Source of the DNA: Bacteroidia bacterium
Lineage (GTDB): Bacteria > Bacteroidota > Bacteroidia > NS11-12g > UBA955
Assembly: GCA_044341025.1 (NCBI GenBank)
Contig: JBIISM010000003.1
Location: 117,105 to 181,104 of the forward strand
Direction of reading: 5' to 3'
Length of the DNA: 64,000 bases
Under the pieces are notes generated by a model. That model worked only from the letters and a program-made list of their open reading frames with translations. It did no database searches and was not told where the DNA came from. Below, piece after piece: positions 1-64,000 of this stretch. How positions within the stretch are numbered: position 1 is the stretch's first letter; each line of letters begins with the position of its first letter. Both the position numbers and the translations under genes were made by a program.

Positions 1-879
1 ATTGTTTCCTGCGTATTTAACAGCATTTTGAAACAGATTACTAAAAACCAATTTTAAAGAAATTTCATCTCCTAATATGCGCGTTTCTTGTTCATGGAAA
101 ATAAATTGGCCTGTAAAATTTGGTTGGCATAAAACCAAATCTGCAGTCTTGTGAATCAATTCTGTCAAGTCTATCATCGACATGTTGTAATTGTAACTTT
201 TGCCATCAATTCTGGTCGCTAACAATACATTGTCCAACAATTCATTTAGTCGGTCTGAGTTGTTGACGATTTGCTGTATTAAGGTTCCTTGAATTTCAGC
301 ATCAATTTTTCTATGCTGCAGGGTTTGAGAACTTAACTTAATAGCAGTTAATGGCGTCTTCAATTCATGGGTTACAGACAATAAAAAATTGTTCTGCATT
401 TTGTTTAGATTTAACAATGACTCTAATTTTCCGAACACCCATAGCACGCCTGAAATGACTAAAATGGTAAAGAATATAACTTCTGAATAAAAAGCCCTTT
501 GTTTCTTAATAAAGGTTTTTTGGATGGCTTTAAATTCTTCAGGGGAAATATCTATTTTTAGTAAATTGTATAAATTTCCATTGCTGTCAACGAGCGACAA
601 ACTGGTCTTTATATTATACCTATTATTTAGGTTTTGGTGCAATGAATTAATTTCCTTTACATGCTTTTTATAAATAGAGTATGGAGATTGGGTCTCACTG
701 GCTTGTAACTTATCTATGTATTCATTTATCTGATTGTGTATGACAAATGAATTTAACTTCAAATTGTTGGATTCCAATTTGTACTCCTTTTCTGTATAAT
801 TAATGAATGAATACAACCACCAGCCGAAAACCGCGATGATGTATACAATTACAAAAACAAGAAATAGTCTTAACTTCAA
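1..879 (-). CDS. Sensor histidine kinase, partial; the C-terminal HATPase part runs past the window start. N-terminal TM segment plus a HisKA H-box
   Basis: The minus-strand translation reads ...LSVTHELKTPLTAIKLSSQTLQH..., a classic H-box, upstream of a hydrophobic N-terminus (LFLVFVIVYIIAVFGWWLY). The ORF is open to position 1. The start is uncertain; a TTG near 879 is the best candidate and there is no in-frame ATG. Confidence 0.6.
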   Translation of the reverse strand, partial: MKLRLFLVFVIVYIIAVFGWWLYSFINYTEKEYKLESNNLKLNSFVIHNQINEYIDKLQASETQSPYSIYKKHVKEINSLHQNLNNRYNIKTSLSLVDSNGNLYNLLKIDISPEEFKAIQKTFIKKQRAFYSEVIFFTILVISGVLWVFGKLESLLNLNKMQNNFLLSVTHELKTPLTAIKLSSQTLQHRKIDAEIQGTLIQQIVNNSDRLNELLDNVLLATRIDGKSYNYNMSMIDLTELIHKTADLVLCQPNFTGQFIFHEQETRILGDEISLKLVFSNLFQNAVKYAGNN

Positions 880-930
880 AATCAGATTATATTTGTGAGC
901 TACAAAATTAAGGCATTTCAAACATCTCAG

Positions 931-1161
931 ATGGAAGCAAAATATACTTTACAACAATTGGCACTAAGAAATGGGCAAGACAAACCAGAAATTTGGGTTG
1001 CCTATTTGGGCAAAATTTACGACGTTACAGAAAGTCGACTTTGGCGCAATGGCAAGCATTACGAGCACTGGGCAGGGCAAGATTTAAGTGCAGAACTTAA
1101 AGATGCACCCCATACTGAAACCGTATTCCAGAAATTTAAGCAAGTGGGTATTTTAATCTAA
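931..1161 (+). CDS. Cytochrome b5-like heme/steroid-binding domain protein (COG4892-like). The ORF track starts it at GTG 895; the ATG at 931 is more plausible
   Basis: The 76-aa product reads ...TLQQLALRNGQDKPEIWVAYLGKIYDVTESRLWRNGKHYEHWAGQDLSAELKDAPH..., which matches the pattern of the predicted heme/steroid-binding domain family. It is followed by a strong terminator. Confidence 0.5.
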   Translation: MEAKYTLQQLALRNGQDKPEIWVAYLGKIYDVTESRLWRNGKHYEHWAGQDLSAELKDAPHTETVFQKFKQVGILI

Positions 1162-1193
1162 TTATGACAGTATTTTTACATTAAAACATCTGC

Positions 1194-1230
1194 AAAAGAA
1201 AACGGGTTCCAATTGGAACCCGTTTTTTAT
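1194..1230. terminator. Bidirectional rho-independent terminator between the cyt-b5-like gene (+) and ald (-)
   Basis: A-run, then aacgggttcc-aatt-ggaacccgtt (a perfect 10-bp stem), then tttttat. A-tract on the left and T-tract on the right. Confidence 0.75.
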
Positions 1231-1268
1231 TGTCATTTCTAAAAGAAATGCATGTGGGAAATTGTCAA

Positions 1269-2381
1269 TTATAACACTTGCTCTACCGGAGTGTATGGTA
1301 AGTTGAAAGCATCTGATACACCTTTGTATACCACTTTACCTGCAACAACGTTTAAACCAAGCAATAATTCAGCATTTTGTTTGCATGCTTCTTTCCATCC
1401 TTTGTTTGCCAATTGAATTGCATACGGAAGCGTTGCGTTGGTTAATGCAAGTGTTGATGTACAAGGAACTGCGCCTGGCATGTTGGCCACGCAATAATGA
1501 ATGATTTCATCAATTACATAAGTAGGCTCAGCATGGGTAGTTGCTTTAGTGGTTTCAAAACATCCACCTTGGTCAACTGCAACGTCTACCAATACTGCAC
1601 CTTTTTTCATCAGCTTTAACATGTCTCTAGTGATCAAGTGTGGCGCCTTAGCACCTGGAATCAAAACACCGCCAATAACCAAATCGGCCGTTTTAATTGC
1701 TTGTCTGATGTTGTAACCATTGCTATACAAAGTTTGCACATTTGCAGGCATGATGTCGTCCAATTGTCTTAATCTTGGAATAGAAATATCCATAATGGTA
1801 ACATGAGCCCCTAATCCAGCCGCCATTTTAGCCGCTTGAGTACCTACAATCCCGCCACCCAATACAAGAACATCCGCAGGTTTAACACCTGGTACGCCGC
1901 CTAAAAGAATGCCGCGGCCGCCCATTGGTTTTTCTAAATATTTAGCTCCCTCTTGAATACTCATTCTACCTGCAACCTCACTCATTGGAACCAATAAAGG
2001 CAATGAACGGTCTGCTTTTTCAACAGTTTCATAAGCCAAGCATACAGCTCCGCTTTCAATCATGGCATTGGTTAAAGGTTGGTGAGAAGCAAAGTGGAAA
2101 TAAGTAAACAACAATTGATCTTTCTTAATCAATTTGTATTCGCTTTCAATTGGTTCTTTAACTTTAACAATCATATCAGCAATTGCATATACTTCCTCGA
2201 TTGTTGACATTAACTGGGCACCTGCCTCAATGTATTCCTCATTTGTAAAAGCACTTCCCTCGCCTGCAGCACTTTGCACATACACTGTATGTCCATGTCT
2301 TACAAATTCACTAACACCTGCTGGGGTTACCGCAACACGGTTTTCGTTATTTTTAATTTCTTTTGGAACTCCTATGATCAT
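1269..2381 (-). CDS. ald: Alanine dehydrogenase
   Basis: 370 aa. N-terminus [23 protein letters not shown]... and an NAD-binding [24 protein letters not shown] Rossmann motif, both typical of the AlaDH/PNT family. Length fits Ald. Confidence 0.8.
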
Positions 2382-2533
2382 ATTCTTATATATTTTAAAA
2401 AAAGTTGTGCAAAAATAGTTAATTCCATTTGTATAGAAAAAAAATGTTTAAAATTGAGGTTTTTAAAAGGTGTTTTATTGATGGTAAATATTGCGTAACA
2501 CAACAATAAGATGCGCATATTCAAAAAAAATAT

Positions 2534-2541
2534 TACATTTG
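2534..2541 (+). promoter_or_regulatory. Candidate Bacteroidota sigma-A -7 element (TAnnTTTG) for the pntAA operon
   Basis: tacatttg lies 8 nt upstream of the pntAA ATG (2549). The same motif-to-start spacing recurs at ruvB, glnN, ftsE and the ORF at 19857. Confidence 0.3.
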
Positions 2542-2548
2542 CCGGTAA

Positions 2549-3649
2549 ATGATCATTGGAACTGTAAAAGAGACCAAAGCCTCTGAAAATCGCGTCGCTT
2601 TGAGTCCCGAAGTAGTAAAAAACCTAATTAAACAAGGATTTGAATGTTGCATCGAAGCAGGTGCAGGTGTTGCTTCAAATTTCTCAGATGCAGCCTACGA
2701 AACTGCAGGAGCAAAAATCATACAAACAGCTAAAGACGTATGCAATCAATCTAATGTTTTGGTAAAAGTAAATGCACCATCAATTGAGGAGATTGCAAAT
2801 CTTAAGGAGGGCTCTGCATTATTATCCTTTATTTACCATTTAAACAATGCAGATTTAATTTCCCAGTTAAATGCCAAGAGAGTAACTGTATTTTCAATGG
2901 ATGCTATACCGCGTATTTCACGTGCTCAAAGCATGGACGCTTTAAGTTCACAAGCAAACCTCGCAGGGTATAAAGCTGTTATACTTGGTGCTCAGCATTC
3001 TGCTAGAATATTCCCAATGCTAATGACGGCGGCAGGAACCATTACGCCTTCTAAAGTTTTAATCTTTGGCGCAGGCGTTGCTGGTTTGCAAGCCATTGGA
3101 ACAGCGAAACGTTTGGGCGCTGTGGTCGAAGTTACTGATATCAGACCTGAAACCAAAGAACAAGTTGAATCTTTAGGAGGTAAATTCATCAGTTTCGATA
3201 CGGGTGAAGTTAAGATTGAAGGTGGATACGTAAAAGAAACAAGCGAAGATACCCTAAAAAAACAAAGAGAAATATTAGGCAAACATTTAGCTGCGGCAGA
3301 TATTGCAATCACCACTGCCTTAATACCAGGCAAAAAAGCCCCAATATTAATTACTGAAGACATGGTTAAAACCATGAAATTAGGAAGTGTTATTGTTGAT
3401 ATGGCTGTAGAACAAGGTGGAAACTGCGAGATAAGTGAAGCTGGAAAAGTGGTAGTTAAACATGGGGTTAAAATTGTAGGTGAGGTTAATTTGCCTTCAC
3501 AATTGGCTCAAAATGCCAGCGAAAGCTACTCTAAAAATATCTATGCTTTCTTAACCCACTTAGCCAATAAAGATGGTTTTAAATGGGAAATGGAAGAAGA
3601 AATAACCAAAGGAACTCTGATTTGCAAAGAAGGAAACTTACTAAAATAA
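2549..3649 (+). CDS. pntA: NAD(P) transhydrogenase subunit alpha, part 1 (soluble dI domain)
   Basis: 366 aa. MIIGTVKETKASENRVALSPEVV... and VLIFGAGVAGLQAIGTAKRLGAVVEVTD. It is a paralog of the adjacent ald. Followed by a small membrane subunit and pntB. Confidence 0.85.
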   Translation: MIIGTVKETKASENRVALSPEVVKNLIKQGFECCIEAGAGVASNFSDAAYETAGAKIIQTAKDVCNQSNVLVKVNAPSIEEIANLKEGSALLSFIYHLNNADLISQLNAKRVTVFSMDAIPRISRAQSMDALSSQANLAGYKAVILGAQHSARIFPMLMTAAGTITPSKVLIFGAGVAGLQAIGTAKRLGAVVEVTDIRPETKEQVESLGGKFISFDTGEVKIEGGYVKETSEDTLKKQREILGKHLAAADIAITTALIPGKKAPILITEDMVKTMKLGSVIVDMAVEQGGNCEISEAGKVVVKHGVKIVGEVNLPSQLAQNASESYSKNIYAFLTHLANKDGFKWEMEEEITKGTLICKEGNLLK

Positions 3650-3668
3650 ACAATACGAATAATTTATA

Positions 3669-3974
3669 ATGGAAGCCATATTAACCTTTATCTCCAACAA
3701 TCAATTAATGATCTATATGGTCGTTCTTATGATTTTTGTTGGAATTGAATTGATCGAAAAAGTACCGTCTGTACTGCATACCCCATTAATGAGTGGCGCC
3801 AATGCAATCCATGGGGTTGTAATTATAGGTGCTATTATTATAATGGGACAAGCTGAAAGCATATTTGCAATTGTCCTTGGTTTTATAGCCGTTGTGCTTG
3901 GAACACTAAACGTTGTTGGTGGTTTTGTTGTTACCGATAGAATGTTGGATATGTTTAAAAAGAAAAAGAAATGA
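3669..3974 (+). CDS. pntA: NAD(P) transhydrogenase subunit alpha, part 2 (membrane dII segment)
   Basis: 101 aa, all-hydrophobic with 3 TM helices. Positioned between pntAA and pntB. Its stop overlaps the pntB start in an ATGA (3971-3974). Confidence 0.75.
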   Translation: MEAILTFISNNQLMIYMVVLMIFVGIELIEKVPSVLHTPLMSGANAIHGVVIIGAIIIMGQAESIFAIVLGFIAVVLGTLNVVGGFVVTDRMLDMFKKKKK

Positions 3975-5377
3975 AACAGTCAATTTTAGATATAATTTAC
4001 ATGATTGGTGCCGTGGGTTTCATATTCGGCATTAAAATGTTGGGCAATCCTGAAAAAGCTAAAAAAGGAAATCTTATCGCTGCCTTTGGTATGGGCTTGG
4101 CTATTTTTGGTACTATATTTTTATACGAGCACAATGGCAAACCTCTGAATAATTACGTTTGGATTTTCGGTGGTCTAATTGTTGGGACAGTTATAGGAAC
4201 AATGATGGCAAAAAAAGTCAAAATGACTGGAATGCCACAAATGGTGTCTTTCTTCAACGGCATGGGTGGTGCTTGTGCAGCTTTAATCTCCTTGGTAGAA
4301 TTTAATCATTTATCACATGAAGGAGATTTCACTCAAGCGCCTGTATTAAAATTAATCATCATTTTCCTAGGCCTTATTATCGGTTCAATATCTTTTGCCG
4401 GCAGTATGATTGCTTTTGGAAAATTAGATGAGAAGATAAAAGATAAAACCCTACCACTTCAACAAGTAATTAATGTTGGACTAATGGTGGTTTTGTTAGG
4501 AATTGCTTTCGCCGCTTCTTTCGGACTTATCTCAAACCCAATGGTTCTATATTTATTATTGGTTTTGTCATTAATTTACGGCGTGCTATTCGTGATGCCA
4601 ATAGGTGGTGCTGATATGCCAGTGGTAATCTCTTTATTAAACTCCTTCACGGGAGTAGCTGCAGCAATGGGCGGATTTTTATACGACAACAAGGTTATGT
4701 TGTTTGGCGGTATCTTAGTTGGTAGCGCTGGTACATTGTTAACGGTTGTAATGTGTAAAGCCATGAACAGATCTTTAACCAATGTTCTGATTGGTAATTT
4801 TGGTGGCGGATCTGCAGCAGCAGGAGAAGGCAAAGAAATAACAGGAAGTGTTAAAGAAATTAGCAAAACAGACGCTGCTGTTTTAATGAAATACAGCAAG
4901 AAAGTGGTTATAGTGCCTGGTTATGGATTGGCTGTAGCACAAGCTCAGCACGTTTGTCATGAACTTGAACAAGTATTAGAAGAGGAAGGTGTTGAGGTAA
5001 AATATGCCATTCACCCGGTTGCTGGTCGTATGCCTGGTCACATGAATGTATTGCTTGCAGAAAGCAATGTGAGCTACGATAAATTAATTGAAATGGACGA
5101 CATCAACCCAGAATTTAAAACAACCGATGTTGTACTAATTGTTGGTGCAAACGACGTTGTTAATCCAGCAGCTAAAAACGATCCAAGTTCTCCAATATAC
5201 GGCATGCCAATTTTAGAAGTAGAAGACGCTGCCCATACTATTGTTATGAAACGCAGTATGAAAGCTGGTTATGCAGGTATAGAAAATGAACTTTTCTACA
5301 GCAGTAAAAATAGCATGTTGTTTGGAGACGCTAAAAAGACCTTAACTGATTTGGTTACTGAACTTAAAAGTTTGTAA
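3971..5377 (+). CDS. pntB: NAD(P) transhydrogenase subunit beta
   Basis: 468 aa. N-terminal multi-TM region and a C-terminal NADP(H)-binding dIII region (...KVVIVPGYGLAVAQAQH...GANDVVNPAA...). Confidence 0.85.
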   Translation: MKQSILDIIYMIGAVGFIFGIKMLGNPEKAKKGNLIAAFGMGLAIFGTIFLYEHNGKPLNNYVWIFGGLIVGTVIGTMMAKKVKMTGMPQMVSFFNGMGGACAALISLVEFNHLSHEGDFTQAPVLKLIIIFLGLIIGSISFAGSMIAFGKLDEKIKDKTLPLQQVINVGLMVVLLGIAFAASFGLISNPMVLYLLLVLSLIYGVLFVMPIGGADMPVVISLLNSFTGVAAAMGGFLYDNKVMLFGGILVGSAGTLLTVVMCKAMNRSLTNVLIGNFGGGSAAAGEGKEITGSVKEISKTDAAVLMKYSKKVVIVPGYGLAVAQAQHVCHELEQVLEEEGVEVKYAIHPVAGRMPGHMNVLLAESNVSYDKLIEMDDINPEFKTTDVVLIVGANDVVNPAAKNDPSSPIYGMPILEVEDAAHTIVMKRSMKAGYAGIENELFYSSKNSMLFGDAKKTLTDLVTELKSL

Positions 5378-5392
5378 CATTTAAGATATTAC

Positions 5393-5428
5393 AAAAAAGG
5401 CCGATACGAAAGTATTGGCTTTTTTTTA
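5393..5428. terminator. Bidirectional rho-independent terminator serving pntB (+) and the convergent STN-repeat outer-membrane gene (-)
   Basis: aaaaaa-ggccgatac-gaaa-gtattggc-tttttttt. An 8-bp stem (one G-U pair) with a GAAA tetraloop, flanked by an A-run and a T-run. Confidence 0.75.
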
Positions 5429-5449
5429 TACAGCATGTTAAAATTCCAT

Positions 5450-7399
5450 TTATAAAAACCTAATCCCGAACTGAAATCCAGAAAACATTTTCTGTGCAAA
5501 TCTTGCTTCATGTGTCCAAAATGCATCAGCTCCAAAGTTTTTAAAATGCTTGCTGTAATTGACATCATTTTTATCATTTAAAAGATGGTTCAATGATCCA
5601 GAAGCAAATATAGACAAACCTTTGATGATTCTGTATTCTAAACCTAGATCAAGTCTGTTGTGCAAATTCAAATGGTCTGAACGAAAGTCTATAGTCATAT
5701 GCCTTGAACTTAATGCAGCATTGATGTAAAAATGCTTGCTTAATTTGATGTTTGAACCTAAACCATACCCATAGGTGATGATGGTTGCCGAATCAGAATT
5801 TAAACTTTGTGTATTGATTAACGCAATGCTGTGCAATTTCTCCATACCAGAGCGGTAAGCCAATCCGTTTTGTTTGGATTCGTTTAAACTAAATTCTATT
5901 TGATGCAGTCCATTTCTAACAAAATTAAAAATACCGAACATAAATCCATTAACCGTATCGGCAATGTTGACTATACCCAATTGCATGCCTTGCACTTTTC
6001 TCGCTATATTTAAAAACCCTGCCACTTGCATGCCTTTAATTTCATTGGCTACATTCATAAATCCAGCCGCCTGAAACAATTGCGATTTTCCGCCACTTGC
6101 ATTCATAAAACCTGCTACTTGAACCCCTTCGGTCCCTTTACTTAAATTCATAAACCCAGCAGCTTGTATGCCATGAATGCGTCTTGTTACATTCATAAAT
6201 CCTGCACCTTGTATGCCTTCCATTTCCATGGTGTTTAAATTCATAAATCCAGCCATTTGTATTCCATGCACAAATCCGTGGTTCATGTTGTAAAAACCTG
6301 CACATTGAATGCCATTCATGCTGCTTAAATTGTGGTTAAAAAACCCTCCAAATTGAGCTCCGTTGACTTCGCCTCCTACAAGGTTACCAAAACCAGAAAA
6401 CTGTGCCCCATGCATGTTTGATTTTAACACATTCAAAAAGCCTCCGAATTCTGCGCCATCCAAACTGCCATTATATCCTCCAATCAAATTAATCGACAAT
6501 TTATTTTGCACCAATCCACTTAAAATACCATTGGTTCCAATACCTGGCAACAAACTAATTTGCCAATCGCGCTGAAATGAATCGCGTATGTTTTTCTCAT
6601 TAAGCTTTTGCACTGTACCCACAAACCATTTCCCCACGCGGGTATCTTCAACTTTAATTTTCTTGCTTACATTATTGGTATCACTCCATGCAATAAGAGT
6701 TTGAGTGCTGCTGTCTGTATTTAAAGTATCTGTAATGATAGGAGAAGCCACGAATGGGCTGTCAGTTTCGGTTTGTAATTCAGAAGGAAAAACAGACTGC
6801 ATACTCATGTGCATTTCTATTAAACCGTTGTTCTGAAATTTCACATTGATCAGAGTATCTCTATAGTCTTTCTTCGTATACTTAACGTAAATGCTTGGTG
6901 ACTTACATACAACGGCCAAACGGTAGTAACCATAATCAGAGGAAACTGTACCAGAAAGCGTTTGCTTTTCATAAATACTACTGCCAACGATTCCGTCTCC
7001 ACTTTGTGAATTTCTAATATACCCAGTAATTAAATAATTGTATTTATTAGACTGGCCTGTTTTATCATCTATCTGAGTGGTTTTAGCTACTGGTTTTTTC
7101 TGTAAAATTAAATGGGTTCCTATTTGTTGGTATACAATCTCATGGTTGAATAGCTGATCTAAAACTTCTCGAACACTGCGGTTTTCAGCCATTATACTTA
7201 CTATTTTATTTCCCTTTAATACATTGCTGTTGTAGGAGAAATGAAAGTTAGCAGTTTCTTCAATAATGCCAAGTGTTCTTGACATGGTCTGCTTAATAAC
7301 CTTGATTGATATTTTTCGCTCTAATATGGCTATATTACTTTGAGCAAAAAGCCCATCGAAATGGCTAAGCAAAGTCAAGCAAATGATTAATAGTCTCAT
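5450..7399 (-). CDS. Outer-membrane protein: signal peptide, STN (secretin/TonB N-terminal) signalling domain, CarbopepD_reg-like domain, ~210-aa tandem G-x-Q-x-A-G-F-x-N repeat region, C-terminal beta-barrel ending in Phe
   Basis: The track ORF 5450..7450 starts at an upstream Met. The signal peptide (MRLLIICLTLLSHFDGLFAQS) begins at the Met at 7399, whose ATG overlaps the FecR stop as ATGA. STN-like N-terminus: NIAILERKISIKVIKQTMSRTLGIIEETANFHFSYN. Then ITGYIRNSQSGDGIVGSSIYEK...YGYYRL, then at least 10 repeats (GIQAAGFMN, GIQMAGFMN, GVQVAGFMN ...). The C-terminus alternates hydrophobic residues and ends ...GFQFGIRFL. Confidence 0.6.
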   Translation of the reverse strand: MRLLIICLTLLSHFDGLFAQSNIAILERKISIKVIKQTMSRTLGIIEETANFHFSYNSNVLKGNKIVSIMAENRSVREVLDQLFNHEIVYQQIGTHLILQKKPVAKTTQIDDKTGQSNKYNYLITGYIRNSQSGDGIVGSSIYEKQTLSGTVSSDYGYYRLAVVCKSPSIYVKYTKKDYRDTLINVKFQNNGLIEMHMSMQSVFPSELQTETDSPFVASPIITDTLNTDSSTQTLIAWSDTNNVSKKIKVEDTRVGKWFVGTVQKLNEKNIRDSFQRDWQISLLPGIGTNGILSGLVQNKLSINLIGGYNGSLDGAEFGGFLNVLKSNMHGAQFSGFGNLVGGEVNGAQFGGFFNHNLSSMNGIQCAGFYNMNHGFVHGIQMAGFMNLNTMEMEGIQGAGFMNVTRRIHGIQAAGFMNLSKGTEGVQVAGFMNASGGKSQLFQAAGFMNVANEIKGMQVAGFLNIARKVQGMQLGIVNIADTVNGFMFGIFNFVRNGLHQIEFSLNESKQNGLAYRSGMEKLHSIALINTQSLNSDSATIITYGYGLGSNIKLSKHFYINAALSSRHMTIDFRSDHLNLHNRLDLGLEYRIIKGLSIFASGSLNHLLNDKNDVNYSKHFKNFGADAFWTHEARFAQKMFSGFQFGIRFL

Positions 7400-8364
7400 G
7401 GTGTACACCCCTTTCCTTCTATTATATAACAATTTTTCTTTTGATCCCAACGCACCTCAACATTCATGGTTGCTTTGATGACTTCCAATACATTCTCCAA
7501 TTTTTCATTTTCAAAATTTGCACTCAGCTTACAGTCTTTTAATTCTTTTGCCAATACAATGGGTCTATCGCTATAATATTGATTCAAACTTTCTACAACT
7601 TCATTCAATGACTGTTCGTTAAAATGTAAGGACTTGCTCACATAAGAAAATGCGTTCTCGTCTTTTATTTCTTCCTCTTTAATAAGATGCGATTGAAACT
7701 GATAATTTACAGCTTGATTGGCCACTAAAATACGTTCTCCATCTTGGCAACTGAATTTTACCTTACCTTCTTTCACTCTAACTTGAATACTTGAAGCAGA
7801 TTTTCGCAATTCAAATTGAGTCCCGAGAACTGTTATCCTTGCTTGTCCTAGCTCAATTACAAATGGTTTAGATGCATCCTTAGCTACTTTAAAAAAGGCA
7901 GTTCCATTTTCCAATACCACGGTGCGCTGCGACTGAATAAATTCTTCTGGAAAAGAGAAATTTCCTTCTCTCAATATGACTTCAGTACCATCTCCCAATT
8001 TGTATTGAATATTTTGTTGCTTGTTGGCACTTAAATGCAGCATTGGTTCTTGTTTATACACATTGAACAAAGCAAGTGAAACACCGAGTAACAATATCAA
8101 AGATGCAGCAGCAAGCCAAACCTTGCTTAGTGGAAATACCTTTGTATTTTTTTCTTGGCTAATTTGCGCATTTACCATGCTCCAAGCTTTGTCGACATCA
8201 ATTTTCCCAAGTGGATTAATGGCTTTCGAATTGCTCCAAATGCGTTCATAATCTCGAAATATTTTTTCATTTTCCTCGGATGAATTTATCCAATTCTGTA
8301 TAAGGGCATTTTCGTGTGCCTCTGTTTCACCGGCTAGGTGCTTTACAATTAATTCTTCGTTCAT
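7396..8364 (-). CDS. FecR-family anti-sigma factor (transmembrane sensor)
   Basis: 322 aa. The N-terminal ~80 aa has the FecR pattern (ELIVKHLAGETEAHENALIQNWINSSEENEKIFRDYERIW). One TM helix (VWLAAASLILLLGVSLALFNVY). Sits directly downstream of an ECF sigma gene. Confidence 0.75.
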   Translation of the reverse strand: MNEELIVKHLAGETEAHENALIQNWINSSEENEKIFRDYERIWSNSKAINPLGKIDVDKAWSMVNAQISQEKNTKVFPLSKVWLAAASLILLLGVSLALFNVYKQEPMLHLSANKQQNIQYKLGDGTEVILREGNFSFPEEFIQSQRTVVLENGTAFFKVAKDASKPFVIELGQARITVLGTQFELRKSASSIQVRVKEGKVKFSCQDGERILVANQAVNYQFQSHLIKEEEIKDENAFSYVSKSLHFNEQSLNEVVESLNQYYSDRPIVLAKELKDCKLSANFENEKLENVLEVIKATMNVEVRWDQKKNCYIIEGKGCTP

Positions 8365-8368
8365 GTTT

Positions 8369-8932
8369 TTACTTTTTGATAAAATAAATAATAACCAGTA
8401 GTATGGTTAAAAAGTCTGACAGATTGTGTCGCATTAACTTCAATGCTTTACCCATTTGGTTTTCTACTGTCTTAATCGAAATATTCAAAACATCTGCAAT
8501 TTCTCTGTACTTTAAATCTTCGAATCTGCTCATACTAAATATCAATTTACATTGCTCTGGCAGTGTATTCAAAGCCTTTTCTATTCGTGTTTCTAGCTCT
8601 TTTAAGCTTTGATTTGACTGTATTTCGTTTTCTTGAATTTGTGACTGCTTCATGTGTAAATATTCCTCCTTAATTTTTTGATGTTTAATGGTGTTTAATG
8701 CTGAATGGTAAACCGATTTATACAGGTAAGATTTTAACGAGGTACTGATATGTATCTTCTCTCTTTTCTCCCACAATTGCACAAACACCAATTGAACAAT
8801 TTCCTCCGATTCATCTGTATCTTTTAACCACATGGAAGCATAACGACAAAGTCCTTCGTAATACTGCTTAAATACGGTTTCAAATTCAGAATGGTTCTTA
8901 AAATAATTCATTGCTTCTGTTTTCTCACACAA
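8369..8932 (-). CDS. RNA polymerase ECF-type sigma-70 factor
   Basis: 187 aa. Region-2-like segment FETVFKQYYEGLCRYASMWLKD...VQLVFVQLWEKRE and a region-4 HTH (LKYREIADVLNISIKTVENQMGKALKLMR). There is a 4-nt gap before the FecR gene. Confidence 0.8.
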   Translation of the reverse strand: MCEKTEAMNYFKNHSEFETVFKQYYEGLCRYASMWLKDTDESEEIVQLVFVQLWEKREKIHISTSLKSYLYKSVYHSALNTIKHQKIKEEYLHMKQSQIQENEIQSNQSLKELETRIEKALNTLPEQCKLIFSMSRFEDLKYREIADVLNISIKTVENQMGKALKLMRHNLSDFLTILLVIIYFIKK

Positions 8933-8940
8933 ATATATTA

Positions 8941-9156
8941 CTATTCTGTTCCATTAAGTTCAATGCGGAATACACTGTCTTCATACAATTCAACATCTGC
9001 TGAAATTGAGAGTGAAATACCCGTAAAGCTGCTGCTCGATCTTGTGTTGCTAACATTATCGCCTTCCCCTTTTATCCAATGTCTGTCTTTGCTGCAAGAA
9101 ACTGCGCTTAACATGATGATGAATAAAATGCTGAAATAAAAAATTACTTGTTTCAT
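8941..9156 (-). CDS. Small hypothetical lipoprotein, 71 aa
   Basis: Signal peptide plus lipobox (MKQVIFYFSILFIIMLSAVSCSKD). Wedged between the TonB receptor and the sigma-factor gene. No recognisable domain. Confidence 0.35.
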   Translation of the reverse strand: MKQVIFYFSILFIIMLSAVSCSKDRHWIKGEGDNVSNTRSSSSFTGISLSISADVELYEDSVFRIELNGTE

Positions 9157-9177
9157 ATATGTTTATTTATTGTTGTG

Positions 9178-11520
9178 TTAAAATTCAAGTTTGTAACTAA
9201 AAACTGGGATTAATGGGGTTTGATACCAAGTCTTAACGGCCCCATTATTAACGTCGTAATAGGTGCCTCCAATATTTTTCCTATTGCTCGCATTTTGTAT
9301 GTCTAAACTCCAAATGCTGTTGTATTTCGCATGGTTGATGCGGTAAGAAAATTTCAAATCTGTTCTAAAATAATTTGCCAGTTGTATGCTAAATGGTTTT
9401 GTTTCGTCGTACATAGTTGTTTGGTACAAACGAGACATATTCGCATCCACAGGTGTTTGTCTAAATCCACCATACCAAGTGGTTTTAATGTTGAAGCCAA
9501 ACAATTTTTTACCCCCTTTTATTTTGAATTCTTTCCCGCCTGTAAAAGTCATTGCATGTTTTCCATTGAAGCGGGTGTTATACGATTGACCAGTCATTGT
9601 TTGATACTCACTTTGATACAACGATGCTGAAAGTATGTAATACAAACCCTTGTTTAAAAAACGTTCAGCCGTTAACTCAATTCCATAATTTCTGCCCTTT
9701 CCTTTATTTACCAAAGCTTCATTTACCAAACCAAAATTCAAGTTCAAGATTGAAAAAGTGCTGTTTGCTGCAAGTCCAATTGGAATATTGAACAAGTGCT
9801 GATAATAGGCTTCTAACTTAATTCTTGTTTGACTCTTAAAAACCATTTCATATCCCGCAACAAAATGATGGGCCTTACTCAATCCAAGATTTTTATTTGG
9901 ATAGTGCTTTTCGCCATTTTCATTTTGCAACTGCGTAAAATAAACACCTGGCAATTGTAACTGACTGTGCAAACCATATCCGAAAGTCGCAGTTTGTTTG
10001 GAATTAAGCTCATAGCGCGCAGATAACCTCGGCTCTAAGGAACTTGTCTTATTTAAGCCTAAAAAGATGCCATGAGCGCCCGCAAAGACGTTCAGCTTGC
10101 TATTGAACCTCCATTTAACTTGTGAAAATGCTTGGGCATAAAAAGCTTGATCTTTGCTGTCTAAAAATGTCCTCAAGCGACCATTGCTATCCAAATCTCT
10201 TTGTTCAGTTTTAAAAGCCCAATAATTGGCAATGAATCCAGATCTTAAATGAAGCTTATTGCTAATTTTATGGTTAAGTGTGCTGCTCCAAGCCAATTTA
10301 TTATTGCCAATATTGTTTTTCCAATGGGTGTAAAAATGGGTGTAATCCTTTTCTAAATATTCCCCTTTATCGGTGATGGTATTAGAGGAATACAAGACAA
10401 CAGTTCTCAATGTATTTCTTTTATTGATGTTCAATAAATGGGTCATGCCAGATGCAATGGTGTTGCTGCCATAAAAAATATCGTAACGGTCAGATTGGAA
10501 TTTCCATAATACTGAGTCCTTTTTAGCACTTTGCAGTTGTGCACTAATTCCGGCAAAGCCAAAAAAAGCGATGTTTCCGATTCTAGATTTTGGTAAGGCA
10601 ATATTATATGCTAGGTCTTGAAACAAGGTAGAACTTTCTCCTATTTTTATGCCGAGTTGCTTGATGATTCCAAGAGTAGAATATCTGTAATTTACCAAAT
10701 AGCTTCCGCCCTTTTTACTTAAAGGCCCTTCGGTTGCCAAATCCAATCCTAAAAATCCGGCCTGTAGAGTGTATTCTCTTTTCTTACTGTTGCCTTTGCG
10801 CAAACGCAAATCGAAGACACCGCTTAAAGCATTTCCATATTCTGCAGCAAAAGCACTGCTCATAAAATCTGAATTCCCCAATAGCTGTGCACTCAATATT
10901 GAAATACCACCGCCACTGCCATTAAAACTAGAAAAATGATTTGGTCCCGGGATATCAATGCCCTCCATTCTCCACAACAGTCCAGTTGGGGAATTGCCTC
11001 TTATAACAATGGTATTATTGCCGTCATCGGCTCCAATTACACCTGCAAAGGATGTTGCCATGCGGGCTGGATCATTAACTGCTGCTGCAAATTTTTGTGT
11101 TTCTTCTACCGAAAATGTGCGCGTACTAACCGTTGCCATTTCATTCAATGGCTTTATTTTACTGGCTTTTCCACGCACAACAAAAGCAGATTTTTCTTTA
11201 ATTTGTTCTTCCAATTGAAAATTAACCACCAATTCTTTGCCACTCGTTAATAGTAAATTGGGAATACTCTGTTCGGCATAAACTTTATGTGAAGCCGTTA
11301 TTCTTATGCGACCAACAAGAACATGCTTAAATTCATAATTGCCATTTGAGTCGCTTAAAACAAAATTACTGCTATCTCCATTTAAGTATAGTTTGACTCC
11401 TTCAATGGGGCTAATTAAATTTTTATCGCTAACAGTGCCTTTTATATTTTGTGTGAAGTTTTGCGACCAGGCATCAAAACTGCTCAAAACCAAAATCAAA
11501 ATAAGTGTGTATTTCATCAT
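9178..11520 (-). CDS. TonB-dependent outer-membrane receptor (SusC/RagA-like). It has CarbopepD_reg and plug domains but no STN domain
   Basis: 780 aa. Signal peptide, then IKGTVSDKNLISPIEGVKLYLNG...GNYEFKHVLVGRIRI (CarbopepD_reg), then a plug region (TVSTRTF...IVIRGNSPTGLLWRMEGIDI), a long beta-barrel, and a C-terminal ...FSYKLEF. Confidence 0.8.
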   Translation of the reverse strand: MMKYTLILILVLSSFDAWSQNFTQNIKGTVSDKNLISPIEGVKLYLNGDSSNFVLSDSNGNYEFKHVLVGRIRITASHKVYAEQSIPNLLLTSGKELVVNFQLEEQIKEKSAFVVRGKASKIKPLNEMATVSTRTFSVEETQKFAAAVNDPARMATSFAGVIGADDGNNTIVIRGNSPTGLLWRMEGIDIPGPNHFSSFNGSGGGISILSAQLLGNSDFMSSAFAAEYGNALSGVFDLRLRKGNSKKREYTLQAGFLGLDLATEGPLSKKGGSYLVNYRYSTLGIIKQLGIKIGESSTLFQDLAYNIALPKSRIGNIAFFGFAGISAQLQSAKKDSVLWKFQSDRYDIFYGSNTIASGMTHLLNINKRNTLRTVVLYSSNTITDKGEYLEKDYTHFYTHWKNNIGNNKLAWSSTLNHKISNKLHLRSGFIANYWAFKTEQRDLDSNGRLRTFLDSKDQAFYAQAFSQVKWRFNSKLNVFAGAHGIFLGLNKTSSLEPRLSARYELNSKQTATFGYGLHSQLQLPGVYFTQLQNENGEKHYPNKNLGLSKAHHFVAGYEMVFKSQTRIKLEAYYQHLFNIPIGLAANSTFSILNLNFGLVNEALVNKGKGRNYGIELTAERFLNKGLYYILSASLYQSEYQTMTGQSYNTRFNGKHAMTFTGGKEFKIKGGKKLFGFNIKTTWYGGFRQTPVDANMSRLYQTTMYDETKPFSIQLANYFRTDLKFSYRINHAKYNSIWSLDIQNASNRKNIGGTYYDVNNGAVKTWYQTPLIPVFSYKLEF

Positions 11521-11573
11521 TACACCCTTAAGACAATCGAAATTGGTTTTACCCCTATGCCAAAATAAAAAAA

Positions 11574-13199
11574 TTATTCGCGCTCTATTCTCAACAAATA
11601 ATTCGCCTCAATAAAAGCGTATAAATCAAAGCGATTATCCAATTCAATTACAATTGGTTTATCAGAAACTACAATACCAATGACTTCACCATTGGTCAAT
11701 TTAATGTTTAATGGAAGTTTCAAATCTTTAAGATCCGACTCCAAACGTATGCTATAGCTTATGTTGCCATTGTTTAATATGCTTTGTTTAATTTCCAATT
11801 CAGGTATAGATTTTTTATATAAATACTGCTTGAAAAATAGATCCCAATTATACCTTGTTTTTTTATTAAAGAATTGAACGGTCTCTTCTGTATTAACAAT
11901 CTTATGAAAATATATCGAATTCATTTCCTTTAAACAAGCAAACCACAACGAATCATTATTTAAAATACTGCGCATGGTATGCAGCATCCATGTGCCTTTA
12001 TAATAAATATCACTATCGGTTCTGCCATGGTAAAAAACACCTCTTGGTCCTTGCATTGGATATTTAGATACAATCTTTTTTTTCTGTTCGCTAAGGTATT
12101 CAATTGCTCTTGTTTTATCTACCTGATATTCCATATACAAGGCTTCTGAATAGGTGGTAAAACTCTCGTGTATCCACATATCAGCAGCATCAGATGCCGT
12201 AATGCTGTTGCCGAACCATTCGTGACCACTCTCATGTATGATGATGAAATCAAATCCATAATTATTGTTGTTATAGTTGTTTCCATAAGCGATACAACTT
12301 TGATGTTCCATTCCCCAATAAGGTGTCTCTACCAATTTGTATGAATCGTCTTTAAATGGATATTGACCAAAGTAATACTCAAATGCCTCTAGCATGCCGT
12401 GGACCTGCAAAAAATGCTTTTCTGCTGCAGCTTGGTTATAATCTAATACATAATAGGAAAGCGGCAGTTTATTGATACCAGAAAAAGTATCTACAATGTT
12501 GACATACCGCCCAACATTGATGCTGATACTGTAGTTGTTAATTGGATTAACGACTCTCCAATGAAATGCTTTAAAAGCGCTGTCAACAATTTTTTCATCG
12601 ATTAATTTACCATTGGAAACACCCGTGAGGTCATTCGGTACAATTAATGTAATGTCTGCGCCTTCTGCCTCATCGCTCCAATGGTCTTTGCAAGGCAGCC
12701 AAGCTGATGCTCCCAAACCTTCACAGGCCAAGCCAACCCAATCGTATCCATTATTGTCTTTACGCCATACAAAGCCTCCATCCCAAGGGGCAAGTTTAGC
12801 CTCTAAAGGTTTTCCTGAAAAATAAAGCAGCAAATTATGACTTGAATTTTTGAGTAACCCCCCTGGAAAATCAAACAACACGATATTGCCTTTTCGCTTA
12901 AATGCAATTGGCTTGCCCAAATACTCAGCGCTATCAAGGTTCATAGATTTCGAATAATCCAATTGAATTTTTGATGAGGCTTCCAACATTTTAAACTCAA
13001 TGGCATTACTTCCTGAAATAAATCTTTCAATCGGTTTTATTTTTACCTCTATGTCATAATGTATAACATCAAAGCAAGAGCGCTCAAATACCAATTTGCC
13101 AATATCTTTCCTTTTTGCTTTGGCATGCAGAGACTGCACATTTACAAACGAAATGAAAAACAATAAAAATGAAAAACAATGGTTTAAGGTGCGCATCAA
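11574..13199 (-). CDS. M1-family zinc metallopeptidase (aminopeptidase N-like), secreted
   Basis: 541 aa. HExxH-(18)-E zincin signature in FIIIHESGHEWFGNSITASDAADMWIHESFTTY, a GMEH-like exopeptidase motif (YWGMEHQS), and an N-terminal signal peptide. Confidence 0.75.
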   Translation of the reverse strand: MMRTLNHCFSFLLFFISFVNVQSLHAKAKRKDIGKLVFERSCFDVIHYDIEVKIKPIERFISGSNAIEFKMLEASSKIQLDYSKSMNLDSAEYLGKPIAFKRKGNIVLFDFPGGLLKNSSHNLLLYFSGKPLEAKLAPWDGGFVWRKDNNGYDWVGLACEGLGASAWLPCKDHWSDEAEGADITLIVPNDLTGVSNGKLIDEKIVDSAFKAFHWRVVNPINNYSISINVGRYVNIVDTFSGINKLPLSYYVLDYNQAAAEKHFLQVHGMLEAFEYYFGQYPFKDDSYKLVETPYWGMEHQSCIAYGNNYNNNNYGFDFIIIHESGHEWFGNSITASDAADMWIHESFTTYSEALYMEYQVDKTRAIEYLSEQKKKIVSKYPMQGPRGVFYHGRTDSDIYYKGTWMLHTMRSILNNDSLWFACLKEMNSIYFHKIVNTEETVQFFNKKTRYNWDLFFKQYLYKKSIPELEIKQSILNNGNISYSIRLESDLKDLKLPLNIKLTNGEVIGIVVSDKPIVIELDNRFDLYAFIEANYLLRIERE

Positions 13200-13261
13200 A
13201 AATATCTTGTATTACAATAATACAACTAATGGTATAATAAAAAAATCGAGGCTTGTGTCAA

Positions 13262-14593
13262 TTAAACCAAGGTAACTATACCAATTTCAGGTCTGATACC
13301 CAATCTGCCAGGATAGCCCAAATAACCGAAGCCTCTGTTAACATAAATATATTGTTCGCCATCTTGGTACAAGCCAGCCCATTGTTTGTACATATATTTT
13401 ATTGGACTCCATTTGAACCCTGCGGTTTCTATTCCAAATTGAGCACCGTGGGTATGACCAGAAAAAGTTAAATTAATATCAGGATATTTCTTAAGAACTT
13501 GGGCTTCCCAATGGCTAGGGTCGTGAGAAAGTAAAATTTTAACCGGCATTTCTTCAGTGCCAGCATAGGCTTCAGACAAAACACCATAGCGCGCAAATCG
13601 ACCTTTGGCTCCATAATTTTCAACACCTATAAGTGCAATTTTATCTGTACCACGTTCCAATATTCTATTCTCATTCATCAACAAATCCCAACCCAATCTT
13701 TTGTGGATTTGAATTAATTGCTCCAAGTTTGCCAACTGCATTGGTGACATATGCGATTTGTTTGAATGCGCATGGTTGCCTATACCCATAATGTCGCGGT
13801 CGGGCCACTGATGGTAGTCTCCATAATCATGGTTTCCCAATATACTAAACACGCCCATTGGTGCTTTTACACGGCTGAATATTTCAATGTAACTTTCGTT
13901 CATCTCATCCGACAGACTGTTGACCAAATCGCCTGTAAAGAAAATAATATCAGGTTTTTCTTGCATCAACATTGCAACACCTCTTTCAACGGCTTTTTTA
14001 TCCCAAAAACTGCCCGAATGTATGTCGCTTAAATGCCCAATTTTCAAACCCTTAAAGCTTGCTGGTAAATTCTTTAATGAAACATCCTTTCTATGTATTT
14101 TATAATCGTGCGCACCTTTAACAATTCCATAGCCCAAACCAGAAAAGGTTAACAAGCCAATGCCTGCGCTAACTTGCGAAATAAAAGTTTTTCTTGACAC
14201 CAAATTGGCTCCACCTTTTTCCTCTGGTTTTGCAATTTGTGGCGCAAAAAGAGAAGTGAGCTTATGAAAAATCCTATACAAATCTTCCATTAACAATGGA
14301 ATAATCATGAATATTTTTGCAAAAAATAATGCGGCAAAAAATCCTGTTACAAAAACATAAATGGAACGTGGTGCATGCACCAAGATTCCTCCCATGGCCA
14401 GCAGTGCCAAAATATATAATGAAATATTAACTACCCAATAGGCAATACGTATTCCTTTTTTAAAACCAGGACTTGAATCAGTTGTCAAAGTTTTAACTGC
14501 TTGGTAGGCATAAAAATCAAAAATCAAAATAAATACCACCATGAAAAATATGCGCAGCATAATGGGGATAAGTGAGGTCACAGATTGAAACAT
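13262..14593 (-). CDS. Membrane-anchored calcineurin-like metallophosphoesterase
   Basis: 443 aa. N-terminal multi-TM region. Phosphoesterase motifs GHLSDIHSG, FFTGDLVN and ILGNHDY, then a GHTHGAQ block. Confidence 0.75.
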   Translation of the reverse strand: MFQSVTSLIPIMLRIFFMVVFILIFDFYAYQAVKTLTTDSSPGFKKGIRIAYWVVNISLYILALLAMGGILVHAPRSIYVFVTGFFAALFFAKIFMIIPLLMEDLYRIFHKLTSLFAPQIAKPEEKGGANLVSRKTFISQVSAGIGLLTFSGLGYGIVKGAHDYKIHRKDVSLKNLPASFKGLKIGHLSDIHSGSFWDKKAVERGVAMLMQEKPDIIFFTGDLVNSLSDEMNESYIEIFSRVKAPMGVFSILGNHDYGDYHQWPDRDIMGIGNHAHSNKSHMSPMQLANLEQLIQIHKRLGWDLLMNENRILERGTDKIALIGVENYGAKGRFARYGVLSEAYAGTEEMPVKILLSHDPSHWEAQVLKKYPDINLTFSGHTHGAQFGIETAGFKWSPIKYMYKQWAGLYQDGEQYIYVNRGFGYLGYPGRLGIRPEIGIVTLV

Positions 14594-14596
14594 AAA

Positions 14597-16243
14597 TTAA
14601 TAATCAAACCTACGCATTTTCTTATTGTTTATATTTAGGATCTGAGAATATTTCTTTAAAACCTCAATAGTTTTCGAGAAAACACCTTCTTCACGGTTTA
14701 TAATTCTAGATCGGCCTTTTTCGCCAAACAATCGATAAGCCAGCGCTGCTTTTAAATGCTTGCGTATAATGTCGGCGGTTTTGCTTGAATACTTTAACCC
14801 GCGCAAATAAGGAATTTTTTTGGCCACTGCTATAAAACGAACCACATCTGCTTGTGAGATGCTGAACTCATTTTGAAACACTATTTCATTCTTTAAAAAC
14901 TTAGTCTCATTCTTTAAAATTTCAGACATAAAGTCCAATACATAAATGTCAAATATTCGACTATAAAACAAGCCTGGCATGAGCATTTCTATTTCTGTAC
15001 TATCTGGAATGGTGTCTCGCAACACAACATCAGGCCTTATGCCACCTCCAGGAGTCAACAAACGGCCATTCTTGCTGAAAAACTCCTTTTTAATTGTAGA
15101 ATCTAAATTGGGGTTTAGCGTGTCTCTACTCTGATCACGCACATATATTTCATTCCTGTATTTCTCGATATCCTTAGTGTATGCCTTTTGAATACTTCGT
15201 CCACTTGGTGTGTAGTATCTTGCAATGGTTAAGCGCAACATGGCTCCATCAGACAATCTAAATGGTTCTTGAACCAAGCCCTTGCCAAATGAACGGTTAC
15301 CTATAATTACCGCTCGGTCGTTGTCCTGCAAAGCGCCTGCTAAAATCTCACTGGCAGAAGCGGTGTTGTGGTTAATCAACAATGCCAGTTTTCCATCTTT
15401 AAATCCCCCATTGCCATCAGCTCGGTAATAATTTCTATTTCTGTGGTAACCGAAGGTGTATGAAATCACTTCATCCTTTTGCAAGAATTCATTAGCAATA
15501 GCAGAAGCTTCACTCAATAGGCCTCCTCCATTGTTGCGAAGATCTAAAATCAAATCTTTCATTCCAGCAGCCTTTAATGCATTCATAGATTTTAAAAACT
15601 CAGAATGTGTATTGCTGCTAAAACGTTCAAGCCTTATATAGCCAAGCGATTTGTTAACCATGTAAAAAACTTCTGAACTGTTCATTACAATTTGCTCTCG
15701 TGGCACCGCAAAGTCTAAATATTGGTTCTTACTTCGGCGGTATACTTTTATGCTTAATTTACTTCTACCATCCCCTTGGATGGCCTCTTGTATCTCGGTG
15801 CTACTCATTGAATCTGTTAGCTTCACTTTCCCTGCAAACAACAAACGGTCGCCGGCCATTATTCCAGCTTTTTGCGCTGGTCCACCCTCACTGGTGTTAA
15901 ATACAAATAAAGTGTCGCTAAATTGAATATACTCTATGCCCAATCCCAAATAATTGCCTCGAATCTGACGGTTGTTAATCTCGCTTAATTGTGCAGGGAT
16001 ATAGGCACTGTGCGGGTCGAGCTGAGAGAGCAAATAATCAATGGCATTTTCCTCTAGTAAATCAATCCTTGTGCTGTCTACATAATCTTGATTAATGATG
16101 TCAAATATTTGAGAAAATTTGTCCTTTTTCTCTTTATTGATATTCATCCCACAGAATAAACCAATGGCCAAAAACAAAGCTAAAATCAAAGGACTTAAAG
16201 CTCGGCTTTTTGAATTTTGAATTTCTGGCCTTTCAGTTGACAT
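14597..16243 (-). CDS. S41-family carboxyl-terminal processing peptidase (Ctp/Prc-like)
   Basis: 548 aa. PDZ-like GLGIEYIQFSDTLFVFNTSEGGPAQKAGIMAGDRL, and the S41 catalytic region LLINHNTASASEILAGALQDNDRAVIIGNRSFGKGLVQE. Confidence 0.8.
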   Translation of the reverse strand: MSTERPEIQNSKSRALSPLILALFLAIGLFCGMNINKEKKDKFSQIFDIINQDYVDSTRIDLLEENAIDYLLSQLDPHSAYIPAQLSEINNRQIRGNYLGLGIEYIQFSDTLFVFNTSEGGPAQKAGIMAGDRLLFAGKVKLTDSMSSTEIQEAIQGDGRSKLSIKVYRRSKNQYLDFAVPREQIVMNSSEVFYMVNKSLGYIRLERFSSNTHSEFLKSMNALKAAGMKDLILDLRNNGGGLLSEASAIANEFLQKDEVISYTFGYHRNRNYYRADGNGGFKDGKLALLINHNTASASEILAGALQDNDRAVIIGNRSFGKGLVQEPFRLSDGAMLRLTIARYYTPSGRSIQKAYTKDIEKYRNEIYVRDQSRDTLNPNLDSTIKKEFFSKNGRLLTPGGGIRPDVVLRDTIPDSTEIEMLMPGLFYSRIFDIYVLDFMSEILKNETKFLKNEIVFQNEFSISQADVVRFIAVAKKIPYLRGLKYSSKTADIIRKHLKAALAYRLFGEKGRSRIINREEGVFSKTIEVLKKYSQILNINNKKMRRFDY

Positions 16244-16250
16244 CGAATAA

Positions 16251-17135
16251 CTATAATACGTTGAGCAATTGCTCTTTGATTTTTTCTAACTCTTCTTTCA
16301 TCAAAACAACTGCCTGCTGAATTGGGAAATAATACGCCTTGCTTCCCATGGTATTGATTTCTCTACCCATTTCTTGGGCAATAAAATTAAGCTTTTTTCC
16401 ATTGGCGTCTTTTTCCAAACATTCGATAAAGAAATCCAAGTGGTGGTACAATCGGCTCTTTTCTTCGGCAATATCATACTTCTCTAAATAGTATATTATT
16501 TCTTGCTCAAATCTGTTCTGATCAACACTTACATCTTCTTTGTTGTCGTTCAATGACTGCAACAATTTTCCTTTTATGCTTTCCCTTCTGGGCACTTCCT
16601 CTTTTTCAACCGTTTTTACATAGTTGCGGATTTTGTCTACGCAAGCAATTAAATACAATCCTATAGTCTTTCCTTCTTGCAATCTGAATGCATCAAAACG
16701 TTCGAAAGCTTCGTCGACACTCGATTTCACCATCATCCAATCTTCCTCGGTTGACACATTCTCTTCATATTTAATCACATCTGGGAATGCAATAATGGTA
16801 TTCATCAAATCATTGCTTTGAATATTCAATTCGGAGGCTAATGTCTGAATCTTTTCATAAAAGGATTTGGCTAATGGCAAATTCAAACTTAAATTGTCAT
16901 TTAAAGAAGTCCCATTCTTTTTCTCCGCAGCAATATGAACTGAAACTGAACCTCTATTGATTTTGTTGCTTAGCACTTGTCTAAGCTCAATATCTTTGTC
17001 TTTAAAAGATTTTGGCAAACGAAGATTTAAGTCAAAAAATTTGTTGTTTAATGATTTAATTTCCGTCTTAAGTTTCCATTGTTCATTTTCGATTTCGTAT
17101 GAACCGAAACCCGTCATGCTTTTGATTTGTACCAT
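16251..17135 (-). CDS. yicC: YicC-family stress-induced protein (UPF0701)
   Basis: 294 aa. Diagnostic N-terminus MTGFG (MVQIKSMTGFGSYEIEN...) and a conserved C-terminal ...FIAQEMGREINTMGSKA. Confidence 0.75.
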   Translation of the reverse strand: MVQIKSMTGFGSYEIENEQWKLKTEIKSLNNKFFDLNLRLPKSFKDKDIELRQVLSNKINRGSVSVHIAAEKKNGTSLNDNLSLNLPLAKSFYEKIQTLASELNIQSNDLMNTIIAFPDVIKYEENVSTEEDWMMVKSSVDEAFERFDAFRLQEGKTIGLYLIACVDKIRNYVKTVEKEEVPRRESIKGKLLQSLNDNKEDVSVDQNRFEQEIIYYLEKYDIAEEKSRLYHHLDFFIECLEKDANGKKLNFIAQEMGREINTMGSKAYYFPIQQAVVLMKEELEKIKEQLLNVL

Positions 17136-18013
17136 TGTATTTTTGTTGATGTGATGAATACGCCTGCAAAAATCAACATAATTGCCAATATTTTGTGCAT
17201 GCTAAGTTCATCTTTTTTAAGTAACACCGCTATAATGGCGGCTAGTATAGGTTGTAAATAAATATATGCCCCAACCAATGCTGGTCCGGCTTTTAAAATC
17301 GCGAAGGCATTTAATAGATAAGTGACAAAGGTGGTAAATACAATAATGAACAATACCTCGATTATTATCTTTGCATCCATCAATGCAAACTTTGCTTCGC
17401 TTAATTCGCCTATTCCAAATGGAAAAACCAATATTGCACCTATTAGAAAGGTATACTTTGATACAGTCAAGGTATGGTAATGAACCAATAACTTTTTTAC
17501 TAAAACCAAATATGCGGCATACGAAATGGCATTTAATACAATTAAAATATCGCCCGGCAAAGTATCACCTGAAAAACTGAATGTTCTTCCAGCCATTAAA
17601 ACCAAACAACCAACACTGGCCAATAAAACCCCAAGAAACTGTGCTAGCAACAATTTCTGTTTATTGATCACAACATTTAATACCAATACGAAAATGGGTG
17701 TTGCCAACATTAAGACTGCTCCATTAATTGGGGTAGTAATCTCTAGTCCTTTAAAAAACATCAACATATTGGCTGCTACGCCAAAGACACTACAGGCAAA
17801 TATTCTTAGCCCGTGTGCTTTCCAATCTATCTTTTCACTTTTAATGGCCAGCGAGGCAATCAAAAATAAAAATGCAGCACCAGATACCCTGAGTACAATA
17901 AATCCAAATCCTTGCAAGTAAAAAGGCATAATATCCTTTACCAAACTAAACGTTATAGCATAGATAAATGATACGGTGAAAAGTGCAAAGTGAACGCTAA
18001 AATTTTTATTCAA
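17114..18013 (-). CDS. DMT-superfamily (EamA-like) transporter
   Basis: 299 aa, ~10 TM helices, duplicated EamA-type halves. Overlaps yicC by 22 nt. Confidence 0.65.
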   Translation of the reverse strand: MNKNFSVHFALFTVSFIYAITFSLVKDIMPFYLQGFGFIVLRVSGAAFLFLIASLAIKSEKIDWKAHGLRIFACSVFGVAANMLMFFKGLEITTPINGAVLMLATPIFVLVLNVVINKQKLLLAQFLGVLLASVGCLVLMAGRTFSFSGDTLPGDILIVLNAISYAAYLVLVKKLLVHYHTLTVSKYTFLIGAILVFPFGIGELSEAKFALMDAKIIIEVLFIIVFTTFVTYLLNAFAILKAGPALVGAYIYLQPILAAIIAVLLKKDELSMHKILAIMLIFAGVFITSTKIQWYKSKA

Positions 18014-18024
18014 GATGTAAGTGT

Positions 18025-18789
18025 CTAAGCCTTTCTATGAATCACGCCTGCCATTGGTTGAGCCGTTGGCATAATGGTCATTTCATTGATGTTTACATGT
18101 TCCGGTCTATTGAGCATAAACCAAACACCTTCTGCAACATCCTCGGCAATTAAATTTTCAAATCCTTTGTAAACAGTTGCAGCTCTCTCGGCATCGCCTT
18201 CAAAACGAACCAATGAAAACTCAGTCTCCACAGCTCCAGGATGTATTGCAGATACCTTAATTGGATATTTGCTTAAATCCAAACGCATGCTTCTGTTTAA
18301 AGCATCAACAGCGTGTTTGGTTGCGCAGTATACATTGCCATTGGCATACACTTCTTTTCCAGCTATACTGCCGACATTTACAATATGGCCTTTGCCCTGT
18401 TTAATCATTAATGGAACCAGGTATTTTGTTACATACAATAGACCTTTAATATTTGTGTCAATCATGGTGTCCCAATGTCTGAAATCTCCGTCCTCAATAG
18501 AGGATAAACCCATGGCCAAACCAGCATTGTTTATTAAAACACTTATTTGGTTCCAAGGACTTTCCAAAGAATTCACAAAGGCTTCAACCTCATTCCTATT
18601 ACGCACGTCAAAAACCGCAACCTTACAAGGAACCTGGTACTTAGATTCAATTTCACTTTTTACCTGCTCTAATCGTTCTTCTCTGCGACCACTTAGTATT
18701 AATCCGTAACCATTTTTGGCCAAAATCATGGCACAGGCTTTTCCGATGCCTGAACTTGCTCCCGTTATCAACGCATATTCGGTATTCAT
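18025..18789 (-). CDS. SDR-family short-chain dehydrogenase/reductase
   Basis: 254 aa. TGASSGIG cofactor motif, NNAG, and a catalytic Y-x3-K (YCATKHAV). Confidence 0.8.
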   Translation of the reverse strand: MNTEYALITGASSGIGKACAMILAKNGYGLILSGRREERLEQVKSEIESKYQVPCKVAVFDVRNRNEVEAFVNSLESPWNQISVLINNAGLAMGLSSIEDGDFRHWDTMIDTNIKGLLYVTKYLVPLMIKQGKGHIVNVGSIAGKEVYANGNVYCATKHAVDALNRSMRLDLSKYPIKVSAIHPGAVETEFSLVRFEGDAERAATVYKGFENLIAEDVAEGVWFMLNRPEHVNINEMTIMPTAQPMAGVIHRKA

Positions 18790-18863
18790 AAATTAAATGC
18801 AAAAATAGGTAAATCTTTTTGGGGGCTAGAGGCAAATTTATTGTATTATCGTGGAGAGAAAAC

Positions 18864-19790
18864 ATGAATCCGGAACTGTATATCCTTGGATCTAGCAGCG
18901 CTACCCCAACAAGAGAGCGCCACCCGAGTGCACAAATATTAAAAATCGAAAGTGAGAAAATCCTAATAGATTGTGGGGAAGGCACACAATCTCAAATGAT
19001 AAAATTTGGCATAAGGCATACAGGCATTAACACCATTTGTATAAGCCATTTACACGGTGACCACTATTTTGGATTGATTGGATTAATTTCAACCATGAGT
19101 TTAATGGGAAGAGCCCAAAGACTAACTTTAATTGGCCCTCCGGGACTCAAACAAATTATAGAACTCCAAATAGAACAAGGTGGCATGTCTTTAAGATTTG
19201 AATTGATTTTCATAGACACAAGAATGGATACATCTGAAAAAATTTACGAATCTGATGTTTTCGAAATCAAGACCTTTCCATTAAAACACCGAATTCATTG
19301 CACTGGATTTGTTATTGCGGAAAAGAAAAAAGAACGCAATTTGAATATTGAATGTGCTAAAGAATTTAACGTCCCTATAAGTGCATATAAAGAAATTAAA
19401 TTAGGCGCAAATTTTACCAATGAAAACGGCCAAATCATCGCCAATGAGATATTAACGTTTGACCCTCCTGCACCCAGAACATTCGCCTACTGCTCCGACA
19501 CAATTTTCGATCCCAGTATTGTAGAATTTATTAAAGATTGTACTTTGCTGTACCACGAAGCTACTTATATGAAAAATATGGAAGACCGGGCAGAATTATA
19601 CTTTCATAGCACGGCCGAACAAGCGGCTAAAATAGCTAAGCTTGCAAACGCAGGACATTTAGTCATTGGTCATTTTTCTTCCCGCTACGAACACCTTGGA
19701 CCTCTGTTGGAAGAGGCTAAATCGGTTTTTTCTAAAACGTCTTTGGCAATTGAGGGCGAAAAGCACAATGTCAAAATCCACAACAATTAA
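18864..19790 (+). CDS. rnz: Ribonuclease Z (tRNA 3'-processing MBL-fold nuclease)
   Basis: Start trimmed to the ATG at 18864 (MNPELYILGSSSATPT...). HxHxDH motif ISHLHGDHYFGLIGLI. ~309 aa, typical of RNase Z. Confidence 0.75.
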   Translation: MNPELYILGSSSATPTRERHPSAQILKIESEKILIDCGEGTQSQMIKFGIRHTGINTICISHLHGDHYFGLIGLISTMSLMGRAQRLTLIGPPGLKQIIELQIEQGGMSLRFELIFIDTRMDTSEKIYESDVFEIKTFPLKHRIHCTGFVIAEKKKERNLNIECAKEFNVPISAYKEIKLGANFTNENGQIIANEILTFDPPAPRTFAYCSDTIFDPSIVEFIKDCTLLYHEATYMKNMEDRAELYFHSTAEQAAKIAKLANAGHLVIGHFSSRYEHLGPLLEEAKSVFSKTSLAIEGEKHNVKIHNN

Positions 19791-19831
19791 ATTCAAATAA
19801 GAGTCTCTTTGGCGCTTGGCTAAAATAGTAG

Positions 19832-19839
19832 TAATTTTG
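19832..19839 (+). promoter_or_regulatory. Candidate sigma-A -7 element (TAatTTTG) upstream of the hypothetical-dapA operon
   Basis: taattttg lies ~18 nt upstream of the TTG at 19857, matching the Bacteroidota TAnnTTTG consensus. Confidence 0.25.
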
Positions 19840-19856
19840 ACTTTTCTTTTAAACCC

Positions 19857-20375
19857 TTGAAACCTGCAGCACTCATCAAAAAATCTAAGCAGTTAAAAAT
19901 TGCAAGAAGCGTTATGCCTTATGAACAGGTGCAAAGCGTGCTGTTAATTTGGGATGCCAGTCAAAGCAGAACTGACATCGAAGAATTAAAAATATTTGGT
20001 CATGAGCTGCGTAAAAGTGGCAAAAACATCACTTTCTTAAGTTTTCATCCCATCAAAAAACTAAGTGCAGATATGCAACCTAACGAGTTGCATAAACTTT
20101 GTTGCAAGTCAGATTTTAATTTTTTCGGGGTGCCTAAAAGCAAAAATTTAAAAGACCTGTTAAACCAACCCTTCGATCTTTTTATAAATGCATGTCTAAC
20201 TGAAAATAATTTTTTAAAGACCATTGCAACCTTCACAAAATCAAAATTTAGAATCGGTCCATACCTCGACCAAAAGGATACAAATTTTTACGAATTATTG
20301 ATTAAACCCAATGGGGCAAACCCTTGCGAAAACTACCTGATTGAAACAGGTCGTTACTTGCGTAAAATTATATAA
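19857..20375 (+). CDS. Hypothetical protein, co-transcribed with dapA (6-nt gap)
   Basis: 172-aa ORF with a TTG start. An alternative ATG at 19914 would give 153 aa. No recognisable motifs. Confidence 0.4.
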   Translation: MKPAALIKKSKQLKIARSVMPYEQVQSVLLIWDASQSRTDIEELKIFGHELRKSGKNITFLSFHPIKKLSADMQPNELHKLCCKSDFNFFGVPKSKNLKDLLNQPFDLFINACLTENNFLKTIATFTKSKFRIGPYLDQKDTNFYELLIKPNGANPCENYLIETGRYLRKII

Positions 20376-20381
20376 TAAAAC

Positions 20382-21266
20382 ATGGCACATTCAATTTCAC
20401 AACAATTTAAAGGCACTGGTGTTGCCCTTATAACTCCCTTCAATAACGACTACAGCATTAACTTTGATGCTTTAAAGAAACTTGTTAGGCATCAAATAGA
20501 TGGTGGCACCAATTACTTGGTTATTTTAGGAACAACTGGCGAAAGCACCACGGTTAGTAAGTCGGAAAAACAATCCATTTTGGATTGCATCAGAACTGAA
20601 AATAATGGAAAATTACCTCTTGTACTTGGGGTTGGCGGAAACAATACTTTAGAAGTTGCTGAAACACTAAAAAACCAAGATTTCGATGGCATTTCTGCGG
20701 TATTAAGTGTTAGTCCGTATTACAACAAACCAAATCAAAAAGGCATAGTCCAGCACTACAAATACCTTGCAGATGCCTCTCCATTGCCAATCATACTTTA
20801 CAATGTACCAGGCAGAACCGGCAGCAATGTAGGCGTAGAAGCAACCTTAGAATTGGCCGAGCATCAAAATGTTTTAGGTACCAAAGAAGCCAGCGGAAAT
20901 TTTTCACAGTGCATGGAAATTATCAAACACAAACCGGCTAATTTCTCAGTGATTAGCGGTGATGATGCTTTTACACTTCCTTTTATTTCAATGGGAATGG
21001 ATGGTGTTATTAGTGTTATTGCAAATGCGTATCCTAAAGAATTTAGCACCTTAATTCAATTGGCTTTAGAAAGTAAATTTGAAGCAGCCCGCGAATTGCA
21101 TTATAAATTATTGGATGCAATGAATGTGATTTTTGCTGATGGCAGCCCCGGTGGAATAAAAGTAATCCTTGAAGCTTTGGGAATTTGCGGCACAACTGTG
21201 CGCATGCCTTTGCATGATGTTAGTGATAGCGTGCACCAGCAATTGCTGAATGCGATGTTGAAATAA
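20382..21266 (+). CDS. dapA: 4-hydroxy-tetrahydrodipicolinate synthase
   Basis: 294 aa. FKGTGVALITPF...GTNYLVILGTTGESTTVS...YNVPGRTG. Canonical DapA/NAL family with the active-site Lys region. Confidence 0.85.
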   Translation: MAHSISQQFKGTGVALITPFNNDYSINFDALKKLVRHQIDGGTNYLVILGTTGESTTVSKSEKQSILDCIRTENNGKLPLVLGVGGNNTLEVAETLKNQDFDGISAVLSVSPYYNKPNQKGIVQHYKYLADASPLPIILYNVPGRTGSNVGVEATLELAEHQNVLGTKEASGNFSQCMEIIKHKPANFSVISGDDAFTLPFISMGMDGVISVIANAYPKEFSTLIQLALESKFEAARELHYKLLDAMNVIFADGSPGGIKVILEALGICGTTVRMPLHDVSDSVHQQLLNAMLK

Positions 21267-21290
21267 GCTTTATACAAAAACTCTTTACAT

Positions 21291-21326
21291 AAAAAATGCC
21301 CAGACTGGTCTGGGCATTTTTTATGT
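21291..21326. terminator. Rho-independent terminator after dapA
   Basis: aaaaaatgcccagac-tgg-tctgggcattttttatg. A ~10-bp GC-rich stem with a U-tract. Confidence 0.75.
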
Positions 21327-21421
21327 CATATATTTATCTGACCAAAAATTAAAATAGATTACGCGCCTAAGGTTCCACAAACCAGAGCTAATACGGCGTT
21401 TAAAAATGTTTTTTTATGAAT

Positions 21422-22513
21422 CTATGTGGTGATATCTATTACTATTTTTATTCTTATTTCGGGATTGCTGGGGTCGTTGGTATACACTGTAATATACTTG
21501 GTATGCGAAGCAATAGATTGGTTTACGGTGTCAATGGTTAAAACCAATTGTAAGCTTTCGCCGGCTTCTAAAATCTGTTTTGCAATTTTATAAGTAATAC
21601 ATGAACAATTGGGCAAAATGGAATGCAATTTTAATTGCGATTTCCCCGTATTGCTAATGTTGATGGTATATGAAAACTTTTCTCCCGCTGTATGCTTTCC
21701 CAAATCAACTAGGCCCCTCGGGTCCATTTTAATTGCAGGTGCATTCTTCAATTCCTTTTTGCTCAACTTGGAAAAATCCTCTTTTAAATTGGCATGAACA
21801 TGAAGGATCTTTGTTGATCCATTTGGATCGTCTGTTATCAAACCAAACCGTCTTCTTATTTCTCCGTAAGGACCCAATTTACTTGCATCCACGGTAATTG
21901 TAATGACAATCGAATCGTTAGAATCAATTAAACTATCGCCAATATTTACAGAAATATATTCAGGGGTTTCAACCTCGTAAATGCGAATTGGGTATCCCAT
22001 ATAGTTAAAGGCTTTGTATTTGAATACCCGCTTTTCTGTGTTTAATAAAGTATTCAACTCCGCCATGGTGGTCGTAAAGGCTAAATTAGAATACGTTGTT
22101 GAATAATCACTAGGTCTGTTGGCCAAATTTGCTTCTGGTATTACATAACCCGTAATCATTAAGCTTTGAAACAAATCGGTGTTGTTGTTAAAATACACAA
22201 AAACATTTTTATGAAATTCACCCCCTCTTCCACGTGTACCATATATGGCTTTAACATATCCTGTATCGCCTGGTTGAATGGTATCTTTTACATACTCAGG
22301 TGTGGTACAACCGCAACTGGTTTCAACTTTAGAAATCCAAATTGGTTTGTTGCTAATGTTTCTAAAACTAAAAACAGCAATTGCATTTTCACTTTCTTCT
22401 TTTACATTACCAAATTCATATAGCAGTTTTTTAAACTTAACAGTCGTATTAATCTGCGCAATTAACATAGGCTGCAAACCCATTAAAAGCAAAACAAGGC
22501 CAATTTTTCTCAT
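21422..22513 (-). CDS. DUF1573-domain secreted protein (two DUF1573 repeats)
   Basis: Start trimmed to the Met at 22513, which gives the signal peptide [20 protein letters not shown]. Two Cys-x-Cys motifs typical of DUF1573: SCGCTTP and NCSCITY. Confidence 0.6.
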
Positions 22514-22591
22514 ATTTATTATTCCTTCAAATTTCATACAAATTTTAACCTTAAGAGCAATAATTTTTTCAAAAGGTTGCTTATTCCTGAA

Positions 22592-22599
22592 TATCTTTG
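22592..22599 (+). promoter_or_regulatory. Candidate sigma-A -7 element (TAtcTTTG) for ruvB, giving a near-leaderless transcript
   Basis: tatctttg lies 8 nt upstream of the ruvB ATG (22607). Confidence 0.3.
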
Positions 22600-22606
22600 C
22601 AAAACA

Positions 22607-23632
22607 ATGCTGAATAAAAACCTCGATGCGGATGCTGACAAATTAAGTCAAACTGACAGAGACATAGAAAAAGTGTTGCGCCCTGCTCAATTCGATGACT
22701 TTGCAGGACAAGACAAAATATTGGACAATTTAAAAGTCTTTGTAAAAGCAGCTGTCCAACGTGGAGAAGCGCTCGACCATGTTTTGTTGCACGGACCTCC
22801 TGGCCTTGGCAAAACCACCTTGGCCAACATTATTGCCAACGAATTGCAAAGCAACATTAAAATCACCAGTGGACCGGTACTCGAAAAACCAGGTGATTTG
22901 GCTGGCTTGCTAACCAACTTAGAGGAAGGCGATGTCTTGTTTATTGACGAAATACACCGCTTAAGTCCGGTAGTTGAAGAATATTTATATTCAGCTATGG
23001 AAGACTATAAAATTGACATCGTTTTAGACAGTGGCCCAAGCGCTCGATCGGTTCAAATTAGTTTGGCACCATTTACCCTAGTAGGTGCCACCACGCGTTC
23101 AGGATTATTAACCTCTCCACTGCGCGCAAGGTTTGGAATTACAAACAGACTAGAGTATTACAACACCGACCTTTTGGCGAAAATAGTTACCCGTTCTGCG
23201 GGCATTGTTAAAGTTCCAATTGCAAATGAAGCGGCTTATGAAATTGCAAGACGAAGCAGAGGAACCCCAAGGATTGCAAATGCTTTGTTAAGAAGAACCC
23301 GCGACTTTGCTCAAATCAAAGGCAATGGCGAAATTACTATAGAAATAGCCAAATATGCCTTAGAAGCTCTAAATGTTGATGCCAATGGGCTTGACGAAAT
23401 GGATAACCGCATTTTAAGCACGATAATCGATAAGTTCAAAGGTGGTCCAGTTGGAATCAGCACCATCGCAACTGCAGTAGGCGAAGAAGCTGGAACTATA
23501 GAAGAAGTGTATGAACCTTTCTTAATTCAAGAAGGTTATTTAATGAGGACGGCTAGAGGAAGAGAAGCCACAGAATTAGCCTTCAAACATCTTGGTAGAC
23601 TTCCTTTCAGCAAAGGACACGAATTGTTCTAA
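22607..23632 (+). CDS. ruvB: Holliday junction branch migration ATPase RuvB
   Basis: [19 protein letters not shown]...[21 protein letters not shown], a Walker B ...[10 protein letters not shown], and a C-terminal winged helix. Confidence 0.9.
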
Positions 23633-24180
23633 AAGTACTGAGATTTAAATTTCTCAAAAGAAATTCTACAATTCTCAACCCAATGGCTGTGGTCTCCATC
23701 ATCTGAAACCCATTTGTAGGCAGAAAATTTTACACCAAACTTTCTACAAGCCTTTGCCATGGCATAGCATTCCATATCAAATACAGAATTTGATTTTATA
23801 CCCTGTAAATATTCCTTCGAATATTTCTCACCTTGATTTTGGTCGTAAAAATAATCAGTTGAAAAACATGAAAAAGTCGAAACCCCATCAATTTCAATAA
23901 ACGGTTCTGCGGGTTCAAATGGCGATAGTCCATAACCGCAAATTGGTCTCACATCAATATCCTGATACACCTTTCCAATTTTTAATATCTCGCCATATTG
24001 GTGATTTAATGAGCCGCATGAACCAATATTTATTATCTCAGTAAATCCCTTTTGAATACACTCAAAAACACCAATCGCAGCATTCAATTTTCCTACCCCA
24101 CAAACAAGCACAGGAATGCCGTTTACAGCTTCAGCATGGTTTAATTCTTCACCTACTGCAACCAGAAATACTTTACTCAT
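23629..24180 (-). CDS. mtnN: 5'-methylthioadenosine/S-adenosylhomocysteine nucleosidase, short form
   Basis: 183 aa. Aligns by eye to E. coli Pfs blocks: [10 protein letters not shown]~[21 protein letters not shown]~[23 protein letters not shown]...SAYKWVSD~VEMEATAIAHVC...VVVRAISD. Confidence 0.65.
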
Positions 24181-24658
24181 ACTCGATTAAACTTTTTATT
24201 GACAACTCTGAATTCAAAAATTTCAAATTGATCAGCACCAATTTATCTGTTACATTATAACCTGCATTCAAGGCCAATTGCTCTGCTGCATTCATGGTTC
24301 CGCCTGTGGCAAGAACATCGTCAACAATTACTGCTGTGCCTTCTCCTTGTTTAATTTCTAAAGTATCCGTGCCGTATTCGAGCTGGTATTCTAAAGCAAT
24401 TTTAGGTGGTGGTAATTTTCCTTTTTTTCGGCATAAAACCAAGCCGCCACCATAATGCATTGATAAGGCCGAGGCAAAAATAAATCCTCTAGATTCAATG
24501 CCAATCCAATAATCTGGAATCTCTACCTTTTCACCCATCAATTTTATCGCATCTTTAAAATATTTAGACTTTAAAAGTTGGCTGATGTCTTTAAAATTTA
24601 CACCTAGAATTGGAAAATCTGCGACATCAACTATTTCATTTTTTATGTTCTCTAACAT
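24173..24658 (-). CDS. apt: Adenine phosphoribosyltransferase
   Basis: 161 aa. PRPP-binding motif AVIVDDVLATGGT and IESRGFIFASAL. Overlaps the downstream mtnN start by 8 nt. Confidence 0.85.
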   Translation of the reverse strand: MLENIKNEIVDVADFPILGVNFKDISQLLKSKYFKDAIKLMGEKVEIPDYWIGIESRGFIFASALSMHYGGGLVLCRKKGKLPPPKIALEYQLEYGTDTLEIKQGEGTAVIVDDVLATGGTMNAAEQLALNAGYNVTDKLVLINLKFLNSELSIKSLIEYE

Positions 24659-25894
24659 TTAATTAATATCTATATTTTCAATTGCCTTTAAAACCATCTC
24701 AGTTGCTCCTGAATTTTCTTCTACAAAGCGCTTACATGCCAATCTTGAAGATTGAATTTCATTGCCTTCTAAAAAGATTGCGTGGGCATTTTCAAAATCA
24801 GTCACGTTACTTACGCTCATCGCAATACCTGCCCTTATTGCCAGTTCTGCTTCAGGGTATTTTTCTGTATGAGGGCCAAACACAACAGGAACACCATAAG
24901 CCAATGCTTCCAAAATATTGTGTAAACCTTTGCCAAATGCGCCACCTATAAATGCCAAATCTGCGTACAAATATGCCGATGCCAAATGACCAATCGTATT
25001 GAGCACCATAACATTGGATTCTGTCTCTATCCCATCGCTATACAATTGAGGATTATAGGCCATAAATCTGTTTACTATGTCTGCAATATGAGACTCTGAC
25101 ACATCATGCGGAACAATTAAAATCTTGTATTTATGGTTGGGATTTTTAAGGCAAAACGCATGAAGTATACGTTCTTCTTCTGGCCAGCTGCTTCCTAAAA
25201 TAATCAACTGCTGATCCCCTTTGAACTGAGCAATCTTATCGTTTTCTTGAGCCATAGTTGACAGCTGTTTTACCCTGTCATATCGGGTATCTCCAGATAA
25301 AAATACATTATTCAAACCTTTAGCCATCAGCAATTCTAAGGTGTTTTTGTCTTGAACAAATATGCCTGAATATTGAGGAAGCAGTCTAAATAAAAACTTA
25401 CCTAAGTTCGAAAATAGAAATTGTTTTTTCCTAAAAACAGCTGATATTAAAAACACAGGAATCTTCTGTTTAAAAAGGGCTTTTAAATAAAAATACCAAA
25501 TTTCGTATTTAACAAAGATGGCCACATCGGCTTGTAAATAATGAACTGTTTTTCTAGCAGCCCTAGTACCATCTAAAGGCAAATACATGACAAGATCAGC
25601 CAATGGATAATTGTGCCTTTGTTGGTATCCAGAAGGCGAAAAAAAAGTAAGCACTATGCTGTTGGTGGCATTCTTGCTTTTTAATGCTTCCATCAAAGGT
25701 CTTGCTTGTTCAAATTCGCCCAAACTGGCACAGTGAAACCAAAATCTTAGGCCATTTTTTTCTAAAGGTACACTCGGAATACTTTTTAATTGTGCCTCTA
25801 AAAATTGTTTGGTCTTGCCTTTTTTAATGAAAGGATTGACCACTGGAATTAAGCACTTAAGAATAGACAGTATGCAACGGTAAACAAACAACAT
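24659..25894 (-). CDS. waaA: 3-deoxy-D-manno-octulosonic acid (Kdo) transferase
   Basis: 411 aa. N-terminal LRFWFHCASLGEFEQARPLMEAL and a C-terminal GT-B half (...GGAFGKGLHNILEALAYGVPVVFGPH...), as in KdtA/WaaA. Confidence 0.75.
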   Translation of the reverse strand: MLFVYRCILSILKCLIPVVNPFIKKGKTKQFLEAQLKSIPSVPLEKNGLRFWFHCASLGEFEQARPLMEALKSKNATNSIVLTFFSPSGYQQRHNYPLADLVMYLPLDGTRAARKTVHYLQADVAIFVKYEIWYFYLKALFKQKIPVFLISAVFRKKQFLFSNLGKFLFRLLPQYSGIFVQDKNTLELLMAKGLNNVFLSGDTRYDRVKQLSTMAQENDKIAQFKGDQQLIILGSSWPEEERILHAFCLKNPNHKYKILIVPHDVSESHIADIVNRFMAYNPQLYSDGIETESNVMVLNTIGHLASAYLYADLAFIGGAFGKGLHNILEALAYGVPVVFGPHTEKYPEAELAIRAGIAMSVSNVTDFENAHAIFLEGNEIQSSRLACKRFVEENSGATEMVLKAIENIDIN

Positions 25895-25896
25895 AT

Positions 25897-26721
25897 TTAT
25901 TCGAAGAACCGCTCCTCTTCACCCTTTTTATTGCCTGCTTGTCTTCCAGAAAGAGAAATCATAATGCCAATCTTAAGCCCTAAAAGCATATCGTTGCGCA
26001 ATTCTGAGTCTGCTTTTCGGGTATCATAGTTATAAGAACGTCTGTTTTTTGTGAACCCATTTAACAATTCCATTCCCGCATAAAAGTTCATTCTGCCTTT
26101 TGGATCTATGCGCTGATACCCAAAAAATCCGCGAACCATTAAGCCATTCGTTAAGCGGTCGTAACCCTTGTAGTAATTGTTTTCTAATTGAGGCAACACT
26201 GTTCTTTGGAAGGTGAATTTAAGCTTGTGTTGCATAAACCCTAAACCTCCTGTTATTAATAGCCCAGAATTGCGCTCAAAACTTCCCAATGGAATTAGTT
26301 TGCCAAAATCAATATGCCAATGATAGCCCCTTTCATACATCCTAACATCTGCGTAGGTTCCAGTGTTGTCAATCAACAATCCCCCATTGCCAATCATAGA
26401 ATCTAAAATACCACTTTCTTTAACCCGACCTGAGAATATGGTGTTTACACCGCCTTGCACTTGAAAGTTTTTTCCAAATTTATAGGCCAGCGTAAAACCA
26501 ACTGAATTACTTCCACCAAAACGTTTGCTTAAGAGCCCTATGGGTGCTTGCCTTCCGTAATTCATGCACAAAAGCACAGTGTTTCGGTAATTAGAGTGTT
26601 TCGATGAGGCAACTGAAGCTGTATCAGCAGAAAATGCCCACATTGGGAAAAAAATTAGACAAATAATTACCGCTCTAAAATTGTACACATTGCAAATATA
26701 CAAAAAAACAATCTCAGTCAA
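25897..26721 (-). CDS. Hypothetical outer-membrane beta-barrel-like protein
   Basis: 274 aa. Amphipathic beta-strand alternation throughout, ending in an aromatic-rich segment. Sits between waaA and osmC. No recognisable motif. Confidence 0.4.
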   Translation of the reverse strand: MTEIVFLYICNVYNFRAVIICLIFFPMWAFSADTASVASSKHSNYRNTVLLCMNYGRQAPIGLLSKRFGGSNSVGFTLAYKFGKNFQVQGGVNTIFSGRVKESGILDSMIGNGGLLIDNTGTYADVRMYERGYHWHIDFGKLIPLGSFERNSGLLITGGLGFMQHKLKFTFQRTVLPQLENNYYKGYDRLTNGLMVRGFFGYQRIDPKGRMNFYAGMELLNGFTKNRRSYNYDTRKADSELRNDMLLGLKIGIMISLSGRQAGNKKGEEERFFE

Positions 26722-26737
26722 GAAGCTCTATTAAGAT

Positions 26738-27163
26738 CTAAGCCAATTGACCGTTTACATAAACCGAATGGCTAACATTTGAACCGTATTCTAAAGCTTT
26801 AGAAACAGAACAGTACTTTGTAAATGAGAGCTCTGCCGCGCGCTTTGCTTTGTCTAGATCAACTGTTCCTTGGATTAAAAACTTTACTTCTATGTCTTTA
26901 TATACTGAATGGTCTTCAACCTTTATGCTGTCGCTTTCTACCTCAACTTGAAAATCTTGAATGTCTTGTCTTTGTTTCTTTAATATTGAAATAATATCTA
27001 TTGCACTGCATCCACCTATTGAAACCAATAACAATTGCATAGGACGCATGCCTTTATGATGTCCTCCAATACTTTCTGAACCATCCATCAATAAAGTATT
27101 GTTGGTGTCATTTGTGGCCTCCATTAAAAAGTCATCGTCAATGCGCTTAATATTTATTTTCAT
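26738..27163 (-). CDS. osmC: OsmC/Ohr-family peroxiredoxin-like protein
   Basis: Start trimmed to the Met at 27163 (MKINIKRID...), giving 141 aa. Two conserved Cys regions (SIGGCSAIDIISILKK ... KYCSVSKAL). Confidence 0.7.
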   Translation of the reverse strand: MKINIKRIDDDFLMEATNDTNNTLLMDGSESIGGHHKGMRPMQLLLVSIGGCSAIDIISILKKQRQDIQDFQVEVESDSIKVEDHSVYKDIEVKFLIQGTVDLDKAKRAAELSFTKYCSVSKALEYGSNVSHSVYVNGQLA

Positions 27164-27279
27164 AACGTAATATAATGATGCAAAATAAGGTCTTAGAATT
27201 TCCTTTACAAGTGACAAATACCACAAACAAAAAACATTACACCAAGATTACCTATTCTAAGATAAAGTTGGGTAGCTCC

Positions 27280-27304
27280 TCATGGGGTGGAAAACACCCC
27301 ATGA
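27280..27304. repeat. GC-rich perfect palindrome, copy 1 (tcatggggtg-gaaaa-caccccatga)
   Basis: Seen directly: 10-bp inverted arms with a 5-nt loop. A 28-nt core is identical to copy 2, which lies 81 bp away. No flanking U-tract on either strand. Confidence 0.7.
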
Positions 27305-27359
27305 ACACTTAAAAACTGTAGACTATAGTTTGCTTTACAAAGAAATATTCGGGTAACGA

Positions 27360-27386
27360 TTCATGGGGTGGAAAACACCCCATGAA
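27360..27386. repeat. GC-rich perfect palindrome, copy 2 (ttcatggggtg-gaaaa-caccccatgaa)
   Basis: Seen directly: 11-bp inverted arms. Same core as copy 1. Lies between the stop of the ABC exporter gene and the osmC start. Confidence 0.7.
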
Positions 27387-27400
27387 CATTTATCTAATTA

Positions 27401-29209
27401 TTAAGAATGGGTATTGTGCAATTTGTAATAATACCCTTGTTTAGAAAGCAATTCCTGGTGGTGGCCCCTTTCAACAATGCGGCCCTTGTCCATCACTATA
27501 ATTTCATCTGCATCTTGAATGGTGCTGAGCCTATGCGCAATTACCAGAGTGGTTCTTCCCTGACGCAAACGGTCGAGTGCTTGTTGAACCAATTTTTCAC
27601 TTTCATTGTCTAAGGCAGAAGTTGCCTCGTCCAAAATCAAAATTGGTGGATTCCTTAGCAGAGCCCTAGCAATTGCCAATCGCTGTCTTTGACCACCACT
27701 TAACTTGCTGCCACGCTCACCAATTACAGTTTCAAATCCATGCTCTGTAGCCATAATAAATTCGTAAGCATTTGCCAACTTTGCCGCTTCTTCAACTTCC
27801 TGCATGGTATGGCCAGTTTGACCAAATAAGATATTGTTGCTTATACTGTCGTTGAACAATATTGCCTCTTGAGTTACAATACCCATTAGCGAACGCAAAT
27901 CATCTATTTTATAGTCGCGTATATCTACACCATCTATTTCAATTGCGCCTTCAGCAACATCATAAAAGCGGGGCAACAAGTCAGCCAAGGTACTCTTACC
28001 ACTTCCACTTGATCCTACCAATGCTACTTTTTTGTTTTTAGGTATTTCGAAAGAAACGGCATCCAAAACGTTTTCATTTTTATACGCAAAAGAAATATTC
28101 TTATAGGATACACCCGTTTTTAGCGCTGAAATTGGCACTGGATTAATCTTTTCAATAATTTTTATATCGGTGTTCAATATTTCTTCATAACGGTCCATTC
28201 CTGCTGCACCCCTTTGAACCATTGGAAATGCTTGAGACAGTTGTTTGAATGGCGGAATTACTTGACTGAAAATAGCAAAATATGCCAAGAATGCCGAGCC
28301 CGCGATTTCGCCATTAAACACCATATTTCCCCCAAACCACAGCAATACACCGGCTACAAAAATGGCCAAAGTTTCTGATATCGGGGAAGCCATATCGCCT
28401 CGGTGGTTCACTTTAATGTTTGCGCTTGTAGAGTTGTCGTTTAAATTTTTAAACTTTGACCTGAACACCGTCTCAACCACAAACGCTTTTATAATTCGAA
28501 TGCCGCCTAAAGATTCTTCTAAAAAGGACAAAACAGTGCTTTGTTCCTCTTGGTTGCGCTTCGATTTCCGCCTCAATGATTTTCCCAATAATGCAATTGA
28601 ACCCGCAGCCAAAGGCAATAATATTATGACGTACAATGTGAGTGTTGGACTCATGTAGACCAAAGTCCCAATGTAAAAAACAATACTTACAGGCTCTTTA
28701 AATATCGCTTCCAATGACGCCATCAAACTCCATTCAACTTCTTTCACATCATTGCTCATCCGTGAAATAATATCGCCCTTACGCTCATCGCTAAAATATG
28801 ACATTGGCAAATCTAAAATCTTATCGTAAACCCGTTTGCGAATGTCCTGAATAACACGGTTTCTCAGTATCACCAAATAATACAAAGCCATATACCTGGC
28901 TATGTTTTTTATCACTGTGGCAACAACCAAACTGATGCAAATTAAAAACAAAGCCTCGCGCTTATTGTCTTGCACAAATTCGGTCATCCATTGAATAAAA
29001 TCGCTGTAAAGTGAATTAAAATCGCTGCCTCCTGTTGACTTCTGTCTAAAAGCATCCTTGTTGTTGTTGAACATAAAATCGAGCAAGGGCATAAGCAAGG
29101 CAAGAGAGAAAAGTCCCGCTAAAATCTGAACCAAATTAAACAGCATATTAAGTGCCGCAAGCCCTTTAAAAGGAACTATCAGTCTTATCATGCGCAACAT
29201 GGCTTTCAT
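27401..29209 (-). CDS. ABC transporter, fused permease/ATP-binding (MsbA-like lipid exporter)
   Basis: 602 aa. Six-TM N-terminal half. Walker A GSSGSGKST, signature LSGGQRQR, Walker B ILILDEATSALD. Its neighbourhood with waaA suggests an MsbA-type role. Confidence 0.75.
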   Translation of the reverse strand: MKAMLRMIRLIVPFKGLAALNMLFNLVQILAGLFSLALLMPLLDFMFNNNKDAFRQKSTGGSDFNSLYSDFIQWMTEFVQDNKREALFLICISLVVATVIKNIARYMALYYLVILRNRVIQDIRKRVYDKILDLPMSYFSDERKGDIISRMSNDVKEVEWSLMASLEAIFKEPVSIVFYIGTLVYMSPTLTLYVIILLPLAAGSIALLGKSLRRKSKRNQEEQSTVLSFLEESLGGIRIIKAFVVETVFRSKFKNLNDNSTSANIKVNHRGDMASPISETLAIFVAGVLLWFGGNMVFNGEIAGSAFLAYFAIFSQVIPPFKQLSQAFPMVQRGAAGMDRYEEILNTDIKIIEKINPVPISALKTGVSYKNISFAYKNENVLDAVSFEIPKNKKVALVGSSGSGKSTLADLLPRFYDVAEGAIEIDGVDIRDYKIDDLRSLMGIVTQEAILFNDSISNNILFGQTGHTMQEVEEAAKLANAYEFIMATEHGFETVIGERGSKLSGGQRQRLAIARALLRNPPILILDEATSALDNESEKLVQQALDRLRQGRTTLVIAHRLSTIQDADEIIVMDKGRIVERGHHQELLSKQGYYYKLHNTHS

Positions 29210-29302
29210 AAGGGCAAAGTAAAGCTATTTTTTAACGGAAGTCAAACACTAATTATAACATGAAATGAAGTTTCTAATCAATGTGTAACAAGACTATTTG
29301 AC

Positions 29303-30370
29303 TTACAAATTCAATAAATCTGCGAATTCCTTATTCAAATACAACTTTTCCCTTCCCGAAGATTTCTCTAACAACAAACCCATTTTTACTAGGTGGTCGA
29401 GGTAGGTGTAGGCAGTTTGGCGGTGACAGCCGATGGCCTCACAAATCATCTTAGGTTTAATGTAGGGCTTGTAAAACAGAACATCCAGAAGTTCATTTGC
29501 TGGTAAAATATAATCGGTGTACTTCTCTAACTGGTCTTTGAATTTCTTGCGCAATTGAACATAAAGTTTAGTTGTCTCCAATAAAAGAACAACAGCTTCC
29601 TCAAGCTTTTGGATGATAAATGCCATCCACTTTTCAAAACTTTGATTGATCATTACCTCTCTTAGCAATAAATTATAGGTTTCCTTTTCTTTGAACAAGA
29701 TAAACGAAATAGGAATGCAATTATACAGTATGCCAAGCTCTCTAAAAAAAAGCTTAGTGAGGATTCTAGCACAGTGCCCATTCATTTGTAAATACGGTGC
29801 CAAAGCTCGAAATTGATAATGTATCAAAGCCAAGCCTTGCAAACTGCTCGTTTTCTTCAATTGCTTAAGGGCCTTATCCAAATCAAGCCTTAAATATTGA
29901 ATCAAACTTGGATTATTTGGAGTCGTGTACAAACATAAATTGGTAAAATAACTTTGAATACGTACTTCCTTTTTATCTCTAAACATTTCAAACTGTCTTT
30001 TTGAGAGATGCAAAAACTCAGGAGCCAAATTGTTTACACTGAGAGATTCAATCTCATCCTTCCATTCGATAGATTTAAAAATTATCTTGGCATTCTTTTC
30101 ATTTAAATTATTCTCTGATGAATATGCCTCCAATAAACGCTGAACAGAAATCGAAACACCTTCAAGGTCAAATGAATACTTGCTGTCTACCAATTCAATT
30201 AATTGAAAAAAATTAAGAATGCCATTGTTAAACTGTGCATCCACATATCCGTTTAAATGATAAATTGATTTCCAACATGACTCTGAAATACCGTGTAGCT
30301 CTGAAAGACTTAATATTTTTAATTCATTAAGTGGTTTTAACTGGTTATGCGGTAATTGACTGTTTATCAA
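29303..30370 (-). CDS. Fic/DOC-fold protein with a degenerate active-site motif and a C-terminal winged HTH
   Basis: 355 aa. The central block ALIHYQFRALAPYLQMNGHCARIL aligns to the Fic motif HPFx[DE]GNGRxxR as APYLQMNGHCAR (His, Asp, Gly and Arg are replaced). C-terminal wHTH: ICEAIGCHRQTAYTYLDHLVKMGLL. Confidence 0.45.
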   Translation of the reverse strand: MINSQLPHNQLKPLNELKILSLSELHGISESCWKSIYHLNGYVDAQFNNGILNFFQLIELVDSKYSFDLEGVSISVQRLLEAYSSENNLNEKNAKIIFKSIEWKDEIESLSVNNLAPEFLHLSKRQFEMFRDKKEVRIQSYFTNLCLYTTPNNPSLIQYLRLDLDKALKQLKKTSSLQGLALIHYQFRALAPYLQMNGHCARILTKLFFRELGILYNCIPISFILFKEKETYNLLLREVMINQSFEKWMAFIIQKLEEAVVLLLETTKLYVQLRKKFKDQLEKYTDYILPANELLDVLFYKPYIKPKMICEAIGCHRQTAYTYLDHLVKMGLLLEKSSGREKLYLNKEFADLLNL

Positions 30371-30474
30371 TTTTATGTCGAATTATCTTACAATTTTCGA
30401 CATTTATATTCAATTTATTAAATTTTATTTAAATAATTAATGATTTCAATCAATTAAAATCTCCTCGAATAACT

Positions 30475-30482
30475 TAATTTTG
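30475..30482 (+). promoter_or_regulatory. Candidate sigma-A -7 element (TAatTTTG) for glnN
   Basis: taattttg lies ~19 nt upstream of the glnN ATG at 30501. Confidence 0.3.
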
Positions 30483-30500
30483 CAGTCAAATTTATCAAGA

Positions 30501-32672
30501 ATGTCTTCAACATCAAGCAAGAATTTAATTCAAGAGAAACCACCCCACAAACAAATGAAACAGATATCAGAGTACTTCGGAAAAAGTGTTTTCGGCCCAA
30601 AAGCAATGGCCGAATTCGTTAGCAAAGAAGCCATCAAGGCTGTAAATGAATCAAGAAATACAGGAAAGCAAATGGACCGTAAAATGGCAGACCAGATTGC
30701 AGAAGGTATGAAAAATTGGGCCATCGAAAAAGGTGCCACCCACTACACACACTGGTTCCAACCATTGCGTGGTTCTACTGCAGAAAAACACGATGCATTC
30801 TTCGATCCAACAGGAATTGATACAGGCATTGAAGTGTTTACAGGAAAATCATTGGTACAACAAGAACCAGATGCATCAAGTTTTCCTAATGGTGGCATTA
30901 GAAATACATTTGAAGCTAGAGGCTATAGCGTTTGGGATCCTTCATCTCCAGCTTTTATTATGGAAAAAGCCGGCGGTAAAACCTTGTGCATTCCAACAAT
31001 TTTTGTTGCTTACACAGGAGAAGCGCTCGACTATAAAGCACCTTTAATAAAATCAACTAATTTCTTAACCAAAAACACAACTGCTGTTTGCCAATATTTT
31101 GACGCTAACGTTAAAAACACAAAAGTTTCCTTGGGTATCGAACAAGAATATTTTTTAGTTGATGAGGAATTATACCACCAAAGACCTGACTTGGTTTTTG
31201 CAGGAAGAACTCTAGTTGGTAACATGCCTGCCAAAGGCCAACAATTAGAAGACCATTATTTTGGCAGCATTCCAGAAAGGGTCTACAACTATATGACCGA
31301 CTTTGAAAAAGAAGCTTTAAAATTAGGCATACCCCTCAAGACCAGACACAATGAAGTGGCGCCTGGTCAGTACGAATGTGCACCAATGTTTGAAGAAGCG
31401 GATATCGCCATCGACCACAACTCTTTGCTTATGGATGTTATGCAATCTGTTGCAAGCAGACATAAATTGAAAGTTATTTGGCATGAGAAACCATTCAAAG
31501 GTGTTAATGGTTCTGGTAAACACAACAACTGGTCGCTTATTACAGATACTGGTGTTAATCTACTTTCTCCAGGACATAGTCCTATTGATAACCTGCAATT
31601 TTTAACCTTCTTTATCAATACCATTAAAGCGGTTCACGACCATGCGGATTTGTTAAGAGCCAGTATTGCTACTGCGGCAAATGACCATAGATTAGGGGCT
31701 AACGAAGCGCCTCCTGCTATTATGTCCGTTTTTATTGGTAGCACGCTAAGCGAAGTGTTAAATCAATTCCAAGCAATTAAAACACCGGTTATAACCGGAA
31801 AAGTGAGTGAAAAGACAATCAGTGTGTACCGTATTCCTGAAATACTTTTAGACAACACCGACCGCAACCGTACGTCTCCATTTGCTTTCACAGGAAATAA
31901 ATTTGAATTCAGAGCAGTTGGATCCAGCGACCATTGCGCAAATGCAATCATTGTATTGAACACCATCGTTGGTAACCAATTGGAAGAATTTAAAAAAGAA
32001 GTAGATGCTTTAATTAAAAAGAAAACCAATAAACTTCTTGCCATCGAACAAGTTTTAAAATCGTACGTCAAAGCAAGCAAAAAAATTATTTTTGAAGGCA
32101 ATGGATATGGCGATGAATGGGTAAAAGAAGCTATAAAAAGAGGTCTAAGCAACATCAAAACTACGCCATATGCATTAGATGCCTACAGCACCAAAGCAAG
32201 CAAAGATCTGTTTGTGAAAAACAACATCTTTACCATCAAAGAACTAGAGGCACGTACAGAAATTAAATTTGAAAACTACCTGTTAAAAATTCAAATTGAA
32301 GGCAGAATCTTAGGCGAATTGGTTAAAAATTATGTTATTCCTTCTGCAGTTGAATACCAAAAGAAATTAATTGATACCATTGAAGGGCTTAACAGAATTG
32401 GACAAACCAAAGCAGAAAACAAAGGCTTGTATACCTTAGCTAAAGAAATATCTTACAACGTTAATGCAATTTGGGAAAACAACAACAAAATGGTTGATGA
32501 AAGAATCAAAGCCAACAAATTAACACATGCCGATAAAAAAGCAAAAGCTTATTGCGACAAAGTAAAACCTTATTTTGACAGCATCCGCGAAAGCGCAGAC
32601 AAACTTGAAGAGCTAATCGACAACGACGCTTGGAAACTGCCTAAATACCGCGATTTGTTGTTCTTGAAATAA
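30501..32672 (+). CDS. glnN: Glutamine synthetase type III
   Basis: Start trimmed to the first ATG (MSSTSSKNLIQ...), giving ~723 aa, the GSIII size. The N-terminal region ...WAIEKGATHYTHWFQPLRGSTAEKHDAFF... and a catalytic core (NGSGKHNNWS) match Bacteroides-type GlnN. Confidence 0.8.
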   Translation: MSSTSSKNLIQEKPPHKQMKQISEYFGKSVFGPKAMAEFVSKEAIKAVNESRNTGKQMDRKMADQIAEGMKNWAIEKGATHYTHWFQPLRGSTAEKHDAFFDPTGIDTGIEVFTGKSLVQQEPDASSFPNGGIRNTFEARGYSVWDPSSPAFIMEKAGGKTLCIPTIFVAYTGEALDYKAPLIKSTNFLTKNTTAVCQYFDANVKNTKVSLGIEQEYFLVDEELYHQRPDLVFAGRTLVGNMPAKGQQLEDHYFGSIPERVYNYMTDFEKEALKLGIPLKTRHNEVAPGQYECAPMFEEADIAIDHNSLLMDVMQSVASRHKLKVIWHEKPFKGVNGSGKHNNWSLITDTGVNLLSPGHSPIDNLQFLTFFINTIKAVHDHADLLRASIATAANDHRLGANEAPPAIMSVFIGSTLSEVLNQFQAIKTPVITGKVSEKTISVYRIPEILLDNTDRNRTSPFAFTGNKFEFRAVGSSDHCANAIIVLNTIVGNQLEEFKKEVDALIKKKTNKLLAIEQVLKSYVKASKKIIFEGNGYGDEWVKEAIKRGLSNIKTTPYALDAYSTKASKDLFVKNNIFTIKELEARTEIKFENYLLKIQIEGRILGELVKNYVIPSAVEYQKKLIDTIEGLNRIGQTKAENKGLYTLAKEISYNVNAIWENNNKMVDERIKANKLTHADKKAKAYCDKVKPYFDSIRESADKLEELIDNDAWKLPKYRDLLFLK

Positions 32673-32693
32673 GAATCTTAACAATCCTATAAT

Positions 32694-32730
32694 AGTCCCA
32701 TTTGGAAACAGATGGGACTTTCTTTTTTTA
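32694..32730. terminator. Rho-independent terminator after glnN
   Basis: agtcccat-ttggaaacag-atgggact-ttcttttttt. An 8-bp stem plus a U-tract. Confidence 0.7.
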
Positions 32731-32798
32731 CAGCAATTTTTAAGTTTAATTAAAAAAACAAAACGAATATCGTCTGATTTCATATATTTGAATCGTTC

Positions 32799-34205
32799 AT
32801 GCGCATCAAGGCAACCAATATTTACGCTTCTATCTGTCTGGCAATAGGCATGGCTTGCGTCTATTGCATTTTAGACTATTTATACGGCGTATTTACCCAG
32901 CCCTATTTTTGGGATGAATTAGGCGTATATAGCCGTTCTTCTATGTACCTTAGCGACTACGGACTTAGCCTTTTGCCTGATTCCGTTCCAGATGAATTAT
33001 CGCGCGGCCATCCACTTTTATGCCCTCTTTATTTTGCCTGCGCATTTAAAATTTTAGGCTGCAATCCTTTTGCCGCGCATATAGCTGCGGCTGTATTAAA
33101 TGCCATTGGCTTCTTTTTGGTATTCGCAATATTGCTAAAAAACACAAAACCATTTGTTGCTGCAGCCGCTACTTTGGCCATTTTTGTGCAGGCACTATTT
33201 TTATCTCAGTCGCTACTGATACTACCTGAAATGCCGCTTATGGTTTTCACCCTTGCTGCTGTTTACTTTTATATTAATGATAAGATTCTGGCCTCAGCAT
33301 TGTTTATTGTACTTGCACTTCAAATAAAGGAATCTGCCCTTGTGCTGCCATTTGCTTTTTTGGTTTCCGAATCGCTGAGACAAAAGAAAATATTTACAAA
33401 AAACAACCTTTACCTATTTGCATTTCCTGTTCTAAGCTTTTTAATATTTATAGGCATTCAAAAAATCCAGAGGGGCTATTTCTTTTACCCACTCCATACT
33501 TCTCTAGCCTCGTCTGATCCCTATTATATCAATGAGCGTTGGCAAAATTTTAAACTATTTTTTCTTTACCAACAAGGGCATATTTATTTTTTAATTGCCT
33601 TGGCTTTTATACTTTTATTGAATCTAATTTTAAAGTTTAAAAGCATACCAAATCTAATCAAAAACAAAGCAAGCATTTACCCAATCCTTGTTCTTGGATG
33701 TGTTGCATTCTTGGTTTTAAATTACTTTCTAAGTAGGTATACGCTTTACTTCTTTATCTTTATTTACATTGCTTTCTTTCTCCTTGTATTTAACCTGCTT
33801 AAAGAGAAACAAAATCTTGCCTATTTAATCGCTTTGGCACTAGCTGTTTTAGGGATTATGAATTGGAACACAGACGAAGATTACACCGATATTGACTTCT
33901 CTTACAGCCAACACATTCGGTCAGTTCAAATGGCAATCAACGAACTAAACACGGATTCATTTACCAATAAAACAATAGGTATGGATTTCCCCGTTTCTGC
34001 TGTGTATTGGAATTCAAACAATGGTTTTAAATTAAAAGGAAACCATAAAATGTGCCCACTTTACGACTCAGCATGCTCTAAAGACTTTGTTCTTTTAAGC
34101 CACCCGGGCAACATGGCCGACACCACGAAATTTAATGCGTCTTACACCTTTTACAAAGAGCTCCGCAAAGGATATGCGTATTGTAGAATTTACAAAAAGA
34201 AATAG
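32799..34205 (+). CDS. Polytopic GT-C-fold membrane glycosyltransferase (ArnT/PMT GT39/GT83-like), paralog A
   Basis: 468 aa, ~11 TM helices. N-terminal loop PYFWDELGVYSRSSMYL...LSRGHPLL, similar to ArnT/PMT family loop 1. It is a paralog of 55591..57042 (PYFWDEMGAYASGVLYM...SFGHPLM) with a conserved C-terminal HPGNM block. Confidence 0.5.
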   Translation: MRIKATNIYASICLAIGMACVYCILDYLYGVFTQPYFWDELGVYSRSSMYLSDYGLSLLPDSVPDELSRGHPLLCPLYFACAFKILGCNPFAAHIAAAVLNAIGFFLVFAILLKNTKPFVAAAATLAIFVQALFLSQSLLILPEMPLMVFTLAAVYFYINDKILASALFIVLALQIKESALVLPFAFLVSESLRQKKIFTKNNLYLFAFPVLSFLIFIGIQKIQRGYFFYPLHTSLASSDPYYINERWQNFKLFFLYQQGHIYFLIALAFILLLNLILKFKSIPNLIKNKASIYPILVLGCVAFLVLNYFLSRYTLYFFIFIYIAFFLLVFNLLKEKQNLAYLIALALAVLGIMNWNTDEDYTDIDFSYSQHIRSVQMAINELNTDSFTNKTIGMDFPVSAVYWNSNNGFKLKGNHKMCPLYDSACSKDFVLLSHPGNMADTTKFNASYTFYKELRKGYAYCRIYKKK

Positions 34206-36257
34206 CTAGCGCTCAATTACAATTCGTTTCCAAACTGTATCCGTTCCCAATTCAATGCGAATCAAATACATTCCATTTTGAAGGCTTTGCGTATTGATCA
34301 AATTCTTACTGTATGGAAAAACTTCTTCTTCAATTAATTGTCGTCCATTCAAATCAAATAACGATAATTTAGCCAATTCTGGGACTTCGATTTGTAATTG
34401 TTCTTTTACAGGATTTGGATACAATTTTATCTTTGAGATTTGTGAAGATTGAATAGAACTTGTTCTGTAATCTAATGTAAACCTAAAGGTATCAATTCGA
34501 CCACAACGTCCAATTCCACTATATAAAACAACTGTATAATCACCGCTGTCTATGAATTGTTTTCTACCAATATTTTTTATGAAACTAGAATCATAAAATG
34601 TAGAATCTGTGCGGCCAAATTTCCACATGCACAACAAAGCATTGCTGTCTACATGTTTTATAAAATTCATGCCTAAATCTACCAAATACTGAGTACCGGA
34701 AACTGGGTTTGCAAATGCAGTATACTCTGGTGTTGTTTGAACCAATATATTCAAAGAATCACTCGATGTGCACGTCGTTAGTGGATTGGTATACGTGTAA
34801 AACATTTTATACGGTCCGTGGAATGTATTGGTATGCGGACTGGTTTGCGGATCGAAAAATCTACCGTTCACCAAGCCATTTCCTGACCAGGTGCCAACCA
34901 TGCCTGAGGGTATGATATTAAACAAAGGTGTTAAACCCCTGTTGTAACACACTGTATCTTCGGCATCGATTTGAATAACTGGCAGACCGTTTACATTAGC
35001 AATTACACTGTCCGTGAAATCGCATAAACTGGCATTGGTATACCTCAACAAATATTGGCCAGAACCTGTCCATGGTCTAAAATACTTACCAGCTACTATT
35101 GAACTGTCCAATTTTTCAGCAACACTGGGAATGCTTCGGTTTCTTGATCCTCCGTATTCAATTGTTTCCCAATTACCCCCAAAAACAACCCTATTGTTGC
35201 TGTCTCTAACAAAACTGTCCAACGCAACTATGCCTTGGTTTAAACACAATTTATTTAAAGCATTAAACTTTAATTTAGAACCTAACTTAACCAATACAGT
35301 CGCAGTATCAGATCTTTGACAACCCGTACTTGCATCTTTGAAAGTATATTCAATTAGGTATATTCCATTTGAACTTGAATTAAATGGCGCACTAATATCC
35401 AAAGTAAAGGTAACAGGAACAGTCGGTACACTGCTTATTACAGTGCTTGCATTGGCAGCACTTCCACTAGGAACAGACAAACAACGGAACGATTCAATTC
35501 CTCCAACTCTATTAAATGGTTTAACAACCAAGTTGTTTAAAGTTACTGCATTTTGCTTAATGCAATACATGCCATCTAATACCTGAACTTCAGGATTTGG
35601 ATTGATACGTATTGATTTACACTCGCGGTTGAAGCATGACTTATAGTCTCTGTAATCATAGCAAATGGTGTCACGCAAACCCGTTTTAGGTAAAGATCCG
35701 TTTTGAATAAAATTTTTATAATTGTAAATATATGGTTTCGATCCAACTGGACCACCACTAATCCAAGAGGGCGTTTTCTTTTGGTAATAATGCACATCTG
35801 TAGTTGATACCGTTTTATCACCTGAAAAAGCTTTAACAATATTTCTTTGGGTTAAATTGATTGCACCATCATCATAGCAAAATGGTGGAACACCTGAATA
35901 CATAAAAGTTGGCAAGGCATTCACAACAACAAACATGGTATCATAGGCCGTATACGTAATTTTATTCTTTACCCTTTGAACCCTTAATTCAAAAGTTCTA
36001 TTTGTCAGGGAAGTGATTTTCAATCTCAAAAGACTGGCATTGGAATAAACCACCCCATTGCTTAAATCTTTCCATTGGTAGGTTCCTGTATCACCAGTAT
36101 TTAAACCTGAACCCACTGCATTTAAAGTATCCAAGTAACAGATTTCTATATCTAGTCCCGCATTGGCTGTGGCTTGTGCTTGCGTTTTAGAAATGAATAC
36201 AAATATGATTAAGCATACGGTAAGGATTTTCTTCATACTTAGTTGAACTTTTATCAA
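34206..36257 (-). CDS. Secreted hypothetical protein with a T9SS type-A C-terminal sorting domain
   Basis: 683 aa. Signal peptide. C-terminal ~75 aa (KLYPNPVKEQLQIEVPEL...GMYLIRIELGTDTVWKRIVIE) matches the Por/T9SS CTD pattern. Zero intergenic gap to the convergent GT-C gene. Confidence 0.65.
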   Translation of the reverse strand: MIKVQLSMKKILTVCLIIFVFISKTQAQATANAGLDIEICYLDTLNAVGSGLNTGDTGTYQWKDLSNGVVYSNASLLRLKITSLTNRTFELRVQRVKNKITYTAYDTMFVVVNALPTFMYSGVPPFCYDDGAINLTQRNIVKAFSGDKTVSTTDVHYYQKKTPSWISGGPVGSKPYIYNYKNFIQNGSLPKTGLRDTICYDYRDYKSCFNRECKSIRINPNPEVQVLDGMYCIKQNAVTLNNLVVKPFNRVGGIESFRCLSVPSGSAANASTVISSVPTVPVTFTLDISAPFNSSSNGIYLIEYTFKDASTGCQRSDTATVLVKLGSKLKFNALNKLCLNQGIVALDSFVRDSNNRVVFGGNWETIEYGGSRNRSIPSVAEKLDSSIVAGKYFRPWTGSGQYLLRYTNASLCDFTDSVIANVNGLPVIQIDAEDTVCYNRGLTPLFNIIPSGMVGTWSGNGLVNGRFFDPQTSPHTNTFHGPYKMFYTYTNPLTTCTSSDSLNILVQTTPEYTAFANPVSGTQYLVDLGMNFIKHVDSNALLCMWKFGRTDSTFYDSSFIKNIGRKQFIDSGDYTVVLYSGIGRCGRIDTFRFTLDYRTSSIQSSQISKIKLYPNPVKEQLQIEVPELAKLSLFDLNGRQLIEEEVFPYSKNLINTQSLQNGMYLIRIELGTDTVWKRIVIER

Positions 36258-36333
36258 ATGTAGAAAAAATGCCTCATAAATCCAATATTAATTGATTTTA
36301 TGACTAAAAAATGAGCTCTGGTTTTAAATAAAT

Positions 36334-37353
36334 TTAACTCGTCTTGCGCTTGCGGCCTTTGTCAAAAACCAAACGGCCAAAGTTCTTGCCTTTGCGCAAT
36401 TCCTTTTGCTCATCTTCCGGCAATAAAGCAATATGGGTGCACTCTTCACTGCAACAGTTATGAGTCTTTTCTTTGCACTTCTCACATTGAATAAACAACA
36501 AGTTGCAAGCCACGTTGGCGCAGTTGGTATGGGTATCAGATAAGTCTCCACATTGGTGGCATTTCGAAATTATTTCATTGGAAATACTCTCGCCCAAGCG
36601 TTCATCAAATACAAAGTTCTTTCCGTGAAACTTGTTTTTTAGTCCTTTGTCTTTAACCTGGTTGGCGTAATGAATGATGCCACCTTCTAACTGATAAACC
36701 TCCTTAAAGCCTCTGTACAACATGTACGCACTCGCTTTCTCGCAACGAATGCCTCCAGTGCAATACATCACCACTGCTTTGTCTTTTTGATCTTTTAGCA
36801 TTTCAGCAACCTGAGGCAATTGTTCTCTGAAATTAACCACATCGGGAAGTATTGCATTTTCAAAATGCCCAACTTCACTTTCATAGTGGTTGCGCATATC
36901 AACTATAATCACATCGTCTCTATCGGTAAGCCCATTGAATTCTTCAGCTTTTAAATGCTTGCCAATTTTGGTCACATCAAAATTTGGATCGTCTATGCCA
37001 TCGGCTACAATTTTACGGCGAACCTTTATTGCCAATTTGAAAAATGATTTGCCATCATCGTCAACCGCAATGTTCAAACGGTTACCCGCTAAGAAATCTA
37101 TACTTTCTAAATGGGCTTTTAATGCATCTAAATTTTCAGTTGGCACAGAAAATTGGGCATTGATACCCTCATCTGCAACATAAATTCTACCAAGAACACC
37201 AAGCTCATTCCATCTCAAATACAATGCATCTCTAAAGGCCTTTGGATCTTTGATATGATGATACTTGTAAAAGGATATAGTGGTTCTTAACAGACCGCTT
37301 TCTTTGATCTTTTGCTTTAATACTTCTGCGTTTATCTTATTGTGTAATACCAC
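36334..37353 (-). CDS. trhO: Rhodanese-domain tRNA uridine(34) hydroxylase (YceA/TrhO family)
   Basis: 339 aa. UPF0176 N-terminal region, rhodanese catalytic Cys (MYCTGGIRCEKAS), and a Cys-rich C-terminal tail. Confidence 0.7.
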   Translation of the reverse strand: MVLHNKINAEVLKQKIKESGLLRTTISFYKYHHIKDPKAFRDALYLRWNELGVLGRIYVADEGINAQFSVPTENLDALKAHLESIDFLAGNRLNIAVDDDGKSFFKLAIKVRRKIVADGIDDPNFDVTKIGKHLKAEEFNGLTDRDDVIIVDMRNHYESEVGHFENAILPDVVNFREQLPQVAEMLKDQKDKAVVMYCTGGIRCEKASAYMLYRGFKEVYQLEGGIIHYANQVKDKGLKNKFHGKNFVFDERLGESISNEIISKCHQCGDLSDTHTNCANVACNLLFIQCEKCKEKTHNCCSEECTHIALLPEDEQKELRKGKNFGRLVFDKGRKRKTS

Positions 37354-37418
37354 CTTGCAAAACTAATATCCAGTAGGCACTTGTTAAATATGACTTACGT
37401 CAGTCTTATTGACGAAAA

Positions 37419-38090
37419 CTATTTTTTCTTGCTTAAATCGATCATCTCAACACCGGCATGCTCAGCTGCATTGAATACAAAAACCTTGTCATCCATCGCT
37501 GCATTTGGTGTTTGAGAAGTAACAGTGTAGGTTTGCTTATTGCCCGCTTTAAATGACACCTTAAGATTTTGAACCGTTTTAGCTCCTTTATCAACTTCTA
37601 AGTTCATCAAGAAATATGGCTTGTTCTTATCTGTTGGTGTTAACTTAATTTTTTCAATATCAGCAGTCCCTTTTTTAGTTGTACCATCGCTTGCATATAA
37701 AAAACCTTTTTCCCATACTGTAAATATTTTGGAAGGGTTTAAACCAGAACTAGAATTAGGATTGTAATTGTCCTTGATGCATTCATTGGTCTCTTTGGTG
37801 TAAGTCCAAATGGTCTTGCCATCGCAGAATATTTCTTGTCCGCCAAAAATCAATTTGAAACTGTTGCCTTTTGAATATAAAGTGCCCTTCTCTGTTTTAC
37901 TCTTAGCTTTTGTATCGGCAGGCTCATTCAACATGGTGAACTCAGCTTTCAAAGTCTTGTATCCTTTGTACTTTTTAGAAACTTCTTTTAATAGTTTATT
38001 GACCGCCTTGTCTTTCTCGACATTTGCTGGAACGAAGGCTAAACTGGCCAAAGCAATTAAAAAGACAGATATTATGCCTGATTTATTCAT
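37419..38090 (-). CDS. lolA: LolA-like outer-membrane lipoprotein carrier protein
   Basis: Start trimmed to the Met at 38090, giving the signal peptide MNKSGIISVFLIALASLAFVPA. ~220 aa, with the conserved position immediately downstream of ftsK. The track ORF extends to 38132 and abuts the ftsK stop. Confidence 0.55.
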   Translation of the reverse strand: MNKSGIISVFLIALASLAFVPANVEKDKAVNKLLKEVSKKYKGYKTLKAEFTMLNEPADTKAKSKTEKGTLYSKGNSFKLIFGGQEIFCDGKTIWTYTKETNECIKDNYNPNSSSGLNPSKIFTVWEKGFLYASDGTTKKGTADIEKIKLTPTDKNKPYFLMNLEVDKGAKTVQNLKVSFKAGNKQTYTVTSQTPNAAMDDKVFVFNAAEHAGVEMIDLSKKK

Positions 38091-38132
38091 TAGATACTGT
38101 AGGTTAAATTTAAAAGGTGCGAAAATAATCAA

Positions 38133-40709
38133 TTATTTGTTATAAAGATTATCCAAAAAGCGTTCCAAAGAACTTTCGTCTGGAATCAGGACTTTACGGG
38201 CCTTTGCGCCTTCAAATGGACCTACAATTCCCGCCTGTTCCATTTGATCGACCAATCTTCCCGCTCTATTATAACCCAATTTCAATTTTCTTTGGATTAA
38301 AGATGTGCTGCCTTGTTGGGTCATTACAACCAACCTTGCCGCATCTTCAAACAGCGCATCGCGCTCGTTAGGGTCAAAGTCGTCCCTCGATCCATCGTCG
38401 TCGGCACCTTTGAACTCCGGCAATATCATAGCACTCGAGTAGCCGCGTTGGTTGCCTATAAATTCTGTAATTCTTTCCACCTCAGGGGTGTCAACAAATG
38501 GACATTGCAAACGGATTAGGTCATTGCCTGTGCTGTAGAGCATATCTCCTTTACCTATCAACTGATCCGCTCCATTGCTGTCTAAGATGGTACGCGAGTC
38601 GATTTTTGAGGTTACCCTAAAGGCCAAACGAGCAGGGAAGTTGGCTTTAATGGTACCAGTGATAATATTTACCGATGGTCTTTGTGTGGCCAATATAACG
38701 TGTATACCAACCGCTCTGGCCAATTGCGCCAAACGGGCAATTGGTGTTTCCACTTCTCTTCCCGCTGTCATCATCAAGTCGGCAACCTCGTCTATCACCA
38801 CAACAATGTAAGGCAAGAATCTATGTCCTTCAGTTGGCAACAACTTGCGCTCCCTAAACTTGGTGTTGTATTCAATAATATTGCGTTTTCCAGCACCTTT
38901 TAACAATTCATAACGCTCATCCATTTCCATACACAATGAATTTAGCGTATTGGTCACCAATTTGGTGTCGGTTATGATGGCATCACCATCGCCTGGCAAT
39001 TTGGCCAAATAATGGCGCTCAATTTTATTGTATAAAGTTAGCTCTACCTTCTTCGGGTCGACCAATACAAACTTTAATTCCGATGGGTGTTTCTTGTACA
39101 ACAATGAAACAATCAAGGTATTCAAACCAACCGATTTACCTTGCCCTGTCGCACCTGCGCACAATAAATGCGGCATCTTACTCAAATCGGCAATGTACAA
39201 TTCGTTTGAAATGGTCTTGCCCAAAATAACCGGCAATTCAAAGTTACATTCTTGGAACTTCTTACTGGCAACCATTTGTCTAATTGGCACCATTTCAGGT
39301 TTCTTGTTTGGAACCTCTATACCAATAGTACCTCTTCCTGGAATAGGTGCAATAATACGAATACCCAAGGCGGCCAAACTTAAAGCGATATCATCTTCTA
39401 AGTTCTTGATACGCGAAATCTTTACTCCCGGCGCTGGAACAATTTCATACAGTGTTACTGTTGGCCCGATATTGGCTTTAATTTCAGAAATCCCAATATT
39501 GTAGTTCTTTAATGTTTCAACAATTAAATTCTTACTGGTTTCGAGTTCCGTGCGGTCAACTTCAATTTTGGTAAATTCATAATCTTGCAATAAATCTAAA
39601 GTTGGCATTTGATAACCAGCCAAATCTAAAGTCGGATCGTACAAATCGTCTAAGCCAGCTGAAGGTCTAGTTTCTACAACATTGGACTCAACGATCTCTT
39701 CCACCTGAGGTGCTTCAATCTTTAATTCAAAATCTTTAGGTGCTTCTGCTTTCTTTGGTCTTACATTGTCAACGGCAAAAGAAATAGGAGCGGTAGGCGC
39801 ATCTATTGTATCTTCTAATGTTTCTGCTTTTAGCTCGTCCGAATTAGTTAAGGTAATTAAATCTATACCCTCTGCTTCATCTTGAATCTCTGTGGCAGAA
39901 ATATCCTCTAAATTAACATCTGTATCGTCCGGCTGATCTCCAAAATGTGTTTTAATGGCTTCGGCTTCTAGCTCATGATCACTGAAAGGAGCTGCAGAAC
40001 CTTTTGAGTCTTCTGAGGGAAGACCCTGAACCAAATTTGACATCTTAAAACGAAAATCGACGTTGTAAACCGCTATCATAAAAACTGCAGCATACAAGAT
40101 TAAAAACAAGACCATTCCTATACTTCCAAACAAACTCTTGAACCACAAGAATCCAAAATAACCAAATCCTCCGCCCATAAATAAATTATAGCTATGGAAA
40201 ATAAATCCCATCAGTAAGGATACCCACACCACGATAAAAAAAGTATAGCGCAGTATTTTTCCAATTGGGTACATCTGCCAATTGAAAAGCAATTTAGTGC
40301 CAAAAGTAAAGATGCTGAATAAAATAATAAACGATGCGACACCAAACCACTTATGAATAAACAAGTGACCAAACCAAGCGCCCAAATACCCCATCAAATT
40401 TGCTGAGCCTTTTGGATTATTTGTCTTATACCATTGCCAACTGCCACTTTGAAGCAAATCTTGGTCTGTTTCAAAACTCCACAAATTGATGATGTGAGAC
40501 GTAAAAGACAACAATAAAAAGAGTGAAAACAAGACGAAAAATGCACCAATTATCCTCAGGGTTCGCTCGTCTTTAACCCATGCCATACGAGCGCCTTTCA
40601 AAGGTTTTTTACTTTCCTTTTCTTCAGCTTGAAAATCGTCTGCTGAATTTCTAAAACTATTGCTATTTTTTCCGGCCATGGGTTTGCTTCTCGCAAATGT
40701 AAAACGCAA
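38133..40709 (-). CDS. ftsK: DNA translocase FtsK/SpoIIIE
   Basis: 858 aa. N-terminal 4-TM domain, an acidic/Pro-rich linker, Walker A LLCAGATGQGKSV, Walker B VVVIDEVADLM, and a C-terminal gamma winged helix. Confidence 0.9.
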   Translation of the reverse strand: MRFTFARSKPMAGKNSNSFRNSADDFQAEEKESKKPLKGARMAWVKDERTLRIIGAFFVLFSLFLLLSFTSHIINLWSFETDQDLLQSGSWQWYKTNNPKGSANLMGYLGAWFGHLFIHKWFGVASFIILFSIFTFGTKLLFNWQMYPIGKILRYTFFIVVWVSLLMGFIFHSYNLFMGGGFGYFGFLWFKSLFGSIGMVLFLILYAAVFMIAVYNVDFRFKMSNLVQGLPSEDSKGSAAPFSDHELEAEAIKTHFGDQPDDTDVNLEDISATEIQDEAEGIDLITLTNSDELKAETLEDTIDAPTAPISFAVDNVRPKKAEAPKDFELKIEAPQVEEIVESNVVETRPSAGLDDLYDPTLDLAGYQMPTLDLLQDYEFTKIEVDRTELETSKNLIVETLKNYNIGISEIKANIGPTVTLYEIVPAPGVKISRIKNLEDDIALSLAALGIRIIAPIPGRGTIGIEVPNKKPEMVPIRQMVASKKFQECNFELPVILGKTISNELYIADLSKMPHLLCAGATGQGKSVGLNTLIVSLLYKKHPSELKFVLVDPKKVELTLYNKIERHYLAKLPGDGDAIITDTKLVTNTLNSLCMEMDERYELLKGAGKRNIIEYNTKFRERKLLPTEGHRFLPYIVVVIDEVADLMMTAGREVETPIARLAQLARAVGIHVILATQRPSVNIITGTIKANFPARLAFRVTSKIDSRTILDSNGADQLIGKGDMLYSTGNDLIRLQCPFVDTPEVERITEFIGNQRGYSSAMILPEFKGADDDGSRDDFDPNERDALFEDAARLVVMTQQGSTSLIQRKLKLGYNRAGRLVDQMEQAGIVGPFEGAKARKVLIPDESSLERFLDNLYNK

Positions 40710-40880
40710 TGTCCATATACTTTCTTATGTGGGCTGAATAAAATCCACATCTATTTGAATGTGTGCAGATAAATGGAATACTTAATTTAAGATACAAAAA
40801 ACAAACTTAAAATACCATAGCACAATTTTGAAATAAGCATTTTAATTTTACGATAAGATTTTACACAAAACTCAAAAAAC

Positions 40881-41540
40881 ATGAAAAAAACATTTAAAAT
40901 TTACGTTTGCATCTTTGCACTCATTGGTCTCCAATCTTGCGGTATTGTTACAAAAACACACTATGGAAATGGCCTAAAATTAAATCTAGGAATTGGATGC
41001 AAAAAAGAAAATCCTCAAGCCCAAAACAGATTTAACAAATCGAACTTAAAACCACAAGTCACGTTAAATTTTCTCAGCCATGCAAACATTCCTTTTGAAA
41101 ATTTAAACCCTGTTTCTTCATTGAAATCTTTTTCAAAAAACAAGAGTAAATCTTTTAACACGAATGTAGTTTTAGTCCATTCAACATCAAAAATTCCTTT
41201 ATCGAAAGGGATTAAACCAATCAAAAACCACAAGACCAAAGAGCCGAACAAACTTAAAAAGGAACTCGAACCACATGTAAAAATTGGTGGTATTTTATTT
41301 TATGCCTCAATACTTGGTTCCATGATCATGAGCTTTTTCCCTTTCCCATTGTTAGCAAGTATCTTAGGGCTTGGTTTGCTGGCAGGTATTGTTTTAACCC
41401 TAATCGGAAAAAAATTTATGAAAAAAAATCCAGAGCAATTTAGAGGCTACGGCTTAATGTGGAGTGTACTCATTGCCTGCTCTTTGTTTCTGTTATTAAC
41501 CTTTATAAACTTGGCTTTTTTTATTGTAGCCTTTGCATAA
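40881..41540 (+). CDS. Hypothetical lipoprotein/membrane protein
   Basis: 219 aa. Lipobox LIGLQSCG, a Lys/Asn-rich middle, and two C-terminal TM helices. No recognisable domain. Confidence 0.4.
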   Translation: MKKTFKIYVCIFALIGLQSCGIVTKTHYGNGLKLNLGIGCKKENPQAQNRFNKSNLKPQVTLNFLSHANIPFENLNPVSSLKSFSKNKSKSFNTNVVLVHSTSKIPLSKGIKPIKNHKTKEPNKLKKELEPHVKIGGILFYASILGSMIMSFFPFPLLASILGLGLLAGIVLTLIGKKFMKKNPEQFRGYGLMWSVLIACSLFLLLTFINLAFFIVAFA

Positions 41541-41553
41541 GTTGCAAAGTATT

Positions 41554-41592
41554 AAAGCCCGATGCTGTATTTGAAGAGCATTGGGCTTTTTA
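41554..41592. terminator. Bidirectional rho-independent terminator between the lipoprotein gene (+) and ligA (-)
   Basis: aaagcccgatgct-gtatttgaag-agcattgggctttttat. A 12-bp stem with one G-U pair, flanked by an A-run and a T-run. Confidence 0.65.
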
Positions 41593-41597
41593 TAAAA

Positions 41598-43616
<2,019 letters not shown>

Positions 43617-43685
43617 TCAAAAATAAGATTATTATTACATTATTTAAACAAAACACTTAATTTCGAACACCTAATATTAGCAAGA

Positions 43686-44342
43686 ATGCCAAGTTGGAAA
43701 AGCCTATTTATTGAAGAACAAGCAAAAGACTATTTTATTAAATTAAATGCTTTTCTAGCTTCTGAAATTGCTGCTGGCAAAACCATATTTCCACCTGAAG
43801 ACAAGCGCTATTCTGCTTTTGATTTATGCCCTTTTGAACAGGTTAAAGTCGTTGTTATTGGTCAAGACCCTTACCACGATTTTTCACAGGCACATGGACT
43901 GAGTTTCAGTGTGCCACAAGGTGTTGACATACCACCTTCTTTGCGCAATATTTTTAAAGAACTAAAAGCAGATTTAAATTGCCAAATACCTAGTCATGGA
44001 AATTTAGAACAATGGGCACAACAAGGTGTTTTACTCTTGAATGCATGCTTAAGTGTTGAAGCCCACAAGGCAGGCAGCCACCGAAATAAAGGCTGGGAAA
44101 TATTTACCGATCAAATGATTAAATCTTTAAATGAAAATAAAGAGAATTTGGTCTTTTTGCTTTGGGGAAATTATGCCAGAAGTAAAAAACATTTAATTGG
44201 AAACCAACACCTTGTTCTTGAAGCTGCACATCCTTCTCCGCTCTCAGCCTATAAGGGTTTTTTCAACTGCAAACACTTTTCAAAAACCAATGAATTTTTA
44301 GCCAAGCACGGCCTTCAAAAAATAGATTGGCAAATACGTTAA
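43686..44342 (+). CDS. ung: Uracil-DNA glycosylase (family 1)
   Basis: Start trimmed to the Met at 43686 (MPSWKSLF...). Water-activating loop VVIGQDPYH, and HPSPLSA near the C-terminus. Confidence 0.85.
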   Translation: MPSWKSLFIEEQAKDYFIKLNAFLASEIAAGKTIFPPEDKRYSAFDLCPFEQVKVVVIGQDPYHDFSQAHGLSFSVPQGVDIPPSLRNIFKELKADLNCQIPSHGNLEQWAQQGVLLLNACLSVEAHKAGSHRNKGWEIFTDQMIKSLNENKENLVFLLWGNYARSKKHLIGNQHLVLEAAHPSPLSAYKGFFNCKHFSKTNEFLAKHGLQKIDWQIR

Positions 44343-44429
44343 TCTTCTAGTGTCCGATAAAGTGCAATTTTAATGTCTTTTGTGCAGAATCTCTGTGCTT
44401 TAACTTGAAGTATTGTGAAGTAAAAAAGT

Positions 44430-44437
44430 TAATTTTG
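44430..44437 (+). promoter_or_regulatory. Candidate sigma-A -7 element (TAatTTTG) for ftsE
   Basis: taattttg lies ~20 nt upstream of the ATG at 44458. Confidence 0.3.
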
Positions 44438-44457
44438 CCCAACTCAAAGCAGATATT

Positions 44458-45165
44458 ATGCAAGAACAAGCCGTTATTCATTTACAAGAAGCTGATATTT
44501 TTCAAGAGAAGAATTTGGTGCTACACCAAGTCAATTTGGATATCCGCAAAGGTGAATTCGCCTACCTTATTGGAAAAACTGGTAGTGGAAAAAGTTCTTT
44601 ATTAAAGACCTTGCACGGCGAACTAAAACTTGAATTAGGCAGTGGCAGTGTGGCTGGTTTCGATTTAATTAAGTTAAAGCGCAGACAAGTGGCCAAACTT
44701 AGACGCCGCTTGGGCATTATCTTCCAAGATTTTCAATTGCTTACCGACCGAAATGCCAAAGACAATCTTTTATTTGTTTTGCGCGCTACAGGTTGGAAAA
44801 ACAAAATGGAAATGTTCAAACGTGTAAGTGAAGTTTTGCAGATTGTTGGTCTTGAAACCAAAGACTATAAAATGCCTCACCAATTAAGTGGTGGCGAACA
44901 ACAGCGTTTGGTCATTGCACGTGCTTTGTTGAACAAACCTGAAATCATCTTGGCCGATGAACCAACTGGAAATCTTGACCCAGATATTTCAAACGACATC
45001 ACCAAACTTTTACAACAAATTGCAAAAGACGAGGGAACCGCAGTACTCATGGCAACCCATGAACACCGCTTACTTGAAAAATTCCCAGCCCGCGTGATAA
45101 AAGTTGAAAACAACAAAGTGCACAACGACCCGGCTTACGAAGGCAATATAGAAGTGCACGAATAA
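44458..45165 (+). CDS. ftsE: FtsE-like cell-division ABC ATPase
   Basis: 235 aa. Walker A GKTGSGKSS, signature LSGGEQQR, Walker B IILADEPTGNLD. FtsE size. No ftsX directly downstream. Confidence 0.6.
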   Translation: MQEQAVIHLQEADIFQEKNLVLHQVNLDIRKGEFAYLIGKTGSGKSSLLKTLHGELKLELGSGSVAGFDLIKLKRRQVAKLRRRLGIIFQDFQLLTDRNAKDNLLFVLRATGWKNKMEMFKRVSEVLQIVGLETKDYKMPHQLSGGEQQRLVIARALLNKPEIILADEPTGNLDPDISNDITKLLQQIAKDEGTAVLMATHEHRLLEKFPARVIKVENNKVHNDPAYEGNIEVHE

Positions 45166-45534
45166 AAATCATTTCTTTTAAAGTAGAAATAAGGTTTAAA
45201 AACAAAAAACCATTTGTCATATTTTCAAATTAAATGTAGATAGTTCAAAAAAACGCGTATTTTTGTTTGGAAGGAAGAATAAAAACGCTTGTTTACTTCT
45301 ATACTTCGCAGCCGCTAAAAAACTAGGCACTTTAATCTTAAAAACAACTATGAAAAAAAACAGACCAAACACATTTTTAAATCCAAATTTCTAATTTGAA
45401 GCAACTTTGGTATCAAACCATTGAAATGCGCGAACATCTATTTTATAGGTCTTTTCCTATCTCTTACACAAAGAGTCGGGCAGTATTAACTGCACTTAAA
45501 TTTTAGTTCCAATTTTTAAAAAATCAATTATTTT

Positions 45535-45774
45535 ATGAAAAATTTAGTTTTCAAAACGTTTCTTTTATTGGCTTTTGTAATGGTGTCTTTTATTGGTAAA
45601 GCACAGAATTATCTCAATTTTACCATTACAAATAACAGCACAGCTTGTTCTGGAAGTGGTTGTGTTGGCACAGGTATTACAGCAAACAGCACTATGCCTG
45701 GTCCAGTCGGCCCTCCACCTGGTGGGTGTGGCTTTTTAGGTTTTCTTTATACCTTAACAATTAATTTATATTAA
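45535..45774 (+). CDS. Small secreted Gly/Cys/Thr-rich peptide (79-aa precursor, ~55-aa mature)
   Basis: Signal peptide MKNLVFKTFLLLAFVMVSFIGKAQ, then NYLNFTITNNSTACSGSGCVGTGITANSTMPGPVGPPPGGCGFLGFLYTLTINLY with 3 Cys and a PGPVGPPPGG segment. Lies 95 bp upstream of the large T9SS adhesin. Confidence 0.4.
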   Translation: MKNLVFKTFLLLAFVMVSFIGKAQNYLNFTITNNSTACSGSGCVGTGITANSTMPGPVGPPPGGCGFLGFLYTLTINLY

Positions 45775-45868
45775 TCCTAAACAAAATACACTTAAAGAAC
45801 TTTATTGTAAAAATAGAATTCTTTGAGTGTATTTTTGATTTGATTTTATTAGACAAAAAAATACCTGA

Positions 45869-48800
45869 GTGCGAAAGTTTTACATTTTTCTGATTTTTGT
45901 TTTCTTCCTAGCTGACGCTCGGGGGCAAAACTTCAAATGGTTAAAATCTTTTGGGACAAAAAATTCAGGAGAATCTATTGTTGCATCGTTAATTACTTCA
46001 AATAATGAATCTGTATTTCTATTAAAAATTTCCGCAAGCATTTCTAATACTAATTCTGATACAATCGAATTTGATACTTTTAAATTTATCATTCCTCCGG
46101 GCATCGATGCAATTAGAAGTTTTTTAGTGAAAGTAGACACTGACGGAAAGGTAATTAAAGCGGTCTTACTTGGAAAATTTGGTGTCGAATCAATGTGTAA
46201 AGACCACAATGATAATTTCTATATAGTTGGTAATTTTAATATAATAGATACAAATCCAATCTCTATTCTTGGAAAATCAACAAACTTGGTTCCTAAAAAT
46301 GGAAACTATTTGTATTTCAAAATAGATAGTAATCTCAACTTGTTATGGCATAAACAAATTGGCAATCTTTACACCAATGTACTTTATGTCCAAAATATTC
46401 AATTTTTAAATAAAAGTATTTATTTTCTTGCCAGATCAAAAGGCAAAACTGTTGTGGGTGATAGCACTTATAATCTTGATGCAAATTCATATTCATCAAT
46501 TTATGGAGAAATAAATTTAAGCAATGGAAGTGTTGTTTGGTCTAATTGTTTATTCAAAAACAATTCTCCAGGGACAGCTGAAGTTATATTCCAAGGTATT
46601 ACTCGAATAAATGGTAATTTATTTATTTCAGGATTTAATAATTCGGGGAACAATTTTACTATTGCCTCAGATATTTTTTATAATCAAACACCTTTTATCA
46701 TAAAGACAGATTCTGTAGGAAAATATAAAGGGATGTTTACTCTAAATAACAACAGACCTGTTTCATTTACAAATGTTGTTACAGATGGTAAAAATTTGTT
46801 TTTCGGAGGTAGTTTTTCTGATAGCCTTACTTTTAAGCAAAAAGTTAAAATTGTACCATATTTCCCATCGGGATCAGCGAAGAAAGAAATGTTTGTAGCA
46901 TCAATTAGTTCTTCATTTGAACCTATATGGTTTTTCCATCCTGAAGTTAAGGATTTTAGCGCAAAAAATGGTGGAGAAATGGATTACCTATTATGTACAG
47001 AGAATTTTCTTTATGTGAGTGGTATATTAAGTGCTCGTGTAAGTATAAATGGAGATATTCTTAATCCCTATTCTCTTTCAAAGTATGATTTGATAATAAT
47101 GAAAATGGATGTAATTGGAAATGTTCTTTGGGCAAAAAATAGTGTGTCTTATGGTATCACAAAATTTATAGATGCAAAGAACGAATCATTGGTTCATTTT
47201 AGCGGTTTTTATAGAGATTCAATCCGATTTGATAAGTTCAAAGTAATTTCTAAAGGTCAAGCCGACGCCTTCATCACCAAACTCTCCGACAACGCCATTA
47301 TCCGTGGTCAGGTAAAGGCTGGTCCTTATTGTGCTGGCGATACCTTGCGCATTCCTTACCGCAAGATAGGCGATTATGACACCTCCAATGTCTTTATCGC
47401 TGAACTCAGTGATGCCGATGGTAACTTTACAGGTGCGCACCGTCAACTTGGTAGACTAAAGTCCAATAAAGATAGCGTGATTATTGCACGTTTGCCTTTG
47501 TTTCAGGTCGGCTCTTCTGAAAAGTACAGAATTCGAATATTAAGTACCGCCCCTGCTGTGCAAAGCTATTATAAGGTCGATACGCTGAGGCTTTTGATCT
47601 ACTCTAAAGACAAGGCCTTTGCTGGCAATGATACCACAATCTGCAATGGCGATTCGGTAAACCTTCAAACCTATGGCGGTACCAAATGGAGCTGGATCCC
47701 TAGCTATAAATTAAAAGACAGCACTGCCCGCAAGACGCCTGCTTGGCCCGATAAAACCACGCGTTATAAAATTATTATTGCCGATAGCAGTGGCTGTGGT
47801 ATGGCCGATACCGCTTTTAAAACCATAGTGGTGCGCAAGCTTCCAAGCATACAATTTCACACACCCAAAGACACAGGTGTTTGCATTGGAGGCCGCATGC
47901 CTTTAATTGCTTCTTTCCATGGTGGCGATTCTTTAGGTTACTCTTGGCAATGGGCCATTATTGACGGCTTAGGCAATTATAGTTTTCCGCGCTCAGGTTC
48001 TGGTAAACTAGCCGATACACTGCTTTACACCATGCCTGTGAATGAATTGGATTCTATGCGTTTTGTGTTGTACCTCAACGATGGCTGTACACCCAAAACT
48101 GCCTTTTACAATTATACCCTAAAAGTTAAAAAGCAAAAGTCAAGGGCTAAGTTTAATGGCTTAGACACATTGGTATGCCCTGGTAAAGCCATTGGTATAG
48201 TGGCTGGTTTTGATGCGGGCGATTACAGTTTGTATTCTTGGACTTGGCAAGAACAAAACCTCTCAGGCTCTTGGAACAACAGACGCTTTGGAAGCAATAA
48301 AGGTGCTGATACCTTTATGTACACCTTAAGTCCTTTGTGGCAAGGAAAGAAAAAACTGCGTGTGTTGCTTAAAGACCAATGCACCGGTCTGAGCGATACT
48401 GCTGTTTATTCTCTTATTCCAAGAGATACCTTATCGCTAAGTCTTAATAGCAGTGACACCACCCTGTGCCAAGGCAGTCAATATGTGTTTAAAGCAAAAG
48501 CAAAGGGAGGCAATCCAAGTACTTACCAATATCGATGGATCAACACCAATAACCAAGACACCTTAACGCTAACAGACAGTTTGCTTTACAAACCAAAAAC
48601 ATCAACGGCCCTAATGGTGGAAGTAAGCGATGGCTGCATGCAAAGGTCTATTCAAAAAACCATTCAAGTATATATGTTACCTGCATTGATAACAGACATA
48701 TACAGCCAATCAAAAAAGGCAAAAGACAGCACCTTGTGTTACGGGCAAGTGCTTAAGCTATATGCCCAAAGCAGTGGCGGTATAGGCAGTGGCTATAATT

Positions 48801-50200
48801 ACTTATGGAAATACAATGGGGTAAGCATTGGTCAAAAAGACAGTATGGCATTTACACCTTATCAAAGTGCAGTCCTTGAACTTATAAGCAGCGATGGCTG
48901 CTCGGTAAATGACAGCAGCCGCATAAACATAAATGTATTGCCTAAGCTAGAATCTAATATCAAAACCCAAGACAGTCTTTGCTTGCCAAGTACTTTGAGT
49001 CTAAAAGCTCTGGCTCAAGGAGGCAAAGGAAACTACAGCTACCAATGGCTAAGTTCAAGCAATGTATTGCTAGGAACTAAAGACAGTTTGCAAATCAGCT
49101 ACAGTGATAAAACCCAAACTGGTTTACTAGTTTATAGCTTGATTATACAAGATGGCTGTTCCAACAATGACAGCACAAAAATAAACCTCCATTTATTGCC
49201 CGGTTTGAGTCTTGCTCTAAAGACCCAAGATACTTGTATTAGTTCGTCAACTGTATTGACTGCTTTAGCTTCAGGAGGAAAATCAAATAAGCATCAAATT
49301 ACTTGGTTTAAAAATGGGGTGTTTTTAAGCTCAGGACCAAGCAGCAGTTTAAACATTGCAGCACAAAGTGCAAGGTACAGCGCCGTCTTAAACGATGGCT
49401 GCAGCAAGGCCTCAGACACTGCCAGCATAAGGGTTTACACCAAAGCACAAGTCAGCATAAGAGTGAGCAATCCTTGTTACGGTGATACCAGTGTTTTAAA
49501 AGCAAGACTGCTCAGCAGCAACCCAATATCCAATTACAATTGGTTAATTGACAACACTAACACAAGCACCATTGATAGTGTATTGAAATTTAGGTTTAAC
49601 AGTATTGGATTGCACACCATTGTTTTAAAAGCAGGCACAGGCCAATGTGTGGGCAAAGATTCCATCCGTTTTACCATCATTGAAAAACCAAAGGCAGCCT
49701 TTGATTTTACCCATTTGCCTAACACCAACACAGGCATACCTTTCCAGTTTAACGACCGCTCATTGCTAGCCAATTCATGGGCTTGGACCTTTGGAACTTA
49801 CGGGCAAGTAAGCTCCAAAAACCCTAAGTTTACTTTCCCTGACTCAGGTTTTATACGCATCAAATTGCGTGTTGGAAAACAAAACCTTTGCTTTGACAGT
49901 ACAGAACAAAATATTCCAATTTACGAACGGATAGAATTCTATTTTCCTGATGCAATAAGCATTGACGGCAATGGCATAAACGATGCCTTTGGTTTAAACC
50001 CAGGGCAATATCCATTTGTAAAAACCTACCGCTTAAGCATCTTCAACCGCTGGGGTGAAAAGGTATTTGACTCCGATGTTAAAGAAGAAACCTTTAGCAT
50101 TTCTAGTGCACTGCAAGGTGTTTACGTTTACAAAGTATTTATCAAAGATATTTATGATGTAACCCATACGCTGGAAGGGACCTTGACGGTGTTGAAATGA
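45869..50200 (+). CDS. Large cell-surface adhesin-like protein: SprB/Ig-like repeats plus a T9SS type-B (gliding-motility CHU_C) C-terminal sorting domain
   Basis: 1443 aa. Signal peptide. At least 7 repeats of ~90 aa, each containing C-x-G-D/Q...GG-x-x-x-Y-x-Y-x-W (e.g. AQGGKGNYSYQWLSS). The C-terminus FPDAISIDGNGINDAFGLN...YRLSIFNRWGEKVFDS matches the type-B T9SS CTD. Confidence 0.65.
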   Translation: MRKFYIFLIFVFFLADARGQNFKWLKSFGTKNSGESIVASLITSNNESVFLLKISASISNTNSDTIEFDTFKFIIPPGIDAIRSFLVKVDTDGKVIKAVLLGKFGVESMCKDHNDNFYIVGNFNIIDTNPISILGKSTNLVPKNGNYLYFKIDSNLNLLWHKQIGNLYTNVLYVQNIQFLNKSIYFLARSKGKTVVGDSTYNLDANSYSSIYGEINLSNGSVVWSNCLFKNNSPGTAEVIFQGITRINGNLFISGFNNSGNNFTIASDIFYNQTPFIIKTDSVGKYKGMFTLNNNRPVSFTNVVTDGKNLFFGGSFSDSLTFKQKVKIVPYFPSGSAKKEMFVASISSSFEPIWFFHPEVKDFSAKNGGEMDYLLCTENFLYVSGILSARVSINGDILNPYSLSKYDLIIMKMDVIGNVLWAKNSVSYGITKFIDAKNESLVHFSGFYRDSIRFDKFKVISKGQADAFITKLSDNAIIRGQVKAGPYCAGDTLRIPYRKIGDYDTSNVFIAELSDADGNFTGAHRQLGRLKSNKDSVIIARLPLFQVGSSEKYRIRILSTAPAVQSYYKVDTLRLLIYSKDKAFAGNDTTICNGDSVNLQTYGGTKWSWIPSYKLKDSTARKTPAWPDKTTRYKIIIADSSGCGMADTAFKTIVVRKLPSIQFHTPKDTGVCIGGRMPLIASFHGGDSLGYSWQWAIIDGLGNYSFPRSGSGKLADTLLYTMPVNELDSMRFVLYLNDGCTPKTAFYNYTLKVKKQKSRAKFNGLDTLVCPGKAIGIVAGFDAGDYSLYSWTWQEQNLSGSWNNRRFGSNKGADTFMYTLSPLWQGKKKLRVLLKDQCTGLSDTAVYSLIPRDTLSLSLNSSDTTLCQGSQYVFKAKAKGGNPSTYQYRWINTNNQDTLTLTDSLLYKPKTSTALMVEVSDGCMQRSIQKTIQVYMLPALITDIYSQSKKAKDSTLCYGQVLKLYAQSSGGIGSGYNYLWKYNGVSIGQKDSMAFTPYQSAVLELISSDGCSVNDSSRININVLPKLESNIKTQDSLCLPSTLSLKALAQGGKGNYSYQWLSSSNVLLGTKDSLQISYSDKTQTGLLVYSLIIQDGCSNNDSTKINLHLLPGLSLALKTQDTCISSSTVLTALASGGKSNKHQITWFKNGVFLSSGPSSSLNIAAQSARYSAVLNDGCSKASDTASIRVYTKAQVSIRVSNPCYGDTSVLKARLLSSNPISNYNWLIDNTNTSTIDSVLKFRFNSIGLHTIVLKAGTGQCVGKDSIRFTIIEKPKAAFDFTHLPNTNTGIPFQFNDRSLLANSWAWTFGTYGQVSSKNPKFTFPDSGFIRIKLRVGKQNLCFDSTEQNIPIYERIEFYFPDAISIDGNGINDAFGLNPGQYPFVKTYRLSIFNRWGEKVFDSDVKEETFSISSALQGVYVYKVFIKDIYDVTHTLEGTLTVLK

Positions 50201-50204
50201 TTAA

Positions 50205-52805
50205 TTAAAGCATCTTCTTCAATTCCTGCAATTTCATCAAGGCATCTATAGGGGTCATGGCATTGACTTCCAAAGCACTTAATTGTCTGTGCAGTTCTTC
50301 CAATTTGGGGTCGTTGACACCAAACATGCTTAATTGATATTGCGGAACCTTTAGCGTTTTTAAAGTCTCCCTGCCACTTATTTGGGCACGGTCTTTTTCA
50401 AGCTCTATTAATATTTCTTCAGCTCTTTGTAAAACGGTCTTTGGAACGCCCGCCATTCGGGCTACATGGATACCAAAACTATGCTCACTTCCACCTTTTA
50501 CCAGCTTGCGTAAAAACAATACCTTATCTTTTGTTTCACGCACCGAAATATGGTAATTAACTATGCCCTCAATATTTTTTTCCAATTCATTCAACTCATG
50601 GTAATGGGTTGCGAATATTGTTTTTGGTTGCTCTGGATGTTTGCCTAAATACTCTGCAATAGCCCATGCCAAACTTACCCCATCGAAAGTACTGGTTCCT
50701 CTTCCAATTTCGTCTAATAGTATTAAACTGCGGTTCGAAATATTATTCAAAATTCCGGCAGTTTCTATCATCTCAACCATGAATGTACTCTCGCCACCAG
50801 AAATATTATCACTAGCCCCTACCCTTGTGTATATGCGGTCTACCAATCCAAAGGCGGCTTCATCTGCTGCAACAAAACAACCAATTTGTCCCATCAAAAC
50901 TGTCAAAGCGGTTTGACGTAAAACAGCACTCTTACCACTCATATTGGGTCCTGTAAGAATCACTATCCTTTGGGTTTCTAAATCCAACTCAATGTCATTG
51001 GGTATATACGCATTGTCTACCGGCAGTTGCTTTTCAATTACTGGATGTCTGCAACCCAATAACTTCAAATTAAATCCTTCATCAATCAAAGGTCTAACAT
51101 AACGGTTGTCTTGAGAAATGCGGGCAAAACTCATCAAACAATCCAAACGGGCCAATAAATGGCTGTTCAATTGAACAGGATTGATGTAATCGCCCATGTG
51201 CAACAATAGATTGCTGTATATCGTGTTTTCAATTTCTAATATGCGGCTCTCGGCACTTAATATTTTATCCTCGTATATCTTTAATTCTTGGGTAATATAA
51301 CGCTCTGCATTGCTTAAAGTCTGCTTGCGAATCCACTCCTCAGGAACCTTGTCTTTATGTGTATTTGTAACCTCTAAATAATATCCAAATACATTGTTGA
51401 ATGCAATTTTTAATGAAGAAATTCCCGTTGCTTCTGCTTCGCGTTTTTGTATCTCTAATAACTTCTCCTTGCCGTTCAATTGCAAATTGCGCAATTCATC
51501 CAATTCTTCATCAACGCCATCGTTGATAACACCGCCCTTATTAATCAAAATTGGCGTATCGTGTTTCAGCTCTTTGAATATCTTTTCTGCCAACTGTATA
51601 CACGGATTTAATTGCTCTGCATAAATCTGCATTTCAGCACTAGGCATGTCCATGCAAATTTCTCTAATTTGCTTAACACAATCCAAAGCCCTAGCCAGTT
51701 GTAAAACTTCTCTAGGATTGGCACGCAACAAGGATATCTTTGAAATGATACGCTCTATATCCCCACATTGTGACAGCAAATTGGCAATTTTTTCTGCTGC
51801 GTCCTTGTATTGAATAAAACCTTCAACCGTATTTAACCTTGCATTTATCTGCTGCAAATCCTTCAATGGCAATACAACCCATTTTTTCATTAAACGGCTG
51901 CCCATAGGGGTTTGCGTTTTGTCCAAAATATCTGCCAGAGTTTTGCCTCCGGGATTCGATGGATATAAAACTTCTAAATTGCGAATCGTAAACTGATCAA
52001 ACCATACATATTTATCCTCATCCATACGGCTAATCGCATTGATGTGTTTGATGTTGTTTTGTTGGTTGTGCTCCAAGTAATACAAAGCACTTCCGGCAGC
52101 TACAATGGCTGAACTTAAATGCCCGATACCGAATCCTTTTAATGTACTCGTACCAAAATGATTCAATAATTTCTCTTCCGCATAATCCGATTGGAAAACC
52201 CAATCTTCTAAGGCAAAATGGTAATACTTATCTGCGGTTAACTGTTTAAATAAATTGCTCTGCGGTTTGCTTATAATCACTTCCGCAGGCTTTAAACTGC
52301 TCAACAATTTATTGATGTAATCTGAGGAGCCTTCTGCCACCATAAACTCGCCCGTCGATATATCTAAAAAAGCAACGCCTGTGTGGTCTTTTCCAAAATA
52401 AACTGAGGCTAAAAAATTACTGGTGTTAATGTCTAAAACTTTGTCGTTAAAAACAACGCCAGGCGTAACCAATTCTGTAACCCCTCTTTTTACAATACCC
52501 TTGGCCATTTTTGGGTCTTCCAATTGCTCGCATATTGCAACCCTGTGTCCGGCCCTCACCAATTTAGGCAAATAGGTGTCTAAGGAATGGTGCGGAAACC
52601 CAGCCAGCTCAATTTCACTGCTGCTGCCAGCACCACGCTTGGTTAATACGATGCCCAAGACCTTCGATGCAAGCACTGCATCTTCTCCAAAGGTTTCGTA
52701 AAAGTCGCCCACACGGAACAACAAAAGTGCTCCAGGGTACTTCTGTTTGAACCCTGAATACTGTTTCATCAATGGTGTCTGATTATCTGTTATCTTTGCG
52801 GACAT
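50205..52805 (-). CDS. mutS: DNA mismatch repair protein MutS
   Basis: 866 aa. N-terminal mismatch-binding FYETFGEDA (Phe-x-Glu), Walker A TGPNMSGKS, and a C-terminal HTH dimerisation region. Confidence 0.9.
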   Translation of the reverse strand: MSAKITDNQTPLMKQYSGFKQKYPGALLLFRVGDFYETFGEDAVLASKVLGIVLTKRGAGSSSEIELAGFPHHSLDTYLPKLVRAGHRVAICEQLEDPKMAKGIVKRGVTELVTPGVVFNDKVLDINTSNFLASVYFGKDHTGVAFLDISTGEFMVAEGSSDYINKLLSSLKPAEVIISKPQSNLFKQLTADKYYHFALEDWVFQSDYAEEKLLNHFGTSTLKGFGIGHLSSAIVAAGSALYYLEHNQQNNIKHINAISRMDEDKYVWFDQFTIRNLEVLYPSNPGGKTLADILDKTQTPMGSRLMKKWVVLPLKDLQQINARLNTVEGFIQYKDAAEKIANLLSQCGDIERIISKISLLRANPREVLQLARALDCVKQIREICMDMPSAEMQIYAEQLNPCIQLAEKIFKELKHDTPILINKGGVINDGVDEELDELRNLQLNGKEKLLEIQKREAEATGISSLKIAFNNVFGYYLEVTNTHKDKVPEEWIRKQTLSNAERYITQELKIYEDKILSAESRILEIENTIYSNLLLHMGDYINPVQLNSHLLARLDCLMSFARISQDNRYVRPLIDEGFNLKLLGCRHPVIEKQLPVDNAYIPNDIELDLETQRIVILTGPNMSGKSAVLRQTALTVLMGQIGCFVAADEAAFGLVDRIYTRVGASDNISGGESTFMVEMIETAGILNNISNRSLILLDEIGRGTSTFDGVSLAWAIAEYLGKHPEQPKTIFATHYHELNELEKNIEGIVNYHISVRETKDKVLFLRKLVKGGSEHSFGIHVARMAGVPKTVLQRAEEILIELEKDRAQISGRETLKTLKVPQYQLSMFGVNDPKLEELHRQLSALEVNAMTPIDALMKLQELKKML

Positions 52806-52862
52806 AAGGCTTAGTCTTGGTTTACAATTTTAGAAAAATAATTTTACAATTTACCCGAAAAA

Positions 52863-53387
52863 ATGTACCGCAAGTTACACACACATCAACTTAACCGATT
52901 AACAATTTATCAATACCAAACCACGCCCCTAAACCCCATTTGCGTTGTGCTCGACAATGTTAGAAGCATGAACAATATTGGCAGTATTTTTAGAAGCTCT
53001 GATGGTTTTGGTGCTGAGCATGTGCATCTTTGTGGCATAAGTGCTTGTCCTCCCCACCGCGATATCCATAAAACAGCTCTTGGTGCTGAACTAAGTATGC
53101 CTTGGACCTACCACAAATCATGCTTGGAAGCTTGCATTGAACTTAAAAAACAAAACTATTTATTGGTTGCTGTTGAACAAGTTGAAAACAGCGTTTTTTT
53201 ACAAGACTTTAAAGCCCATTCTGAACAAAAAATTGCACTCATTTTAGGCAATGAAACCGATGGCGTTTCACAAGAAGTTTTGGATGTATGCGACCATTGT
53301 ATTGAAGTGCCTCAATTTGGAACCAAACATTCTTTCAATGTTTCTGTTTGTGCAGGCATTGTTCTTTGGGAATTGACCAAATTATAG
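52863..53387 (+). CDS. SpoU/TrmH-class RNA 2'-O-methyltransferase
   Basis: 174 aa. SPOUT motifs: NIGSIFRSSDGFG, LILGNETDGVS, VPQFGTKHSFNVSVCAGIVLWEL. Confidence 0.7.
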   Translation: MYRKLHTHQLNRLTIYQYQTTPLNPICVVLDNVRSMNNIGSIFRSSDGFGAEHVHLCGISACPPHRDIHKTALGAELSMPWTYHKSCLEACIELKKQNYLLVAVEQVENSVFLQDFKAHSEQKIALILGNETDGVSQEVLDVCDHCIEVPQFGTKHSFNVSVCAGIVLWELTKL

Positions 53388-53550
53388 TTGTTTTTCATCT
53401 ATAAAACATTCATTTGCATTTTAATTAATGTACAAGATAATATTCATTGCACTTCAATTGCGTATATTTAACTTTTTTTATTTCACTGATTTGAGTCAAC
53501 TTGCATTTGATTTTTTTAATGGCACCATTTTTGAAAATCTTAAAATAAAC

Positions 53551-55596
53551 ATGAAGTATTTCATACTCTTACTATTTGCTAACCTATTGCCCTCTTTGCA
53601 GTTTGCCCAAAACAAAGCCGTGGCCCTTGATTGGCAAAACCAAATTGATTTTGAACAAAACCGCTTCGATATTTTGGATGGTGATTTGGATGGCAAAATA
53701 GAACTAAGCAGTGAAAACCAAAGCACTATAGCCACCAAACTCTATTTAGAACGCATCGATTTGTTTCAAACCCAAATTAAATCGCTTGATGCTGTTCAAT
53801 CAAAACAATACGCCAGAGGCTTGTTCGAATATCTTAAGAAGATTCAAAAACAAGACATTGTCCATTTGTCTTCTTCCCAACGCAACATCGATTTACTAGA
53901 CAAATTAATTAACTTAAAAAACGACAGCAAAGAGCTTGAACTTTTAAAAACAGACATTAAAACGGGTTTAAATTTAAGCGATATCATCAACCTCAAAACC
54001 TATGCTAAAACCTATTGGTTATATGCCGCTGGCTTTTACCCTACAGACGTGTTGAATGTATTTAAAAACTTAGCTTACTCGCCTCTCGGCAATGATGTGT
54101 TACTTGCCTTAGCCCGCATCGATCCTGCAGCCATCAAACAATACTTTGGTTCCAACCACATCATCGATAGGGCGATTAAAAATTCTAAAGACAGCATTGC
54201 CATCTTATTGTACGATATCTACAAACAATTTGGCACACAATCTCGGGCCTATGCACTCATAGAATACATTTCTAAAAAACAATTGAGCATCGCTGAAGCA
54301 GATCAAATTGCAAAAGACCCCAAACGCTTTTTTTCTAAACTCATAGAGCTGAGAAAAAAACAAAATATCTTGGCCGATTACACCGTCGACAAAGAACTCG
54401 AATCGATTGGTATGGAGCGGGTAGTTGAAATAAATCTAAGACACGAAGAAACCGAAGTGTACAGATTTTCACCCATTCAAAATGACAATGCCTACGAAAT
54501 TTATACGTCCATTGTCTATTGTCCTCAAGAAATATTTACCTCAACTTTCCTTGGTATGTATAGCCGTCTCATGGAAAAAAGAAAGGAAACGTCCTCTTAC
54601 CTGTTCCTGAAAAAAATGAACTACAACAAGTTCAGAATCTTTCTAAAACAATGCGCAGGCTATAACAAATTAGACGATTTCTTTTCTCATATGAACGACA
54701 GCCAAGCCAACGCACTTATCCAAGCATTTGCAGGTGGCTTGTACAATTATGGTGGCGATCTGGGCCCGGCGGTTGATGTTGCTGATACCTACGGAAGTTT
54801 AGATAACGAAAAAATTAAGGCTATTTTCCTAAACACCATTGAAAAAGAATTGAAAAAATGCATTCTTGAAAGCAATGAACACGGTATAAAAATATATGGT
54901 CTATTGCTCAAACTTTGTGGCGGAAATCCTACTAGCTATAGCAATAAATTTACTTTTGATATCCCCAATTTAGACCGTGTGCGTTCTGCCGACTTATTCC
55001 CCGATAGCTTACACATTCAACAACACTTTTTCTTTGATGATGAAGACGGTGAAACCGCTTTTAACAACTGGTTAAGCTTGTACCCTGCTGCCATTTATAA
55101 AAAAGAGGACAAGGGAACCTACATCGTTTTCAAAACCATTAAAGGAAAGCGCATGGCAATTTATGCCAACAAACCCCATTCAGAAATTGAGGGTAGAAAG
55201 GCGCTTAGCGCTTACTTCGAAAGCATAAACCGTTTTCCAGATTTAATCGTTCACCGCGGTCATTCTTACTATATTGAAAACACGCTCGACAACATGAGCA
55301 ACAGCAACAAAGTGGCTATTTTAGGGAGTTGTGGTGGTTATCAAAACATTAGTAAAGCAATGGAAAACGCCTTCGATGTTCAAATTATCAGCACCAAACA
55401 AGTGGGAACTATGGCCGTTAATACCGTCCTTATTCAAGAAATTACTGAAACAATTAGAGCCGGAAAAGACCTTGTATGGTTGGATGTTTGGAAGCAAATA
55501 AGCATCAAACTTAAAAACAATCCGCAGTTTAAAGATTACATCCCTCCATACAAAAATTTAGGTGCCAAATTCATTCGTGCTTACAACGAATTATAG
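53551..55596 (+). CDS. Large secreted hypothetical protein
   Basis: Start trimmed to the Met at 53551 (signal peptide MKYFILLLFANLLPSLQFAQ), giving ~681 aa. Mostly helical, with no recognisable motif. Its 3' end overlaps the convergent GT-C paralog B by 6 nt. Confidence 0.45.
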   Translation: MKYFILLLFANLLPSLQFAQNKAVALDWQNQIDFEQNRFDILDGDLDGKIELSSENQSTIATKLYLERIDLFQTQIKSLDAVQSKQYARGLFEYLKKIQKQDIVHLSSSQRNIDLLDKLINLKNDSKELELLKTDIKTGLNLSDIINLKTYAKTYWLYAAGFYPTDVLNVFKNLAYSPLGNDVLLALARIDPAAIKQYFGSNHIIDRAIKNSKDSIAILLYDIYKQFGTQSRAYALIEYISKKQLSIAEADQIAKDPKRFFSKLIELRKKQNILADYTVDKELESIGMERVVEINLRHEETEVYRFSPIQNDNAYEIYTSIVYCPQEIFTSTFLGMYSRLMEKRKETSSYLFLKKMNYNKFRIFLKQCAGYNKLDDFFSHMNDSQANALIQAFAGGLYNYGGDLGPAVDVADTYGSLDNEKIKAIFLNTIEKELKKCILESNEHGIKIYGLLLKLCGGNPTSYSNKFTFDIPNLDRVRSADLFPDSLHIQQHFFFDDEDGETAFNNWLSLYPAAIYKKEDKGTYIVFKTIKGKRMAIYANKPHSEIEGRKALSAYFESINRFPDLIVHRGHSYYIENTLDNMSNSNKVAILGSCGGYQNISKAMENAFDVQIISTKQVGTMAVNTVLIQEITETIRAGKDLVWLDVWKQISIKLKNNPQFKDYIPPYKNLGAKFIRAYNEL

Positions 55597-57042
55597 TTTT
55601 CTCTTTTTAAATAAATACGATTTGGCATAACCTGATTCGAACTGCTTTACCAAGCTGTATATTTGGGTATCAGGTGCATTCCATTCCATATTTCCAGGAT
55701 AACAATATACCCTGTACTGAGCAGTTTTTGAAAACGTGGTGTCTAATTTAAATTGTCTTTCTTTAATGTAACCAAAACGGCTATCAACAGCTGCCAATTG
55801 CAAAGGAAAGGCAAAGCCAATGCTGTCATTTCTGTAATCGCCTGAATTAACAAAATTCAACATTTGGGCATTGGCTTTTATCATATGTCTATACCCTAAA
55901 TCCACTTCTGTAAACCTAGTCTTGTTTTCTAAATTAAACACACCTGTTACGTAGGCAAGCAATACGCCTAATACGACTAGCATTGGATGAAAGCGTTTGA
56001 AATACACTATGCCTTTTGCAAATAACACCACCACAAAAGGGAGCAATATTAAAAAGTATCGGTCCAATACCGCTGCTATGCCTGAAAATGCGATAAATCC
56101 AAAACAATAAATGCCCAGCAAAATAAGATCAGAATCCAATTTAAATCGGATTTTATTTTTTTGAATTAAAGATACCACCAAGGCAAGAACACAAATGCCC
56201 GATAACACCAATCTACCTTGGTCTTTAAATGCTATTTCCAAAGGATAATCCCAGGTCTTTTGAAGTATACTGCCCAAACTTGGTTTTAAATTTCCCAAAT
56301 TCCCTGGATGCAAATACCATCCAAATGTTGCCTTTGTAAGCAATAAAAAGGCAAAGAAAAATCCTATAGGCAAGAGAAATAATATCGATTCTTTAAAGAC
56401 CTTCCTTTTGTCTTGGTCAAACAGTAATAGGTAGACTCTATGGGTCAAAAACGCAATGGCTAAGACCAGCCCAGTTTCTTTTGTTAATAGTCCAAAAACA
56501 CAAAACACAATCGCCAATACATAGTTTTTGCGCATGTAAAAAAGCAAGGCAAAAGTGGTGTTCATGGCCAAGAATACTTCCAATAAAATTTGTGTTGAAA
56601 GAGCCAAGACCATAGGCTGCATTAAAAACAACAAAAATGATGTGAGCGCTATCAAACGGTCTTTGCTCAAATGAAGGGCCAATAAATACGTGCCTAATGA
56701 TAATAGGTAAGTAAACAAAAGGTTGCAGACATGCAAGCTGGCAACACTTGAACCAAAAACTTTTGCAAAAAGTGAAAACACAAGATGCATCATCAGTGGA
56801 TGACCAAAACTCAATGAGGCCGGCAAAGCAGAAGGCAAGATGGAAATGCCATGGTCGTGCATATACAATACCCCACTCGCATAAGCGCCCATCTCATCCC
56901 AAAAATAGGGTAAGAAAATGTCGTTCCATTTTACCATTAGAAAAACAAGCCAAGCCAAGCCCATCAATATGTTTCGGTAGATTGCTTTCTCTACCCATCC
57001 AAACCACTTGCTTTGAATTGTATGTTCTTTTTCTACTGACAT
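55591..57042 (-). CDS. Polytopic GT-C-fold membrane glycosyltransferase (ArnT/PMT-like), paralog B
   Basis: 483 aa, ~12 TM helices. PYFWDEMGAYASGVLYMHDHGISILPSALPASLSFGHPLM and a C-terminal YPGNM block are shared with 32799..34205. Confidence 0.5.
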   Translation of the reverse strand: MSVEKEHTIQSKWFGWVEKAIYRNILMGLAWLVFLMVKWNDIFLPYFWDEMGAYASGVLYMHDHGISILPSALPASLSFGHPLMMHLVFSLFAKVFGSSVASLHVCNLLFTYLLSLGTYLLALHLSKDRLIALTSFLLFLMQPMVLALSTQILLEVFLAMNTTFALLFYMRKNYVLAIVFCVFGLLTKETGLVLAIAFLTHRVYLLLFDQDKRKVFKESILFLLPIGFFFAFLLLTKATFGWYLHPGNLGNLKPSLGSILQKTWDYPLEIAFKDQGRLVLSGICVLALVVSLIQKNKIRFKLDSDLILLGIYCFGFIAFSGIAAVLDRYFLILLPFVVVLFAKGIVYFKRFHPMLVVLGVLLAYVTGVFNLENKTRFTEVDLGYRHMIKANAQMLNFVNSGDYRNDSIGFAFPLQLAAVDSRFGYIKERQFKLDTTFSKTAQYRVYCYPGNMEWNAPDTQIYSLVKQFESGYAKSYLFKKRKL

Positions 57043-57153
57043 CTAAACCTTTACGTTTGGGCAAAATTAAACTAATTCGTTTTAAATTAAGTCTTGCAAT
57101 AATAATCAAGTATAAGTATTTGTATTGAAACTAAACATCAAGTTTGAATTAAC

Positions 57154-57390
57154 TTGGCGTTTCAAACCATTAAATTGAATATGGACGGTTTTGAATTCAT
57201 TGCACAAGCACTCGGTGAAGGATTGATTCACCCATTCCTAAAATCAATTGGAACCCTTCTGCGTTGGCCATTTTTATTTAGAAAATACACCCTTAAAGAA
57301 ATCTATAAAAAACCTTGGAACACAAGGATTGGGGGGATTGGAATTGCGGTATTAGTTTGCTTATTGTTAATTTATAAATACTATTTTTAA
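57154..57390 (+). CDS. Hypothetical small membrane protein, 78 aa
   Basis: ORF with a C-terminal TM helix (GGIGIAVLVCLLLIYKYYF) in an AT-rich segment. Weak support. Confidence 0.25.
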   Translation: MAFQTIKLNMDGFEFIAQALGEGLIHPFLKSIGTLLRWPFLFRKYTLKEIYKKPWNTRIGGIGIAVLVCLLLIYKYYF

Positions 57391-57576
57391 ATATAAATAT
57401 TCGAATTAATAAAAAGAATTAACTTTATGTATTGTAAATGTATTTTAAAAATAAAAAAGGTTGCTATTTTAAAAAATCTTTGTCCAAAAAAAAATAAAAA
57501 TCAATGCAAATAAATTATTAATTAATACATTAACTTTGATGTTAAAAGATGAATTTAAATTTTAAATAAAAAATAT

Positions 57577-57957
57577 ATGAAATTAAATAAAAACCAAATA
57601 GCAATTGCTTGCTTTTTTAAGGTGAACACTATTTTATCAAAAACCAATATTAGTCAAGAACTTGCAGAAGTTTTTATTCAAGTTTTAGATGAAACAGATG
57701 AACTTTATTACGATTCTGATGATTATCAGCTAGTTCGTGCCAATAATTCAAACATTGAAGAATATGATCTTGAACAACAATTTGGAGCTTTAGAATTACT
57801 TACAAAGTATAGAATTCTTCTCGTTATTCTAACGTCATTTAGCAGACACTTTGGGCAAATGGAATATGACGATCAAAGAAAAGTCAATTGGTACAATTTA
57901 GGCTCTCAGAATGGCGTAGATATGGATGCCTGGAAAAAATGGCAAAGAGATAGATAA
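57577..57957 (+). CDS. Hypothetical acidic protein, 126 aa
   Basis: ORF inside the AT-rich tRNA-proximal segment. Rich in Asp/Glu (LDETDELYYDSDDYQL). Immediately followed by direct repeat DR1, which looks like a terminator. Confidence 0.35.
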   Translation: MKLNKNQIAIACFFKVNTILSKTNISQELAEVFIQVLDETDELYYDSDDYQLVRANNSNIEEYDLEQQFGALELLTKYRILLVILTSFSRHFGQMEYDDQRKVNWYNLGSQNGVDMDAWKKWQRDR

Positions 57958-57968
57958 TAAACAATATA

Positions 57969-58019
57969 TTTTCTTTTTCTATGCCTCCAAATGCTCAAAT
58001 CAGAGCCTTTGGCATTTTG
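57969..58019 (+). repeat. 51-bp direct repeat, copy 1 (DR1): terminator-like hairpin CCAAAUGCUC-AAAUCA-GAGCCUUUGG followed by CAUUUUG
   Basis: Seen directly: 51/51 nt identical to 58401..58451. It brackets the tandem array on the left. Confidence 0.8.
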
Positions 58020-58029
58020 CTGGAAAAGG

Positions 58030-58400
58030 GACAGGATTACCTAAAGGTGGTCCTAAAGGGGTGGCTTAACAAAGAATGAAGAATGTGCTGGCCTGCTTCG
58101 CATGCCTTCCATTTTTTATTTTGTAAAATTGCTCAAAGCAAAGGCAGAGCTTTAAGACAGGATTACCTAAAGGTGGTCCTAAGGGAATGGCTTAACAATG
58201 AAAACAAAATCAGAAGTCTGCTGCGAATGAATCTTAAAAGGACAGGATTACCTAGCGGTGGTCCTAAAGGGGTGGCTTAACAAAGAAAACAAAATCAGAA
58301 GTCTGCTGCGCATGAATGTTAAAAAGACAGGAGTACCTAACGGTGGTCCTAAGGGGGTGGCTGAACAAATAAAACAAAATCAGAAGTCTGCTGCGCATCC
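58030..58400 (+). repeat. Tandem array of an ~85-bp unit (2 full and 2 partial copies) beginning gacaggattacctaaaggtggtcctaaaggggtggcttaacaaagaaaacaaaatcagaagtctgctgcgcatgaatgttaaaaa
   Basis: Seen directly. Unit starts fall at 58030, 58156, 58241 and 58326. Units 2 and 3 are 85 bp with a few substitutions. Each unit holds an internal near-duplication cctaaagg(g)gtgg. The unit 2/3 junction encodes ATG-...-TAA MNLKRTGLPSGGPKGVA (58227..58280). Confidence 0.8.
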
Positions 58401-58451
58401 TTTTCTTTTTCTATGCCTCCAAATGCTCAAATCAGAGCCTTTGGCATTTTG
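58401..58451 (+). repeat. 51-bp direct repeat, copy 2 (DR2)
   Basis: Identical to DR1. Lies between the tandem array and the tRNA-proximal terminator. Confidence 0.8.
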
Positions 58452-58455
58452 TGGC

Positions 58456-58485
58456 ATAAAAAAAGCCGCTAACGCGGCTGATTTT
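58456..58485 (-). terminator. Rho-independent terminator downstream of tRNA-fMet
   Basis: On the minus strand: AGCCGC-GUUA-GCGGCU followed by UUUUUUUU. An A-run on the other side makes it bidirectional. Confidence 0.7.
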
Positions 58486-58495
58486 GTTTCCTTTG

Positions 58496-58567
<72 letters not shown>

Positions 58568-58665
58568 ATTTTTTGGGACTGCAAATATACAGGTTATTAT
58601 TAAATTTACAAGATATTAATCTTAAGTTTATTAAATCTGGTCGAATTTGAATGCATTTTTAGGTG

Positions 58666-60081
58666 CTATTCTTGCTCCAATTCAGCAGCAACATTGCCCA
58701 TGTGCATGTGGCTCGAAAAACTTCCAAGGCGGTCTAAAATTGGATATATGCCTTGCTTCTTTTTTAATTTGTAAGCCAATATATACAATATGGCCTCGGT
58801 GCTAATTAAAATTGTTTTCTTAATGTCTGTGTTCCAATTGATATAAGAAACAAATGAGTTGTATAAATCGCTAAAGTGATTTGAGACCAAAATATAACTT
58901 ACTTTCTTGTATCCCTCTTTGCTCAATGACTTTAAATTATCTGAAATATACTCCTTAACAATTCTGCGGTCGTTTTCTTTTTGGAAATCTGCACTGCTTG
59001 GATGGGCATCCAATACGATGGCAATATTTTCTTCGCGAAACTTAAGCACCGCATAGGCATTTTTTTCTTTGTTTTGATCCAATACCTCAACCTGAAAATC
59101 CAATTGTGAAAATGCTTCTAAAACCAAGGCTGAAAAACTATTCTCTGCATCATCTTGAACATACCCATTACTTAACAAGCGGCTTAAGCGGGGCATTAAA
59201 TATTCTTGGTAATTTATGAGATCCTTGCTCGCCATTGCATGGTCAATTTGCACTTGACTTCTCTCCTCGAGCTCAGCATCTTGAGGAGTCTCTGCGTTTG
59301 CAGATAGAACTGTAATTGCTTCTTTTACAAGGGCTTTTATAGGCCCAGCCTTTGGGCTCGGGATTAATTCTGCGACGTAAGACAAGGCCTCAGGTTTAAA
59401 TTTGAAATTCCATAAAGCATGCTCAAGTTCCCAATAACTTACCTCTCTACCAGCTATTTCTTCAATAATGCCTTTAACTTGGTTGTATACCGATAAATAA
59501 GCCTCATAAGTTGCCTTTTGGGTTTTTTGCTCTTCCCATACATCCAACTCCTTGAACGAACTGATTAAATTTGGGTATAAAATTGGCCATTTTTTATAGT
59601 TGCTAATTTGCCAAAAATAGGACAAGAAAAAACCAACCGATCCAGGATATGGCGCATTGTGTTTGTCTTTCGATTTGGTGTAAATGGCAATTGTCATTTT
59701 TTCCAAAGTTTCTATTTTGCTTAAGGCCTCTCTTAAATTTTTAGGCTCTGTTATAAGTTCTTTTAAAGCTGCCTCTAATTTGTCTAAACTGTTCTCGTTG
59801 TATTTAATCATTTGATTAAAATACATTTGTCCCAATTTAGCTGTGAATCCCCATAAATTATTGTGTTTGTTGTAACTGTCTAATGCCGTTCTGAAATCGT
59901 TCACATCAAAATCACCTTTCATGAAATTATGAATGATAATTTTAACCACCTCGATGGCATACACGCGGCTGTCGTCAATATTATTGCCGCTCTGACCCTC
60001 GGCATCCTTTTCTGTCTTTACAGTTGAAACATGCTCGTTCCAAACCTCCAGAATTTGACTCCTTAAATGTTCTTGTGACAT
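58666..60081 (-). CDS. Hypothetical 471-aa protein with no recognisable domain; possibly a C-terminal PD-(D/E)xK-like nuclease fold
   Basis: Long ORF with no signal peptide or TM helix and a mostly helical N-terminal two-thirds. The C-terminal third (FSALVLEAFSQLDFQVEVLDQNKEKNAYAVLKF...IAIVLDAH) alternates beta-strand and helix with acidic and Lys positions, reminiscent of restriction-endonuclease-like folds but not diagnostic. Confidence 0.5.
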   Translation of the reverse strand: MSQEHLRSQILEVWNEHVSTVKTEKDAEGQSGNNIDDSRVYAIEVVKIIIHNFMKGDFDVNDFRTALDSYNKHNNLWGFTAKLGQMYFNQMIKYNENSLDKLEAALKELITEPKNLREALSKIETLEKMTIAIYTKSKDKHNAPYPGSVGFFLSYFWQISNYKKWPILYPNLISSFKELDVWEEQKTQKATYEAYLSVYNQVKGIIEEIAGREVSYWELEHALWNFKFKPEALSYVAELIPSPKAGPIKALVKEAITVLSANAETPQDAELEERSQVQIDHAMASKDLINYQEYLMPRLSRLLSNGYVQDDAENSFSALVLEAFSQLDFQVEVLDQNKEKNAYAVLKFREENIAIVLDAHPSSADFQKENDRRIVKEYISDNLKSLSKEGYKKVSYILVSNHFSDLYNSFVSYINWNTDIKKTILISTEAILYILAYKLKKKQGIYPILDRLGSFSSHMHMGNVAAELEQE

Positions 60082-60878
60082 TGCTATTCCTTTTAACAGT
60101 TACTCGTAATCAAGATAATTAAATCCTAGCTTGCCGCTATGCAGAACAGAGAAATAAAGATTGTAATAAAATAGTTGAATTGATCTGATTTTTAGCTGTT
60201 AATCCGGGCGCAATAAATGAGCCCCCCGGCATAAGACCGGCCTTGAATTGTGATTTCATTTCTTTGTGCATTTGTGTTTGTCGTTTTGGTGACCTGCATC
60301 CCTTCGGATGGAAATTATGAAGTTTGCTTTTGTTTTATTTTTACTAAAGCATAAGCTCGCCTCACTTTTTCTTCGGTGCAAAGATGATAAAAATTTTAAG
60401 TATTATATACTAATTACCCTAATTCTTATGGTATTTTTAATCCTATACCTTTAACTTACATATAAGTAGCTGATTAATTGATTGTTAACAATTTGTGTAT
60501 AATGTCAAAATGAAGGAAATTGTAGTATATAGATGGTTTTTTTAGTATTATTTACTCAAAAAATATTCTTCAAAATTTGATTTAAAATATAAATTCCTGC
60601 TATTCAGGCTGATGAATCAAACAAAATAGATCAATATTAACCTGACGTATTTTCTCTACTATTTGTTTAATATTTTGGTGGGGCATGATTCCGTGTTTAA
60701 AAATAGACAATATTGAGGCCTATAATTTGATTCATAACATAGGTTTTCTCTTAATTTTATATTAACGAAGACAAAGCACTTAAAGCATTTCGCAATATTT
60801 ATTGCCATCACTTGTGCGTCGTTTTAATGCCTATAAAATTTCTTACTTTATCATTGACATTTTAAGTAAATTTGCTTT

Positions 60879-61256
60879 ATGAAGCCAGATATAAAAACGG
60901 AAAAAGACATTGAAAACTGGCAAAATGCTTTTTATTCCAAACTACTTGCCGACCCTATAACTGCGCCTAAATTTGTACACCTTGACTTGCCAAAACATTT
61001 GCCTAGAATCGTCGAATTTTGGGCTTTTGTTTTACTTGAAAAAGAAGGTTACAAAACGAATGTATTTGAAAAACATATGTTTCTTGGTCTTGAAAAAATT
61101 CACTTTGATAAATGGCTGAAATATTTCTTTGAAACAACAAATGAATTGTTTGAAGGCCCCAATGCTGAAACAGCCAAAAATAGGGTAAAATTATTGGCCA
61201 CAACATTTATGCATAAATTAAGTGGTGAATATTTCCTCTTTGATGATGTAAAGTAA
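60879..61256 (+). CDS. Truncated-hemoglobin-like globin (group II/III trHb-like)
   Basis: 125 aa. F-x-x-W-L-K-x-F-x-E-T (FDKWLKYFFETT) and the surrounding helices resemble truncated-hemoglobin signature regions. Tentative. Confidence 0.4.
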   Translation: MKPDIKTEKDIENWQNAFYSKLLADPITAPKFVHLDLPKHLPRIVEFWAFVLLEKEGYKTNVFEKHMFLGLEKIHFDKWLKYFFETTNELFEGPNAETAKNRVKLLATTFMHKLSGEYFLFDDVK

Positions 61257-61298
61257 AGTCATTTTGCAAAAGTTATGGCAAATAGATGTGATTGATTT

Positions 61299-63545
61299 GT
61301 GTTATATTTGTTCTTCATATTTATGAAGATACTTTTTACCTTTCTGTTTTTTGTTTTCTTTACGGCTTTTACATTTGGCCAAACTTCTTATTCAAATAGC
61401 AGTAAGATGGCCCTAAATCCCGACTTGAAAGACCTTACACTTATTGACGAACAAGGATTTATTCATGCCTTGGCCTATTGTTCAAGCAATTCCTGTGACT
61501 CAGAATTATTGGAAAAGGGAATAAAAATAAATGGCCATTTTGGCCCAGTAATTTCTATACAAGTAAAATTAGAGCAACTTGAATCTATCCAAAATCTTTC
61601 TTGTATTACCTATGTCGAAATTTCATCAAGAAGCAACTCTACCCATTTTAAAAATGACATAGAACGACAAACAACATCAGTAGACAAAGTGCAAAATGGA
61701 TTGAGCAATGGATTGCCAATGAATTACACTGGAAAAGGCGTGGTGGTTGGTATAGTGGATGTCGGTTTTCAATGCAACAACCCTACATTTTTCACTGCAG
61801 ATGGGAAAAGAAACCGTATTGTACGCTATTGGCAACAAAGCAATAAGCAAGGTCCAGCACCAAGTGGATTTAATTATGGCACTGAACTTATAGACTCAAA
61901 TACCATCATTCCCGCAAACGACCTTGATGGCTCTCATGCGACCCATGTGGCAGGCATCGCCGCGGGAAGCGGGCACACCACAACAAATTTACAATATAGA
62001 GGTGTGGCACCAGAGGCAGAATTGGTTTTTGTTTCCATTAAATACAGCAACGACACTTTGGCCGGCTCTGCCCTAGGTGATTACGTTGTTGCAAACCCCA
62101 CTATTTTAGATGCCTATAAATACATCTTTGACTATGCAGCATCGGTTGGAAAACCGGCAGTCATTAATTTGAGTTGGGGCATGCACACAGGCCCACACGA
62201 TGGTAAAAGTTTGTTTGATATTGCGACTGAATCATTGGTTGGCAAAGGCAAGGTATTGGTTGGTGCAAATGGAAATGAAGGCGACAACAACATGCATTGG
62301 AATTATCAATTTAACCGTGATACAGCATCAACCATAATGATTGAAAACAATAGACAATGGAGACAAAGAGAAAGTGTTTATTCAGATTTTTGGGGCAGCA
62401 AAAACTCCAATTTTGCAATCCAAATTGAGTTTATTGATACCGCTAAAAAAAGCATAGCTAAAAGCCCATTCATCTATTCATCATCTGATAAGGTTTCTGT
62501 TTTTAAATTTAACACCGACAGCTCAGTGTTTTCGGTGGCATTTATTTGTCAAGCCAAAAACCCATTGAACCAAAAGCCAAACATAACCGTTATGGCCGAC
62601 CATAAGAACCAAAGAAAGTACGCAATAATTGCCCATATAATTTCAGACAGCTCTTTGGTTCATGCATGGAATAGTGGCGCCACCCGAGAATGGACAAGTG
62701 GTTCGTTTACCAATAAATTAAATAAACTTGATTTTTCGAAGTCATATACCAATGGAAACACCAAGTACACAGCGGGCGAAAATGGTGGCAGCTCCAAAGC
62801 GGTCATTTCAGTTGGTGCTCTTGCCGCTAGAAGTGCCTTCAGAAATGTTAAAGGTGTTTGGGTAAACGATTCAGGATACGTGGTTCCGGTTAACATCACC
62901 CGTTTTTCGAGCAAAGGCCCAAGTGTGGATGGTCGCATAAAACCCAATATTTCAGCACCAGGTTTTTATGTGCCTTCCGCGATAAACAACAAACAATTTA
63001 GTGGCTGGATGCTCGATAAAACCTTATTAAAATCAGTGTTTAGAAATGATACACAATATTGGTCCGTTTCCAGTGGTACCTCTATGGCAGCACCTCATGT
63101 AACTGGTATTGTTGCTCTGATTTTACAAGCCAATCCTAATCTTACAGCCGCTCAAGTGAAAACCATTTTAGAAACAACTGCAACGGTTGATCAAAACACT
63201 GGCGCAGTTCCTAACAACAGTTATGGGTATGGAAAGGTTAATGCATACAATGCAGTTTTAATGGCCCTGCAATACGCAGGAATAAATGCTTTAAACAAAG
63301 GCAACAATTTGACCGTTTACCCAAACCCATTCGATTGCGAATTGAATATTGTATTGCCTGTTATTTCAAACTCTGCCAAGATTGAAATTTTTAGCTTAGA
63401 TGGAAAATTAGTCAAATCCAGTCATTTAGATCCTCAACAATCCACCGACTTAACGATTCAAACCTCTGACCTAGAAAAAGGGATTTACATTTTGAAATTC
63501 ACGAATGGTGGAGAAATATTCATTTTGAAATTAGTCAAAAACTAA
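61299..63545 (+). CDS. S8-family subtilisin-like serine peptidase with a T9SS type-A C-terminal sorting domain
   Basis: 748 aa. Catalytic triad blocks VVGIVDVGF (Asp), DGSHATHVAGIAAG (His) and SGTSMAAPHVTGIVALI (Ser). The C-terminus LTVYPNPFDCELNI...GIYILKFTNGGEIFILKLVKN matches the T9SS CTD. An alternative start is at 61323. Confidence 0.8.
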   Translation: MLYLFFIFMKILFTFLFFVFFTAFTFGQTSYSNSSKMALNPDLKDLTLIDEQGFIHALAYCSSNSCDSELLEKGIKINGHFGPVISIQVKLEQLESIQNLSCITYVEISSRSNSTHFKNDIERQTTSVDKVQNGLSNGLPMNYTGKGVVVGIVDVGFQCNNPTFFTADGKRNRIVRYWQQSNKQGPAPSGFNYGTELIDSNTIIPANDLDGSHATHVAGIAAGSGHTTTNLQYRGVAPEAELVFVSIKYSNDTLAGSALGDYVVANPTILDAYKYIFDYAASVGKPAVINLSWGMHTGPHDGKSLFDIATESLVGKGKVLVGANGNEGDNNMHWNYQFNRDTASTIMIENNRQWRQRESVYSDFWGSKNSNFAIQIEFIDTAKKSIAKSPFIYSSSDKVSVFKFNTDSSVFSVAFICQAKNPLNQKPNITVMADHKNQRKYAIIAHIISDSSLVHAWNSGATREWTSGSFTNKLNKLDFSKSYTNGNTKYTAGENGGSSKAVISVGALAARSAFRNVKGVWVNDSGYVVPVNITRFSSKGPSVDGRIKPNISAPGFYVPSAINNKQFSGWMLDKTLLKSVFRNDTQYWSVSSGTSMAAPHVTGIVALILQANPNLTAAQVKTILETTATVDQNTGAVPNNSYGYGKVNAYNAVLMALQYAGINALNKGNNLTVYPNPFDCELNIVLPVISNSAKIEIFSLDGKLVKSSHLDPQQSTDLTIQTSDLEKGIYILKFTNGGEIFILKLVKN

Positions 63546-63573
63546 GGTTTTAACTAATCTTGCAGATTCAATC

Positions 63574-64000
63574 ATGAGTTCAGAAATAACCTTTTTTACC
63601 CTCTTCATAGGCTTTATAATGATCGTTTTAGCCCTTGACCTTGGCGTGTTTTCAAAATCAAATAAAGCGGTCACATTTAAAAATGCCCTTTCCTGGACAA
63701 GTGTTTGGGTGAGTTTCGCCATCATGTTCTTCTTGTTATTAAAACAATATGGGCATTTAATTCATGGCATCATGAGCCAAGATCAATTAATTGCTTTAGC
63801 CAAAAACTATCAACCCGATATGGATTTCAGCAAAGGTGATTTTGCTTCTGAAATTATCCGATACAATGACCGAATTTCTCTCGATTTCCTCACAGGTTAC
63901 TTTATTGAATATTCTTTATCGGTTGATAATCTATTTGTAATATTATTAATATTTTCTTCCTTTTCAGTTCCACCAGTATACTATAAAAAAGTATTGTTTT
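63574..64000 (+). CDS. TerC-family integral membrane protein, partial (continues past the window end)
   Basis: MSSEITFFTLFIGFIMIVLALDLGVF... and the TerC signature EYSLSVDNLFV. The ORF is open at 64000. Confidence 0.6.
   Translation, partial: MSSEITFFTLFIGFIMIVLALDLGVFSKSNKAVTFKNALSWTSVWVSFAIMFFLLLKQYGHLIHGIMSQDQLIALAKNYQPDMDFSKGDFASEIIRYNDRISLDFLTGYFIEYSLSVDNLFVILLIFSSFSVPPVYYKKVLF

Follow-up and report, generated by a model that had tools for sequence, protein, structure and literature searches.

A catalytically degenerate FokI-type protein encoded next to tRNA-fMet, a probable domesticated relative of modular restriction endonucleases

The 471-aa protein encoded just upstream of the initiator tRNA gene in the 64-kb stretch of DNA analysed here (the window) combines an all-helical N-terminal domain with a C-terminal domain that has the fold of the FokI cleavage domain but has lost catalytic residues. 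Both domains are under strong purifying selection, with dN/dS of 0.035-0.084 for the N-domain and 0.048-0.081 for the C-domain, and the gene keeps its place in the chromosome across a broad range of relatives. The gene probably descends from a modular, Type IV-like restriction endonuclease and has been domesticated, its product no longer cutting DNA. The initial annotation had taken the protein for an orphan; it has 107 homologues over its full length, with identity from 94% to 29%. The literature search returned only general reviews of restriction-modification (R-M) and Type IV systems, and no described family of this kind. The features discussed below are collected in Table 1.

Table 1. Features of the 471-aa gene and its surroundings, in window positions
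Feature	Position	Strand	Remarks
tRNA-fMet terminator hairpin	58464-58479	minus	
Initiator tRNA-fMet, tRNA-Met(CAT)	58495..58567	minus	C1-A72 mismatch and GGG/CCC anticodon stem
TATATTTG, -7-like box of tRNA-fMet	58582-58589	minus	
471-aa gene	58666..60081	minus	ORF; two-domain protein of FokI type with degenerate catalytic residues, subfamily A
C-terminal FokI cleavage-domain fold, aa 287-471	58669..59223	minus	Degenerate active site; Foldseek, hhalign
Codons D358-A359-H360	59002..59010	minus	Position of FokI D467-T-K469; Asp kept, Lys lost
Codon Y343	59053..59055	minus	Aligned with catalytic D450 of FokI; 52/52 subfamily-B proteins have Asp
Linker, aa 230-286	59224..59394	minus	Disordered, fast-evolving
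N-terminal all-helical domain, aa 1-229	59395..60081	minus	Predicted specificity/DNA-recognition module; matches no curated family
Small upstream ORF, 44 aa (40 aa from second ATG, 60259)	60137..60271	minus	Separated from the 471-aa gene by 55 nt; under the GC peak
Hairpin CAUCC-GAAG-GGAUG	60297..60310	minus	Presumed 5' leader
Hydrophobic mini-ORF, 48/45 aa	60308/60317..60454	plus	Not a conserved gene
Promoter/operator-like block, palindrome TTAGTATnnnATACTTAA then CATCTTTGC	60378..60413	minus	Best-conserved non-coding element
Second, weaker AGTA-N-TACT palindrome	60539..60561		Upstream of the block by about 145 bp; partial conservation among aligned regions

FokI-type fold and loss of catalytic residues

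Direct scans of the window protein with Pfam, NCBIfam and PADLOC yielded no match, phmmer against PDB sequences returned noise only, and the full-length family profile matched no PDB sequence at E up to 1. The link to FokI was reached solely via homologues, hhalign and a fold search. PF09254 matches 24 of the 41 aligned homologues (best E 2.3e-12), and one relative, P0077 from Flavobacterium sp. UBA4197, carries the NCBI label 'restriction endonuclease FokI C-terminal domain-containing protein'. The window protein itself has no match to PF09254 at E up to 1 and falls below every Pfam threshold; at the level of sequence profiles, its membership of this family is transitive, via homologues, and not direct. 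The Foldseek search with the AF2 model retrieved FokI (2fok/1fok) and Nt.BspD6I with E of 2-9e-4 and probability 1.0, the range with R.BspD6I2 included being E 2e-4 to 7.5e-3 and probability 0.97-1.0; the small subunit of R.BspD6I, a heterodimeric enzyme, stands at rank 12 among the structural matches. The family profile aligned by hhalign with the FokI cleavage domain, with E 2.6e-5 and probability 75%, the FokI sequence used reproducing the published residue numbering.

The C-terminal third had been likened in the initial annotation to PD-(D/E)xK nucleases, and this holds for the fold, which is FokI-like, but not for the catalytic residues. The hhalign alignment pairs Y343, D358, H360, R373 and E377 of the window protein with FokI D450, D467, K469, D483 and R487, respectively, so that in place of the active pattern Asp...(Asp/Glu)-x-Lys the protein reads Y343...D358-A-H360, with D358 still present. 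The window protein belongs to a group of homologues, subfamily A, in which the first catalytic Asp is absent from all 21 proteins and the catalytic Lys is missing from most, the residue at this position varying among H, N, A, E, T, F, Q, Y, R, M and V. By contrast, all 52 full-length proteins of subfamily B have both the first Asp and the Lys; at the middle acidic position, 51 of them have Asp and the remaining one has Glu (PD...[D/E]AK). About 20 further C-domain positions that are at least 90% conserved in subfamily B are relaxed in subfamily A. The comparison of the two subfamilies revealed no acidic or basic residue newly gained by subfamily A in the C-domain. From the loss of the motif, the window protein is predicted to be non-cleaving, with the reservation that PD-(D/E)xK enzymes sometimes move catalytic residues elsewhere and that D358 is retained.

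The two residues that occupy the dimer-helix positions of FokI (D483 and R487), R373 and E377, show little or no variation in either subfamily, and their charges are swapped relative to FokI. FokI-type domains cut as dimers, and the conservation of these positions, together with purifying selection on the C-domain despite the lost catalysis and the appearance of the R.BspD6I small subunit among the structural matches, would suit an inactive subunit of a two-component nuclease, in which the dead domain recruits or activates a competent partner encoded elsewhere and the N-domain recognises the target. We consider this arrangement unlikely: no second FokI-like or other nuclease gene adjoins the gene in about 20 loci, and the 64-kb window contains no paralogue. 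The segment that connects the two domains behaves differently from both, with pLDDT below 50, only 0-16% identity between distant orthologues, and dN/dS above that of the domains.

The N-terminal module, the subfamilies and the gene neighbourhood

A profile of the N-domain retrieved 519 cluster representatives (clusters at 50% identity). In 20 long matches to this profile, the domain partners were AAA_5 (14), GmrSD_N (2), EVE (1) and Mrr_N (1). Residues 251-534 of one such protein, P0120, match the E. coli McrB GTPase (PRK11331) with E 8.7e-92 over model positions 163-451, which places the N-domain at the position of the McrB DNA-binding domain; in E. coli McrB, this is the 5mC-binding domain. 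Within the family of the window protein, the two subfamilies share 42 N-domain positions with at least 90% conservation in each. This helical domain of about 225 aa, which has neither a family in Pfam or NCBIfam nor a solved structure, is a predicted specificity module that may be used interchangeably by proteins of the FokI, McrB and GmrSD types. Type IV enzymes consist of a specificity domain and a nuclease (PMC11090510). Of these two components, the window protein has a candidate for the first, in the form of a domain also present in known Type IV proteins, as indicated by the matched fusions with the McrB GTPase and GmrSD_N; a functional nuclease is missing, the motif having been lost.

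A neighbour-joining tree, midpoint-rooted and carrying no bootstrap support, recovers subfamily A as monophyletic. Subfamily B is patchily distributed across Bacteroidota and other phyla; at least 23 of its loci have a co-directional methyltransferase upstream, and the subfamily-B genes often end operons that encode an N6-adenine methyltransferase and an HsdS-like specificity subunit. Searches by tblastn with the methyltransferases and S subunits of subfamily-B operons, covering the window and every subfamily-A locus, detected no methyltransferase or S subunit near the subfamily-A genes. The neighbours of the window gene are tRNA-fMet, the 125-aa protein and an S8 peptidase, rather than the cognate methyltransferase that accompanies a Type IIS R-M enzyme. 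PADLOC-DB 2.0 contains no family that matches the window protein at E up to 1, and none that matches the relatives P0077, P0061 and P0044. The suggestion that the gene is a defence gene survives for the wider family, which belongs to the restriction and defence world through the operons of subfamily B and the occurrence of the N-domain in McrB and GmrSD types, but not for the window protein, with no catalytic Asp and Lys, no methyltransferase or S partner, and no PADLOC match.

The gene order S8 peptidase, 125-aa gene, (MoxR-DUF58 operon), 471-aa gene, tRNA-Met recurs in loci that are 50-94% identical. The synteny is imperfect: the MoxR-DUF58 operon, often present in the relatives' loci, is missing in the window lineage. 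All related loci found contain the 471-aa gene between the same flanks, and in at least 10 subfamily-A loci tRNA-Met lies downstream of it; the variable segment is located on the other side of the tRNA. After this same tRNA, one locus (L006) has an integrase-led island. Neither presence/absence variation of the 471-aa gene among close relatives nor mobile-element flanks, as would mark a variable defence island, were found. Judged by its genomic context, the gene is a syntenic, vertically inherited core gene and not an island gene; the earlier proposal of an accessory gene at a variable site beside a tRNA gives way before syntenic orthologues that extend from 94% down to about 50% identity, an outcome which the initial annotation had itself named as refuting it. 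On this reading, the combination of an orphan, a tRNA and a long intergenic region is insufficient grounds for calling a defence island.

These observations also bear on the possibility that the protein is an active, single-gene anti-phage nuclease which cuts invading DNA via a variant PD-(D/E)xK site. The FokI-like fold with the retained middle Asp (D358), the intact relatives in R-M operons and defence-type neighbourhoods, and the island in L006, which implies that the neighbourhood can receive mobile DNA, are compatible with such a role. Against it stand the absence of the first Asp throughout subfamily A, the unconstrained Lys position and the relaxed active-site frame; the failure to match PADLOC and the lack of a methyltransferase or specificity partner nearby; and vertical inheritance with flanks conserved to about 50% identity, unlike the patchy spread of subfamily B. 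Taken together, these features make an active nuclease quite improbable.

The upstream region and its small reading frame

The long divergent gap with a GC-enriched islet reported in the initial annotation is real: 797 bp (60082-60878) separate the 471-aa gene from the divergent 125-aa gene, with GC of 0.38-0.46 at about 60150-60300 against 0.19-0.32 elsewhere in the gap. What had been read as a structured RNA islet is most likely a conserved upstream reading frame of 44 codons together with the promoter of the gene, and if so, it serves as a reminder that a GC-rich, apparently structured islet can prove to be a small ORF that had escaped annotation.

The window and each of the 16 relatives with at least about 49% identity to it (17 loci altogether) have a sense ORF of 37-44 aa, which ends 35-57 nt before the start of the main gene, except in L018, where the distance is 1 nt. 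Its variable columns are distributed over the three codon positions as 10/7/19, with no indels, and pN/pS is 0.39 in frame compared to 1.17 and 1.70 out of frame. The peptide diverges quickly between subgroups; its position and length are kept. The JGI annotation calls this ORF as a gene in two metagenomes. From these patterns, we conclude with moderate confidence that the small ORF evolves in a coding-like way. An overlapping frame ('NTNTHNYE...') that is open in several loci was rejected for its inconsistent start and length and pN/pS above 1.

The small ORF might alternatively function as a regulatory leader, such that its translation, or the leader RNA, tunes the expression of the 471-aa gene. 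Conservation of position and length combined with a fast-diverging peptide, the concentration of the most conserved nucleotides around the small-ORF start codon, the short distance to the main start (down to the 1 nt of L018), and the RNAalifold prediction of long-range pairing between the middle of the ORF and the region just before the main ATG all lend themselves to this explanation. The predicted pairing shows no compensatory changes and was set aside as a candidate structure, and the in-frame pN/pS indicates some selection at the amino-acid level; a purely regulatory leader is possible but rather doubtful.

The promoter/operator-like block is present in almost every aligned upstream region of subfamily A, including members that are only about 41% identical; the exceptions are L023, in which it is degenerate, and L015, in which the contig ends inside it. 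Its second part, CATCTTTGC, resembles the Bacteroidota -7 box TAnnTTTG, and the block is a putative promoter. A strict conserved-block pattern had no match across the loci because the spacing varies. The scan for sigma-70 promoters and terminators produced counts no higher than those in shuffled sequences, the sole terminator being that of the tRNA.

The initial annotation had also proposed that the islet contains several stable hairpins, one of them with a UUCG-type tetraloop, and, on the plus strand, a 45-aa hydrophobic mini-ORF, which led to the idea of a type I toxin-antitoxin locus. The hairpin sequences named do occur, with CATCC-CTTC-GGATG at 60297-60310 and the CCGGG...CCCGG pair at about 60204-60229, but stability beyond chance was not observed, with folding z-scores against dinucleotide shuffles of -0.51 for the gene strand and -1.45 for the plus strand. 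The loop closed by the 5-bp stem reads CUUC on the plus strand and GAAG on the gene strand, and is thus not of the C(UUCG)G type. The CAUCC/GGAUG stem is invariant in six close relatives, with the loop changing from GAAG to GUAG in L011, and was not found in the more distant group. The CCGGG-N16-CCCGG hairpin, which sits within Pro/Gly codons of the small ORF, was discarded as a candidate: it is kept in four of the six close relatives, with a double change in L011, and is broken in L001 and L009. The plus-strand mini-ORF exists, but relatives with 76-94% identity to the window in the main protein have not conserved it: it is absent in L001, L010 and L004, truncated in L009 and rewritten in L011.

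That the islet acts as a structured regulatory RNA, or that the plus-strand peptide and an antisense RNA form a type I toxin-antitoxin locus there, we regard as very improbable indeed. Short hairpins do exist, the CAUCC/GGAUG stem is maintained with a single loop change, and 420-550 nt of upstream sequence are conserved among close relatives. The checks for structure speak otherwise: the RNAalifold covariation term is +0.28, with one of 66 pairs compensatory, and folding stability does not exceed chance. In the scan with Rfam 15, only the tRNA passes at the gathering score within the 64-kb window, and in E-value mode over 60000-60950 all E are at least 1.7, the best hit, Bacteroidales-1, reaching 17.9 bits against a threshold of 60. 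With no Rfam family, no covariation, one stem broken and the mini-ORF lost or rewritten, neither the structured RNA nor the toxin-antitoxin idea holds up, and the conservation fits the minus-strand ORF.

Proposed history and comparison with known systems

We propose a scenario in which the ancestor, of a type still seen in subfamily B, would have combined the helical N-terminal recognition domain of about 225 aa with a FokI-type cleavage domain. In subfamily A, a single ancestral event would have removed the first catalytic Asp, after which the Lys and the glycine-rich active-site frame would have drifted, with strong purifying selection continuing on the N-domain and on the C-domain core, including the FokI dimer-interface helix, and the gene becoming fixed in the chromosome just upstream of tRNA-fMet. 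The N-domain would bind DNA, with a modified base or a specific site as possible targets, and the dead FokI-like domain would provide a scaffold for dimerisation or DNA contact, which would make the protein a reader or regulator and not a nuclease. Transcription from the gene's own block would start about 7 nt past CATCTTTG, around 60370, and produce a leader of about 290 nt carrying the upstream ORF of 40-44 codons, which may encode a small partner protein or serve as a translational leader.

A more far-reaching reading, which we consider possible but less likely than not, is that the 471-aa protein is an exapted, non-cleaving reader of DNA or of an epigenetic mark, encoded by a core gene of a freshwater Chitinophagales-like Bacteroidota lineage and co-expressed with a lineage-specific peptide of 40-44 aa, and that its N-domain is an unnamed module common to the FokI, McrB and GmrSD types. 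If this is true, a new recognition module would be paired in nature with three effectors, namely the FokI cleavage domain, the McrB GTPase and GmrSD, and the ligand of the N-domain could reveal a new DNA-modification specificity as well as a class of reagents in which the sensor is joined to FokI. The gene would also be a clean case of domestication, with one inactivation, long purifying selection, and loss of the methyltransferase and specificity partners, and such a case bears on the recruitment of defence genes for host functions.

With FokI and BspD6I, the window protein shares the C-terminal alpha/beta fold and, at the family level, similarity over the PD...DxK region and the dimer helix. 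It differs from FokI in having Y343 and H360 instead of D450 and K469, and in the N-terminal part, which is one all-helical domain in place of the three winged-helix recognition subdomains of FokI; furthermore, unlike in the FokI R-M system, there is no cognate methyltransferase within the 64-kb window. Subfamily B has the same two-domain architecture and length, 29-43% identity and the common N-domain positions, but its members keep the catalytic motif, are patchily spread and often end operons with methyltransferases and HsdS-like subunits; the subfamily is absent from PADLOC.

The N-domain type of the window protein also occurs at the N-terminus of McrB-type GTPases and before GmrSD_N, and the joining of a specificity domain to a nuclease is the arrangement of Type IV enzymes (PMC11090510); the differences from McrB and GmrSD are that the window protein has neither a GTPase motor nor a partner of the McrC type, and that the nuclease domain it carries is dead. 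The McrC homologues of the CoCoNuT systems contain inactivated iPD-(D/E)xK domains that are kept for nucleic-acid binding (PMC11090510). Those domains are part of multi-gene defence operons, whereas the window gene stands alone and is vertically inherited; in both cases, the fold is retained after the loss of the motif, presumably for nucleic-acid binding or assembly.

Family and fold of the 471-aa protein

The window protein, initially annotated as an orphan, has 107 full-length homologues (440-475 aa, identity 94% to 29%) in a large protein collection, one of which carries the NCBI name 'restriction endonuclease FokI C-terminal domain-containing protein'. Searched directly, the window protein itself has no match in Pfam, in NCBIfam, in PADLOC or among PDB sequences. 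Within the 41-member family alignment (A1), Pfam FokI_cleav_dom matches 24 members (best E 2.3e-12) and Mrr_cat matches 18, the window protein being in neither set. The FokI cleavage domain aligns with the family profile at E 2.6e-5 (hhalign, profile-to-sequence); the residue numbers of the FokI sequence used agree with those published (D450, D467, K469, D483, R487).

In the AlphaFold2 model of the window protein, built from A1 (mean pLDDT 80.7), residues 1-229 form an all-helical N-domain with pLDDT above 90, residues 230-286 a disordered linker and residues 287-471 an alpha/beta C-domain. Foldseek comparison with the PDB retrieves Nt.BspD6I, FokI (2fok, 1fok) and the R.BspD6I small subunit (E 2e-4 to 7.5e-3, probability 0.97-1.0). 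The earlier hunch of a PD-(D/E)xK nuclease in the C-terminal third was therefore right for the fold, in agreement with hhalign; the first catalytic Asp and the Lys are missing here.

In the hhalign register, the catalytic residues D450, D467 and K469 of FokI correspond to Y343, D358 and H360 of the window protein, and the dimer-interface residues D483 and R487 to R373 and E377. The A1 homologues, together with 80 loci from species-representative genomes, fall into two clean subfamilies. The 52 full-length proteins of subfamily B, none of them more than ~43% identical to the window protein, keep the motif PD...[D/E]AK, with the first Asp and the Lys retained in 52/52 and the middle acidic residue being Asp in 51 and Glu in 1. 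Subfamily A comprises 21 proteins, the window protein among them, with the other 20 being 41-94% identical to it. None has the first catalytic Asp, which has given way to Y, F, T, C, L or N. There is no constraint on the Lys position, where H, N, A, E, T, F, Q, Y, R, M and V occur; Lys itself persists only in L018 and, within a basal subgroup of five, in L020-L022 and L070, whereas the fifth, L023, has Asn. About 20 further C-domain positions that are at least 90% conserved in B are relaxed in A, for example, E317, G335, G337, G339, R340, A361, Y362 and G365. Judging from these alignments, the catalytic site is gone in the window clade. Subfamily A is monophyletic in a neighbour-joining tree (midpoint-rooted, without support values), which fits a single inactivation event. 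That the window protein, with its FokI-type fold, is an active variant nuclease appears very unlikely; the comparison of A with B revealed no A-specific new acidic or basic residue in the C-domain.

In comparisons with relatives at 87-94% identity, the N-domain has a dN/dS of 0.035-0.084 and the C-domain one of 0.048-0.081, and the linker evolves faster than both; the low values in both domains rule out a decaying pseudogene. Because R373 is invariant and E377 near-invariant, and both occupy the FokI dimer-interface pair, retention of dimerisation in the window protein is plausible. An inactive subunit with such an interface might recruit an active partner encoded elsewhere, an explanation that we consider unlikely.

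Genomic neighbourhoods of the two subfamilies

Subfamily B is patchily distributed across Flavobacterium, Chryseobacterium, Pedobacter, Dysgonomonas and Saprospiraceae, and also occurs outside Bacteroidota, in Desulfobacter, Spirochaetes, Pontiella and Bdellovibrio. At L088 and L091, the subfamily-B gene is the last gene (spacing 13 nt or overlap) of operons in which an HSDR_N_2/N6_Mtase/Eco57I-type methyltransferase is encoded together with an HsdS-like subunit. With the further genes that they contain (see table), these operons may represent R-M or defence systems of several genes that are as yet uncharacterised. By tblastn, such a methyltransferase lies within 6 kb in 26 subfamily-B loci (upstream and co-directional in 23) and an S subunit is present in ~20, with neither detected in any subfamily-A locus or in the window. 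Other subfamily-B neighbours are defence-like as well (Type I HsdR, DUF7149/DUF7814, AAA_15/21 ATPases).

Subfamily A comes only from metagenome-assembled genomes labelled Bacteroidia/Chitinophagales, with the gene order T9SS S8 peptidase, ~125-aa gene, the subfamily-A gene, tRNA-Met and, further on, PMT_2, SpoU and MutS. The initial annotation, which proposed an accessory or defence gene, named syntenic orthologues across the family as the observation that would speak against it, and this synteny is what we find. The tRNA-Met is located 3' of the gene in the window, L001/2, L004, L006, L009, L010, L012, L013 and L019, and 4.6 kb from it in L017. The window tRNA bears initiator hallmarks (a C1-A72 mismatch and a GGG/CCC anticodon stem) and is preceded on its 5' side by a TATATTTG box. 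In 13 subfamily-A loci, relatives 87-89% identical among them, the gene has a SpoIIM-DUF4129-DUF4350-MoxR-DUF58 operon immediately upstream; this operon is missing at the corresponding position in the window and the 94% relative, which indicates its recent deletion or relocation.

Beyond the tRNA, between tRNA-fMet and the PMT_2 gene, there is a variable segment. In the window, it contains, just past the tRNA-fMet terminator (57965-58460, plus strand), an 85-bp repeat array bracketed by an identical ~50-bp direct repeat, ttttctttttctatgcctccaaatgctcaaatcagagcctttggcattttg, at ~57970 and ~58405; 4 copies of the repeat core are present in the window vs 0 expected. The stretch upstream of the orphan 126-aa ORF is extremely AT-rich (GC 0.12-0.18). 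On the other side, the 125-aa neighbour of the gene reaches only 15.9 bits against bacterial-like globin (PF01152, E 0.015), below the cut-off of 21, and accompanies the T9SS-tailed S8 peptidase located downstream (61299-63545) in all close relatives.

Features of the window and of homologue loci (L numbers; coordinates are those of the respective locus)
Feature	Position	Strand	Remarks
471-aa ORF	58666..60081	minus	ORF call
tRNA-Met(CAT)	58495-58567	minus	adjoins 471-aa ORF
Terminator hairpin	58464-58479		3' of tRNA-Met(CAT)
Gap, 797 bp	60082-60878		between 471-aa ORF and divergent 125-aa ORF
Divergent 125-aa ORF	60879-61256	plus	
Small ORF	60137..60271	sense	MHKEMKSQFKAGLMPGGSFIAPGLTAKNQINSTILLQSLFLCSA; 44 aa, or 40 aa from second ATG
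Promoter/operator-like block	60378-60413	gene strand	TTAGTATnnnATACTTAAAAnTTTTnnCAT(C/A)TTTGC
Second, weaker palindrome	60539-60561		AGTA-N-TACT, TTAGTATTATTTACTCAAAA; ~145 bp upstream of block palindrome
Variable segment, window	57043-58494		repeats; orphan 126-aa ORF (57577-57957)
Variable segment, L001	11587-14156		NAD_binding_10 gene; 84-aa gene
Variable segment, L004	11670-12655		two tiny ORFs
Variable segment, L006	11583-21389		phage-integrase-led island: NADAR, PRTase-CE, 1986-aa ART-PolyVal/helicase protein
85-bp tandem repeat	58154-58398		2.9 copies, 90% matches; further copy from ~58030
19-bp tandem repeat	57362-57399		within AT-rich stretch 57350-57650
SpoIIM/DUF8413-DUF4129-DUF4350-MoxR(AAA_3/5)-DUF58 operon	L004 3220-9319; L006 2249-8501; L007 3234-9487		also in L009, L010, L012, L013, L016, L017, L019, L024
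Subfamily-B operon, L088	924-7341		also 487-aa protein, weak nucleoside 2-deoxyribosyltransferase-like match; likewise L038, L076, L081
Subfamily-B operon, L091	1-7332		also 149-aa protein, AAA_15/AAA_21 ATPase, 210-aa protein; likewise L036 and others

The region upstream of the gene

The gap upstream of the gene has a GC content of 0.19-0.32, with a local peak of 0.38-0.46 at ~60150-60300, and had been suggested to encode a structured RNA and a type I toxin-antitoxin locus. The sequence does contain the hairpin strings that were quoted and, on the plus strand, the 48/45-aa ORF (60308/60317-60454); what was called a 'UUCG tetraloop' is a stem of 5 bp, CATCC/GGATG (60297-60310), with the loop CUUC on the plus strand and GAAG on the gene strand. 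At gathering thresholds, the tRNA is the sole Rfam match in the whole window, and in E-value mode the best match reaches 17.9 bits vs a threshold of 60. MFE z-scores are -0.51 (gene strand) and -1.45 (plus strand); across six relatives, the RNAalifold covariation term is +0.28 kcal/mol, with 1 of 66 pairs compensatory. The CCGGG/CCCGG stem is broken in 2 of the 6 relatives; the CAUCC/GGAUG stem does not vary among them and there is one change in its loop, a pattern that is compatible with a small leader hairpin and is not evidence for one. L001, L010 and L004 lack the hydrophobic plus-strand mini-ORF, L009 has a truncated version of it and in L011 it is rewritten. A structured RNA is rejected given no Rfam family, weak z-scores and no covariation support, and a toxin-antitoxin locus given the lack of conservation of the mini-ORF; either is extremely improbable.

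On the gene strand, relatives with a main protein 76-94% identical to that of the window share a conserved stretch of 420-550 nt ahead of the start codon, and two elements, a promoter/operator-like block and a sense-strand small ORF, persist well past close relatives. The block, found in almost every aligned subfamily-A upstream region down to ~41% identity (in L023 it is degenerate, and the L015 contig breaks off inside it), pairs a palindrome with a sequence resembling TAnnTTTG, the Bacteroidota -7 box; the same box type precedes tRNA-fMet. We infer that the block is a promoter, yielding a leader of ~290 nt. With the second palindrome there would be two paired operator sites, which would point to autoregulation or to a dimeric transcription factor in control of the gene.

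An ORF of 37-44 aa precedes the main start in the window and all 16 relatives of at least ~49% identity, ending 1-57 nt from it (35-57 nt except in L018), and is absent in the basal subgroup of subfamily A. Six close sequences have no indels in this ORF, with 10/7/19 variable columns at codon positions 1/2/3. Its pN/pS is 0.39 in frame, and 1.17 and 1.70 when read in the two remaining frames; in two metagenomes, it is also an independent prediction of the JGI gene callers. The small ORF may encode a small partner protein or be a translated leader. That it is purely a regulatory leader and not a functional peptide is possible, if doubtful; the peptide sequence diverges fast between subgroups. 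Rich in Pro/Gly codons, this ORF is the source of the 'GC islet' and of the CCGGG...CCCGG string.

The N-domain and the proposed origin of the window protein

Modelled alone, the N-domain reaches pLDDT 90.5 and pTM 0.87, and it matches no Pfam family and no viral model. Its profile (A5), searched against 1.84 billion representative proteins, has 519 matches at E <= 1e-3 and 296 at E <= 1e-10, and among the matches listed the domain is N-terminal in nearly all. Of 20 longer N-domain proteins scanned, 14 contain AAA_5 and 2 contain GmrSD_N; among the 14, the EVE modified-base reader, Mrr_N and DUF5655 were each found in 1. P0120 matches the E. coli McrB GTPase over its residues 251-534 (NF008457, E 8.7e-92, positions 163-451 of the model), and its N-domain (residues 3-227) sits exactly at the place of the E. 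coli McrB 5mC-binding domain.

Type IV restriction proteins join a modular specificity domain to a nuclease, and McrB homologues bear small swappable DNA-binding domains (PMC11090510). Its position and partner domains suggest that the N-domain is most probably a specificity module of the Type IV kind, a candidate new domain that merits its own definition. The domain precedes McrB GTPases, in some with EVE or Mrr_N inserted, and GmrSD (P0120, P0133, P0134, P0162, P0175, P0207, P0214, P0173); the family, 519 clusters at 50% identity, is without a Pfam, NCBIfam or PDB representative.

The proposal of a defence module with a structured RNA is largely refuted. We favour exaptation: the window protein would descend from a Type IV-like 'sensor + FokI' restriction enzyme, would no longer cleave and would work as a reader or regulator, its N-domain still recognising a nucleic-acid target and the dead FokI-like domain being kept as a dimerisation or DNA-contact scaffold, with expression from its own promoter/operator together with the small upstream ORF. 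Taken as a whole, this scenario is somewhat probable, and its demonstrated parts deserve higher confidence. The locus is a worthwhile example of defence-gene domestication. The fold, the combination of a modular specificity domain with a PD-(D/E)xK nuclease, and the keeping of inactivated nuclease domains for binding are already known. What is new is the unnamed N-domain common to FokI-, McrB- and GmrSD-type proteins, the clean split of the family, in which one branch is active, mobile and linked to R-M genes and the other is inactive, stand-alone and inherited vertically, and the conserved small upstream ORF.
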